Shown here: one piece after another, positions 1-64,000 of the stretch
Position numbering within the stretch: position 1 is the first letter of the stretch
Layout: each line of letters opens with the position of its first letter
Assembly: GCA_951406725.2 (NCBI GenBank)
Contig: OX597816.1
Location: forward strand, 59,396,001 to 59,460,000
Origin: Octopus vulgaris
Lineage: Eukaryota
Direction of reading: 5' to 3'
Length of the DNA stretch: 64,000 nucleotides
Program-made: the position numbers and the translations under genes
The notes under the pieces: generated by a model
Database searches by the model: none
Told to the model about the DNA's origin: nothing
What the model saw: the letters and a program-made list of their open reading frames with translations, nothing else

Positions 1-382
1 TTCGGCACTGGATAGAGTTTTAATGCACAAACATTTATATACTTTAAGCTTGCAAATATACTACCTTCAAAATCATGGGCTAAAATACTCTATTGTAACA
101 ATCTGACATTTAGAGTTCCCTCAACTGTTCAACTACCTATCTAAATTAAAAGAAATATAAAAGAGACTTCTACTGAAACATTAAAAAAAACCCCTCCCAA
201 AACTCATTAGATGAACTCTTAACGATGCCTTATAAGTCAACTATTCAAGGATGATGCATTCAGAGGAGAACATCTGCTAGAAAACTCAATCATAGACCAC
301 CTTCCAGTCAAGAAGCAACAATAAAACCTAATTGAAAATACATTAAGGCGGTGCTCCAGAATGGCTGCAGTACTATCATTAC

Positions 383-725
383 TTCCTAAAAAATTTGTAG
401 GGAACTTCCTGGAAAGTTTCGAGGATTTTATAACTTCCTGGAAAATTGGTAGAAAACTTCCTGGAAAGTTCCAAGGATTATCTAACTTTCTGGAAAATTG
501 GCCGAAAACTTCCTGGAAATTTCTGAGGATTATCCAACTTCCTGGAAAATTGGTCGAAAACTTCATGGAAAGTTCCGAGGATCTCATGGAAAGTCCCAAT
601 GATCTTCTAATTTCCTGGAAAGTTCCAAGGATGTCCTAACTTCCTGGAATATTGGTAGAAAACTTCCTGGAAAGCTCCGTGGATTTAGTGGAAAGTTCCA
701 AGGCTTTCCTAACTTCCTGGAAAAT
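383..725. repeat. Minisatellite of ~52-bp (29+23) units built on AACTTCCTGGAAA
   Basis: TTCCTGGAA at about 406, 435, 458, 510, 539, 612, 641, 664 and 714. Confidence 0.85.
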
Positions 726-759
726 TTTCCATGAAATTTGACCCCAGTCAAATCGTCCA

Positions 760-1338
760 ACCTATGTATGTAACTTACTGGTAAAGCATGGTCACTTTCA
801 TAGTGTTCATTATGTATATGGTAAAGGAAAAACGGGAGATGGAAGATACGAGAGTTTTTATTAATCACGACAATTGTTTTGACACATCTAGTATCAAATG
901 AGAAGATACATTGCAGAACTGTTATTTTAACGAGTTACATCTATTTATCATCTGAAGAGACACATTTACACTGCCAGACTCTCCTGAACCAGTTGAGTGT
1001 TCCACTCTTGAGGGGGTCAATGCTAGATGTGTCAAAACAATTGTCAAGATTAATAATAAAAATTCTCGGATATTTCATCTTCCTTCTTTCATCTACCATA
1101 TATATATATATTAGGGGAAAACCACTATGTGGACACCCTTATGCTAGAAGTAGGTCTGCTATGGTCTTACCACTAAGAAATGTCCTCAAGAAAAATTTAG
1201 CAAAACAACCAAAATGTAATTGAGCAAGACAAAAGAAAAAGCAAATTTTACTGAACCTTCAGTTTTTTTATATGCTAGATCACTGGTGTGAAATCGATGT
1301 TAATTAAATTAATATCTAATTTCTCACCCTTGTTTTAA

Positions 1339-1342
<4 letters not shown>
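760..1342 (+). mobile_element. PLE pseudo-LTR remnant with inverted partial copy, ending at (TA)n
   Basis: About 760-891 is an inverted copy of about 1023-1160, with a perfect 22-mer acaattgttttgacacatctag / ctagatgtgtcaaaacaattgt. Contains a hammerhead-like motif. The tail atatctaatttctcaccct resembles the minus-strand tail at about 37185-37210. Confidence 0.6.
947..1050 (+). ncRNA. Hammerhead-like motif with long stem II insert (degenerate)
   Basis: AUCAU-CUGAAGA-GACACAUUUA...UAGAUGUGUC-AAAAC-AAUU-GUC-AAGAU. G12 is replaced by A. The inverted copy reads GUC-GUGAU, which would restore stem I. Confidence 0.55.
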
Positions 1343-1394
<52 letters not shown>

Positions 1395-1395
<1 letters not shown>

Positions 1396-1592
1396 TAATC
1401 CAAACATGAAAACACAAAGAGAAAACACAACAACGTGAGGGCGTGGAACAAATATAGTATTATTGGATGCTCAGAGAAGAAGGAGGGTTTAACGTTTCGA
1501 GCGGAGCTCTTCGCCGGAAACATAGGAGAAGGAAAGATCCAGAGAAGGGAAGACAGAGGAAAAAAAATTGCCAACGGTACACACGCAGTCAC
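1395..1592 (-). mobile_element. Short PLE-like tail repeat with variant hammerhead motif (1487-1521)
   Basis: Minus strand GUUU-CCGGCGAA-GAGC-UCC-GCUC-GAAAC-GUU-AAAC. Adjacent to (TA)n. Homologous to 30670-30880. Confidence 0.55.
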
Positions 1593-2416
1593 ATATATAT
1601 AGTCACAATGCAGATATTCCAACCTCTTATAGAGATATTTATCCAAGATACACTGGTTTAATATATATTAAATTTTGAAGAGATAATTCTTCAATGAATG
1701 TATTATATAAAATATCGTAAGATATCAAACATTTTTATCAAGTTAGAAAACAAAGAGATCTCTATTTTCTAATTCGATATACATACATACATACACACAT
1801 ACATATATATGTATATATATCTGTATGTGTGTGTGTGTCTATCTCTCAGTATTGCTTGACAATCAGTGTTGGTGTGTTTATGTTCCCATAACTTAGCAGT
1901 TCAGTGAAAGAAACTGATAGAATAAGTCCCAGGTTTAACAAAAAATTAAGTACTGGGTTTGATTCATTTGACTAAAAATTCCTTCAAGGCTGTGCTCCAG
2001 CATGGCCGTGGTCTAATGACTGAAACAAGGAAAAGATAAAAGATATTTTTATAATTAAATATTACTAGACATAAGTTTCATTAACTACAAAATATAAATA
2101 TCCACTCTAGCACACCTGAAACACACCTGTTATAACTCTTTATCATGATTTGAATGTACGTGAAGGTATTTAGAATGGCCAAACTTATTTCTGCAAATGT
2201 GCTAAACACTGATGTTGATCATAGTTTAATCAATAGGCGTAGGAGCAAGGTAAATGCAATAAAAATAGTGGGGCGGGGTTAGTGGGGCCCCATTTAAGCG
2301 GCCCTTCAGAAATTGAACCTCCTTACAATACTTCCTGGTAGTTCATGGTATGAAATCCATTGTCATTGCTCCGATTTGGTCGCCAATGCCATGTATAATA
2401 ATAATAATAATAATAA

Positions 2417-2880
2417 TATCTGTCAAGACCTACCAAAAACTGAGCAAATATAAAGATCTTGAAATAGAAATCAGCAAAATGTGGAACCTGAAAACTAAAA
2501 CAATACCTGTTGTCATAGGTGCCCTGGGAAATACCTGTTGTCATAGGTGCCCTGGGAATGATAGCAAAAGGGGCTGATTGCTACCCAACTCAGATACCAG
2601 GAAACCCAAAAAATGGCAGAAATTCAAAAGAGAGTGCTCATGGGAACTGCTCATATCCTATGCAAAATACTTTCTATGTAATCTCAGTGTTTAAAACAAA
2701 CATAATTGTTGTTCTTTTTTTGTTTTTTTTTGTACAACACCAAAAAAAAAACAAACAAAAAACAAATATATGGCACACTAGGCATAACAACAACATGAAC
2801 TTCCAACCTGTTGTCTCTTGAGGTCTCTGGGTGAGACTTGGAGCCAACTTCTACAAATATAAAGCAAAAGTCAAACATAG
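2417..2880 (+). mobile_element. 5'-truncated R4/Dong-clade non-LTR retrotransposon (RLE C-terminus and 3' UTR) in (TAA)n
   Basis: Translates KLSKYKDLEIEISKMWNLKTKTIPVVIGALG and (frameshifted) IQKRVLMGTAHIL. Flanked by (TAA)n on both sides. Internal direct duplication of aatacctgttgtcataggtgccctgggaa. Confidence 0.8.
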
Positions 2881-2899
2881 AATAATAATAATATAATAA

Positions 2900-3335
2900 T
2901 GAAATTATTGTATAGTGCTCAGTTGCACCACAACTTGTCAAAAGTGTGTATAAAGTATATGCAGTAATGTACAAATATCTGGAAAGTGAACAGTGTATGA
3001 GTCAGATACATGCTTGCGTGTGTATGGAGGGGAGAAAATCAGGTGTAGTGTTGGCGAATCTCAGGAAGCATGGAAGTTTTGAAGGATGCAGTGCTCCGAC
3101 AACTAACAACTGATGCTGGCAGTTTGTTGCATGCTTCAGCAACTCTTAGCATGAAAAAATGTTTCCGAAACCCATGGGAGCTGTGCTGTTTTCTGACTTT
3201 GTAAACATGTCCATGGGTGTTAGATGGGTGGAGTTTGGAAAGGTGCTCAAAGTTATTGTTTGTAAGATGGTTAATAATTTTATGGGTGTCTGCCAAGTCA
3301 GCTGCCAGACGTCAGAGTTTCAATGTATTTAGTTT
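2900..3335 (-). mobile_element. CR1-group LINE 3' end
   Basis: ORF 3039-3296 reads THGHVYKVRKQ...RKHFFMLRVAEACNKLPASVV...FK, matching the CR1 ORF2 C-terminal TRGH..K...R..FF..RV...WN.LP..VV....FK pattern. Confidence 0.8.
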
Positions 3336-3681
3336 ACAATGCAGTAAAAGTAAGGGAATCAGTGGGACCCTAATTAGCTGGTGCTTAAAAATATAGACCC
3401 CTTTAGGGTATTCCCTGGGATTAGGGAAGTTGCTGGTTTGAGTTTCGTTGTCCTTGCACCAACAGTCTAGGAGGAGTTAATGAACATAAAAACATTAACA
3501 GACAGAGAAGCATCAGTCCAAGTCACAACAGGATTAGGAATTGTATAAAAAAAGTTGTTAAAATGTTTTGTGTATTGTAGAAGTATAAACGGTTTACTGG
3601 TCATAAATTATAACAACAAAATTTTATGTGGCCCCCACCCAAGGGTCATGTGGACTCTGGTTGAGAATCTTTGACCTAAAC

Positions 3682-4200
3682 CAGTGGTTCCCAAAGTGTG
3701 TGGTGTTGCCCCCATCCAGGAGTCAGCAGAAAATTCCAAGGGGGCGTTGAAGAAAAGTGGGGCAATAATGGTGTATCGATTCATATAAAAAGTAGGGTGA
3801 TAATGGGGTAGCGATTCATGTAAAAAGTGGGGTGATAATACGGTGGTGATTCATGTAAAATGTGGGGTGATAATGGGGTGGTGATTCATGTAAAAAGTGG
3901 GGTGATAATGGGGTGGCGATTCATGTAAAAAGTGGGGTGATAATGGGGTAGCGATTCATATAAAAAGTGGAGCGATAATGGGGTGGTGATTCATGTAAGA
4001 AGTGGGTGATAATGGGGTGGCGATTATTGTAAAAAGTGGGTGATAATGGGGTTGCGATTCATGTGAAAACAACAAAATAATGGGTTCATTAGGTTAAGTT
4101 TTATTTGTGAAATACAGTTGGTTTGAATTTGCTTCAGAAAGAGGTCTATGTTTGTGATGGTTAGTTGGGTATGGGGGCGCTAGGAATGTGGCCTGGGTGT
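3682..4200 (+). mobile_element. hAT-type MITE with internal minisatellite expansion
   Basis: Begins cagtggttcccaaagtg. The segment 4058-4169 is almost identical to the reverse complement of the MITE at 41595-41822. Confidence 0.75.
3752..4065. repeat. 35-bp G-rich minisatellite, 9 units
   Basis: Consensus aaaaagtggggtgataatggggtggcgattcatgt. Confidence 0.92.
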
Positions 4201-4202
4201 CA

Positions 4203-4559
4203 AGTGGTTAGGGCAGCGGACTCGCGATCAGAGGATCGCGGTTTCGATTCCCAGACCGGGCGTTGTGTGTGTTTATTGAGCTAAAACACCTAACGCTCAA
4301 CGAGGCTCCGGCAGGGGGTGGTGGCGACCCCTGCTGTACTCTTTCGCTCCAACTTTCTCTCACTCTTTCTTCCTGTTTCTTATCCCCGACTTCCTACGCA
4401 ACCACTGATCCTGGATGCACATTCATCCATCCGTCGATGCTCGGTGTCGGGAGTTGACCTGCTTTCTCTTCTGCAGGTCTTACGAATAGCAAAGGACTAC
4501 GTTTCGGACTTCTCCCACGAAGACCGCTTCGCTCAACAAACAAACAAACCAACAAACAA
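4203..4559 (+). mobile_element. tRNA-derived SINE (family D)
   Basis: A/B-box-like head (agtggttagggcagcggactc...ggtttcgattccc) and (aaac)n tail. Colinear with 25241-25624. Confidence 0.85.
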
Positions 4560-4765
4560 GCACTACCTTGAAGAATTTTGAACCGAATGAATGGATTCCA
4601 GCACTTTTGTTTTAAAGCCTGGTACTTCTATTGATCTCTTTTGTTTATGTGTTAATTCATCACAAAATTAGTTCAGAGATGCAAATAGAAAGATGGTGGA
4701 AAATGGGAGTTTTGGGGCTGAAGATTAATGAAAATTGGTTAATGGTTTTTTTTTTTTCATTGCAG

Positions 4766-4849
4766 CATTCAGACATGATGGACGAGATGAAGACTGAGAC
4801 GATGGAGCTTTGTGTTACGGCCTGTGAGAAGTTCTCCAATAACAATGAA
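4766..4849 (+). CDS. DNAL4: Dynein light chain 4, axonemal; internal coding exon
   Basis: Acceptor tttttcattgcag| and donor |gtatgg flank an 84-nt phase-0 exon encoding HSDMMDEMKTETMELCVTACEKFSNNNE, near-identical to vertebrate DNAL4 HSDMPEEMRVETMELCVTACEKFSNNNE. The first coding exon was not found in the window. Confidence 0.95.
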
Positions 4850-5362
4850 GTATGGCTTCCCCCCACTTCTTCCTCTCTTTCACTCTTTCTCATCATCATC
4901 ATCTCTCTCTCTCTCTCTTTGTCATATTCCCATCATCATCATTATCACCATCAATTAATGTCTGTTTTATTTCTATGCTAGCATGTGTTGGACAGCTTGA
5001 CTGGAAACCAATGAGTTATGGGGCCACGTTGTGCTCCGGTGTCATCTTTGGCAGGGTTTCCTATGGCTGGATGCCTTTCCAAAATGCCAAGCACTTTAGA
5101 AAGTGGAGTGGATGTTCTTTCCATGCCACCAGCACCAGTAAGGTTGTAATGTAATCTTTCAGGACAGAAATGACCGACCAGGGAAAAGCTGCCACCACTA
5201 AGAGGGCAGTATCTGGAAGGGGAAGGTGCAGCTGGGTGGTAGGTGTTTTTTTCTCTTTGCATCATCCAAACTAAAGTATGTTGACATTTCTTGTTTTTAC
5301 AAATGATACGTCGATGTTCCCTATTTTAGCCTCACTGCAACAAATTATATATATATATATAA

Positions 5363-5680
5363 TCATCATCATCATCATCATCGTTTAACACTCGTTTTCC
5401 ATGCAGGCATGAGTTGGACGGTTTGACTGGGGTCTGGCAAGCCAGGAGGCCTCACCAGACTACAATCTGATCTGGCAATGTTTCTACAGCTGGATGTCCT
5501 TCCTAATAATGCCAACCACTCCGAGAGTGTAGTGGGTGCTTTTTATGTGCCATTGGAACAGGAGCCAGTCTGGGGGTACTGGCATCAGTCACAATCAGTT
5601 GGTGCTTTTGCATGCCCATTGGCATGGGAGCTAGCCAGGGGCACTGGCCTGAGCTACAATATTGGTTTTACTTGACAAAT
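5363..5680 (-). mobile_element. Dispersed repeat with (GAT)n tail (SINE or RTE-tail type)
   Basis: (cat)n-cgtttaac...ctacagctggatgtccttcctaa. Related copies at 11238-11500, about 11850-12030 (+), about 9335-9440 (+) and about 4970-5150. Confidence 0.65.
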
Positions 5681-5986
5681 ATTTATATATATATATATAT
5701 GTATGTATATACATGGTGGACTCTCCTGTCGAAGATGACATATGAGCATTCATCTTTTGCCGAACGATCTGCACAAATGATTTGTTTCAAGTGATCAAGT
5801 GTATGTGCTGTACATTAGCTCGCTTCTTCCACAAAGTCGATGTTGTCTGACCAGGTGCACAGTGTGCCACGTGTCAGGTGTCAAAGTGATCACATAGCAA
5901 CATGAGATGAAGTGTTTTGCTCAAGAACACAACACACCACCTGGTCTAGGAATTGAACACACACACACATATTGAATATATATATT

Positions 5987-6515
5987 CTTTTCTACTCTAG
6001 GCACAAGGCCTGAAATTTTTGGGAAGGGAGCCAATCGATTTAGTTCGATCCTAGTACGCAACTGGTACTTAATTTATCGACCCCGAAAGGATGAAAGGCA
6101 AAGTTGACCTCAGAACATGAAGACAGACGAAATACCACTAAACATTTTGCCCCGCGTACTAACATTTCTGCCAGCTCGCCATCTTAAATGATTTAAAATT
6201 TTTGCCACAAGGACAGCTTGTGTGTCTCCTTGTCGATTGCATTGACCCTGGTGCGTAACTGGTACTTATTTAATCGACCCCAAAAGGATAAAAGGCAAAG
6301 TCAACCTAGGCGGAACTTGAACTCAGAACGTAAAGACAAACGAAATACCTATTTCTTTACTACCCACAAGGGGCTAAACACAGAGAGGACAAACAAGGAC
6401 AGACAAACGGATTAAGTTGATTATATTTGAATTTGAACTCAGAACGTAGCGGCAGATGAAATACCGCTAAGCATTTCACGCGACGTGCTAACAATTCTGC
6501 CAGCTCGCTGCCTTA
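5987..6515 (-). mobile_element. Cluster of tRNA-SINE family B copies, including the dimeric form
   Basis: Reverse complements of ggcgagctggcagaa...gagttcaaatt...gtcgactttgcctttcatcctttcggggtcgat. Confidence 0.8.
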
Positions 6516-6789
6516 TTGAATATATATATTGATAGGTGAATGATTAATTTACTGCAGTCATATAATTAAAGATAAAAAAAAAAGAAAAAAGATTAAAAAT
6601 ACTTATATTCTTTGTGTGGGTTATCAGATAATGCTGTCATGATTGGTTTAATGCTGTCACTTTTCCTGATCTGGTGAAAGATAAATAAGAGAAATTTACT
6701 ACAAAAACCCTTGAAATTTCGAATATATCCCGATTACAGTTTAGAATGAGTTTAGTGAGGGAGGTTTTTTTTCTTTTTCTTTTTAACTA

Positions 6790-8034
6790 CAAGGGGCGTT
6801 CAATAAGTAATGCCCCTGACCCACTTCCCATAGCAGTAGAGCAACGAAACTTGGCACAGTTATTAGTCTTTTTCTACATAGGAACCACCCAGAGTTACGC
6901 ATTATTCCCATCGTTTGATGTAGCTCTGGAGACCGTTTTTGTAGAAGACTCCAGCTTGGTTCTCCAACCACGACATGACTTCAGAAATCAAGGCTGCATC
7001 ATCTGGGAAACGCTTTCCTTTCAAAATCAACTTCATGGCTGGGAAGAGGTGAAAATCAGAGGGTGCAAGGTCAGGAGAGTAGGGGGGATGGGAGAGGAGT
7101 TCATAGCTGCACGCCTGTGCTTCTGATCTGGCGACACGCGAGTTGTGGACGGGAGCGTTGTCCTGCAGGAGGAGGATGCCTTTGCTGATCTTGCTCCGCC
7201 TCTTGATTTTGATAGCTTCTCTTAATTTCCTCAAAAGTGAAGCATAATAAGCTTCTGTAATTGTGGCACCCTTGGGCATGACCTTGCCAGCGGAGGGCTG
7301 CACCCTTGCCTTCTTTGGAGGAGGTGAGTCATGGTGCTTCCACTGCATTGACTGGGCTTTGGTCTCTGGATCATAGAGATGGACCCAGGTTTCATCCTGT
7401 GTAATTAGTCTTTTGAAAAATCTTGACTCATCTTCTTGGCACATCTCCAAATTCATCCTTGAGCACTCGACACGTTCTTGCTTCTGGAAAGGTGTGAGCA
7501 ACCTGGGAATCCATCTGGCAGACACCTCTTGCATATGCAAATGGTCATGAATGATAGTTTCCACAGACCCGGTACTAATCTTGACCTCATGGGCTATTTG
7601 GCGAATAGTTGTGCGTCGATCTTCCAAAATGGCAGCCTCAACTCGACAGACAGATGCCTCATCAATGGCAGAAGGGGGACGACCAGATCTGGGAGCTGTT
7701 TCAACAGAGTTCTGACCATGTTTGAATTCACGATGCCAGCGTTTTACAAGGTCATATGATGGGGCATCATTACCATAAGTTACTTTCATTTCATCAAAAG
7801 TCTCCCGTGGTGTGTGTCCTTTCAAATACAAAAACCGGATCACTGCTCGACACTCAACAGGCTCCATTTCACACTTGACTCAGTTCAAACACCTGTAAAT
7901 CAGACACCACAATTGGTTCAGAGCTGTAATTAGCCACTTAATCTATAGAGATATAAATAATTGCACATGCAAAATTTCAGCTAGATCAAACAACTTCAAG
8001 TGGGTCAGGGGCATTACTTATTGAACGTCCCTCG
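6790..8034 (-). mobile_element. Mariner (DD34D) transposon within the DNAL4 intron
   Basis: 37-bp TIRs caaggggcgttcaataagtaatgcccctgacccactt / aagtgggtcaggggcattacttattgaacgtccctcg, with TA on both sides. Confidence 0.95.
6902..7867 (-). pseudogene. Mariner transposase, nearly intact
   Basis: HTH, WIPRLL, TQDETW, QDNAPVH and YSPDLAPSD motifs. In-frame deletion after GKVM (the usual xxVFWD..G segment is missing) and a premature stop before CVTLGGSYVEKD. Confidence 0.92.
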
Positions 8035-9721
8035 TATTTGTTTTGCGTTGGTCATCAACAACCAAAATTCGGCCCCTGAAAATCTTCGACAATTTTAATC
8101 ATTTCTTTTATATTCTCATAATTCAGGATTTTTTAGAACAAGAAATTATGCTTAAAATCTTATCAAATTCTCACCTCGAAATTTTCTCATGCAAAAGACT
8201 TTAATTTTTACTTATGGTAAGAGTTACCTCCCATGTTCCATTTTGCATAAAAGAACAACGGAAAAAGAAATTTTGGGGATTAAGATAAAATATGATAAAT
8301 AATATAGAGCAGAACATATGATTGAATTTATTTTTGTATAAGAACATAAGCTTGGTGTTGCTCTAAGCTATTTTTATTCAAAATTTATAGAGAGAAATGG
8401 AATTTTAAACAAAATGAAGAATTCTAAGTTACATTCCAGAACGTGTCATTTAAATTCTCTGCAGTTATGGAACACACATACACTCAAGGTAGAGTGTGTG
8501 TGTGTGTACGTGAATGTATGTGTGTTTAAGTTTGTGTGTCTCCTTTTCGTGACATCATGCAATAGTTATAAACGAGCATATCTGTCATACAAGCGGTGCC
8601 CGTTATTTCTAGTCTTCCGTGGAAAACATGCCCAGCCATGAAAAGTGAGAGTATGTTATCTTGCGTAGAAGCAGATGGCGGTTGAAACGATAGGAAGGAG
8701 GGACAATCCGCAGCAGAAAAACCGGCCTCAACGTTTCCTCATGATCCATGCAAGAATGGTAAAGTGGACGTTAAACTGATGTATAAAATACATTTATGCT
8801 ATCAACTCCATTTGTAGTGTGTGTATTTACTCTTAACGAACAGAAACTGTCTACTAAGGATCCACCTAAGCATTCAAGAAAATCTCTCTCTCCCTCTCCA
8901 CACACATACACACAACTGGCATCTGTATAAGCTGGAATATTCAGAAAAAGAAACTAACTCACGCATTTCAAATCCAATCTGTAAATGGAACAGTAAAACT
9001 CTGGAAGACTTTTCTCGAGTTTAACATGTGACATTGCTCTTTTCGTATACATTCCAACGATGAAGCTTTGTATCTTTGGTAGAAAAAAAAAAGAAAAGAA
9101 ACAACAGTTCCTTACTCGGAGGAGGAAGAATTTAAATAATTTAAAAGAGAACAGAACATACATACGGATAAGTGTGTGTCTCCTTGTCTTGACAATTACT
9201 AGATAAATGTAAATGGTTGTCACCATCTTACAAGCAATGTCATTCATTTCTGATATTCTCTTAAAACATGTCTGGCCGTGTGGTGGAGGGGGGGGAGGAG
9301 GAAAATTTTACCTTGATAAGAAACAAACAAAGGGTTGGCAACAGGAAGGACATCCAGCTGTAGAAAATCTGCCACAATAAACTCTGTCTGATTTATGCAA
9401 GCCTGCAAAATTGGATGTTAAAACAATGATGATGATGATATATACTCTAAAGATAAGATTGTGTATATATTATGAACATGTATACCCACTGGATGGAATG
9501 CTTAGTGGTATTTCGCCTGTCGCTATATTCTGAGTTCGTCTTTGACTTTCATACTTTCGGGCTCGATAAATTAACTACCAGTTGTGTACTGAGGTCGATT
9601 TAATCGACTGGCACCCTCCCCCAAAATTTTGGGCCTTGTGCCTTAAAGTAGAAAAGAATACTTACAGTTGTCTCCCCTTCATTGAGTCCCTCTTTTCTCT
9701 CTCTTTTTTTTTTTTTTGCAG

Positions 9722-9886
9722 ACTGCTGCTAAAATGATTAAAGAAACGATGGACAAGAAATTTGGTGCTTCTTGGCATGCTGTGGTTGGTGAGGGTTATG
9801 GCTTTGAGATAACACATGAAGTAAAGAATTTATTGTACATGTTCTTTGGAGGAAATATTGCTATTGTCGTTTGGAAATGTTCATGA
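9722..9886 (+). CDS. DNAL4: Dynein light chain 4, axonemal; last coding exon
   Basis: Polypyrimidine tract and gcag| acceptor, then TAAKMIKETMDKKFGASWHAVVGEGYGFEITHEVKNLLYMFFGGNIAIVVWKCS-TGA. In frame with the previous exon and matching the DNAL4 C-terminus. Not in the ORF track (under 60 aa). Confidence 0.96.
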   Translation, partial: TAAKMIKETMDKKFGASWHAVVGEGYGFEITHEVKNLLYMFFGGNIAIVVWKCS

Positions 9887-10263
9887 ATAACAACGAATAT
9901 TTTTATTTTTAATTTTTTCACTTTTTCAAATTTTTATTTATTTATTATTATAATTATAATTTTCCTTTTATTTTTTCAAGATTTCTATATTTTTTTAAAG
10001 AATAATTTAATATTTCAGCTTTGGTAAATACGGCAAAAAATTGGGACCAAATTTTTTTTTTTTTTGGCTTTATATTAAAACGAATTTTTTTTTCTCTCTC
10101 TCTTTTTATAACAAAAATTTTATATTTTGAAATATTTTAGAATCCTGCCCAGAAAAACATGAAAAACAATCTATCATCTGTGGAGCATGTTAACAAAATT
10201 AGATTAAATTGTTATGGCACATTGTGCCACCATTTATTGTAATACCGTGTGTGTGTGTGTGCG

Positions 10264-10305
<42 letters not shown>

Positions 10306-10316
10306 TATAAAAATTC

Positions 10317-10322
10317 AATAAA
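10317..10322 (+). promoter_or_regulatory. Candidate polyadenylation signal for DNAL4
   Basis: AATAAA about 430 nt after the stop codon, following a T-rich 3' UTR. Alternatives are ATTAAA near 10074 and AATAAA near 10414. Confidence 0.3.
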
Positions 10323-10560
10323 GTCACTGCTGATTTATATAACATTTGTAATTGAGGGAATCTTGAACTACTAGAAATTGCAGCCAAATATTCTTCATGT
10401 CACACTGTCATCAAATAAAATATGATGGCCAAGGTTGGATTGCCTTTCATCTTAGGTTAGCTCAGTCATAGGTGACTGTGGTGAAACATTAGCAGCAACA
10501 ACAAAAACTACTACAACTACTACTACTAACACTTCATGATGTGTCTGAGTAACATGTTCC

Positions 10561-10897
10561 CTATGTTCTATATTTAAGAGATGAGGAATTATTTACATTT
10601 GACAGATATTTGTCCTCATCTTGTTCGTTGTTAATACAACGTTTCAGCTGATGTATCCTCCAGCCTTCATCAGGTGTCTTGGGGAAATTTCGAACCTGGG
10701 TTCTCATTCCTAAGGTAAATGTAGAGAATAGTAATAATAATAATAATAATAATAACAACAACATTGTAAAATACTTTAGGAATGAGAACCCAGGTTCGAA
10801 ATTTCCCCAAGACACCTGATGAAGGCTGGAGGGTATATCAACTGAAATATTAACAACAAACAAGGTAAGGATAAATATCTGTCAAATGTAAATAATT
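10561..10897 (-). mobile_element. PLE pseudo-LTR with inverted copy (10587-10717 / 10772-10897) around a (TAA)n spacer
   Basis: Inverted repeat of about 125 bp. Minus strand 10634-10677 reads ACAC-CUGAUGAA-GGCUG...CAGCU-GAAAC-GUU-GUAU, a hammerhead-like motif. Confidence 0.7.
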
Positions 10898-11237
10898 TGA
10901 ATAATATTCCCTATGTGTCTATTTTTCTGCTTGTCTGTCTGTTTGTCTTTGTGTGTACGTAAATAGGGTTAAAATCATGTTCCAGTATATTCCAGATTTG
11001 TGTGAGGTACGTGTAAGAGTTGAAAAACACTGGAAAATATTTTCTTTAATATCAAAACAGGAGACTGGAAAATGTTTTGGCATTATTTTATAAAGGTGAA
11101 AAAAAAAAAATTCCAATCACCTGTTTTGATATCCATCCATCTGTCTGCCCCTCCATTTGTACACACACACACACACACGTATACTAACAAATATATGTAT
11201 TTGTGTATCTACAAATGTATATATGTATGTATAATCA

Positions 11238-11500
11238 CCATCATCATCATCATCATCATCGTTTAACGTCTGTTTTCCATGCTGGCATGGGTTGGACGGT
11301 TTGACTGGGGACTGGCAAGCGAGGAGGCTGCACCAGGCCCCAATCTATAGTGTTTCTATAGCTGGATGCCCTTCCTAACGCCAACCACTCTGAGAGTGTA
11401 GTGGGTGCTTTTTACGTGCCACCGACATAGGAGTCAGTCAGGCGGCACTGGCATCGACCATATTCAGACAGTGCTTTTTACATGCTACCGGCACAGAAGG
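11238..11500 (-). mobile_element. Dispersed repeat with (GAT)n tail, same family as 5363-5680
   Basis: Colinear identity (cgtttaacgtc...gctggatgcccttcctaacgccaaccactc). Confidence 0.7.
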
Positions 11501-11677
11501 TCATGAAATTTTTTTTCACCTGATGATTTATAGAACCTGGTTAAATAGTATTTTTAGTATCAAGTGTGCACATCAACGTGCCATTGTTTTTCTTAAAACT
11601 GCTGTAAAATAATAACCTCAATTTAACACATATATACATATGTGTGTGTATATCTGTGTGTACGTATGTGTGTGTGT

Positions 11678-11727
<50 letters not shown>

Positions 11728-14371
11728 TCATTCAAAGCTGCTGGTTCTCACTCTTGGAATATGGCAAATCATTTGTTATTGCAATAGATGCATATTTTTC
11801 CTTATGGTAGGAAATTTAATTGCTCATGGATCAAAAAACACTGGTGAGGGCGCCATGTAAAAAAAAAAAAATGCATCCTATCTACTCTGTAGAGTGGTTG
11901 GCATTAGGAAAGGCACCCAGATGTAGAAACCATGCCAAAACAGCCACTGGAACCCAGTATGGTTTGCAGCCTTGCCAGCTCCTGTCAAACCATCCAACCC
12001 ATAGCTGTCTGGAAAATAGATACTAAATGAAGAGGATGAGATCACTAAACCTGGCTCTCCATCCCGTTTCATCACTATGATGCAGGTTTAAGCTTGTAAG
12101 GTCTTTTTTTTTCATGTCAATCATGGCATGGTCTGTTGTGGAGGATTTCACATGCAGAATCGCAACTAATTTGCATATTATTTGCAACTTCATCAACATA
12201 TAGGCGTAGAAGGGCAGTAAACTGGAAGAATCGTTAGCAGACAGGGCGAAATGTGTAGCAGTATTTCGTCTGCCATTACGATCTGAGTTCAAATTCCACT
12301 GAGGTCAACTTTGCCTTACATTCTTTCAGGGTTGATTAAATATGTACACACTGGGATCGATGTAATCGACTTAATCCCTTTGTGTATCCCTCTATATTTA
12401 AGCCCCTGTGGGCAATAAAGAAATATATAGGCGCAGACGTGGTTGTGTGGTAAGAAGCTTGCTGCTCAGCTACATGGTTCTGGGTTCAATCCCGTTGTGT
12501 GACACCTTGGACAAGTGTCTTCTGCTATAATCTTGGACCAACCAAAGCATTGAGAATGGATTTGGTGAACAGAAACTGTAAGAAGGCTGTGGTGTGTGCG
12601 TGTGTGTGTGTTTTCCCCCCTCAAGCAAGTGTTTTGGTCCTTAACTTCTTCCCTTCTAAGGGGGCCAGGTCATGACTCCTGTGTGCCCCTCTGCTGACAC
12701 CTTTTCAGCTCCTTGGATATCAGAGAGTTGTGCATTTAAACTTCTCGGAGATTTCATTTAATTGGAACCCCTCTCTGTCGACTCAGCTTTCAAAACGATA
12801 CTTGAAAGAAGGAATAACGCTGGTTGTCGTCTTTGGTGGTGGTCACAGTTGCCGATATTTCATGTTGAAAACTGCACATTAGTGACGAGAGAGGGACACC
12901 ATGTCTAAGAATGCATGCATAATTAATTTTACCGCCGATAGGAAAAGGTATATTAATGTATTGCTGATAATTAATGACTGATTAACGAATAATTAAGAAA
13001 TATTTCTTTCAGTCTAGTTGAGGAATTTTCAATGTTATTGATCTATCACCACCACCTTCATCATCACCATCATCATCCTGATCATCATCATCATCATCAT
13101 TATTTATTCATCCAGCTTTATTGCTATTAACTTTCCCTCCTTCGATGTATATCTCTTTCTCTCCATACCAAAAACTTGTACTAAAATATATTGTCAAACT
13201 TTCAATAAAGAATACGAAAAGAAAAAAACTTTCGAAGTTGTCTCCCATCAATTATGACATACAATTTTGTGGTGTTCAGAGTGCGGCAGAAAAACCTCCC
13301 TTACTTTATATGGACATTGTTGTGGTGCTCAACAAGACAGATAGATGGTATTTGTGCCTTAATGTAGCCAATGTTTTACTGTTTGTTTTTAGTCAGTTAC
13401 GATTATGGTTTAGACCGGTACACATTTTGTATTTGCTATGAAAACAGTGAATGTGTGGGTATTTTTTTCTGCACTCGGTGTCCTGTTTTTCTTAAGGTAG
13501 CGTTGTTTGTGTAATCATCAGCGTGACGGACAAAAATCCTCGTGTGATCGTGAGCGTGTCGGAGTCGAGGAAATAAAGTACCAGTTATGTCCTCGGGTCA
13601 ATGGCATTGATTAAACCCCCTTCACTCAGAATTGCTAGACTTGGACCACAGTTGGAAACGATTATTATTATTTTTTTAAAAGAAATCATTAATATATGTC
13701 TAATTAAAGCTGTGCATGGCAGAATCGGTAGAGCATCGGATAAAACGGCTTGTGATAACATTTTATCTTTCATCTTTTACTTGTTTTAGTCATTAGACTG
13801 CGGCCATGCTGGGGCACCACCTTGAAGAAGGCTAATGAATCGAACTCAGTAATTTTTTTTAAAGCCTGGCACTTATTTTATCAGTCTGTTTTGTTGAACT
13901 GCAAAGTTACGGTGGCGTGAATACACTAACACGAGTTGTCAGACAAACGCAGAAACACACACGCACACACACACACGACGGCTTCTTTCAGTTTCCGTCT
14001 ACCAATACTTGGAAGTTCTTGTCTTACATAAAATAAACTGGCCGCCATTCTAGTTAAAAGACGGTGGCTTATCTGTCTGTCTGTCTGTCTGCCTGCCTTC
14101 TCTCTCTTTCTCTCTGTCTCTGTCTGTCTGTCTGTCTGTCTCTCTATCTATCTCTTACAATGAAAGAAAACTGTGAATGTCTGATATACGATAGGGATTC
14201 TTGTGGACGTCTCCGTTATACGTCAAAACAAGAAGACTGCAATGCAATCAGTCTGGGTGAAGGGCAGAGTCTTTCTTTCAGCGTTTGTTGTTCAACACTT
14301 CGATTAAAACATTTTTTTTTAAATGAATGTCCCTGCCAGGAACAAAGTTTGAACATACTACACACACACAC

Positions 14372-14650
14372 AGGCACTCCGTCGGTTACGACGGCAAAGG
14401 TTCCAATTGATCCGATCAACGGAACGGCCGTCTCATAGAATTAACGTGAACGTGGTTGAGTACTCCACTGGCACAGCGTGACAAGACTGGCCCATTTGAA
14501 TAATAGGTACTACTCGTTTTTGCCAGCTGGGTGGACTGGAGCAACATGAAATAAAAGTCTTGCTCAAAGACACAACGCGCCGCCGGGAATCGAACTTACA
14601 ACCCTACGATCATGAGCCGAATGCCCTAACCATTAAACCACGCGCCTTCA
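14372..14650 (-). mobile_element. tRNA-SINE family C
   Basis: Reverse complement of tgaaggcgcgtggtttaatggttagggcattcggctc...gttcgattcccgg...gtgtctttgagcaagac. Matches 38625-38940. Confidence 0.8.
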
Positions 14651-14934
14651 CATACTTATGGAACGAACACAAAAGTTTTAATTCAAACCCTGTTGCCAGT
14701 TTAGTGTTTTGTTCATTTGTAACTTACTTTCGCCCATTTTCGAAATCCTACGCCCCCCCACCGTGATATTATCGACTCCACCACAGACGGACAAACGGGT
14801 CGACCAGAGCTTTATGAGTCGGTTTGGTGGACGGAAACTGAAAGAAGCCTGTCGTATATATATATTTATAGCTCGTCGTGTATATATTTATAGCCCGTCG
14901 TATACATACATATATATATACATACATATCATTT

Positions 14935-15153
14935 TTTCTCTTGTTTCAGTCATTTGACTGTGGCCATGCTGGAGCACCGCCTTTAGTCGAACAAATCGAC
15001 CCAGGGCTTATTCTTTGTAAACCTAGTACTTATTCTATCGGTCGCTTATGCCGAACCGCTAAGTTACGGGGACGTAAACACACCAGCATTGGTTGTCAAG
15101 CGATGTTGGGGGGATAAACACAGACACGCAAACACACCAATACACACACACAT

Positions 15154-15203
<50 letters not shown>

Positions 15204-15338
15204 GACGGGCTTCTTCCAGTTTCCGTCTACCAAATCCACTCACAAGAAGACTCTTGCCCAAAGTGCCACGCGGTGGGACTGAACCCGGAACCATGTGGTT
15301 GGTAAGCAGGCTACTTACCATACAGCCACGCCTGCACC
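14935..15338 (-). mobile_element. tRNA-SINE family A with internal microsatellite
   Basis: Reverse complement of the family A copy at 18683-19090. Confidence 0.85.
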
Positions 15339-15343
15339 TATGT

Positions 15344-15375
<32 letters not shown>

Positions 15376-15698
15376 TCGTGTTTGTCCTTACCGGTGTTGG
15401 TGTGTTTACATCACAGTAATCTAGCGGTCAGACAAGAGAGATTGCTAAAATAAGTACAGACTTTAATATATATATATATATATACATACACATATATATA
15501 TATATTGCCATGATAGATCGGTAGCCACTACCCACATATTTTTCTCTCCTTGTTTCTTTGTGTGTTCTTTCTGTGGAAGAGCGTAGTCTCGAAACAAGAA
15601 AAGGCTTTTTCAATTCCCGAGCGTTATACTAATACATCTGTTTGTTTTCTACACCACCTGTCTTCGTCTTTTGTTTTTTTTTCTTCGCGAATTCTCCC

Positions 15699-16003
15699 TA
15701 TATATATATATATATAAAACTGTAGTTGTGTGAGTGTCTGTCCCCTTCGATTTAGATTCCTAACTACTCCCACATTTTGCGGTGCAGTTTAACCAAAACC
15801 GGGTATCTTATAGTCGTGATTCATATCGAGCCCTTCTGGGTATTAGCGCGCGTCTACGATGAGTCTACGATTAAAAAAAAAAATTACCATCATTTTTTTC
15901 CATTTTTAATGCATATTTTTGCTATTTTTGGCTATAACTCTCTAAAAATGCTTATATAGTTATTTCCCTTACAAACCCGAGCAACGCCGGGCGATACTGC
16001 CAG
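15699..16003 (+). mobile_element. Non-autonomous Helitron-like element
   Basis: Starts (ta)n-aaaactgtagttgtgtgagtgtctgtcc. Ends with the GC hairpin cccgagcaacgccggg followed by gccag|t (degenerate CTAG). Confidence 0.65.
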
Positions 16004-16460
16004 TATATATATGTATATATATATATATATATATATAAGTACGATGGAGTGGGGGCGGAGCGTCTCAATGGACTAAAATTTCTTCAAGCGCGATGCCACT
16101 GCATGGCCGCAGTCTGACGACTGAAATGCGTAAATGGTAAAAAGAAAGATATGCTGGACTAAACACATTTGACTGATTGTCTTCGTAGAATAAAACGGAA
16201 AAGAATCTCAGCCAATCCACACAAACGAGTATGGTTTGGTTAATTGTAGCAGACATTGGTTTGGTTGCTTCTAGGGCCTTGGAAGTTGCAGACATCGGTA
16301 GCCTTATTACAGCAGAATGTGAGAGAAGCAGGAAGGAAAACGAAGGCTATGACGGCAATCGGTTGGTATTCGTTTACGGTTGAGTAGACTGAGACTGGGA
16401 GACCTGTGATTGATCTATTAGTCGCAGTATTATCCCTCATTGTCGGCCGGATAATAGCTG

Positions 16461-16541
<81 letters not shown>

Positions 16542-16542
16542 A

Positions 16543-16577
<35 letters not shown>

Positions 16578-16592
16578 TCATACATACATATA

Positions 16593-16998
16593 TATTTCTT
16601 TGTTGCCCACAAGGGTCTAAACACAGAGGGGACAAACAAAGGGATTAAGTCGATTACATCGACACCAGTGTATAACTGGCACTTATTTAAACGATCCCCG
16701 AAAGGATGAAAGGCAAAGTCGACCTCGGCGGAATTTGAACTCAGAACGTAGCGGCAGACAAAATACCTATTTCTTTACTACCCACAAAGGGCTAAACACA
16801 GAGAGGACAAACAAGGACAGACAAACGGATTAAGTCGATTATATCGACCCCAGTGCGTAACTGGTACTTATTTAATCGACCCCGAGAGGATGAAAGGCAA
16901 AGTCGACCTCGGCGAAATTTGAACTCAGAACGTAACGGCAGACGAAATACGGCAACGCATTTTGCCGGGCGTGCTAACGTTTCTGCCAGCTCGCCACC
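16593..16998 (-). mobile_element. Dimeric tRNA-SINE family B
   Basis: Full unit followed by a second, headless unit joined at aaagaaatag|gtattt. Confidence 0.85.
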
Positions 16999-17029
<31 letters not shown>

Positions 17030-17885
17030 CACACACATATATTTATGTACAAACACATCTTACAGATTTAATATTTATATTCAAATATAAACATTCAATA
17101 TACATTTGTGTATGTGTGTGTATGTGTGCGCGTGTGCTTGTGTATAGGGGTGCAAGGGTTGGTAGGGCGGTGTGTCAATGTTCCAGTCTTATTAAATCTC
17201 TTCAATGAAATAGGTAGATAGGTATGTAGGTGAATGGATAGGTTGGTAAGTGCTAGGTAGTTCGATGAAGAGATAAGTAAGCAGGTAGCTACACATAATA
17301 GGAAATAGGTAACAAAGCAGGTAGCTAGGTTAGCAGAAAGGTTGCTATGACAAATGAAAGGGAGAGTAAGAGAGAGAGAGAGAGGTGGGGAGAGAAACTG
17401 CTACAAAACAATTTCTAAACTTTGCTGTCGTCTGGTTGCAATATTTTCCAATCGTTAATCAATCACATTTAAAGCAGCAATAAAACACACGGAGAGAACA
17501 AGCTAGACACTAAACCATTGTGGGTTCTGTATGTCACAGCGCAATAATACCACCTGCTGCATTACAAGAGAGCGGGAACTTGTCTGGTTTTGAGCTGTAT
17601 GTCAGCTAATTTTACAGAGTATATATTTATATATATATATATATACAGGTACTTCAAGACAGCTCCTTATATGTTTCAGGTGAGGTCAACGACTGGGCAG
17701 ACATAATAATTACCATTACAGACACACGTGAATATCTCTATGCAAACGTGAATGAAGATCCGTTGTGAGAGGAAAGCGGCAGGAAGATATGCACTTTAGC
17801 ATAAGACTGACACGTTGAGAAATCCACACATGCACATAACACTGTCTTCTCTATCTCTCCCTCTCACTATTTCTCTCTATATTAT

Positions 17886-18670
<785 letters not shown>

Positions 18671-18682
18671 ATATATATTATA

Positions 18683-19088
18683 GGCGCAGGAGTGGCTGTG
18701 TGGTAAGTAGCTTGCTTACCAACCACATGGTTCCGGGTTCAGTCCCACTGCGTGACAACTTAGGCAAGTGTCTTCTACTATAGCTTCGGGCCGACCAAAG
18801 CCTTGTGAGTGGATTTGGTAGACGGAAACTGAAAGAAGCCAGTCGTGTATATGTATATATATGTGAATGCGTGTGTATGTGTTGGTATGTCTGTGTTTGT
18901 CCCCCCAACATCGCTTGACAACCGATGCTGGTGTGTTTATGTCTCCGTAACTCAGCGGTTCGGCAAAAGAGACCGATAGAATAAGTACTAGGCTTACAAA
19001 GAATAAGTCCTGGGGTCGATTTGTTCGACTAAAGGCGGTGCTCCAGCATGGTCGCAGTCAAATGACTGAAACAAATAAAAGACTAAAA

Positions 19089-19090
<2 letters not shown>
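18683..19090 (+). mobile_element. Full-length tRNA-SINE family A
   Basis: A box tggctgtgtggt, B box ggttcagtccc, internal (TA/TG)n, and 3' gctccagcatggtcgcagtcaaatgactgaaac. Other copies at about 1845-2043, 13780-14005, 23490-23780, 24240-24865, 36890-37097, 45985-46950 and 55245-55575. Confidence 0.88.
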
Positions 19091-19138
<48 letters not shown>

Positions 19139-19188
19139 GGCTCCCATTTATATATATATATCAGAAATACTAAATTTCTAAATACAAC

Positions 19189-19229
<41 letters not shown>

Positions 19230-19978
19230 CCTAGCTGTAGGTAAACTGTTAAGAATGTAAACATGTTCCCTATTCTTTTATTAAGCTGTAACATCTTAAT
19301 ATATGATGACTTTATATTGTGGATGAATATTTTCCATATCAGCGACCGGAGAAAGAAATCGAGTTCGTCTTCTCTGAGGAGTGGCCACAAATTGCGAAAC
19401 AGTTTATCATGAGACTGTGTTGCAATGAAATAAACATTTTCGCCTCGATTTTAATAAACTTTACTCAGAATACATTTCGCTGCTATCATTGTTAAACTGT
19501 CGTATGTCCAAATTTGGCCAAATGCGTTTTTTTTTCTACCTTTTTTTCAATACTTATTTTTGCTTGCAATAGCCGGTTCTTTTGGTCCAACTATCGTATT
19601 TCCTGCTGCTTCAGATGCCAAGATATCAAAAATTGTCAAAGTGTAGTACAATGGTTTTTGCTATGAAATGGTGAAACTATTTTTTTGTTTTCTGAAAAAG
19701 CAACTTTTGGGACTTACGACACTTTTGCATAATAGCAACGATATATTCACTCACACAATGGTTTCATGAATCAATGATTGCTACCGATTCGCTGATGTAA
19801 TGTTAACTTATTTCTGTTCATGGATCTCGAATTTTATACACCATCCGGTTGAAAGGTAAAGCTTTTGAGACGATGTCTCCTGGAGCTAAATTACAGCAAC
19901 TTTCGTCCTAAACCAGGACCGCCAAGTTATGTTGGTAAATAATCTTTACTCTAGCTTTTGAGCAATATTATATATAAA

Positions 19979-20341
19979 CTAGCACTATGACCCGGCAACG
20001 ACGGGTCATAGTGCTAGTGCATGCATATACAGCTGCGTGCGCACATACACGCGAGTACTGTCCAAATCTCCGACCAATCACATACAGCTAGCTGGTATTC
20101 AATTGGCGTATCAAGTTTCGGGCATTTTGATTGGGTTTTGGATAGAAATTTCACAAAAAAAGTCACTTCTATTGACTTTTTAATGGCTTTGCGGGGTGAC
20201 TGGGGAAATGTAAAGATATGCAAGACCACCCTTGGACGGTTTTGAATGACCATGGAAAGTGCGAGCTTTCTAACTGAAAAATTATGCATTTGTATAAAGG
20301 ACACACACACAGACATTTTGCCGTTTATGTATATAGAGAGA
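19979..20341 (-). mobile_element. Non-autonomous Helitron, copy 1
   Basis: Minus strand begins A|TC and ends in the hairpin ctagcactatgacccg...cgggtcatagtgCTAG|T. Near-identical to 22228-22595. Confidence 0.88.
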
Positions 20342-21183
20342 TTTCTTGTATCCATGCACTGTAAGCTGTGTATGTGTTGATCACTGGCTGAATAAACCGT
20401 TAGGCGAAACTCAAAGTCGCATTCAACTAAAATTTTACAATAAATTTAGCTCTGCTCTCAGTATTGAATCACAACCCACCATCATCTGGTATGTTCCGTT
20501 GTTATTCTTAAACTAGAATAAAAACAATAAATTCAATTTATCTTGCAACAAGCTATTATTTAGTAACTTTTATTCCGACAGCATTGCAAGCGATAACATG
20601 TTCACTCACCTATTGTTTACTTACCCAAGTATATATAAATCTCTCTCGAGTTTCTCATATACGAAGACAGTTTAACGCATTTTATTTTTAACATATTCTT
20701 GAGATTTTCCTTTCGTTTCTGCCAGACCACCACTAATGTTTTCGACCCACACTGCTCTCCCCCTCCTTCCTCCTCTCTTCCTCTTTCTTCTTCTCACCAT
20801 TTATTTCTCTATCTCAGCTCTACGTTGATTGCATTCTTGAGCATATTCAATAACGCACAATTTAAAACCATCTTCATAATTTGATCGTTTGCCTTTACAG
20901 CCGTTGGTTTAGCCTCTACATACCCATACCGTTTTCTATCCAAATTACGAAGTTTCTCAACACTTCTGCCAACAAATCTGTGAAATTAGGCACGAGAAAT
21001 CAAGGCTACAATGAACATAAAGTCATCTGTTGCTTTGTAATAAAATAAAAATATTCCATTAGTCGTCGAGTTTGTTTTATCGTTACGTTATCGATCCGTT
21101 TGTCTGTACACCACCGATATTCATATCAATTATGTAGGGACAGGACCAGCACGCTCTACATAATCATATTGCCAGTGTGAGCG

Positions 21184-21242
<59 letters not shown>

Positions 21243-21883
21243 GTATGTGTGTGCACGTGCAAGCAAGCGCGCATGTTAGAGAGTGCTGCGAATTTCAAGT
21301 ACTAAACAGGGTTCAAAAGTTAGGTCGCAGGCTGTTTTTCGTGCCTTTTTTCCCCCCCTTAAAACAAGAAATCGAGTTATTTACAATTAAGTACGGTAGA
21401 TAACACACATAGTACAAATATTAATATTTATTAACACAAAAGTAGGAAATGAAATACTATATGGTAGAATCCTTATAGCATAAATATTCCTTCTAATGTT
21501 GCCAAGATTTCCGAAGCTTTGTAAATAAAAAGTTGCTTATACGCCGTAAATATCATTAAAGCCTTTAATAAAAACACCATCAAGGTGAGCTACAGTTTAA
21601 CCTAAAAAATCACTGTTTCCATAGTCAGTATAAACGGAACATTCAAAACCCTTCCCCGCTTTGCTATAGCAACAGCCCAAATAATTTTCCCTTTCAGCAA
21701 TCGATGTCCGTGACAACAAAAAGTTACACATGGCTTACAGGAAATCTTTCTCAATAAAATTTTCGCAACACACACACACACACACACGCACACAAACGCA
21801 CATATACAAAGAATCACACTCATTCACACATACATACATACTTAATATACATATATGAATGCCTGTTTGTTTGTATATCTATA

Positions 21884-21987
<104 letters not shown>

Positions 21988-22227
21988 AATCAATCAATCA
22001 ATCAATCAGTCAGTCAGTCAGTCAGTCAGTCAGTCAATCAATCAACCAATCAGGCATGAAATTTTTGGGGAGGAGACCAGTGGATTAGATCGACCCAAAT
22101 ACGCAATTGGTGCTTAATTTATTGACTCCCAAAAAATGAAAAGCAAAGTCGGTCTGCAAAACATTTCGCCCGGCGTGCTAACGTTTCTGCCAGCAAAACG
22201 TACATTACTAAGGCAAAACGTACATTA

Positions 22228-22595
22228 CTAGCATTATGACCCGGCGTTGCCGGGTCATAGTGCTAAGGCATGCATATACAGCTGCGTGCGTGCACACATA
22301 CACGCGAGTACTGTCCAAATCTCCGACCAATTACATACAGCTAGCTGACATTCAATTGGCGTATCAAGTTTCGGGCATTTTGATTGGGTTTTGGATAGAA
22401 AATTCACAAAAAAGTTACTTCTATTGATTTTTTAATGGCTTTGCGGGGTGACTGGGGAAATGTAAAGATGTGCACGACCATCCTTGGACGGTTTTGAATG
22501 ACCATAGAAAGTGCGAGCCCTCTAACTGAAAAATTGTGCATTTGTATAAAGGACACACACACAGACAGACATTTTGCCGTTTATATATATAGAGA
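22228..22595 (-). mobile_element. Non-autonomous Helitron, copy 2
   Basis: Same TC...hairpin-CTAG termini and A|T insertion site as copy 1. Confidence 0.88.
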
Positions 22596-22599
22596 TTAA

Positions 22600-23130
22600 G
22601 GCGGCGAGCTGGCAGAAACGTTAGCACGATGGGCGAAATGCTTAGCGGTATATCGTCTGCCGTTACGTTCTGGGTTCAAATTCCGCCGAGGTCGACTTTG
22701 CCTCTTATCCTTTCGGGGTCGATAATTGAAGCGCCAGTTACGTACTGGGGTCGATGTAATCGACTTAATCCCTTTGTCTGTCTTTGTTTGTCCCCTCTGC
22801 GTTTAGCCCCTTGTGGGTAGTAAAGAAATATATATAGAGAAATATTAAAAGACAGGGTACAATATACATCAGTTTGCTAGAAAGCGGAGTTAAAATTCTT
22901 CGAAGCCACGCTGGCAGAAACGTTAGGACGCCGGGCGAAATGCGTAACCGTATTTCGTCCGCCGTTATGTTCTGAGTTCAAATCCCGCCGAGGTCGACTT
23001 TGCCTTTCATCCTTTCGGGGTCAATAAATTAAGTACCAGTTACGCACTGGGGTCGATGTAATCGACTTAATCCCTTTGTCTGTCCTTGTTTGTCCCCTCT
23101 ATATGTAGCCCCTTGTGGGCAATAAAGAAA
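22600..23130 (+). mobile_element. Two tRNA-SINE family B copies (22600-22830 and about 22910-23130)
   Basis: ggcggcgagctggcagaaacgttagc...ggttcaaattcc...taaagaaata. Another copy lies at 25897-26128. Confidence 0.85.
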
Positions 23131-23375
23131 TATATATGTAAACACGTACGAAGAAGGTAATAAATATACAGAAAGTGAAATCAATTGATGCTGGGATATC
23201 TACTCTCCTTTTTGTACTTTTACAAATGGGGACGGCTGCGTTTTTTGAAATATATTTGCGACATTCTCCGTGCGTGCTAGTGAGAGATGCGTGGCTTTGG
23301 AAGGTTTCAAACCAACTTTCTAGCAAACAGATGCATATTGTGCCCCTGACTTTGACAACAACAACAACAACAACA

Positions 23376-23448
<73 letters not shown>

Positions 23449-24009
23449 ATAATAATAATAATTATTATATATATATATATATATATATATACGCAAGCAT
23501 TGCTATGTGGTAAGAAGTTCGAGGTTCAATCCCATTGCGTGTCACTTTAGACAAGGGTCTTCTACTAGGAGCCTTGTGCGCGCGCGAGTATGCGTGCGTA
23601 TGTGTGTGTATGTGTGTGTGTGTGTGTGTAAACGTATGTCTTGATGTCTCCGTAACTTAGCCGATAAAATAATTACCAGGCTGTAAAAAAAGGAAATACT
23701 AGTGTCGATTCGTTCGACTAAAATTCTTGAAGGCGATGCCCCAGCATGGTCGCAGTCTAATGAAAGAAACAAGAAAAAATACAATATAGTAGAGGACTAT
23801 GCAGTGGGACTGAAACCGGAACCATTTGGTTGAGAAGCAAACTTCTTACCACACAGCCACTCCTGCACTTGTATGTGTGCGTATGTATGTATGTATGTAT
23901 GTATGTATGTATGTATGTATGTATGTATGTATGTATGTATGTATGTATGTATGTATGTATGTATGTATGTATGTATGTATGTATGTATGTATGTATGTAT
24001 GTATGTATG

Positions 24010-24040
<31 letters not shown>

Positions 24041-24475
24041 GGTGGCGTAAATGTGTGTGTTTAAATAATTCATTGAGACACTTAATAGGTTTGTTATCTT
24101 CAAAGCTTATAACTTTTAATAAGTCTGTAACCTAGATTCGATTAAAAAGTGAGCGCGGGTTTCTTGCTGCGGACCTATTGGACAATCCTGTCAGGCGGCA
24201 TATAGAGGAAGCCATAATTAAGATGTTCGGGTAATTTCATCTTTTATCTTTTTAATTGTTTCAGTCATTAGACTGCGGCCATGCTGGGGCATCGCATTGA
24301 AGAATTTTTAAGCGAGTGAATCGACCCCAGTACATATTCTGTCCACCCCATTTGCTCAACCGCTAAAGTTACAGGGACACAAACTCACCAACACAGAAAC
24401 AAAGAACCCTCCCCCAACAATATATATATATAAAGATAGATAGACAGACAGACAGATATATATATATATATATAT

Positions 24476-24526
<51 letters not shown>

Positions 24527-24631
24527 GGTCCCGGGTTGAGTCGGGGTTAACCACAGTAAATAAGGTACTCAATACATGGCAGTTCTATAAAATATATATA
24601 TATATATATAAAGATAGATAGACAGACAGAC

Positions 24632-24699
<68 letters not shown>

Positions 24700-25240
24700 C
24701 GACGGGCTTCTTTCAGTTTCCGTCTACCAAATCCACTCACAAGGCTCTGATCTGCCCGAGGCAGTAGTAGAAAGCAGTTGCCCAAGGTGTCACGCTGAGA
24801 GACTGAACCCAGAACCACGTGGTCGAGAATCAAGCTTCTTACCAGAAGGCCACCCCTTCTCCTATAAATACTGTTTCAGATTCTCTCCATCCAAAGTAAA
24901 TGATTTAGTTGAGGAAACTGAGAGTGGAGTAAGTAAATGAGGGAAGTTATGTAACATTAACATATGACGTATGAATTTAATTATCGATATGAAATTGTCG
25001 CAGGCCGCTGCGTTCTGAAATAAAACGACAAACAGAACATGTGTCGTTCTCAGTGAGTTAATATTAATGAGATGCTGTAATTAGGTCAAAATTAAAATAA
25101 ATTACAATTATGTCAGTATGCCTCACCTACTTGTTCTCTCAATAATTACTTTATTACAACATTAGAACATTTGTTTCTGCTACATTTTATATTCCTGATG
25201 CCTTTTTGTAACGCGTGGCACTCCTTGCTGCAAATGCTGA

Positions 25241-25624
25241 TGTTGCTGTTGCTGTTTAGCGAACGGTTTTTGTCCCAGAGCTCGCAAGATGGGAGAAGAC
25301 CGAAACGTGGTCCTTTGCTATTCGTAAGACCCGCAGAAGAGAAAGCAGGTCAACCCCCGACACCGAGAGCATCGACGGATGGATGAGTGCGCATCCAGGC
25401 TCAGCGGTTGCGTAGGAAGTCGGGGACAAGAAACAGGAAGAAAGAGTGAGAGAAAGTTGGAGCGAAAGAGTACAACAGGGGTAGCAAACACCCCAACTGC
25501 CGGAGCATCGTGGAGCTTTAGGTGTTTTCGCTCAATAAACACACACAACGCCCAGTCTGGGAATCGAAACCGCGATCCTCCGACCGCGAGTTCGCTGCCC
25601 TAACCATTGGGCCATTGCGCCTCC
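25241..25624 (-). mobile_element. Full-length tRNA-SINE family D with 15-bp target-site duplication
   Basis: tgctgcaaatgctga at 25226-25240 and 25625-25639. Head ggaggcgcaatggcccaatggttagggc. Confidence 0.92.
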
Positions 25625-26509
25625 TGCTGCAAATGCTGACGGGATGGATAGGTATAACAATTATTTCCACACCTTCCGGCAGTATTGCTGTCTCCACGCT
25701 GCTTACCATCATCGATGTTATCAATGTAAGGTCGGGAGATTTAGACTCCTCATCGTCAGTCGCTTTCTCCACATCCTGTTATTCATGCAGCCACAAGCAC
25801 CAAACGAGGGGCAGTTGCACAGCTACCCACCATCCCATGTAACAACTATTTTTTGTTGTTGGTGCTCTCTGAAGATATGTTCTTCAGGTTTTGGAAGGCG
25901 GCGAGCTGGTAGAATCGTTTGCACGCCGGCCTAAATGCTTAACGGTATTTCGTCTGTCGCTACGTTCTGAGTTCAAATTCCGCCGAGGTCGACTTTGCTT
26001 TTCATCCTTTCGGGGTCGATTAAATAAGTACCAGTTACGCACTGGGGTCGATATAATCGACTTAATCCATTTGTCTGTCCTTGTTTGTCCTCTCTGTGTT
26101 TAGCCCCTTGTGGGTAGTAAAAAAATAGGTTTTGGTTTGGTCGCTTTTAGTCCTTCCCTAATACACCTCAATCATAGCTTTGCTATATCCAAGAACTCTT
26201 TCTGCAATTTACCAATTACGATTCTGCTTTCATTCCTAAGTCCACTTTTGGCGTGTGATCTGACAACATGTAAATCTTCCCCAGAAGAATCTACTTAGTA
26301 ACTTTATCAAGCTTTGTGTATCAACGCTGGTGCACTTAAACAGCTGAATACCGCATATAGTCATTGAACGATGACGGGAATAACATAAGAGAGACCTGTC
26401 TCTCGTGTCAGCTCTGCGGCTGAAGAGGAGATAACCACTTTGAAATGTATGCATCCCGCATTTTGGTTATGTGTCGCTGTGAGCTGACTCGGTGTATTTA
26501 CTTCACTAC

Positions 26510-26804
26510 AGATTTCACTTCTTTGCCCCATGAAAGAAAGTTTGAGAGGCAAACATTATTCCAGTGACGAGGAAGTGAAAACTGTAGTGAAGAAGTGGCT
26601 CAAAGAACAGTCAACAGAATTTTACAGGTCAGGGCTACATGCTCTCATTCGAAGGTTGCTATTGAGAGAAACGGTGACTATGTTGAGGAGTGGGGATCTG
26701 ATCCACAGAGGACCAGCTTCATTTTGATGCATGATACATGTTCCTGTGTTGGTAATTACACCTCTCCTAAACAAAATGGCATTACTTTTTGACTCACCCT
26801 TGTA
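26510..26804 (+). mobile_element. Mariner 3' fragment
   Basis: MKESLRGKHYSSDEEVKTVVKKWLKEQSTEFYRSG and ERNGDYVE, then a TIR-like ttactttttgactcacccttg-TA. Confidence 0.8.
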
Positions 26805-27340
26805 TTCTATATTTAATCCTGTAGCGTCACTGGATCTGATTTTGTTTCAATAAACCACGATACACATTGTGTCTTTTCTTGAACAATAGCCATTGTTAAG
26901 GGTTTCACTTAACAGACCCTTTCCCATCAACACGTTACCTAAAACAACACAAATGCAAGATAGTTAAAAAATTTTGATTAGCACTGAGTACATAGAGCCA
27001 GTCTGATAACAAACCATATTCCCATCAATTATCTTTGTAATAAACTTTTGAAATCGTATAAGAAAATTTATAGACACCCTGTATATATACATACATTTAT
27101 CGGCCATACAACGGCACATGTGCTTTTCTCCGGACTTTCTGCTTCTTCCTCCTGTTTCTCCTCCCTGGACTTTTCTTCTTTCTGTCGAAGAGCCATGCTC
27201 GAAACGTCATTTCATCTCCTATTTTCCCGTCTAGAACTTTAACTGAGCGTCTATCAAATATATATTCTCTGTGTGTACGTCTAATTGACTTTCGTTTTTT
27301 CCCCGGTAATTTTTTTATAGTTTATTTCTCTTTCTTTCTT

Positions 27341-27390
<50 letters not shown>

Positions 27391-27475
27391 TTCGAGACAA
27401 AACCACTATTTTGCAAAACAAACAAGGAAAGACTTAATCAATACATAAAAATTTTTAATATAAAGAAATAAACCG

Positions 27476-27518
27476 CCACTACAATCGTTTCATGTCTTCA
27501 ATGACATTCGTCAGGTAG
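27476..27518 (-). ncRNA. Minimal type I hammerhead ribozyme
   Basis: CUAC-CUGACGA-AUGUC-AUUGAA-GACAU-GAAAC-GAUU-GUA-GUGG. Confidence 0.8.
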
Positions 27519-30417
27519 ATTTTCGATCTAAAATATCAATATATTAAAATATAAGTTTAAAATAATAAAATTATCAATGAAAAATATAAATATATATAAT
27601 CTATATATACTCTATATATAATCTATATATAATCAATATATAATCTAAAATAAACCCTATAAACAATTGAATATAAAGAAACCTATTATTAAAGTTCTCA
27701 TATTTAAAGATGTACAAAAAACAAAAAAACAAAAAACAAAAAACAAAAAACAAAAAAACAAAAACAAAAAAACAAAAAAACAAAAAACAAACAACATATA
27801 TATTATTATGGATGATTGGGCGTATTTAGAGGTGTATATATTGTGTTTTGTATGTATGTGTGAATGTTTACAATCCCCTTGTATTTTATTTGGTATGTTG
27901 AATATGGCAGTTTTATTTGGGTATTGTTTGTTGCAATATACGTTTATATAGATATTTAGGAGATGGTCCGTGAATAGGTAGGTATGGGTGTGTATGCATG
28001 TGTGCGTGTGTACAAGTGCAAGTGTAGATGCGGGAGTGTATGAGTGCTATGTAATTGAGTGGGATTGTTTATGCACTTGTATACATGCATGTTTTGAATG
28101 TGCGTGTGATTGCACCCGTCTGCGTGTACACACTCATATATACATATATTAATATTTATTTACTTTTTTGAAAGAGTGTATTTTATAAATATGTGTATGG
28201 GATGATATGTGTGAATGTATATATTTATATATATTTTATATATATATATATTTATGTTTGTATATGTATTTATTTAATCATTTATTGAGAGTCGGATTGA
28301 ATATATTGGTGTATATATCGAGTTTTGTACGTATGTATATGTATGTGTGAGTGTGTATATGGTTATGTTTGTGGGTGTGTGTATATATGTGTGTGTATTT
28401 GTGTGTATTGTGGATTTGGTAAGGGGTTTTATCTTTATATTTGTATGTATGGATTTCATTTATCATGATTATTTTATTAAGAATTTTTTAGTATTTTAGT
28501 CCCCATGCATTATAGCTTGGTATGTTGTTCTTGGTAGTTTTTTTATTGGGTATTGTTTTGTAGCCATTTATACGTATATTTAGATGTCTAGGAGAGTGTC
28601 CGTGAATATGCATATTATGGGTGTGTGTGCATGTGTGCGCGTGTATAAGTGCATGTGTAGATGTGGGAGTGCATGATTGCTATGTAAAAGTGTGTGCTTG
28701 TGTATGCACTTGTATACATGTATGATTGATGTGCGTGAGATTGCACCCATTTTTTTAGGGATATTTATATTTATTTATTTGTAAGGGTGTGGGAGTGAAT
28801 ATTTTGATGTATATATCGAGGTTTGTACGTATGTATATGTATGTGTGAGAGGAGTGGGTATATGTATATGTAGTGGGTGTGTGTTTTACGTGTGTGTATT
28901 TGTGTGTAAATGTATAGATAGGGGGATTGCTATATAGGTATGTTATAGTGTTTAATAAAGGGAGATTTTATCGTTATATGTATATATGAGTTTTCGTTTA
29001 TCATGGTAGTTTTATTAAAGAATTTGTAGTAGTTTCTGTCTGTTTAAGTGTTTAACATATTATTCCATTTATTCCATTCATAATTTTAAATAACGTTCGT
29101 TCTCCACGCGCAAAGAATTTTATAATTCCATTCTGTTCCATTCATAATTTTAAATGACGTTCGTTCACCGAGCTAAGAATTTTTATACATATGTTCGGTT
29201 TCTATGGTAACGTAATTTTGTTTAAAGTTATAACGGCTAGAGTTTGAATTCACTTCATAAATTAAAACAGATTAGGAGGTATGTATTTTTTTCTCCTTAT
29301 GTTAATCTTGTTACTTATGATAATCTGGTTACTTATGGAGTATTTTATATATCGTATTATGTGTAGATATGTTGTTTTTCTTTTGAGTGTTTATGTATGT
29401 GTGAATGTGTGTGTGTGTGTGCGTATTTGGTTGTGTAATTTATTTATCTATATGGGTGTGGGTGTGAATATATTGTTGTATATATCGAGTTTAGTACGTA
29501 TGTATATGTATATGTGAGGGGGTATATGTATATGTTATGGGTGTGTGTTTTACGTATGTGTATTTTTGTGTGTGAATGTATTGGGGATTGCTATATAGGT
29601 ATTATTGTGTATGGTAAAGGGTGTTTTATCATTATATGTATATATGGGTTTCATTATCATGATTGGTTTATTAATGATTTTGGAGTAAATTCTGTATATT
29701 TACGTTGATTAAATATTATTCCATTCTTTCCATTCATAATTTAAAAAAAAACGTTCGATCACCACGTGCAAAGAATTGTTTATTTTTACTTTGAGTGTTT
29801 ATGTATGTGTGAATGTGTGTGTGTGTGTGATTGTTTGCGTAATTTATTTATCTGTATGGGTGTGGGTGTGAATATATTGGTGTATATATCGAGTTCTGTA
29901 TGTATGTATATGTCTGTGTGAGCGGGTATTTGTATATTGTTTATGACTGTGGGTTGTATGAGTGTGTGAGGGAGTATGAATAAGTAATGTGTTGAAGTAT
30001 TTGGCTATTTTACTAATTTATTAATTTATCGTTGCCTAGACGTTTTTATGTGTATGTATAGAGATATATATATTGGTGTGTGAGTTAGTGTATGTATTTA
30101 GATATGGTTATATATACTTAGTTATATGTGTATGAGCATGTGTGTATATATAGTTTATTTTTATTTTGTTTTTGTTTTTTGTTTTTTGTTTTTTTTGTTT
30201 TTTGTTTTTGTTTTTTGTTTTTTTGTTTTTTGTACATCTTTAAATATGAGAACTTTAATAATAGGTTTCTTTATATTCAATTGTTTATAGGGTTTATTTT
30301 AGATTATATATTGATTATATATAGATTATATATAGATTATATATATTTATATTTTTCATTGATAATTTTATTATTTTAAACTTATATTTTAATATATTGA
30401 TATTTTAGATGGAAAAT

Positions 30418-30460
30418 CCACCTGACGAATGTCATTGAAGACATGAAACGATTGTAGTGG
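30418..30460 (+). ncRNA. Minimal type I hammerhead ribozyme
   Basis: CCAC-CUGACGA-AUGUC-AUUGAA-GACAU-GAAAC-GAUU-GUA-GUGG. Complete core, 4-bp stem I, 5-bp stem II, and GUA cleavage triplet (cut predicted after 30456). Confidence 0.85.
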
Positions 30461-30669
30461 CGGTTTATTTCTTTATATTAAAAATTTTTTATGTATTGAT
30501 TAAGTCTTTCCTTGTTTGTTTTGCAAAATAGTGGTTTTGTCTCGAATTAATATTATATAATATTTTACTATAAAATTGGATTAATCCTAAATCTGATTTT
30601 TTCCCTGTAAATTTGGATTTATTCCCTAATATTTATTATTATTATATATATATATATATATATATATAG

Positions 30670-30880
30670 TTAATTCAAACGAATAAAAAAGAAAAAAACG
30701 AACGTGAGGATGTGCACAAAAAAACGTATTGGCTTGACGCTCACTGAAAGGAAAGAGTTTGACGTTTCCAGCACAGATCTTCGTCGGAAAGGAGAAAGGC
30801 AAAAGTCCAAACAAGGAAAAGAAATCGCCAACGGCACACGTGTAGTTACGTTGCTGAAGTGATCGGAAGTGACCGGAAGT
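30670..30880 (-). mobile_element. Short PLE-like tail repeat with variant hammerhead motif (30758-30790)
   Basis: UUU-CCGACGAA-GAUC-UGU-GCUG-GAAAC-GUC-AAA. Homologous to 1395-1592. Confidence 0.55.
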
Positions 30881-30984
30881 GTACACACACACACACACAA
30901 ATAAGAAGAAATTGATATAAAGGTTGACGGACATACAATAACGGCTGGTAGTCATGCGTAACACTTGAAACTGCTCGCCAGATT

Positions 30985-31300
30985 CCCTATTGTAAAAGGC
31001 CCTGAAGCTACCCTTTAGGACATTGCAAAAATAAACTCGAACAGACTTTCGGCAAGATCGGCATCAACCAAAAAACTTGGAAGGGAGAAATAGAAGATCT
31101 CGCAAACTCTGGCATCAAACCTTTTCGACTTCTTTAGAACTCTTTCAACAAGAATGCAGAAATTAGAGGACAAACAACAAAGACAAAATCTCAGCCAAGC
31201 CCAAGTATGTCCACTTCCAGATAACTTAGACTATTGGGTACAACTTATAAGGGTGCATGTTCTCAGTTATCAGAATTAGTAACACTATAAACAAGACAGG
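30985..31300 (+). mobile_element. Decayed RTE-like LINE ORF C-terminus
   Basis: Frameshifted translation fragments FGKIGINQKTWKGEIED, LWHQT and LEDKQQR resemble the RTE C-terminal GI....WE..A.DR..WR...LE.KR.RR pattern. Confidence 0.45.
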
Positions 31301-33011
31301 AAAAGAAGAAACGAAACGCTGGTAAACGAATAGAAATATCCAGTAACAAGTTTGCAGACGACAGGGAATAATACGTTTTAGGTTTTGTCCCAGCAAAACC
31401 TTGGTGGAAATATCATTTTACTAAACACAAATGTTAAAAACATAGGACATAGCACCGTTGTACAGATCTGGAACCAGATACTGCCCTACAAACTCGATAC
31501 ATCGGGTAAAATAATATTAAAGAAATTTAGCCATAATACAATTGCATGGTCACAGGACCAACGCAAACACAATTCTCCGTAACAATAATAACAACAACAA
31601 TAACAAAAATAATAATGTACTATCTTGTGTATTGTCGTTGGGCCACGTATATAAATATAACCCTAAAATACAAAAAAATATAAAGTAGACAAACATACTG
31701 TAATTGTATGGAACATGAAAAATAATGACCGTCACAAAAAGGCACAATGGTTATTAGGAAAATATAATCAGGAGTTTGTATAAACTGAGATGACAAAAGT
31801 ATTGTTATAGTAACATCTGTGATGTGTAGTTTCTTGATTAAACATAAACCCTCATTGCAATGGCTCTTGTCTATTAATAACTCTCAACCAATAAACTAAA
31901 CTATTGTGTTTCTCTGTATAACCTCAGGGTAAAATTACAGTTCGACGTTGATCAGAAATGTAGGGACATAGAACAATGACATAAACTGGGAACAATGTGC
32001 AGTTATAAAAAGAGGAGACAGGGTACAGATCTAGGAAAAAGGGACAAGGTACAACTGTATACTAGAAAATAATCCCTTCTACTTACTATACGCCCAAAGC
32101 CTTAAATTTAGGCGTGTTTGTGCCGATTCACTGAAAATAATATGGGGGTTATTACATCGAAATTTCAGGCCCTTAAATACGAAGAGTACAGGCGCAGGAG
32201 AAAAAAAAACCCATTTAACACTAGAGAATAAGATAATTTCTGGTGCAACTTCCACCAGACACATTACCAGTGACCTTTGACTGTAGCCATCTCATAGAAT
32301 TGATCCTACAAATGTTTGTCACGAAAGAAGCAGTAAATATGTTGAACCCCAGGCAAACCCTGACTTAAATAGATTAGATTGTAGCGCAGACTCTGGTGAA
32401 ATTCCTCTCTCCCTTTATCATATATACATGCATTCGAACGTAGCAGGGAACAGCTAGCCTTTGGTTGCTATTTTGATCCCGTTGTGTCTGCTACTTTGAT
32501 TGGTTGGTATTGGCGCAATTTGTCTCTTACTCTGTCGCGCCAACTTGCCGTGTATAACCAGTCGGAGGCCCTAAATAGGATCATGTGGGACAACCTATTC
32601 ACCACCCTGTTTGAACAGACAGTTCCTTATAAAAACTCAGCTTTTCTTCGCTCCAGAGTTTTTATACAAGAAATTAAAAGGTTACAGAGAATGGCCACTT
32701 GCAGTTTAACTTCTGTTAAGATACATAAATAATTGGGAACATCTCAAAGTTCTACAGCTCGAACGACACGGAGCAAGATGTTATACAGGGATAATCCTGG
32801 GAGGTCATTTTTGCAAATTTTAGCATAAAAAATACAAAACATCAGTGCAAGAACTAATAGAGAGTTCTAGTTTCCATATATACCGTATTGTCAGTTTGAG
32901 AAGAAGGGTCAATTTATTGTACATCCTTTGTTCACGATGGAAAACACGGGACATACAATATGTTCAGCGGTTCTCAAGAGTTCAACTGCATAGCGAAAGA
33001 AAACAGAAATA

Positions 33012-34292
33012 TTAGGTCGTCAAATATGAAATTTGTAGAAAAGAAAAAAAAAATTTGCTAATGTTTTATAAATACAAGGAATAATTTTATTCATCAAAGT
33101 ATGCACCTATATCTTTTGCCATTTCAGCGGTAGTTTGTCCAGCCCGGAACTGTAAAATCCTGGCAATCTAGAGTCAATAAAATCTTGGAAAGCCTGTTTT
33201 ACAGCATCGTCGGAGTTAAATTTTTTTCCTATAAAAAAACTACCCAAATTCTGGAAGAAGTGGTAGTCAGTAGGGGCAAGATAGGGTGAGTATGGTGGAT
33301 GATGGAGAACTTCCAACTCCAACTCATGTAGTTTCGCCAATGTCATTTTTGCGATGTGTTGTCTGACGCTGTCTTGCAATAAAATAGGAATGGATCTGTT
33401 GACTAATCTAGGCTGTTTTTCTTTTGTAAATCTCTGCATCATTTGGTCCAGCTGGCTGCAGTATATTTCGGCCGTGATTGATGAGCCAGGTTTAATGAAA
33501 TCATAATGGATCATACCTGCGCCAGACCACCAAACACACACCATCAGCTTCTTTTGATGAATTTTGCTTTGTGGACTGTGTTTTGGTGGCTGGTCTTTGT
33601 CCAACCATTGTGCTGACGTTTACGGTTGTTGTATTGGATTAATTTCTCATCACATGTTACAATTCGATTAAAAAATGATTCATTTTTGTGACGAGAAAGT
33701 AGCATAATGCAGGCTTCCAAACGTTGCTGTTTCTGATTTTCATTGAGATCATGTGGAACCCACTTATCCAACTTTATCACTTTACCGATTTGAACTAGGT
33801 GGGTCAATATTGTTTGCTTGCTAACACCAAACAACAATGATAATTCACAGGTAGTTTGAGATGCATCTGACTCGACGGTGGCTTTCAGTTCGTCATTATT
33901 CACCTTTGATTCTGGTCGACTGCGTTGCTCATTTCTGTGGTCAAAGTTACCAGAACGAAATTTTGCAAACCAATTTGATACTATCTGCTGTGTAATAAAA
34001 TTAGAATGAAATACCCCTTAATATTCTGAACTGTCTTTGATGTTGTATTTCCAAGAAAGAACTCATATGTCAAAACTGTACTAATTTCCGACTTATCCAT
34101 CTCTAAACAAAAATAGCCAAAAACGATTTATATATATATTTTATAAAGCACAAAATCAGTTAGAATAAAGAAATAGATGTGTCATCACTCTAACAAAAAA
34201 TAAAGATTGTCAAAATATAATAATGGCGCAAAATGAGCAGCTATCAAAGTTTACCACAGGCCTTACTACAAATTTCATACTCGACGACCTAA
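33012..34292 (-). mobile_element. Full-length mariner (DD34D) with frameshifted transposase
   Basis: 27-bp TIRs ttaggtcgtcaaatatgaaatttgtag / ctacaaatttcatactcgacgacctaa (2 mismatches), TA-flanked. ATG at 34100. Motifs WVPHDL, TCDEK, LQDS and YSPYLAPTDYH in ORFs 33544-33903 and 33107-33604. Confidence 0.95.
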
Positions 34293-34648
34293 TATGAAAG
34301 GATTCTCTACAATGGCATTCAGTGACATGTTGGATGGAATCCTAGTTTAGAATACTAATCCAAATAACAATACGAGGTTACACTCAGGTAAGACCAGGTG
34401 CTGCAAATTCAAATATTGATCAACTCATAAAAATTCAACAATTCTTAAAAAAGACAAAAATAAAAACTGGAAGATGGTGCCTCTGCAGCCAAATATCTCA
34501 AATTTGTTAAAGACTGTTAACAAGTGTCCTGTTACTTGTCCTGTTTTCCATTTCCTTCTCTCGTTGTTTGCGTATTGAACTCATTTGTTTTCGTATTTCA
34601 TGTTGTTTACTGTTGATGACGTCCTGTACCCACCCATTTATGCGTATG

Positions 34649-34704
<56 letters not shown>

Positions 34705-34801
34705 GTAACATGAACAGTAACATGGCAAATTACATTATCATATAGCATGAAATGATTGTGGATTAATAATGGTTAAATACTTCGTCTGTGAGTATGAAAT
34801 G

Positions 34802-35008
34802 CCTCCTCTTACCACTGGAAATGTAAATCTTCACTATGGATTAATTCACCTTTTTTGTGAAGCTAATAAGTCTTTAAAAACCTGTGATAAGTCTGTGCAT
34901 CATCCTCCTCATATCTCTAGAAATTTAAATCTACACTATGGACTGATTCATCTTCTCTTCGAAACTAATAAGTTTTTAAAAATCTGTGATAAGACTGTGC
35001 ATCATCAT
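34802..35008. repeat. Two diverged 102-bp tandem units
   Basis: cctcctc...cactatgga...ctaataag...ctgtgataag..tgtgcatcatc starting at 34802 and 34904. Confidence 0.75.
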
Positions 35009-35239
35009 TAAGGAACTTTGGAAAACTGTTTACAACCTATATCTGCCTCTAATGGAATTATCTCCAATATTTCATGAGTATAACCTCACCCACTAAGATG
35101 TCTAGAGAACTCAAATGTATTTTAGCTGATGAGTACAGGACACTTTTATCTGCTGCAATTTTTGCAACTTGTAATAAAGCCTGTCTTTGTATGAAACAAT
35201 TGTACTAAAAACTAATCCATTCTTGTTGCTTCTTTCTCG

Positions 35240-35281
<42 letters not shown>

Positions 35282-35400
35282 ACTTACTTGGGAAATGGTT
35301 GCGTGGCGCTCGATCATATAATGATATAAATATATATGCATATATACATAGATGTATGTACATACCTACATATATATGTGTATATATATATATGCATGCC

Positions 35401-35600
35401 TATATGGGTACAGGACGTCAAAAAAAAAAAACGTGAACAAAATGAGAAACAAGAACATAAAAAACAAAAACATAGAAAACGAAATTTTTTTTTCGAACAA
35501 CGAAAGAAACAAACAGAGAAACGAGACAGGCAACATAAAGAACATTCCCTTCATCAGTTGTCGCCTGTTTTATCTACTCCGTGTCCCGACGTTTGAAACG
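35401..35600 (-). mobile_element. Dispersed PLE-like tail repeat (atatgggtacaggacgtcaaaa family)
   Basis: Near-identical to 46303-46460, with a related copy at about 34510-34640 in the opposite orientation. All abut TA/TG microsatellites. Confidence 0.55.
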
Positions 35601-35964
35601 CGGAATAATTCTAATTGTGTTTTACTTAGCGACAAGGCCTCAAATTGTGTTGAGTGGCGGGGAATGTCGTATTTTATGAGTTTTCAGCAGACTACAACCA
35701 CGATGATCACAACAACTGCAACAGCCCTAACTACAGTAATTGATCTCCTTACTATATCGATTCTTTTCTACTCTAGGCACAAGATTAGATCGACCCCAGT
35801 ACGCAACTGGTACTTAATTTAATCGACTCCGAAAGGATGAAAGGCAGAGTCGACCTTGGGTTGCTATGTCTATTACCACACGGCGACCACCTTCTATCAC
35901 GTCAACACTACCTCTACTACTACCACTACTGCCTCGCCGTACTCTCACAATAGCGCTATTACTC

Positions 35965-36362
35965 CACAACACCACCAATACTACCACCACCACGATCAAT
36001 ACCACCACGTCCAACATCACCATCACCACCACCACCATCACCACCACCATCACCACCATCACCACCACCAGCAATACCACCATCATTACCACCACCGCCA
36101 TTACCACCACCACCACCACCACCATCACCACCACCAGCAATACCACCATCATTATCACCACCACCATTACCACCACCACCACCACCACCACCACCACCAC
36201 GTCCAACATCACCAATACCACCATCACCATCACCACCACCAACAATACCACCACCACCACCACCACCACCACCACCACCACCACCACCACCACCACCACC
36301 ACCACCACCACCACCACCACCACTACCACCACTACCACCACGTCCACCATCACCACCACCTC
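35965..36362. repeat. (CAC)n/(CAT)n trinucleotide tract
   Basis: Read directly from the sequence. Confidence 0.97.
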
Positions 36363-36531
36363 AACAACAAATACACTAACCCACCCCCACTTCTTTTTTA
36401 ATGAGAATTACACCAAATGTCATTAATTATGTTTTGAATCTCTTTTGTTTGTGAATCACGTGAACGGAACAGCGTGATACCATCTTTCTTTGGCATCTGT
36501 GTGTGTATGTATATATGTATATATGTATGTA

Positions 36532-36564
<33 letters not shown>

Positions 36565-37094
36565 ATGTATGTATGTATGTATGTATGTATGTATGTATGT
36601 ATGTATGTATGTATGTACGTACGTACGTATGTATCTGTGTACGTGTATTTGAGAGTGTGTATGTGTGTGTATGAGTGTTTGGGTACGTGCCTGCGTGTAT
36701 GCCTGTATATATTTGTTCTCGTGTGTTTGTATAAGTGCGCACACGTATCTTTCGGGTGTCCGTCTGGGAAATAGTAACAAAATGCGCGGGTGTAAGTACG
36801 TATGCTTATACACATATATGTGTGTGTGTATGTATGTGTGTGTGTGTGTGTGTGTGAGTGTGTGTGTGAGTAAGTGTGTGTGTGTGTTTGTTGTGTCTGT
36901 GTTTGTCCCGCCAACACTGCTTGGCAACCGATGCTTGTGTGTTTACGTCCCCGTAACTTAGCGGTTCGGCATAACAGACGGATAGAATAAGTATTAGGCT
37001 CACAGACAATAAGTCCTGGGGTCGATTTGCTCGACGAAAGGCAGTGCTCCAGCATGGCTGCAGTCAAATGACTGAAGCAAGTAAAAGAATAAAA

Positions 37095-37140
<46 letters not shown>

Positions 37141-37302
37141 ACGTACATATATACTTATATATATATATATATATATATAATTAATTAATAAGGTGAGAGA
37201 ATTAGATACTAATTTAATAGTATATTTATTCCACACCAAGTGGCCTATGTACGAGAAACCTGGATTATTATAATATTTTATAACATATTATAATATTTTC
37301 AC

Positions 37303-37616
<314 letters not shown>

Positions 37617-37709
37617 AACGGTAAGATAACAAAAGAAAGAAAGAGACCTCAATATTATGTAAATAGAGGAAATTTATCTATACAATATGTTACATTACTC
37701 GGTAGTCAA

Positions 37710-37770
37710 GATAAAACTCTGAGTTTCAGATGCCGAAGTGGAAATCCACAACACCATCTCTTCGGTTATC
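37710..37770 (-). ncRNA. Variant type I hammerhead motif in the 3' pLTR (inverted twin at 38447-38506, +)
   Basis: GAUAA-CCGAAGA-GAUG...CAUC-U-GAAAC-UCAGA-GUU-UUAUC. U4 is C and there is an extra U before GAAA. Same strand as the endonuclease ORF. Confidence 0.65.
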
Positions 37771-37988
37771 TGGCTATTTGAAAACGTTATGAAAAAATAC
37801 CGTTAAAAATGAAGGAAATTACTCTGTTATAACTCTGCTTTGCCTGCGTACTTATACATCGCTCGCATTTTTCGTCATAAAAATTATATAAAAATACATA
37901 AAAAATATATAAAAATATATAAAAATATATAAAATCATATAAAATCTTCTTGGGACATAACACAGAAAGCATGTTCTATCCGTTTTCT

Positions 37989-38408
37989 TTAGGGGACCAA
38001 AAACGTAACAAATTTAGTCACATGTGGGCATGATCCGAAAAGTTCTGTCCTTGTATTTAGACATGTGGTAGGGTCTAAGCTGCTTTTCCAGATAAGCCAT
38101 CTCTCCATGTCGCATAAACCGCACCTTCCGCTGCCGTTAGTATAGGGCTTACATCTGGCCAAAATCTTCCATTGTATGTTATAATCGACACCTTTATCTC
38201 TTAAAGACCAAATATGATTGGATAATTGTGTCGCTTTTCTTTTGTTCCAGTGCCTAAAGCTCAAAGTGTGGTTATTGAACCTGGCCTTGAAATTACCCTC
38301 TGTCAGGCCCACGTATTTCTTCGTCAAAACGGTGTCTTTAGTGGTTATAGAGTTTACGGTAGCCTCATATATGATGGTCTTGGACATGCAAGCTCCATTT
38401 CCCTTCAT
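37989..38408 (-). pseudogene. PLE GIY-YIG endonuclease domain (C-terminal fragment of the RT-EN ORF)
   Basis: IIY...YVGLT...FKARFNNH...LSNHIW...W.IL...CGLCDME...LNTRTE...CPH, with no internal stops. Confidence 0.88.
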
Positions 38409-38536
38409 TTTTAACGGTATTTTTTCATAACGTTTTCAAATAGCCAGATAACCGAAGAGATGGTGTTGTGGATTTCACTTCGGCATCTGAAACTCAGAGT
38501 TTTATCTTGACTACCGAGTAATGTAACATATTGTAT

Positions 38537-38581
<45 letters not shown>

Positions 38582-38624
38582 ATATATGTACGTAGGTATA
38601 TATGTATATACGTACGCACGTACA

Positions 38625-38940
38625 GGTGAAGGCGCGTGGCTAAGTGATTACGGCATTCGGCTCGTGCTCGTAGGGTCGCCAGTTCGATTCCCGGCGGCGC
38701 ATTGTGTCCTTGAGCAAGACACTTTATCTCCCATTGCTCCATTCCACTCAGCTGGCAATAATGAATGAACCTATATGTTAGGAGGTCAGCCTTGTTGTGT
38801 CACGCTGAATTTCCCTGAGAAGTATATGAAGGGGTACATGTGTCTGTGGAGTGCTCAGCCGCTTACACGTTAATTTCATGAACAAGCTATTCTGTTAATC
38901 AGATCAATTGGGACCCTCGTCGTCGTAAACGACGAAGGGT
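38625..38940 (+). mobile_element. tRNA-SINE family C
   Basis: ggtgaaggcgcgtggctaagtg...agttcgattcccgg...gtgtccttgagcaagacacttt. Other copies at 40615-40920 (-), 44320-44580 (-) and partially 51315-51445 (-). Confidence 0.82.
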
Positions 38941-38974
38941 CAGACGTACGTACGTATGTATGTATATATATATG

Positions 38975-39046
<72 letters not shown>

Positions 39047-39057
39047 TGAATGGGTAT

Positions 39058-39753
39058 ATGTGGTCTGATCAATAAGTACCCGGACTGTTACCATAGAAAC
39101 GAAGCTAAAGTACGCGGCGTGAAGCTGCTTGACACAGATTGACCTTGAACACTGTTGTGCATGCGCACTAAATTTAAATCTTCTAGCTCACCTCCGCTGT
39201 TTACAGCAGTGCTTAGAAGGAAGGTGTGTAGCGCGTGATCGTCGCATTGACGATGACAAAGACAGCTGAGCAGAGAATCCGCATCAAATTTTGCCAAAAG
39301 CTTGGTGATACCTTCTCAGAGGTCTACGCAAAGTTTTTAAAGTTTTTAAAGAGTTTTCATCGTTCTCGACACAATCAAGGAGATCTTGTGCAGCTGAAAC
39401 CTGTGTGTCTTTTTGGTCAGCTGAAAGCAGTTTTGACACAAACTTGGCAAACAAGCGTCTCATACCCAACCCTTCAGTGATAATGGACTGGACTCAACTG
39501 TAACTAACCTGTACATCTTCTGACAACTTACGGATGATGATTCGACGATTTCCCCTCACAGCTGCACACACATCTGCAATGTTTTTTCTCAGTTCTGCTG
39601 GTTGCTTGCCTCACAGAACGTTCATCAACATCGACATTTTTTTCGGCCATTTTGGAAACATCAGAACCACTCGTACACTTGTGTGTGGCTCATACACACC
39701 TCTCCATAGACTTTCTGCAACTTTGCATAGGCGTCTGAGCAGCTATCGCCATG
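39058..39753. mobile_element. Mariner-derived non-autonomous element made of two inverted 5' ends, copy 1 (truncated)
   Basis: TIR tgtggtctgatcaataagtacccggactgtt. MTKTAEQRIRIKFCQKLG on +, then LGMRRLFAKFVSKLL on -. Confidence 0.85.
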
Positions 39754-39769
39754 AAAACTTTCTCTTATC

Positions 39770-40080
39770 TAATCGACCCCGAAAGGATGAAAGGCAAAGT
39801 CGACATCGACGGAATTTGAACTCAGAACGTAGCAGCAGACGAAATACCTATTTCTTTACTACCCACAAGTGGCTAAACACAGAGAGGACAAACATAGACA
39901 GACAAACGGATTAAGTCGATTATATCGACCCCAGTGCGTAACTGGTACTTATTTAATCGACTCCGAAAGGACGAAAGGCTAAGTCGACCTCAGTGGAATT
40001 TGAACTCAGAGCGTAGCGGCAGACGAAATACCGCTAAGCATTTCGCCCGGCGTGCTTACGTTTCTGCCAGTTCGTCGCCT
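39770..40080 (-). mobile_element. Dimeric tRNA-SINE family B
   Basis: Same internal junction as 16593-16998. Confidence 0.85.
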
Positions 40081-41338
40081 TGGAACAAGTAATAATCTAA
40101 TGATTCAATGATGGTGATGATGCTGATGACGATGTTAACGATAATGAAGATGATTGCAGTAGGAGGGTTGTGGAACTAGCTCAAGGTTGTAAGCAGCAAG
40201 TGTTGAGAGGAAGTGGGTGAGATCAAGGAAAGAAGTAGTAGTCATCTTGGGGAAGTGTGTTTCCGAGTTGTTTAGGATGTAATGGGTGCCTGTAGAGGAA
40301 GTAATGGCTAAATGGTTAAGAAGCCCGCTTCGCAACAACGTGGCAGGCCCCGGGTTCAATCCCACTACGTCGCATCTTGGGCAAATGTCATTTACGTTGT
40401 AAATGAAATTTACTAGACAGAAATTGTATAGTGTCCAGTGGGATCGAACGCACGTCGTTAAGACTGTGAAGCGAACTGCTTAACCACTCAACCATACTCA
40501 CCGCGAAGAAAAGAAAACTAGGAAAAAAATTAATATAATTCCGTATAAATAGAATAATATTAAATTTTCAGGACTTATCGCTGTTCTATGGGGTTTATAG
40601 AAAAAAGAAAATACTGGCATTCCGTTGGTTATGACGACGAGGGTTCCAGTTGATCCGATTAACGGAACGTCCTGCTTATGGAATTAACGTGCAAATAGCT
40701 GATTGCGCCACAAACGGGCGTACCTTAACGTAGTTCTCGGGGAGATTCAGTGCAACACAGAACGTGATAAGGATGACCCTTTGAATTATAGGTACTGTTC
40801 ATTTTTGCCAGCTGAGTGTATTAGAGCAACGTGAAATAGAGTGTCTTGCTCAAGGATAGAATGCGCGGCCATGAATCGAACTCATAACCTTACGATCGTC
40901 AGCCGAATACTCCCAATCGTTAAGGCAGACGCTCACAGCAGAAATATGGTACATGGCACAGGTGGTACTCATTTTCCAGTGACAGCTACACACGTTGGGG
41001 AGAATAGAGCTTCGGTCACGTGGTTCTATACTAAATAGTAATTTAACCTTTCATTATCTGACAGTTTTTGTGTCTGTCAGACGCGTGATTAGCCAAACGG
41101 TTTCTCTTCGCTGCAAAAAGGGCATCCGGTAAAGAGAGAAAATTAATTATGGATAGAAATGCTCGTTTCTCGCCTTAATTTAATATTCAAAAGGCTTATT
41201 AACTCATTAACAACAGTTCTATAATTAAAATAACGTGACAAGAGACTTTTTTATGTGTTCGTTGTATGTGATGCATTTCCGCTTTACGCCGTCTGCACGA
41301 CTGCGCACTGAGGTTCTTTTCTATTTGTTTCTACACAC

Positions 41339-41388
<50 letters not shown>

Positions 41389-41459
41389 AGACACACACAC
41401 ACATATATATGTATACCTGCATGTATGTATGTATGTATGTATGTATGTATGTATGTATG

Positions 41460-41490
<31 letters not shown>

Positions 41491-41594
41491 TATACTAGCG
41501 TATCTATTCTTAATACGTTCTTACAGATTCGAACGCGAATATCCTAATCACTGTTTTGTGTTTTATTGTCAAGAAAGAACATCTCCCTTTACAC

Positions 41595-41822
41595 CAGTGG
41601 TTCCCAACTAACCATCACAAACATAGACCTTTTTCTGAAGCAAATTCAAACCAACTGTATTTCACAAATAAAACTTAACCTAATGAACCCATTATTTTGT
41701 TGTTTTCACATGAATTCCACTCCCCCCCCCATTATAACCCCAATTTTCCTCAACACCGTCTTGGAACTATCCACCGCCCCCCCCCCCAACAGGAGCAATA
41801 CCGCCCACTTTGAGAACCACTA
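41595..41822 (-). mobile_element. hAT (Charlie-like) MITE with 8-bp TSD
   Basis: TIRs cagtggttcccaa / ttgagaaccacta. TSD ctttacac / ctttagac. Confidence 0.88.
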
Positions 41823-42084
41823 CTTTAGACGATGTTTCTTCATAATGCAGACAATTCATTGATGCAAGGGGACTTTGAGATACCCCACCGTTTCGACTTT
41901 GTTGTGTCTACTCAGTCAAAGTCACCTCTCGGACTGCTAGGTCTGACAAGAGCACGAGCTATTGTTTACGGTGATCAACAAATTGTTTCTTGATATGCGC
42001 AGATGTCTGCCAAAGAGATCATAATTTATTGGGTGCACACAAAACAGAGAGAGAATACAAACGAAACCATAGGTATGTATATCC

Positions 42085-42190
42085 TTATTCAGTTTATTTC
42101 AATATTTCTTACCAAGAAAGAACCGGTTTCTAACCTATATCCATGGTTCCTTCATTGGAATTTCAACATCAATAACAGAGTATTTTTTTC
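42085..42190 (-). mobile_element. PLE-like tail repeat next to (TATG)n; twin at about 58280-58382
   Basis: Shared aaccggtttctaaccta.atcca.gg..ctt.attggaatttcaa.atcaa. Hammerhead-like CCAAUGAA...GAAAC-CG-GUU on the minus strand. Confidence 0.5.
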
Positions 42191-42636
42191 TATGTATGTA
42201 TGTATGTATGTATGTATGTATGTATGTATGTATGTATGTATGTATGTATGTATGTATGCATGCATGTTTGCATGTATGTATGTATGTATGTATGTATGTA
42301 TGTATGTATGTATGTATGTATGCATGCATGCATGCATGTATGTATGTATGTATGTATGCATGTATGTATGTATGTATGTATGTATGTATGTATGTATGTA
42401 TGTATGTATGTATGTATGTATGTATGTAGGTAGGTAGGTGTGTATGCATATATGTATGTGCAGATTTGTATGTTTTATGTATGTATGTACGTATGTATGT
42501 TTTTATGCATATATATGTATACATGTGCATGCATGTAGGTATGTGTATGTGTATATACATATAAATATATATACATACACACATACACATACGCACATAT
42601 AAAACAAAAGAGGGGTGTATTTACACGCAGGAAAAA

Positions 42637-42698
42637 ATATAGGCAAAGTTGTTGTTGAAAATGCACCTAATTTAGGTGCATTTTCAACAACAATTTTG

Positions 42699-42705
<7 letters not shown>
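42637..42705. repeat. 69-bp palindrome
   Basis: atataggcaaagttgttgttgaaaatgcacctaa-t-ttaggtgcattttcaacaacaattttgcctatat, 34-bp arms with one mismatch. Confidence 0.92.
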
Positions 42706-42796
<91 letters not shown>

Positions 42797-43165
42797 TATA
42801 CATATATATATATGTATATATAAATATGCACGTGTATATGTAGGTATGAACGTATATATATATATATATATATTTGCACGTATATATGTATGTACTATGA
42901 CAGCTACACACAGCTTATAATAATTCTGCCTGTCATTACGTTGCTTAGCCTGTCGGTAACGCTTTCATGTGATTAGAGAAAAAGAGGGAGAAAGAAAAGA
43001 GGGAGAGAGAAAAAACAGAGAGAAACGTCCATGACATGTGGTAGGGGGAACGTAATATTTGTTACGTGATTAAAAAAGTTAGTTGAAGGTAGTGATATAG
43101 AGGAGAGTTAAGAATATAATTTTAGCAGAGGGGTGATGTTCTGATGGCGAGATTAAAGAAAGGCA

Positions 43166-43232
<67 letters not shown>

Positions 43233-43318
43233 GATGATGTTGGTGGAGGCGGTGATGATGAGTGAAAAGCATTTTTTAAAATTGAACTAAGTTTTTTATA
43301 TCACCTATCACTTATCGC

Positions 43319-43597
43319 ATGCACATCGCCAGCTTGCCATTCACTTTAGAAAGAAACCAGTTTCCCGTTTGCCTGTCATATGCAATGACTACCAATAAAT
43401 CACAAGGGCAGACATTTGATAAAGTGGGACTGTTCTTGCCTGAACCTGTATTAGGCCATGGTCAGCTATGTGTTGCATTCTCAAGGGCTCGCAAATTATC
43501 TGACGTGAGAGTTAAAGTCATCAACACTGACAAACAGGGGAAAAGAAGAGGGAGAACTTAGACGAAGACCATAGTCTGCAAAGAAGTATTGAATTGA
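43319..43597 (+). pseudogene. PIF1-family helicase C-terminus, probably a Helitron RepHel remnant
   Basis: LPFTLERNQFPVCLSYAMTTNKSQGQTFDKVGLFLPEPVLGHGQLCVAFSR (helicase motifs V and VI), then a stop and TKTIVCKEVL. Confidence 0.88.
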
Positions 43598-44965
43598 AAG
43601 GTGAACAGAAATTGAAATGTGTATTGGCTCTGACCCATCGCCTTGGCTTATAAGTTACTGACGATGTGGTTATCAGAGTATGCCATGCTGCAATAAATTT
43701 TTACCCCCATTAAATTGTGACCATGTAAATTTTAAAATGTAATTTTTTCTCTTTATGGGGGAAATGGAAAAATAAGAGTATTTATTTTTTTGAGTGCTAT
43801 GTATTAAGTCTATAAAATTGTGCATAAAGTATATAAGGTGTATATATAAAGTGCATTAAGTAATCATCATATTCCAATTTCCTTCACTTTTCAATGAAAA
43901 AACAGACGAGCGACTATCTTGCAATACAGACACAACACAGGCGACGCTTTCAGACTTTTTGGATGAAGTTTTCAGGAATAACCCAACAGGTTTACTATTA
44001 ATTCCGTGAAATATTCACGAGGCCCGGTGGTTACTATTAATGTGGTAAAACCAAAAACTGAACACGTGATTTCTTGAAAAGTCGTCTACGTACATTAACT
44101 TTTTCGATTCAACGAAAGAAGCTTCTATGAGGTTACTCACCTGCTAGAAATAGCAGACAAATTTTGAACCATTAGCTTACCGCCAAAAAAAAAACGGATG
44201 GACTCATAAGATAATGTAATTCAGGATGTGTTGCTACGTGAATTTAGCCGGCATGCAGGGAATATGTTTGAGTTTAAGATTAGGGAATTAGAGCTGTCCC
44301 GTGGCGAAACAACAACACCAGTAACAATAGCGTGTAAGTGGCTGAGCCCTCCACAAACACGCGTACTTTTAACGTCGTTCTCAGGGATATTCAGCGTGAC
44401 ACACAATGTGACAAGGCTGGCCCCTTGAATTACAGGTGCAGCTCACTTTTGCCAGTTGCGTGGACAGGAGCAACATGAAATAAAGTGTCTTGCTCAAGGA
44501 CACAACGCGCCGCCAGGAATGGAACTCACAACCTTACGATCGTGAAGTGAATACCCTAGCCACTAAGCTACGCACCTTCACAACAGCAGCAGCAACAACA
44601 GCAACAACAGCAACAGTTACAGCAACAACAGTGGTTTCCTCAAGCGCCAAAGTAATTTATCCTTATACAAACACCTGTTGAGATATCGGTAAAGATAGCG
44701 TTCTGTTTATCTCCCACTCGACATAGTAATTGACCTAACTCCTTTATCTCTCGCTATCAGAGGCGACGAACCCTCTAAATATATTGGAAGGCCCCATTGA
44801 ACTTAACTATCATTTGACAAGGTCGAATTCAAATAAAAATTATACTGCTCAATCTATTATTTCAAATAGATATAATTGTTCGGAAAATAAATTCAATATT
44901 TTGTTTTGGGATTTGGTTTGCAAGATTCTTTGTGTGAATTCGTGTGTTGAAGCAAATTTTCTTGT

Positions 44966-45146
44966 TGTCTGGGGAGAGTCATTCTCTTTTAGTGCCTTAT
45001 TATTTTACGCACACACCGGTTCGATTTCCACTCATTTACTTATTTTTATTTATTTAGCTTTTCTATAAATAAGTAAATGAATGGAAATCGAACCGGTGGG
45101 TGTGTTAAGTAATAAGGCACTAAAAGAGAATGATTCTCCCCAGACA
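44966..45146. repeat. 80-bp inverted repeat (44966-45045 / 45067-45146)
   Basis: tgtctggggagagtcattctcttttagtgccttatta... paired with ...taataaggcactaaaagagaatgattctccccagaca. Confidence 0.85.
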
Positions 45147-45429
45147 CAATAAATTCAATATGTTTTTTTTTTAAATAGCACTTTTGCAATTGCCACTTTT
45201 ATCGTAACTTTAAAACATAAGTATTTTCCAGATTAAGGTGGTGCTCCAGCACGGCCGCAGTCAAATGACTGAAACAAGTAAAAGAATAAAAGAATACCTA
45301 TTTTAAGTACCATTGTAGTTTATGTATGTTCTATTCTGTTTTTAATTATTTGAATTCATCTTCTGAATAAGGGTCCTGTTTCTAACGAAGATACAAAGCT
45401 GCTGGAATGTAAATAACAAAAAACAAATC

Positions 45430-45830
45430 CACATTTTAAACTTGAGAAAAGTCTTGCATATTTTTACTGTTCCACTTACAAAGATTGTATTTGTAGTGTG
45501 CATAGAGGCATATATATTTTATTTTGGCTTTTCTGAAAATCTTGGCTTATACAGATTGTCACGTAGGCATTTACACACAAATCCAAGTGCTCCGGTTATT
45601 ACTGGTATAAATGTGAACTTATAGTCTGGATATAGGAACTGGAGGTTTCGAAACAGTTGCCCATGGTTATTCTTTTTCTTTTTGGCTACCAAAGAGATAT
45701 TCACGTCTGTAGAGCAGCTGACCTCTATAACGCTGCATACCTTTTATTGTCGGTCTCAAACAACAATATCTGGCCGGTTATACTTACACTTGGCAGAAGT
45801 TTTGATGGGAATGTTCCACCAATATGTGTG
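45430..45830 (-). mobile_element. R4-like RLE LINE 3' fragment
   Basis: LFRNLQFLYPDYKFTFIPVITGALG and VSGTVKICKTF. Same family as 59735-60435. Confidence 0.75.
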
Positions 45831-46190
45831 TGTGTGCGTTAAAGCTTAATTTTATGTTCTATTATATGTAGTAAAAACATTTTTACATTAATCTGAAGGG
45901 TTATTCTATGCTACACACACACACGCACACTCACACACACACACACACACACACACATACATCCACACACATGTATTCTCTTATTCATTTCTTCTTTTAT
46001 TTGTTTCAATCATTTGACTGCGGCCATACTGGAGCACTGCCTTTAGTCGAACTAATAGAACCCAGGACTTACTCTTTGTAAGCCTAGTACTTATTCTATC
46101 GGTCTCTTTTGCCGAGCTGCTAGGTTATGAGGACGTAAACACACCAGCATCGGTTGTCAAGCGAAGTTGGTGGGGACAAACACAGACACA

Positions 46191-46258
<68 letters not shown>

Positions 46259-46950
46259 CACACATACATGTACATGCCTACATATATTTCATATATACAT
46301 GGATATGGGTACAGGACGTCAAAAAAAAAAACGTGAACAAAATGAGAAACGAGAGAGGCAACATAAGGAACATTCCCTTCATCAGTTGTCTCCTGTTTTA
46401 TCTGCTCCACGTTTCGAAGGTAGGGACAAGTCGCGACTTCGTTAAAACAGTCCTTCCCGTCGACGAGCTTCTTTAAGTTTCCGTCTCCCAAATCCACTCA
46501 CAAGCTTTGGCCCGCTTGAGGCTATAGTAGAAGACACTTGCCCAAGGTGCCACACAGTGGGACTGAACCCCATACAATGTGGTTGGGAAGCAAGCTACTT
46601 ACCACACTTCCACACCTGCTGGGCAAGTGTCTTCTGCTATAGCCCCGGGCCGACCAATGCCTTGTGAGTGGATTTGGTAGACGGAAACTGAAAGAAGCCT
46701 GTCGTATATATGTATATATGTGTGTATGTGTGTGTGTTTGTGTGTGTGTGTCTGTCCCCCTAGCATTGCTTGACAACCGATGCTGGTGTGTTTACGTCCC
46801 CGTCACTCAGCGGTTCGGCAAAAGAGACCGATAGAATAAGTACTGGGCTTACAAAGAATAAGTCCCGGGGTCGATTTGCTCGACGAAAGGCGGTGCTCCA
46901 GCATGGCCGCAGTCAAATGACTGAAACAAGTAAAAGAGTAAAGAGTAAGA

Positions 46951-47020
<70 letters not shown>

Positions 47021-47154
47021 GTATGTATATATACATATATATAAAATGTTCCTTTCTATTGAAGGGCGTAGGCTCGAAACGTAAAAGGGTTTCTCACCTT
47101 CCCGAGCGTCAAATTAATACACCTATCTTCATATTTTGTTTTTCTGCAAATTTC

Positions 47155-47207
<53 letters not shown>

Positions 47208-47251
47208 TGTATGTATGTATGTATATATATATGTATATATATATGTATGTA

Positions 47252-47303
<52 letters not shown>

Positions 47304-47408
47304 CACATATATATATGAATACATACATAAATATATTTATATATATATACATACATACATATATATATATACATATATATACATATATATATATATACAT
47401 ACATACAT

Positions 47409-47468
<60 letters not shown>

Positions 47469-47785
47469 GTATATATTCACACACACGCATACACACACAT
47501 ATCCCCCTTGCACACGCATGTACAGACAGATCCAAAATATTCACATTTCTCAAGTCAAAGTTCGCACGAGTAATTTCTCTTCTGACGTCAGAGATTCCAC
47601 ACTTTTTCTTCCTCCCCCTTTTTTCTTCCTCCCTCTGTCTTTGTCTAAAACTTTTAATGCCTCATCCTGTAAACCGCTTGATATAGGAGACTTCTACGTG
47701 ACTGCTCGATCTGGTAAAATAGCAGACAAATCCCGCTCACATCATATCCTACCAGCTTAAACACATAAGTACATTATCCAATATA

Positions 47786-48783
47786 CAGGATATCCATAAA
47801 GTCTCTTTACAATTTCAAATATTTATTACCAAAGCAAATAAATAGATAAATCGGTGGAAATTATCGCAAAATGAAGAGTAGATATTAATGATTTTTTTGC
47901 CTCATTTAATACATCTCTACATGGGCACTATTAATTGCATGAAGCACATCAAGACAGTAATCGATTGCTTGCCATATTTGCTGTAGCGTGGAGTTTCCAA
48001 TGGTGGCAATAGCATCAGGGATCCTTTGCTTTAAGTCGTCGATGTCCCGTATCTTTGTTCGATACACGATGTCTTTAACATAATCCCGTAGAAAAAAGCC
48101 CCGGGGAGTGATATCCGGGGAACGAGGTGGCCAGGAAATTGGATCATCCCTTCCAATCCACCGGTCTGGAAATGTTTGACTTAGGAAGCCACGAACATGC
48201 AGTCCGCAATGTGGTGGTGCACCATAATGCTGGAAAATGATGGTTGGTTGATGGTCATGCAGTTGTGGTGCCACATATTCAGTCAAATGGTCAAGTTAAT
48301 CATTTGAAGTAATTGATCTCGCTGTGAAGGAAAATGGACCACTGATTCGATTGTACATCATTCCACACCAAACATTCATCTTTGGACTATTTCGGTGAAG
48401 TTCCCTATTGACATGGGGGTGTTCTGATCCCCAGATCCTCACATTATGTATGTTCAGTTTCCTTGAAACATAAAAGATTGTCTCCTCACTAAAACAAACT
48501 CGGATGAGGAACGCTGCATCCTCAGAAATTCGTTCCAACATTTTAGCTGCAAACTCGTTTCGTCTTCGTTTCTCATTTGGTTTGAGCGACAGTAAGAGTT
48601 GCACTTTGTAAGCGTACACTCGCACGTTCTTGTGTAGGACTTTGTGCACTGTGGAACATGGTAGCTGTAACTGTCTAACAACAGTACGTATGGACTTTGT
48701 AGGAGAACCAGTAAAGGCTTGTCTTACACGATCGATGTTTTCCTCATATTTTTTTTAATTGTTGAGACTTTATGGGCACTCTG
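47786..48783 (-). mobile_element. Decayed Tc1/mariner of the DD41D (rosa-type) group
   Basis: TA-flanked TIRs caggatatccataaagtctc / gagactttatgggcactctg. Motifs CFSEE, N.HNVRIWG, QHYGAPPH and WPPRSPDITPRGFF, with 41 residues between the (mutated) second and third acidic positions. Confidence 0.88.
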
Positions 48784-49309
48784 TATTTCTGGGCACATTA
48801 TCTGAAAATAAGGAGAGGTGGTCTTGAATAGAACATTTTTATCACACGCCCTCTTGATTAGAACTAATCCGGAGTTAAATCGCAACAACTATTTTTTTGA
48901 CATTTCTTTACGATCCAACGAAGGAAGCTTTGCTCTATAATCGATCTGCTACAAATAACAGCAAAACTTTCTACGTGTCATACGCTGATGTCTTAAATAA
49001 GAAAGATACACCAGACTGTGCAGTTGCTTACATAAAACAGTAAGGATGGTCACAGCTGGAACTGATAGATAAAATCACTAGTTATGAGGAGAAATATAAT
49101 GTTTCGGACGTTTAGCTTTCGTCAAATAGTAAATAAGATAGAGACACAGGTAGAGCGACATTCTAATTTTGGCTGTAAACTAGCAAAAAAGTATTTAAAC
49201 TTTTATTCCAATTTTTTTTTCCTCGTTTGATTGAATATCATTGCTTACGTTTTTTTTTACCTCCTTTTGTCCTTTCTTTTACTCCTCTTTTCGTCTTTCA
49301 TCTCGTCTT

Positions 49310-50513
49310 TACGAGAGTTGTACCGAAGGTACTAGAAAAAAGGACATACACTTTCCATCAACTGATATGGGTCTTTCAAATTGCACGTGTTGATAGAGCG
49401 ACTCTTTTCTATTGGAGTCTAGGAACTTATTGAGTTTTTGATGATGGAGGGCTGCAGTCTGTCCGACATTTACAGATGTTTACAGGTTGCCTACTGAGGT
49501 GATAAGTATTCACAAAAGCAATGGTACGCAGATGGATGAAGAGTGTTAAAGAAGGAGAAACCAGCATCGAAGACAAACAATGCAGTGAGAGACCATCAAC
49601 TACAACCACTGACACGAATCTCTGGCGAGCAGACGAATTGATTCGTGCGAACAGACGACTTACAATCTGCGAGTTTGTTGCATAACTGGGCAGAATAATT
49701 ACAGAAGACGGTGGAAGATTTTGGATAGAAGAAGCAGTGTGCAAAGTGGGCACCTTGGCAAGTTGACACCCGATTTGAAGGAGGATATGTGGGAATCTGT
49801 TCTGCTAGAAACGTTTGCAGTGAATGAAGACACGTTTTTTGATCCGGTGACTGAGGTTGAAAAGTGAGCGTATCATTATGATCGAGAAAGGAAAATTCAG
49901 TCCGTTGAACGACGTCACATCGCCAAAGGTTAAGAAGTTCAAAAGACAGCGATCAGAATAAAATGTCATGATAGCTATGGTGGATGATAAGAGCGTCATT
50001 TTCCGGGATTTTCTAGAACGTGACTGTACTGTGAACAGCGAACTATATACACAGAGACACTAAAACCGCTTTGAGATGTTATTAGGAGCAACCACAATCT
50101 GAAAACAATCGATATTGACCATGACAATGAGTGACCACAGATACATTTTTGATAACAAATAAGGCAATTGGGTGGGTTAGTGGCCCCTATCAACCATAAA
50201 GCCCGGATCTGGTACCCGACGGCTTCTACCTGTTTGGTCGAATGAGGAGCAGTGTTCGGAGACAATGATTTGAGGACATAGACGGGGTAGAAATGTTGGT
50301 GAAGAAGTGGTTAAAACAGTGTACACCTGAATTTTGTCAAAAGTGGATTCGAGGGTTTGGTTCAAAGATGGCGCAAATGCATCGCTTGTTATGAAGATCT
50401 TATTGAATATTAAGTAGTAGGGTAACATTGAGAAGGGGAAAAGTTAGTCTGTGTAATTTAAGTGACCTACATCAGTCAATTAAATAGTCAGGCCAACTTT
50501 TGAATGGCTTTCG
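49310..50513 (+). mobile_element. Highly decayed mariner
   Basis: Frameshifted fragments RWMKSVKEGETSIEDKQCSERPST...DELIRANRRLTI, VTEVE and PDLVPDGFYLF. Length about 1.2 kb; TIRs eroded. Confidence 0.75.
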
Positions 50514-50696
50514 AGACAAACCCTTATATAACATTTGTTTTACACCCCTCCTCCTCTACCTCTCCCCCCTCCTCCTCTTCCACTACCTCCTCCTCTTGCT
50601 CCTCCTGCTCTTCCTCTGTTGAAAGACGTTTGTCACTTTAACATAACTTAAAATACAATTTAGAAGTATTGTACTCTATCTTCTTTTTCTATCTAC

Positions 50697-50729
<33 letters not shown>

Positions 50730-50888
50730 CCATAAGCCATGTTGATGTTGCTTTTGTTGTTGTCGCTGTTGTTGCCCTTCTTTTTCTTCATCTTCTTCTT
50801 CTTCTTCTTCTTCTTCTTCTCTTTCTCTTTTACTACTCTTATTTTAAACGACTCAACCAACTTCTCTTTATTTCTTTTACGACAACAT

Positions 50889-50924
<36 letters not shown>

Positions 50925-51444
50925 TTGACCAAACCTGTCAAACTACATAACGTGAACCAGTAAAACTTGGTCTTCTGAATAATAGACTTCTCAATGTTTG
51001 TTTGGAACCAATAAAATTCCTTTACGCTTCTGTAAAAGCGTAAACATCACACCATCACATTTCTTTCCTTCTCTGTATAATATCAGACTCAACGAGCAAG
51101 GAGTGGCGTCTCTAGGATAAATCAATAACGTCTCAATAAAGATGAACAATGATGGCCTGGTGAGCAGAGACATGCAAAACACCCATGGGTGCCATAGATC
51201 TCTCAGACTTTGGTTACTTCGCCCCATTTCGCCCCACATTCTATCTGATCCTATGGGTCGATGTTAGAAATTAGCGTAATTTTTATTCTACTTTATCTTT
51301 ATTTTTTTTGAGTCCCGGCACTCCGTCGGTTACGACGACTGGTGTCACAGCTGAGCCGATCAACGTGAAATTAATGTGCACTCCGTAAACATGCATACCC
51401 TTAATGTAGCTTTCAGTGGGGTTCAGGGTGACACGGAATGTGTC

Positions 51445-51603
51445 AGGGCTGAGCATTTGCATCCAGGCCTCAAACCCATATCTCCAGAAAGACATTCAGC
51501 ACCTGGAATGGGTTCAGCGCTTAGCCACCCATTGGTCGCGGGCTTGTCTAAACTTATGTATGAGGAACATCTCCAACAGCTGGCATTAGCTTCACTCGAA
51601 CGT
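51445..51603 (+). mobile_element. CR1-group LINE fragment
   Basis: NPYLQKDIQHLEWVQRLAT, then (frameshift) GLSKLMYEEHLQQLALASLER. Confidence 0.7.
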
Positions 51604-51657
51604 GCTTGTGAATGGTTGATGGATTGGATGTGGTACGGAAGAAGACGCAAGATTGAA

Positions 51658-52470
51658 GTCTGATCAATAAGTATCCAGACTGTTGCCGTATTCACATTAA
51701 GTTTTAACGTTCTAGCTTCTTTCCACTGTTTACAGCAGTGCTTGGAAGGAAGGTGTGTAGTGTATGATTGTCGCATTGACCATGACAGAGATAGCTGCTC
51801 AGACGCCTACGCAAAGTTGCAGAAAGTCTATGGAGAGGAGCATATGAGCCACACACAAGTGTATGAGTGGTTCTGATGTTTCCAAGATGGCCGAAAAAAT
51901 GTCGATGTTGATGAACGTTCTGTGAGACCAGCAACCAGCAGAACTGAGGAAAAACATCTCAGATGTGTGTGCAGCTGTGAGGGGAAATCGCCGAATCATC
52001 ATCCGTGAGTTATCAGAGGATGTACAGGTTAGTTACAGTTGAGTTCAGTCCATTATCACTGAAGGTTTGGGTATGAGAAGCTTGTTTGCCAAGTTTGTGT
52101 CAAAACTGCTTTCAGTTGACCAAAAAGACACTCGGGTTTCAGTTGCACATGATTTCCTTGATTGTGTCGAAAACGATGGAAACTCTTTAAAAACTTTGCG
52201 TAGACCTCTGAGCAGGTATCACCAAGCTTTTGGCAAAATTTGATGCAGATTCTCTGCTCAACTGTCTTTGTCATCGTCAATGCGACGACCACACGCTACA
52301 CACCTTCCTTCTAAGCACTGCTGTAAAAAGCGGAAGTGAGCTAGAACGTTAAAAAACGTTGCGTGTATGCACAGCAGAATTCAAAGTCAATCTGTGCCAA
52401 GCGGCTTCACTCTACGTATTTTAGCTTCGTTTCTATGGTAACAGTCCGGATACTTATTGATCAGACCACA
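51658..52470. mobile_element. Mariner-derived non-autonomous element made of two inverted 5' ends, copy 2 (both TIRs)
   Basis: TIRs gtctgatcaataagtatccagactgtt / aacagtccggatacttattgatcagaccaca-TA. The transposase N-terminus reads inward from both ends. Confidence 0.88.
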
Positions 52471-52857
52471 TATGCATCTACACTCATCTATTTTTCTATC
52501 ATTGATCGCATTATCTACATAGACGTATTCATATACAAAACTTTGTAGCTTTCAGTGCTGGCTCTAGTGTCTATAGAATATCTATAGAGAAAACCCTTTT
52601 TAAAACGTGATTTAATCGCACTGCTAACACAGATAGGACACAGTAATAACTTATAGACCTTTGATATACTTGCTAGTATGTTATGGCTACATAACGAAAT
52701 AATCCGCCCCTACTAACAATTAATAAAATTAACGTTCTGCTGCTTATTCAATAACGATGTATACATTGGATTAATAACGGCAGCTAACTTTTCTGTTTCG
52801 GCAAGGAGACCTCAAAGTTTAAGTATGCGTATTTAATAAAAACCGGATTGATGGCGT

Positions 52858-52936
<79 letters not shown>

Positions 52937-53088
52937 CCAGTTTGTTTGTATGTGTGCGATAGCGTATATGTGCCTTGGCGTGGTCCATCAACATATCTGA
53001 GATATTCATCTGACGTCATAATAACAAGGTTGTTTATATACTGACAAGTGGAGTACGTAAGACATCGATGGAACAACAGCAACGGCAT

Positions 53089-53127
53089 GGAGAGAGAGAG
53101 AGGGAAGGAAAGAAAGAAAGAAAGAAA

Positions 53128-53175
<48 letters not shown>

Positions 53176-53327
53176 ATGAATGAATGAATGAATGAAAGAA
53201 TGAAAGAAAGAAAGAAGGAAAGAAGGAAGGAAAGAAGGCAGGAAAGAAGGAAAGAAAGAAAAGAAAAAAAGAAGGAAAGAAAAATGACAAAGAAAATGAC
53301 AGAAAGAAAGTCAAAGGAAAGAAAGAA

Positions 53328-53371
<44 letters not shown>

Positions 53372-53950
53372 AAAGAAAGAAGGAAAGAAGGAAGGAAAGA
53401 AGGAAAGAAGGAAAGAAGGAAGGAAGGAAAGAAAGAAGGAAAGAACGAAAGAAGGAAAGAAAGAAGGAAGGAAAGAAAGAAAGAAAGAAAGAAGGAAAGA
53501 AATAAGGAAAGAAAGAAAGAAGGAAAGAAAGAAAGAAGTAAAGAAAGAAAGAAAGAAAGAAAGAAGGCGGGAAAGAAGGAAAGAAAGAAAGAAAGAAAAC
53601 AGGAAAGAAAGAAGGCAGGAAAGAAGGCAGGAAAGAAGGAAAGAAAGAAGGCAGGAAAGAAGGCAGGAAAGAAGGAAAGAAAGAAGGCAGGAAAGAAGGA
53701 AAGAAAGAAGGCAGGAAAGAAGGAAAGAAAGAAGGCAAGAAAGAAGGAAAGAAAGAAGGCAGGAAAGAAGGAAAGAAAAATGACAGAAAGAAATGCAAAG
53801 GAAAGAAAGAAAAGAATTAAAGAAAGAAAGCAAGAAAGAAAAGAATTAAAGAAAGAAAGCAAGAAAGAAAAGAATTAAAGAAAGAAAGCAAGAAAGAAAA
53901 GAATTAAAGAAAGAATGGATGACAAGAGAAAGAAAGGAAGAAAGAAAGCA
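53089..53950. repeat. ~860-bp polypurine tract ((GAAA)n, (GAAG)n and higher-order units)
   Basis: Read directly from the sequence. Confidence 0.97.
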
Positions 53951-54171
53951 GACACATTTCCAGGGACCTGATAAAGCTCCGCTATTTCGTGACAAGTTGA
54001 ATAGCTTTATTAGTGAAAGGGGATGGGTCTTGTTTCTCTTTTCTGGATTTGCGGGTAAATAAAATTTCATAAATTGTGTTGAATAACTCACTACTATAGT
54101 GTTTAAAGTGTGATTACAAAATCATTCTCATTGCGTAACGCTGTTGTAGATATCTATTTGGGTTATTACTG

Positions 54172-54217
<46 letters not shown>

Positions 54218-56301
54218 TTTACCTTAGTCACTGGTAATGAACAGCTGGCACCGTAGTACATCTCCAGCATTAAATATTTATCTTGGCGAATTACAGAATA
54301 AACAATAACAGAGTCTTTGTTCAATTCATGAGCATATTGTGAATTTACTCTATAATTTATGTATCATATCTATATGTATATATAATATCAATATACGCAA
54401 TATAGATGCTAGCAGAAAGACGCTCGGAGGGCGGTTTTTCTGCTACAGTTCGTTTGGTTCGCCAGCCATCACTGAAAGACGTTGAAAACACTTCTCAAAT
54501 TCTATACAATATTTTCTAGATGTTTTGCTAACAACTTGTACATGCAAGCGTTACCTGGCTAGAACTCCGCATACCGGAAGCCAGTAAGTGTATGGGGTCA
54601 TCAGGAGAGAATGCGCGCCGTTTCGGGGGTCTACCTCACGACGGCATCAATGCGCACCGACCCTCCTCACTGATATGAGGCCCCGCTGGCTAGATGAAAT
54701 GGTTATCAAATAAAGCTCAATATTCTTCTAGCCTTCGCTCATCGTCTCTTTTTAACGAAATCTAGTGGCTAGCCTTTTCCACTGTAGTTTGGATATCGGT
54801 CTGCGTGTGTACAGATCATGGTGTACCTATGCGCATAGACACGTGTGCGTACATACATACATACATACATACATACATACATACATACATACATACATAC
54901 ATACATACATAAATAGAAATACGACTGTGTGTTATCTACTTAGTGTGTGTGTGTGTGTGCACACGTGTATGTGTGTGTGTGTGTGTGTGTCTATCTGTGT
55001 GTACAGTGACGGATTCGAGGGTTTCGTTTATTTACGAGTTGATTTCTTAATTTCACCGTTCTTAGGCCTCTAATCCTCTTTTAGTCAAACACTTACAAAG
55101 CTTAATTCACTTCAGTTAAAAAGCATAGGTAAGCCACAGCATTGTAAACCACAGCCACACTATAATTTGCAAAAAGATTTATCTGCGCGCAGGGTATACA
55201 TCACCCCCTCCGATGCCTTTGTTTTTAATTTAATACTCTTTTACTCTTTTACTCTCTTTTACTTGTTTCAGTCATTTGACTGCGGCCATGCTGGAGCACC
55301 GCCGACTGCGGCCATGCTGGAGCACCGCCTTTAGTCGAGCAAATCGACCCCGGGACTTATTCTTTGTAAGCCCAGTACTTATTCTATCGGTCTGTTTTGC
55401 CGAACCGCTAAGTGACGGGGACGTAAACACACCAGCATCGGTTGTCAAGCAATGCTAGGGGGACAAACACAGACACACAAACACACATATATATATATAT
55501 ATACATATATACGACAGGCTTCTTTCAGTTTCCGTCTACCAAATTCACTCACAAGGCATTGGTCGGCCCGGGGGTTGTTATCAATTTTATAAATTTTCAT
55601 AACACATGGCTGCGTGGTTAAGGAGCTCGCTTTGCAACCCTGTGGGTGTCTTCTCATATAGCCCCGGGCCAATTAATGCTTATGCATTTGGTAGATGGAA
55701 ACTATACGGAAGGCCGTCATATATATGTCTTTGTGTGTGTGCGCGTGGGGGTGTGTGTGTTTGTATATATGTATATGTATTTATAAAATAAATTATTTTA
55801 TTCCACACGGAAAAATAAGTTGAATATGTGCTAGGAGTCTTTAAGATAGAATTTATTTTTAAAGGCTAACCGGTTTCACAAAATTTTGATTTTCAAAAGT
55901 TAAGTAAGATAGAAAGACGTGGGCTAACGCAATAACAGCATGCTATGCTGAAATAAGATGCATGATAATTTGGGTAAGGAAGAAATGAGGGCGGGGGTAG
56001 GATAAGGGCTCTGGTTTGAAGGAACAGGGGTAGGATGTTGGAAAGACTACATACAGAGGTGAAGTTGGGGACGCGGGTGGTTTTTGAATAATTGTCTAAT
56101 TATTCATTAATAACTAAGAATTTAATGCGTGACACATTTTATTTGTCGTTAACGCGTAATTAAATGTGATTGTCTGAAAGTTGGGGAAGCGGTAGGCTGT
56201 TATAGGGAGCAGAGACAGGGGCAGCATAGATGGCGTGCGGATGAGCCAGAAAACAAGGAAGGAATGATGTTACAAAAAGAAAGGTTGCAACAACATAATA
56301 A

Positions 56302-57015
56302 AGGTGGTGGTGGTGGTGGTGGTGATGATGTGGTGGATTGGTGGTGGTGGTGGTGGTGGTGATGAAATTGTAGTTGCTGGTGGTGATGGTGATGGTGATG
56401 ATGATCACGAGGAAGAGAAAGAAAATGATAATGATGGTAGTGGAGATGATAATGATGATGATGATGATGATGATGATAATAATGACAACGATGACGATGG
56501 ATGTGGTGGTGGTGGTGGTGGTGGTGGTGATGGTAGTGATAATGATGATGGTGACGGTAGAGACGGAACTGAAGTTGACTCGAGTACCATCGAAGTAAAA
56601 AAAATCATTGAAGTGTAAATCATATAATGGTGGGGTGTCGCGGGGGGGGGGGGGGGCGACAACAACAATAAAACGACGGTGCAATATTTCATAATGCTGT
56701 GGTGGTGCATGACGGAGTCTTGTAGCGTGTCTTAAACTGACTCATCATCACCACCACCATCATCACCATCACCATCATCATCGCCATCATCACCATCACC
56801 ATCATCATCATTATCATCATCGCCATCATCGTCGTCGTCATCATCATCATCATCATCGCCACCATCATCACCATCATCCTCGTCGTCATCATCATCATCA
56901 TCATCATCATCATCCCCTTCACCAACACCATCATCATCATCGTCGTCATCATCTAATTATCATGATCATCAAAAAGGACAACAGTAACAGCAGCAGCAGC
57001 AGCAGCAACAACAAC
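56302..57015. repeat. Opposed (GGT/GAT)n and (CAT/CAC)n trinucleotide tracts
   Basis: 56302-56555 is GGT/GAT-rich and 56743-56952 is CAT/CAC-rich. Confidence 0.9.
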
Positions 57016-59734
57016 TATAAGAACCCGAACGACTGCAGCGACATCTGACAGCGATAATATGAACAGAAATTTGATGATTTCATTTGGCTGAACAGAGGAA
57101 GGTCGCTTACGTAAAAGAAAGGACAAAAAAATATATATTTCTGAATTATTATTTATTAGCTATGTCACACAACTGGAAATTAAATCTTTGGATACACTTG
57201 TCCTAATTGCTGTTATTGTTATTGTAACTGTTGTTGTTGTTGTAGCTGTTGTGGTTGCGGTGGTGGTTGTGGTGGTAGTGGTTGTGGTGGTGGTGGTAGT
57301 GGTGGTGGTGGTTGTTGTTGTTATTGTTGGTGGTGGTGTTTAGCCCCAGACAAATTCTTATTGAGTAAATATATAATCAAAAACATAACAGCAACCATTG
57401 CAGGTTTCCCCCCAGACATAGTCCATCTATGACTACATTTGTTTAGTGTTCTTTGTTTTAAACAGGTAACATATTTATAGACACACACACAGATATGCAT
57501 ATACATACATACATACATACATACATACATACATACATACATACATACATACATGCATGCATACATGCATACACACATACATAAAATACATTCATACATA
57601 CATACATACATACATACATACATACATACATACATACATGCATGAATACATACAATCCAGGTAAAGAATGTTACCGGCAGATTGTCAGACACCGATGTTT
57701 CGATTTCATTTGATCTCCTCAATGGTGAAATTCACCCCCATCTCCGTATCAGGCATTCTGAGCAAAACCGAAATCTAATCGGTAAATAAAACATTTTCTG
57801 GTTTGTGCGAAAGCCTGTCAGATGTATATACGATCGCGTGTATAAACATCCATTCGAGCAGTGAGCGTGCGAGTGACGTTAGTACACAAGTACGTGTACG
57901 CTTCTTTACTGCGTGCATATCTGTACGCATGTGAGTATTTCATACATGTGTGCAATTGTGCGCATTTGTTTGCCCAGGAACCTCAAATTGAGAATCCCTG
58001 GAATGTAGAATTGTTACAATTTTTGATTCAGTTCAAAACTACTGCGGAATTTCTCTTCATAGTTCGACGACCTGCTGTAGCTGACTCAGGATTCCTGTCT
58101 TGTCATGCGGTATGAAGTAATTATAGTCATGTTGGTTACCAGTTTAACTCTTAGCTTACTATTAATCTCCAAAAACAAGTGTTTCTTTGTATCTAATCAG
58201 AGAGGATAATAAATTTATTTATTTTATGCTAAGCAAAATTAACGGCAGAAGTTTAGCGGACAGAATTTATCACACAAAGTCAGTTTATTTCAAGATTTCT
58301 TACCAATCGAGAAATAACCGGTTTCTAACCTAGATCCAAGGCTTCTTTATTGGAATTTCAATATCAACAACAGGGCATTTTTGTATGTATGTATGTATGT
58401 ATGTATGTATGTATGTATGTATGTATGTATGTATGTATGTATGTATGTATGCATTCATGTAAGTATGTATATATGTATATGCTGATTTGTATGTTTTACG
58501 TATATATTCTCATGCATATATTTACATATCTAGACATGCTCATATATATGTAAACGATGTTCTATAACCCCGTGCACCTACAAAACTGGGAACAAATGAA
58601 ATTCTATAGCCTACACATCAGAGCTGTAAGTTTCATATTACCTCTCTACAGATGTTCTCCCTTGCCCTGAATTTTGACGAGACATTCACACCCGCTAAGC
58701 AGCTGATCAGTACAACGCAGCTTAACTTTTGGTCCTTGTCCCATATAACAATATCTGGTCCATTGTGCTTACATTGAGTTATTGTTTGTATTGCAATGGT
58801 CTACCAGTATTATCTATTTTTAAAAGATGTGAATTTTGCTGTGCCTTTCGTATGGCCTATATGTATGTATGTTTGTAAGTATGTATGCGTTTATATATGC
58901 ATGTATGTATGTATGTATGTATGTATGTATGTATGTATGTATGTATGTATGTATGTATGTATGTATGTATGTATGTATGTATGTATGAATGAATGAATGA
59001 ATGAATGTATGTATGTATGTTTGTAAGTATGTATGCATGTATGTATTTATGTATGTATGTGTGTATGTTTGTTTGTATGTATGTATGTATGTATGTATGT
59101 ACGTATGTTTGTTTGTTTGTATGTATATATGTATGTATGTAATACAGTACAGCCAGTTGCATGGCCTGGTCGTCGGCGACTAAATTAACAACTGCACGAG
59201 GCTTCTTTTGTGCAGCGGGTGATTAGAAACCCGGCAGGATGAGGAACAAAACCTGTCAAAGGGCAAACGAACTCATTAACGTCAACGGCCATTCAATACT
59301 GTGTATCCAATCCTGCAAGTTCTCATGGACAGCAGAAGTTCCTGCATCAATCATCGAGAAACTGGTGACTTTGGTGCAGAAAACATAATGAGTGCGCAGG
59401 GGGATCGATTCGTTTTCAACAACAGACAGGCACAACAAGTTCAGTCAGAAGAGAACCTTGTGAATTAGAGTGCAGACATGGTATACTATATTACTTGGAG
59501 TGAGTGACCTCTAATCATTGTTAGCATATCGTTCTAGGAGACGGAAATTGCTGATATATGAGAATCGATTCGATGGTGGCCACTTCTTTGAGTAAATCTC
59601 ATAATTGTTCAGAGAATGGGATTGGTTGTATTCAAGGCCTCTCTTTACTTTAAAAAAACATGATGCACAGGCATCGCTTGATGTACCAGCATCGTCATCT
59701 TATACTCGAGAACGGGGAAAAGGTCATGCTCATA

Positions 59735-60435
59735 TATATTTAAATGATAAATGCCTGGAAAGTTTTACATATTTTTACAGTTCCAGTAATGGATTGGATC
59801 TGTAGTATTCGAATTAGCTTTTCCCTTTCTGATTTTGAGAAACCCAATTTCTCAGTATTGATATTTAAGCAATGTGTTACATATCCCAGGGCCCCAATAA
59901 TTACAATTATAAACCTGAACTTGTAATCTGGATAGAGTAACTGCAGTTTTCTCAATAGTTCAGCATAGGTGTTCTCTTTTTCACTGATCTTCAGCTTTAT
60001 ATTAACATCCGCTGAGTAGCTAATTTCCACAACTGTTGTGCTTACATTTTATTGAGGTTTTCACTGGGACATTCCATCAGTACTCCTATTTATTATGAGT
60101 GGCTATGGCTTCTACCATACTGTGGGTTCTTATTTCTGTGTTCTCGGAGTTATCACTCCGACGAATTTCATTATATAGTGTCCTAGCTACAACATCATGT
60201 CTCATCGGTAGATAATACCATGATGACATTTTCGGACAACTGCTTATGATGTGGGTGATATCTTCGGTGTTAACTCCACAAAGTCAGCATTGGCTGTCAC
60301 ATTTTACTGCTTTTCCTGCATCTCTATCCCTTTTGTGCATCAGGTATTTGGTTGATCTTTCCTGTTCCTGGATTGCAAATGCATACCCTTCAAAGTGGTT
60401 GGGGGTAGTAATCCATGATAAACCGCTTTGATGAT
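59735..60435 (-). mobile_element. R4/Dong-like non-LTR retrotransposon 3' fragment (CCHC knuckle and RLE)
   Basis: EGYAFAIQEQ..STK, C*LCG...EDITHIISSC...RHDVVA, VEISYSAD...EKENTY.EL and IVIIGALG. Confidence 0.85.
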
Positions 60436-60439
60436 CGAT

Positions 60440-61590
60440 GTTACAAGTGGCTTTCCTCCTTTCCACAAAAAGCGGAAAAGGATTCTCTCCAGCTTGTTCA
60501 GTCACAAATCGGGGCAAGGAACCACGGTCACGCGGTAGGTGATAACCGACGCTATAAACATCTCCACCACCACCACTTGGGTCTGGGTTAGAGCAGTCAC
60601 CTTGCCGGCTACCTCACTCCAATTTATCTCTATCTGGAGGCCTGGCCCAAACCAGACTCCAAGCAGCTTAACAGGACCTTCCGTCCAACGCCCCACGACG
60701 TTATTGGACGGCATCGGCATCGGCTTGCCTCTCCAGGTGCCAAGTTGCAAACCGACCGACTTGTCATTGTTAACCTTTGATCCTGCCACCACCTCGTAAC
60801 TTTTGATAGCCTCTTCCACCACTGGAAGCTGGCTCTCATCCGCCACAATGATGGAGATGTCATCCGCATACGCTGTAGCTCCTCTTCCACACCATAGATC
60901 ATGCGGTGCGCTCCCTAGTGCCTCCAACTTCCACTGTAATGGCTCGAGAGCCAAAACATACAAAAGCGGAGACAGGGGTCACCTCGGACGCACTGAGCGC
61001 TTGATTCTGAATGGCTTCGAAAGGAAACCATTCACTTTTATGACAGACTCGATGTCGCTGTACAACGCAGCAACCCAACCGCGTAAGGTCGGGCCCAGGC
61101 CAGCCTTCTCGAGGACCGCCGCCGAGTACCGATGGTCGACCCTATCAAATGCCTTAGACTGGTCTAAATGTACCAGCCCCCCCTGCGCCAGAAAGCTTCC
61201 CACCCTCTCCAAGGAGTAGCGTATAAGGTGGAGATTGTCGTGGATCGTCCTGCCCGGGATAGCGCGGTTTGCGCTTCCCCTACAAGTCTGTCCACGACCC
61301 GCGCCAACCTTTTCGCTAGCACCTTGGCCAAAATCTTTAGCTCTGTATTCAGCAGAGTTATGGACCTGAAATTCCTTTGCTCAGGTCATTCCTGATCAAC
61401 GTCACCACTCCACGGCTCGCAGACTTGGGAATTCTCCCATTCTGCTGCCAATTGGCGTAGACTCTGGCCAGCAGGTGCCCGAACAAGTCTGGCATACTTT
61501 TGTAAAATTCATAAGGCAGACCATTGAGACCTGGCGACTTCTCCCCGAGGCATTCGCCCAGTACCTCGATCACTTCCTCTGCTTTCATTT
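60440..61590 (-). mobile_element. L1/Tx1-clade LINE reverse transcriptase fragment (frameshifted)
   Basis: KSPGLNGLPYEFY, FRSITLLNTELKILAK, PGRTIHDN, LDQSKAFDRVDH, LYVLALEPL, AYADD and VKLLGVWF. Confidence 0.92.
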
Positions 61591-61739
61591 TTTTCAAAAA
61601 GCTCGGAGAGCTTTTCCTTTGGTAGTTAGACGTTTTCAGTAGCCACCGCAGTAACTGCTGAAAATTTCTTAACTGGCTCTTCCAGTGAATTTTTCTCTGA
61701 AATTATTTCGACCAACATATTCGTTCGAAATAAATTTAT

Positions 61740-62125
61740 ACACAATTTAATCACAGAAAACGGGAAACCTATAATTTTTTACATTTTTTTCTCTCAACGA
61801 GGACAATAGTTCAACCCCCCCCCCCCCCGCTGGAGAGCGAGACGTAACATCAAAGCCTACAACGGTCGAAATTGAATTTTTCACACAATAATAAAAATTT
61901 TTTTTCCCTCACAACGAGAACAACAGTTCAAATCTCGCTCCCGCTTGGGCGGATGCCACAACAGAGCCTACAACGGCTAACATTTAATTTTTCACACAAT
62001 AATAAATTGATTATCTCAAAAAACGGGAAACCTATAATATTTTTTTCCTCTTTATGAGGATAACAGTTCAAATCCCACCCCCGCTGGGTGGGGTGGGGGC
62101 ACGACAATAAAACCTACAACGGCTT
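61740..62125. repeat. Three diverged ~120-140-bp tandem units
   Basis: Recurrent acaatagttcaa...ccc...agcctacaacgg...ttttcacacaataataaa, plus aacgggaaacctataat twice. Confidence 0.7.
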
Positions 62126-63406
62126 TAATAAGTTCAATATTTCAACAATTCACAACTTCAAAAATGGCTTTACACAAACAATTACTTACACCTGGAAAAA
62201 GCACAAAAAGTTTCAAAGTTTCGAAGTTCAACAATGTTCAACAGTTCGAAAATGTTCAACAATAAACAGTCAACAATTCCAGCAGAAAAAATAATCCAAC
62301 GTTCAACAAAACGTTTGACTCACCGCCAAAAAACACGTCTATCCACGAGACAGGTGTAGCAATAACCATTTTAGCCATTTTGAAATGTGGCGCGAATTGG
62401 CAATATGACATAATGTCGTATTGCCGAAGAATTATCATTTTCGTTTTTTTCCCATTTGTTAATATAACTGCTCATATAAAGATTCTAAAAGTTTCGTAAA
62501 GAATATTTGTCATGGATTTCGATTCTTTTTAGTCAAGTTGAGCAGTTATAAAAACCCTGGATTTTGGGAAAAATTTCAGTGTTTGTTGGATGTCACTGAA
62601 CTCCACGACACTCACTCTTTTGAGACATCGGTAATTTTCATGCCATGTCTAAGTTAATCACAAGTCTATTTTGATTTGTTGGTTAATGTATTAGCTAGAA
62701 TTGAGAAATTAGTTAATGAAATTATAGTCGTTTTTCTTCACGACAAAGTTATCTTTCCTACTGTAAATAATATAAAATGTTATATTTATATAATAAAACT
62801 AATTAAAAGAAAATGTTTCCCTTCACGTTTGTTTTTCAATTGAGCATAAATAAGTATGCAATTCTGTTATCCTTAATTTATGTTTTCTTATAGCAGTTTA
62901 AAGGACACGAAGAAAATATTTAACATACATGTCGTTAATATTCATAGCGTTTCACGCGTATATGTCTCTATGACGTTATAACTGTAGTTAGGGTTTTAGG
63001 TATAATGATAACACTTTAGTATAAGTGACGTTGAATCATTATATTCTCCCTTACTCAGAGAAAAACCAAATAAAATAATATAATCTAAGAGAAAGCTTAA
63101 GGTTTAAAACGAAAACCGCCATACAGGTAAGGAAGCTACTTTATTTCATTAAATTTGTCATGAAGACAGCACACAGATTAGGTGGCTTTGCGGGCTGGAC
63201 AAGACATTAATGAAAGGAATGATAATGATACAAGGATAAGGATGAGAGAAGAATGAAAGCGCCCGTCGACCCTCTGCTTCTCTATAACAATGTTCTTTAA
63301 CAATACATTCCATGAGGCAATGAGCCTCTTACAATTCGTCTAAAATGACAACAATATTAATCATTACAAATCTAAAAATATATTTTTACATATTTTAGCG
63401 CTAAGC

Positions 63407-64000
63407 CTATTCTTCTTTGTCCCCGACCAGGCTGTGAGCTGCCCATAGGTACTGCTCCAGATCCTGGTCGGGGTCCCAAAAATCGACTCTAAACAAGTCC
63501 TTCGTAAAGGAACCCAACACCCTGGACATGTTGACCTCCGATATGACCTTCGCAGTCACCTGCGAAGGCCAATTCAGGTTTTCGGTCCAGGCTAAGGGCT
63601 CCTCCGACCAGCCTTCTCGCTTCCTTGGGAAGCTTTCTATCGCCCCTCCCTTCAGAAAGAATATAACAAACTCATCTATCCTCCTTCTGGGAGGGATCAC
63701 TGCTCCCTCTGTCGGTGGCACACTTCCCACCGACAGAGTTTCGGGGCATATTGGCAGTTGATCGTCAACTGCCAGCGATGACCCATTCTTTTTCTCTTCT
63801 TTTTTTTTTCCTCTTCTCAATACCACCATTCTTTCATTACGGTCCTTTATCCACTGCTTAGGGGTAAACTATCCCACTCCAATACAGTGTCTTTCTTTGT
63901 TGTCATGCTTGCAAAAACAAAAAAGTTTCCAAAAAATGGTTCAACACAAAGTTCAATAAAAGTTCAATAAAAAAACACAAAAAAGAACAGAAAGACAGAG
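63407..64000 (-). mobile_element. Possible 5' region / ORF1 remnant of a LINE
   Basis: GC-rich 140-aa frame with no recognised domain. The gttcaa-rich tract at 63935-63970 resembles 62130-62320, upstream of the L1/Tx1 fragment. Confidence 0.35.

Follow-up and report, generated by a model that had tools for sequence, protein, structure and literature searches.

A Young Insertion with Inverted Hammerhead-Bearing Arms in a (TA)n Microsatellite, Putatively a 5'-Truncated Penelope-Like Element

Element Structure and Age

The whole stretch of DNA analyzed here is 64 kb long and is herein referred to as the window. It contains a 3.25-kb element bounded by two inverted arms, at 27388-27800 and 30145-30549, of which the left one is the reverse complement of the right one (94.0% identity over 417 columns by self-BLAST). 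From the arm alignment, the right arm (+ strand) was annotated as a 3' pLTR in direct sense orientation and the left arm (- strand) as an inverted pLTR copy without a tail. Apart from a (CAAAAAA)n array, the differences between the arms are 2 substitutions (27517/30419 and 27525/30411), a 1-nt indel in an A-run, and one 11-nt repeat-unit indel; all remaining mismatches are confined to the array or its inner end. The original prediction described ~400-bp inverted termini differing at a few positions, which is confirmed by the alignment and is a fair wording for the non-array part, where divergence is 2 substitutions in 315 nt, or 0.6%.

The left arm directly adjoins (TA)21 (27345-27387, 21.5 copies by TRF), whereas the right arm is followed by a tail of ~93 nt (30550 to ~30642, + strand) and then by (TA)13 (30643-30668, 13 copies by TRF). 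The tail has no match in the interior above shuffled sequences and is found on the right arm only; both this one-sidedness and the (TA)n on the two flanks had been recognized correctly. These runs form the left and right parts of the (TA)n target, and with regard to a target-site duplication, both element ends were found inside (TA)n. The tail includes a 21-nt tandem duplication (30588-30627) and a 10-nt palindrome. Inverted arms, a tail-less left arm, and TA flanks agree with the tested criteria for insertions of EN+ Penelope-like elements (PLEs).

Long inverted ends in TA, together with mariner remnants nearby, could also suggest a non-autonomous DNA transposon with long TIRs and a TA target or, given the unequal inverted repeats known in DIRS elements (PMC8969392), a DIRS-like element. 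Such an origin is very improbable: the arms carry a hammerhead motif, and the inverted repeats do not lie at both very ends, the right arm being followed by the ~93-nt tail. Classification as a TIR transposon or MITE was rejected on account of this tail. An internal complementary region of the DIRS type was searched for and rejected as well, all six comparisons falling within the range of 60 shuffles.

The age of the insertion was estimated from the 2 differences per 315 nt with a published octopus calibration (JC 0.09 = 25 My; PMC13282606). The host is presumed to be a cephalopod from the resemblance of SINE-like repeats in the window. Assuming an octopus host and a common template for both arms, the insertion would be about 0.9 My old, with a Poisson range of 0.1-3.2 My; the element had been proposed to be young, and the 2 substitutions agree with that. 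The only two non-array substitutions lie at a distance of 8 nt from each other on the 5' strand of helix I of the hammerhead motif (30406-30421 and 27515-27530). At this site each arm contains a perfect short local hairpin, with a register differing between the arms. These registers may reflect quasi-palindrome correction, the outcome of which they resemble, or they may be due to chance.

Assemblers are known to have difficulties with inverted PLE structures (PMC8557442), and one arm could in principle have been mirrored by an assembly artefact. Substitutions and repeat-unit indels distinguish the two arms, and the same layout recurs elsewhere in the window (see A Coding PLE Stump in the Same Window), which makes this explanation very improbable.

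Hammerhead Motifs and Their Predicted Behavior

Each arm contains one type I hammerhead motif. The motif of the right arm (30418-30460, + strand) has a predicted cleavage site after GUA at 30456, and that of the inverted arm (27469-27530 with a core span of 27476-27518, - strand) after 27480; both are found where the original prediction had located them. The motif consists of a 4-bp helix I, a CUGACGA core, one extra base, a 5-bp helix II with GAAA, a 2-bp helix III, and GUA. In the inverted arm, helix I includes one G-U pair and can be extended by 7 bp past a 5-nt bulge. Helix III and its loop form a self-complementary sequence, with a predicted self-duplex of -5.8 kcal/mol.

A strict type I scan resulted in 3 matches in the window, namely the two arms and position 26420, vs. 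a total of 6 matches over 30 shuffles of the window (0.2 per shuffle); the two arm motifs count as one independent occurrence, as one arm is a copy of the other. A relaxed core scan yielded 7 cores vs. 0.5 per shuffled window. No matches, the arm motifs included, were found by an Rfam search at gathering thresholds, and the predicted folds of the motifs were no more stable than those of shuffled sequences (z from -0.5 to -1.0). Further isolated hammerhead-like cores were found on the + strand at 15571, 19374, and 26420. The first of them precedes a T-rich stretch and then (TA)n; the other two may be chance occurrences. Downstream (TA)n was associated with 3 of the 7 cores vs. a background of 0.18, numbers too small to be conclusive, with two of the three cores being those of the arms.

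The two hammerheads are likely a single pLTR motif copied twice and not a pair excising an RNA unit. Each strand has one motif, located near the 3' end of that strand, and the two ribozymes being on opposite strands, no strand carries a cleavage site at both of its ends. Whichever strand is read through, transcription reaches the antisense arm before the ribozyme. The monomer hammerhead fold was predicted at -5.6 to -6.8 kcal/mol in three of four variants and at -3.3 kcal/mol for the left arm without the distal helix, and alternative folds reached -10.8 and -11.8 kcal/mol. The duplex of the ribozyme with its own antisense copy was predicted at -74 kcal/mol over 43 nt, and pairing of the outer 188 nt of the arms at -273 kcal/mol. 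Because the antisense arm is made first and this duplex far exceeds the monomer fold of about -6 to -7 kcal/mol, the ribozyme on each strand is predicted to be sequestered by its antisense copy.

Published PLE ribozymes are weak (PMC4209133; PMC11167929). A single minimal hammerhead showed no cleavage while dimers cleaved at a low level, and the self-complementary helix III was connected to the dimer function of minimal motifs (PMC4209133). The ribozyme of the anole PAc element needs protein and is dispensable for insertion in vitro (PMC11167929). Activity of the arm motif is thus predicted only for a dimer, at a weak level, or with the help of a protein, and the proposed processing by self-cleavage becomes doubtful in view of both the modeled antisense pairing and the literature.

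The original prediction also included a candidate retrozyme, a class that can give circular RNA; in this reading, the element would self-cleave at both ends and circularize. The element resembles retrozymes in being non-coding and in having type I hammerheads with a self-complementary helix III, and animal retrozymes were reported as PLE pLTR derivatives (bioRxiv 10.64898/2026.07.22.740005). Nevertheless, retrozymes are by definition tandem arrays on one strand, with unit lengths of 51-972 bp and a ribozyme in every unit. In the element, 2.9 kb lie between the two ribozymes, which are on opposite strands and are each preceded by their own antisense copy, so that no strand has two cleavage sites. 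We consider this part of the prediction highly unlikely. As to particular classes, an LTR retrozyme (direct LTRs and type III hammerheads) was rejected by the inverted repeats and the type I motif. A non-LTR retrozyme was rejected by the single motif per strand, where at least two consecutive same-strand hammerhead units are required, and by the 2.9 kb between the motifs, where monomers are ~150-450 bp (51-972 bp in vertebrates). The claim that a read-through transcript could form ~400 bp of dsRNA is retained as a modeled potential that would apply to any inverted-pLTR insertion.

The Non-coding Interior

The interior (27801-30144, + strand, 2.34 kb) has 29-56 stops in each frame, and its longest open stretch is 89 aa. 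No Pfam family was matched at E<=0.1 in any of the six frames read through stops, in agreement with the earlier statement that RT or EN coding is lacking. The tblastn search proposed for PLE ORF remnants, in which 150 proteins related to a PLE endonuclease and a profile derived from them were used, likewise gave nothing significant in the interior (best E 0.069), though the same relatives and profile match the endonuclease-bearing stump at 37612-38544 at E 1e-41 and 1e-58. These negatives have low sensitivity: the profile represents the Hydra-type clade only, and the RT of a full PLE-like protein (P0094) likewise escaped detection by Pfam. In total, none of the six frames of the element contains an ORF for RT plus GIY-YIG, a result of low sensitivity outside the Hydra clade. 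No candidate emerged when one interior frame was used as a protein query. An interior 'CGCEYIG' was considered as a possible GIY-YIG and rejected, having no Pfam or profile match (best tblastn E 0.069) and being repeated in several modules that differ by frame-breaking indels.

The interior is built of decayed internal duplications, a feature absent from the original prediction. By self-BLAST, four duplicated modules were found on the + strand (about 27874-28493, 28500-29127, 29372-29785, and 29780-29967) with 70-85% identity and many 1-2-nt indels, which makes the interior unlike a single decayed ORF. The modules contain no hammerhead. A more complex motif of ~65 nt is present three times in the GT-rich modules (29058-29186 and 29714-29783) with 82-86% identity. 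The modules diverge by 15-30% and the arms by only 0.6%; therefore, the duplications predate the insertion and were present in its template.

The interior is strongly enriched in G and T on the + strand. Its GC skew is +0.54, vs. a largest absolute value of 0.35 among 560 overlapping 2.3-kb windows elsewhere in the stretch, and the right arm with the tail has a skew of the same sign (+0.27). This strong skew with a shared sign, like the T/G-rich, partly duplicated 3' region of Naiad_Obim (see Comparison with Known Elements), favors an interior derived from a long non-coding 3' part of the parent PLE. Arguing against it are the lack of any ORF remnant tying the interior to a PLE, the much shorter non-coding stretch before the ribozyme of the stump at 37612-38544 (~225 nt), the missing canonical hammerheads of Naiads, and a tail two to three times as long as those published. 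On balance, we lean towards the interior being the 3' region of the family itself.

Alternatively, the interior could be captured host DNA: a solo pLTR would have been located downstream of an old, GT-rich, minisatellite-like segment, and the read-through RNA would have been copied by PLE enzymes. Capture of spacers and non-coding sequences between pLTRs is described for Pen1_Av (PMC3846280), and the interior is old and, like host DNA in the window, rich in (GT)n-like sequence. On the other hand, its skew exceeds all others in the window and has the sign of the pLTR, and its modules have no match elsewhere in the 64 kb; this origin is accordingly regarded as unlikely.

Probable Neighboring Insertions in the Same Microsatellite

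Both flanks, as was also missed originally, are ends of other repeats with hammerhead cores. The left flank (27170-27344, + strand) has a variant core at 27182, and the right one (30669-30800, - strand) a degenerate core at 30787 (-). Each repeat ends in the shared (TA)n, and both cores point into the (TA)n run that holds the element. The flanks are similar to each other only over 38 nt (81%) and have nothing in common with the arms. Based on this, three separate insertions likely took place in one microsatellite: the two flanking repeats and the 3.25-kb element.

A Coding PLE Stump in the Same Window

A Hydra-type PLE stump, used as a control and herein referred to as control C, was found 7 kb from the element (37612-38544, - strand). 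It belongs to a family unlike that of the arms and has 147-bp inverted arms (98% identity), a tail of ~60 nt on one side, and (TA)n flanks. Its hammerhead cores, at 37765 (-) and 38452 (+), contain CCGA in place of CUGA, and its helix III layout is that of most Hydra-clade rows in the PMC8557442 supplement. Between the arms lies a GIY-YIG remnant in an open frame of 148 aa (37989-38435, - strand; Pfam E 0.006, below the cut-off; best phmmer E 2.9e-38). Thus, the layout of the element also encloses an ordinary coding PLE stump in the same window. An exhaustive search provided 5050 relatives of this endonuclease at E<=0.001; a search for longer relatives provided 26 candidates, none at E<=1e-10. 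One 723-aa protein with RT-like motifs, recognized by eye, was found among 150 matches. In control C, ~225 nt separate the stop codon from the ribozyme, vs. ~2.6 kb of non-coding DNA upstream of the right-arm ribozyme.

An older head-to-head inverted pair (10587-10897, 80% identity) has cores at 10673 (-) and 10816 (+) and a short (AAT)n spacer; it is likely another PLE stump. Other mobile-element remnants in the window include Mariner/Tc1-type transposases at 33110-34017 (-), 6905-7879 (-), and 47909-48754 (-). Positions 33110-33619 match Pfam Transposase_1 (E 4.5e-25), and 6905-7879 (-) is an open frame of 325 aa named a transposase by eye. Broken RT-like frames of non-LTR retrotransposons were recognized by eye at 59743-61702 (-) and 30940-31250 (+), with no Pfam match for those at 30.9-31.4 kb. 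A 91-aa frame at 43286-43558 (+) resembles, by eye, the C-terminus of a PIF1-type (Helitron) helicase.

Comparison with Known Elements

The layout of an inverted tail-less arm, a direct tailed arm, and (TA)n flanks is described in PMC8557442, PMC3846280, and PMC8969392, and insertions with an inverted pLTR copy and a one-sided tail in particular in PMC8557442. The element shares these features with EN+ PLE insertions, as well as a size of ~3 kb and opposite-strand hammerheads ~100-190 nt from each end. A close parallel is Penelope-13_HM of Repbase, which is 3045 bp long and has (TA)n, an inverted 5' copy, one hammerhead at position 102, and another, on the other strand, at 2944 (PMC8557442 supplement). 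Opposite-strand pairs of minimal hammerheads, with 100-700 bp between them, are also reported in PMC4209133, where most dispersed minimal motifs are interpreted as truncated PLEs. In contrast to EN+ PLE insertions, no RT or GIY-YIG was detected between the arms, ~2.6 kb upstream of the ribozyme is non-coding, and the tail is ~93 nt long vs. the published 30-40 bp (PMC8557442; PMC3846280).

The motif itself resembles metazoan PLE minimal hammerheads by its short helix I, the extra base after the CUGANGA core, and a tiny self-complementary helix III suited to a dimer (PMC4209133). It differs from them by a helix I extendable past a 5-nt bulge, from Schistosoma hammerheads by a helix II of 5 bp instead of 7-8 bp (PMC4209133), and from the Hydra-type 4-bp/1-nt helix III of most rows in the PMC8557442 supplement by a helix III of 2 bp. 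Three arm motifs were not found in that supplement, where a match could be masked by line breaks.

In Adineta vaga Pen1, the 3' pLTR is likewise immediately preceded by long non-coding DNA, and its spacers of 0.9-1.5 kb of captured host DNA would look similar (PMC3846280); those spacers are unique to each copy, and the element described here is present once in the 64-kb window. Non-LTR retrozymes are likewise non-coding and PLE-related with a type I hammerhead (PMC7229834; bioRxiv 10.64898/2026.07.22.740005), but they form head-to-tail same-strand repeats of a few hundred bases, unlike the opposite-strand motifs 2.9 kb apart found here. The (TA)n target is shared with the octopus Naiad and Hydra PLE consensus sequences (Naiad_Obim, Naiad_Ovul, and Hydra-1_Obim). 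Additionally, Naiad_Obim, its consensus being read by eye, has a non-coding T/G-rich 3' end of ~1 kb with a decayed duplication. Naiads, in contrast to the element, have no canonical hammerheads, and the ribozyme of Hydra-1_Obim is different.

No published description of the element family was found, although Repbase, Dfam, or an O. vulgaris repeat library may contain it; Penelope is listed among the abundant coleoid repeats (PMC8967140). Exact-pattern scans of metagenome contigs, prokaryote genomes, and viral contigs provided nothing, as expected for an animal repeat. A search of sequencing runs returned 24 runs, 20 of them with part of 26500-31500, a stretch that includes other repeats. Among the runs with sequence from this stretch, representing 11 studies and four organism codes, 6 contain at least half of the words, and no RNA run was listed among them; these shares were given no weight as evidence.

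Proposed Origin of the Element

The connection to PLEs made in the original prediction is well founded on the pLTR, its inverted 5' copy, the tail, and the (TA)n target. Taking all readings of the interior together, the insertion was very probably made by PLE enzymes, which would have been supplied in trans, as proposed, or from a parent copy. Of the five tested PLE features, four are present and the fifth, the ORF, is missing, as it would be from a truncated copy; the element was for this reason assigned to PLE-derived insertions rather than to autonomous PLEs. The absence of the ORF is expected if the copy was cut short before the ORF was reached. The reading that we favor, though by no means strongly, is a single recent insertion of a 5'-truncated PLE into a (TA)n microsatellite, with the left end probably mirrored during insertion.

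By analogy with known PLE biology, the (TA)n run would have been nicked by the GIY-YIG endonuclease of the parent element. Of two start sites, reverse transcription would then have used the outer one, located downstream of the ribozyme, and produced the tail and the pLTR. The cDNA would have extended for ~2.3 kb through the non-coding 3' region and halted before the ORF. A second cDNA, started at the inner site, would have added the tail-less inverted pLTR at the 5' junction. Two RT start sites account for the one-sided tail of the anole PAc element (PMC11167929), and a similar pair of sites is presumed here.

A parent with a long non-coding region is compatible with published data on O. vulgaris, where 329 recent near-full-length Penelope insertions cover 1,795,539 bp, ~5.5 kb each (PMC13282606). 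The octopus consensus sequences used for comparison are 2.5-4.0 kb long, shorter than this mean. The ~5.5-kb mean thus leaves room for long non-coding parts, and tandem or inverted parts may also explain it.

Alternatively, the element could represent a non-autonomous PLE family, in which a pLTR with a fixed non-coding body is repeatedly moved in trans by PLE proteins. The lack of coding across 3.25 kb and the young arms would suit such a family, pLTRs suffice in cis for mobilization in Adineta (PMC3846280), and putatively non-autonomous PLEs are described in Chlamys (PMC8557442). The same layout, however, results from plain 5' truncation, as in control C and Penelope-13_HM; a direct upstream pLTR, which would supply a promoter, is absent; and self-BLAST found no second copy of the interior in the 64-kb window, where the element itself is present once. 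We therefore regard this family as possible but rather unlikely. A more elaborate version, to which we give marginally less credence, is a cephalopod non-autonomous PLE family with a 2.3-kb modular RNA body on a hammerhead pLTR, the hairpins of which would silence the ribozyme and feed ADAR or small-RNA pathways.

Biological Significance

PLEs constitute 6.83% of the Octopus vulgaris assembly, with 190 families (PMC13282606 supplement). Against this background, a single PLE stump matters little, and its layout is a textbook one. Its practical use is as a young copy, ~0.1-3 My old if the octopus clock applies, with a clean pLTR, ribozyme, and tail for a search for the parent family. If the interior is a fixed non-autonomous body or captured host DNA, the element would be a modest new case of trans-mobilization by PLEs. 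A non-autonomous family, if it exists, would correspond, among PLEs, to SINEs and MITEs and would differ from tandem retrozymes. Cephalopods are an animal group with heavy A-to-I editing, and under either reading of the interior, if true, the element would be a source of long dsRNA in such a group.
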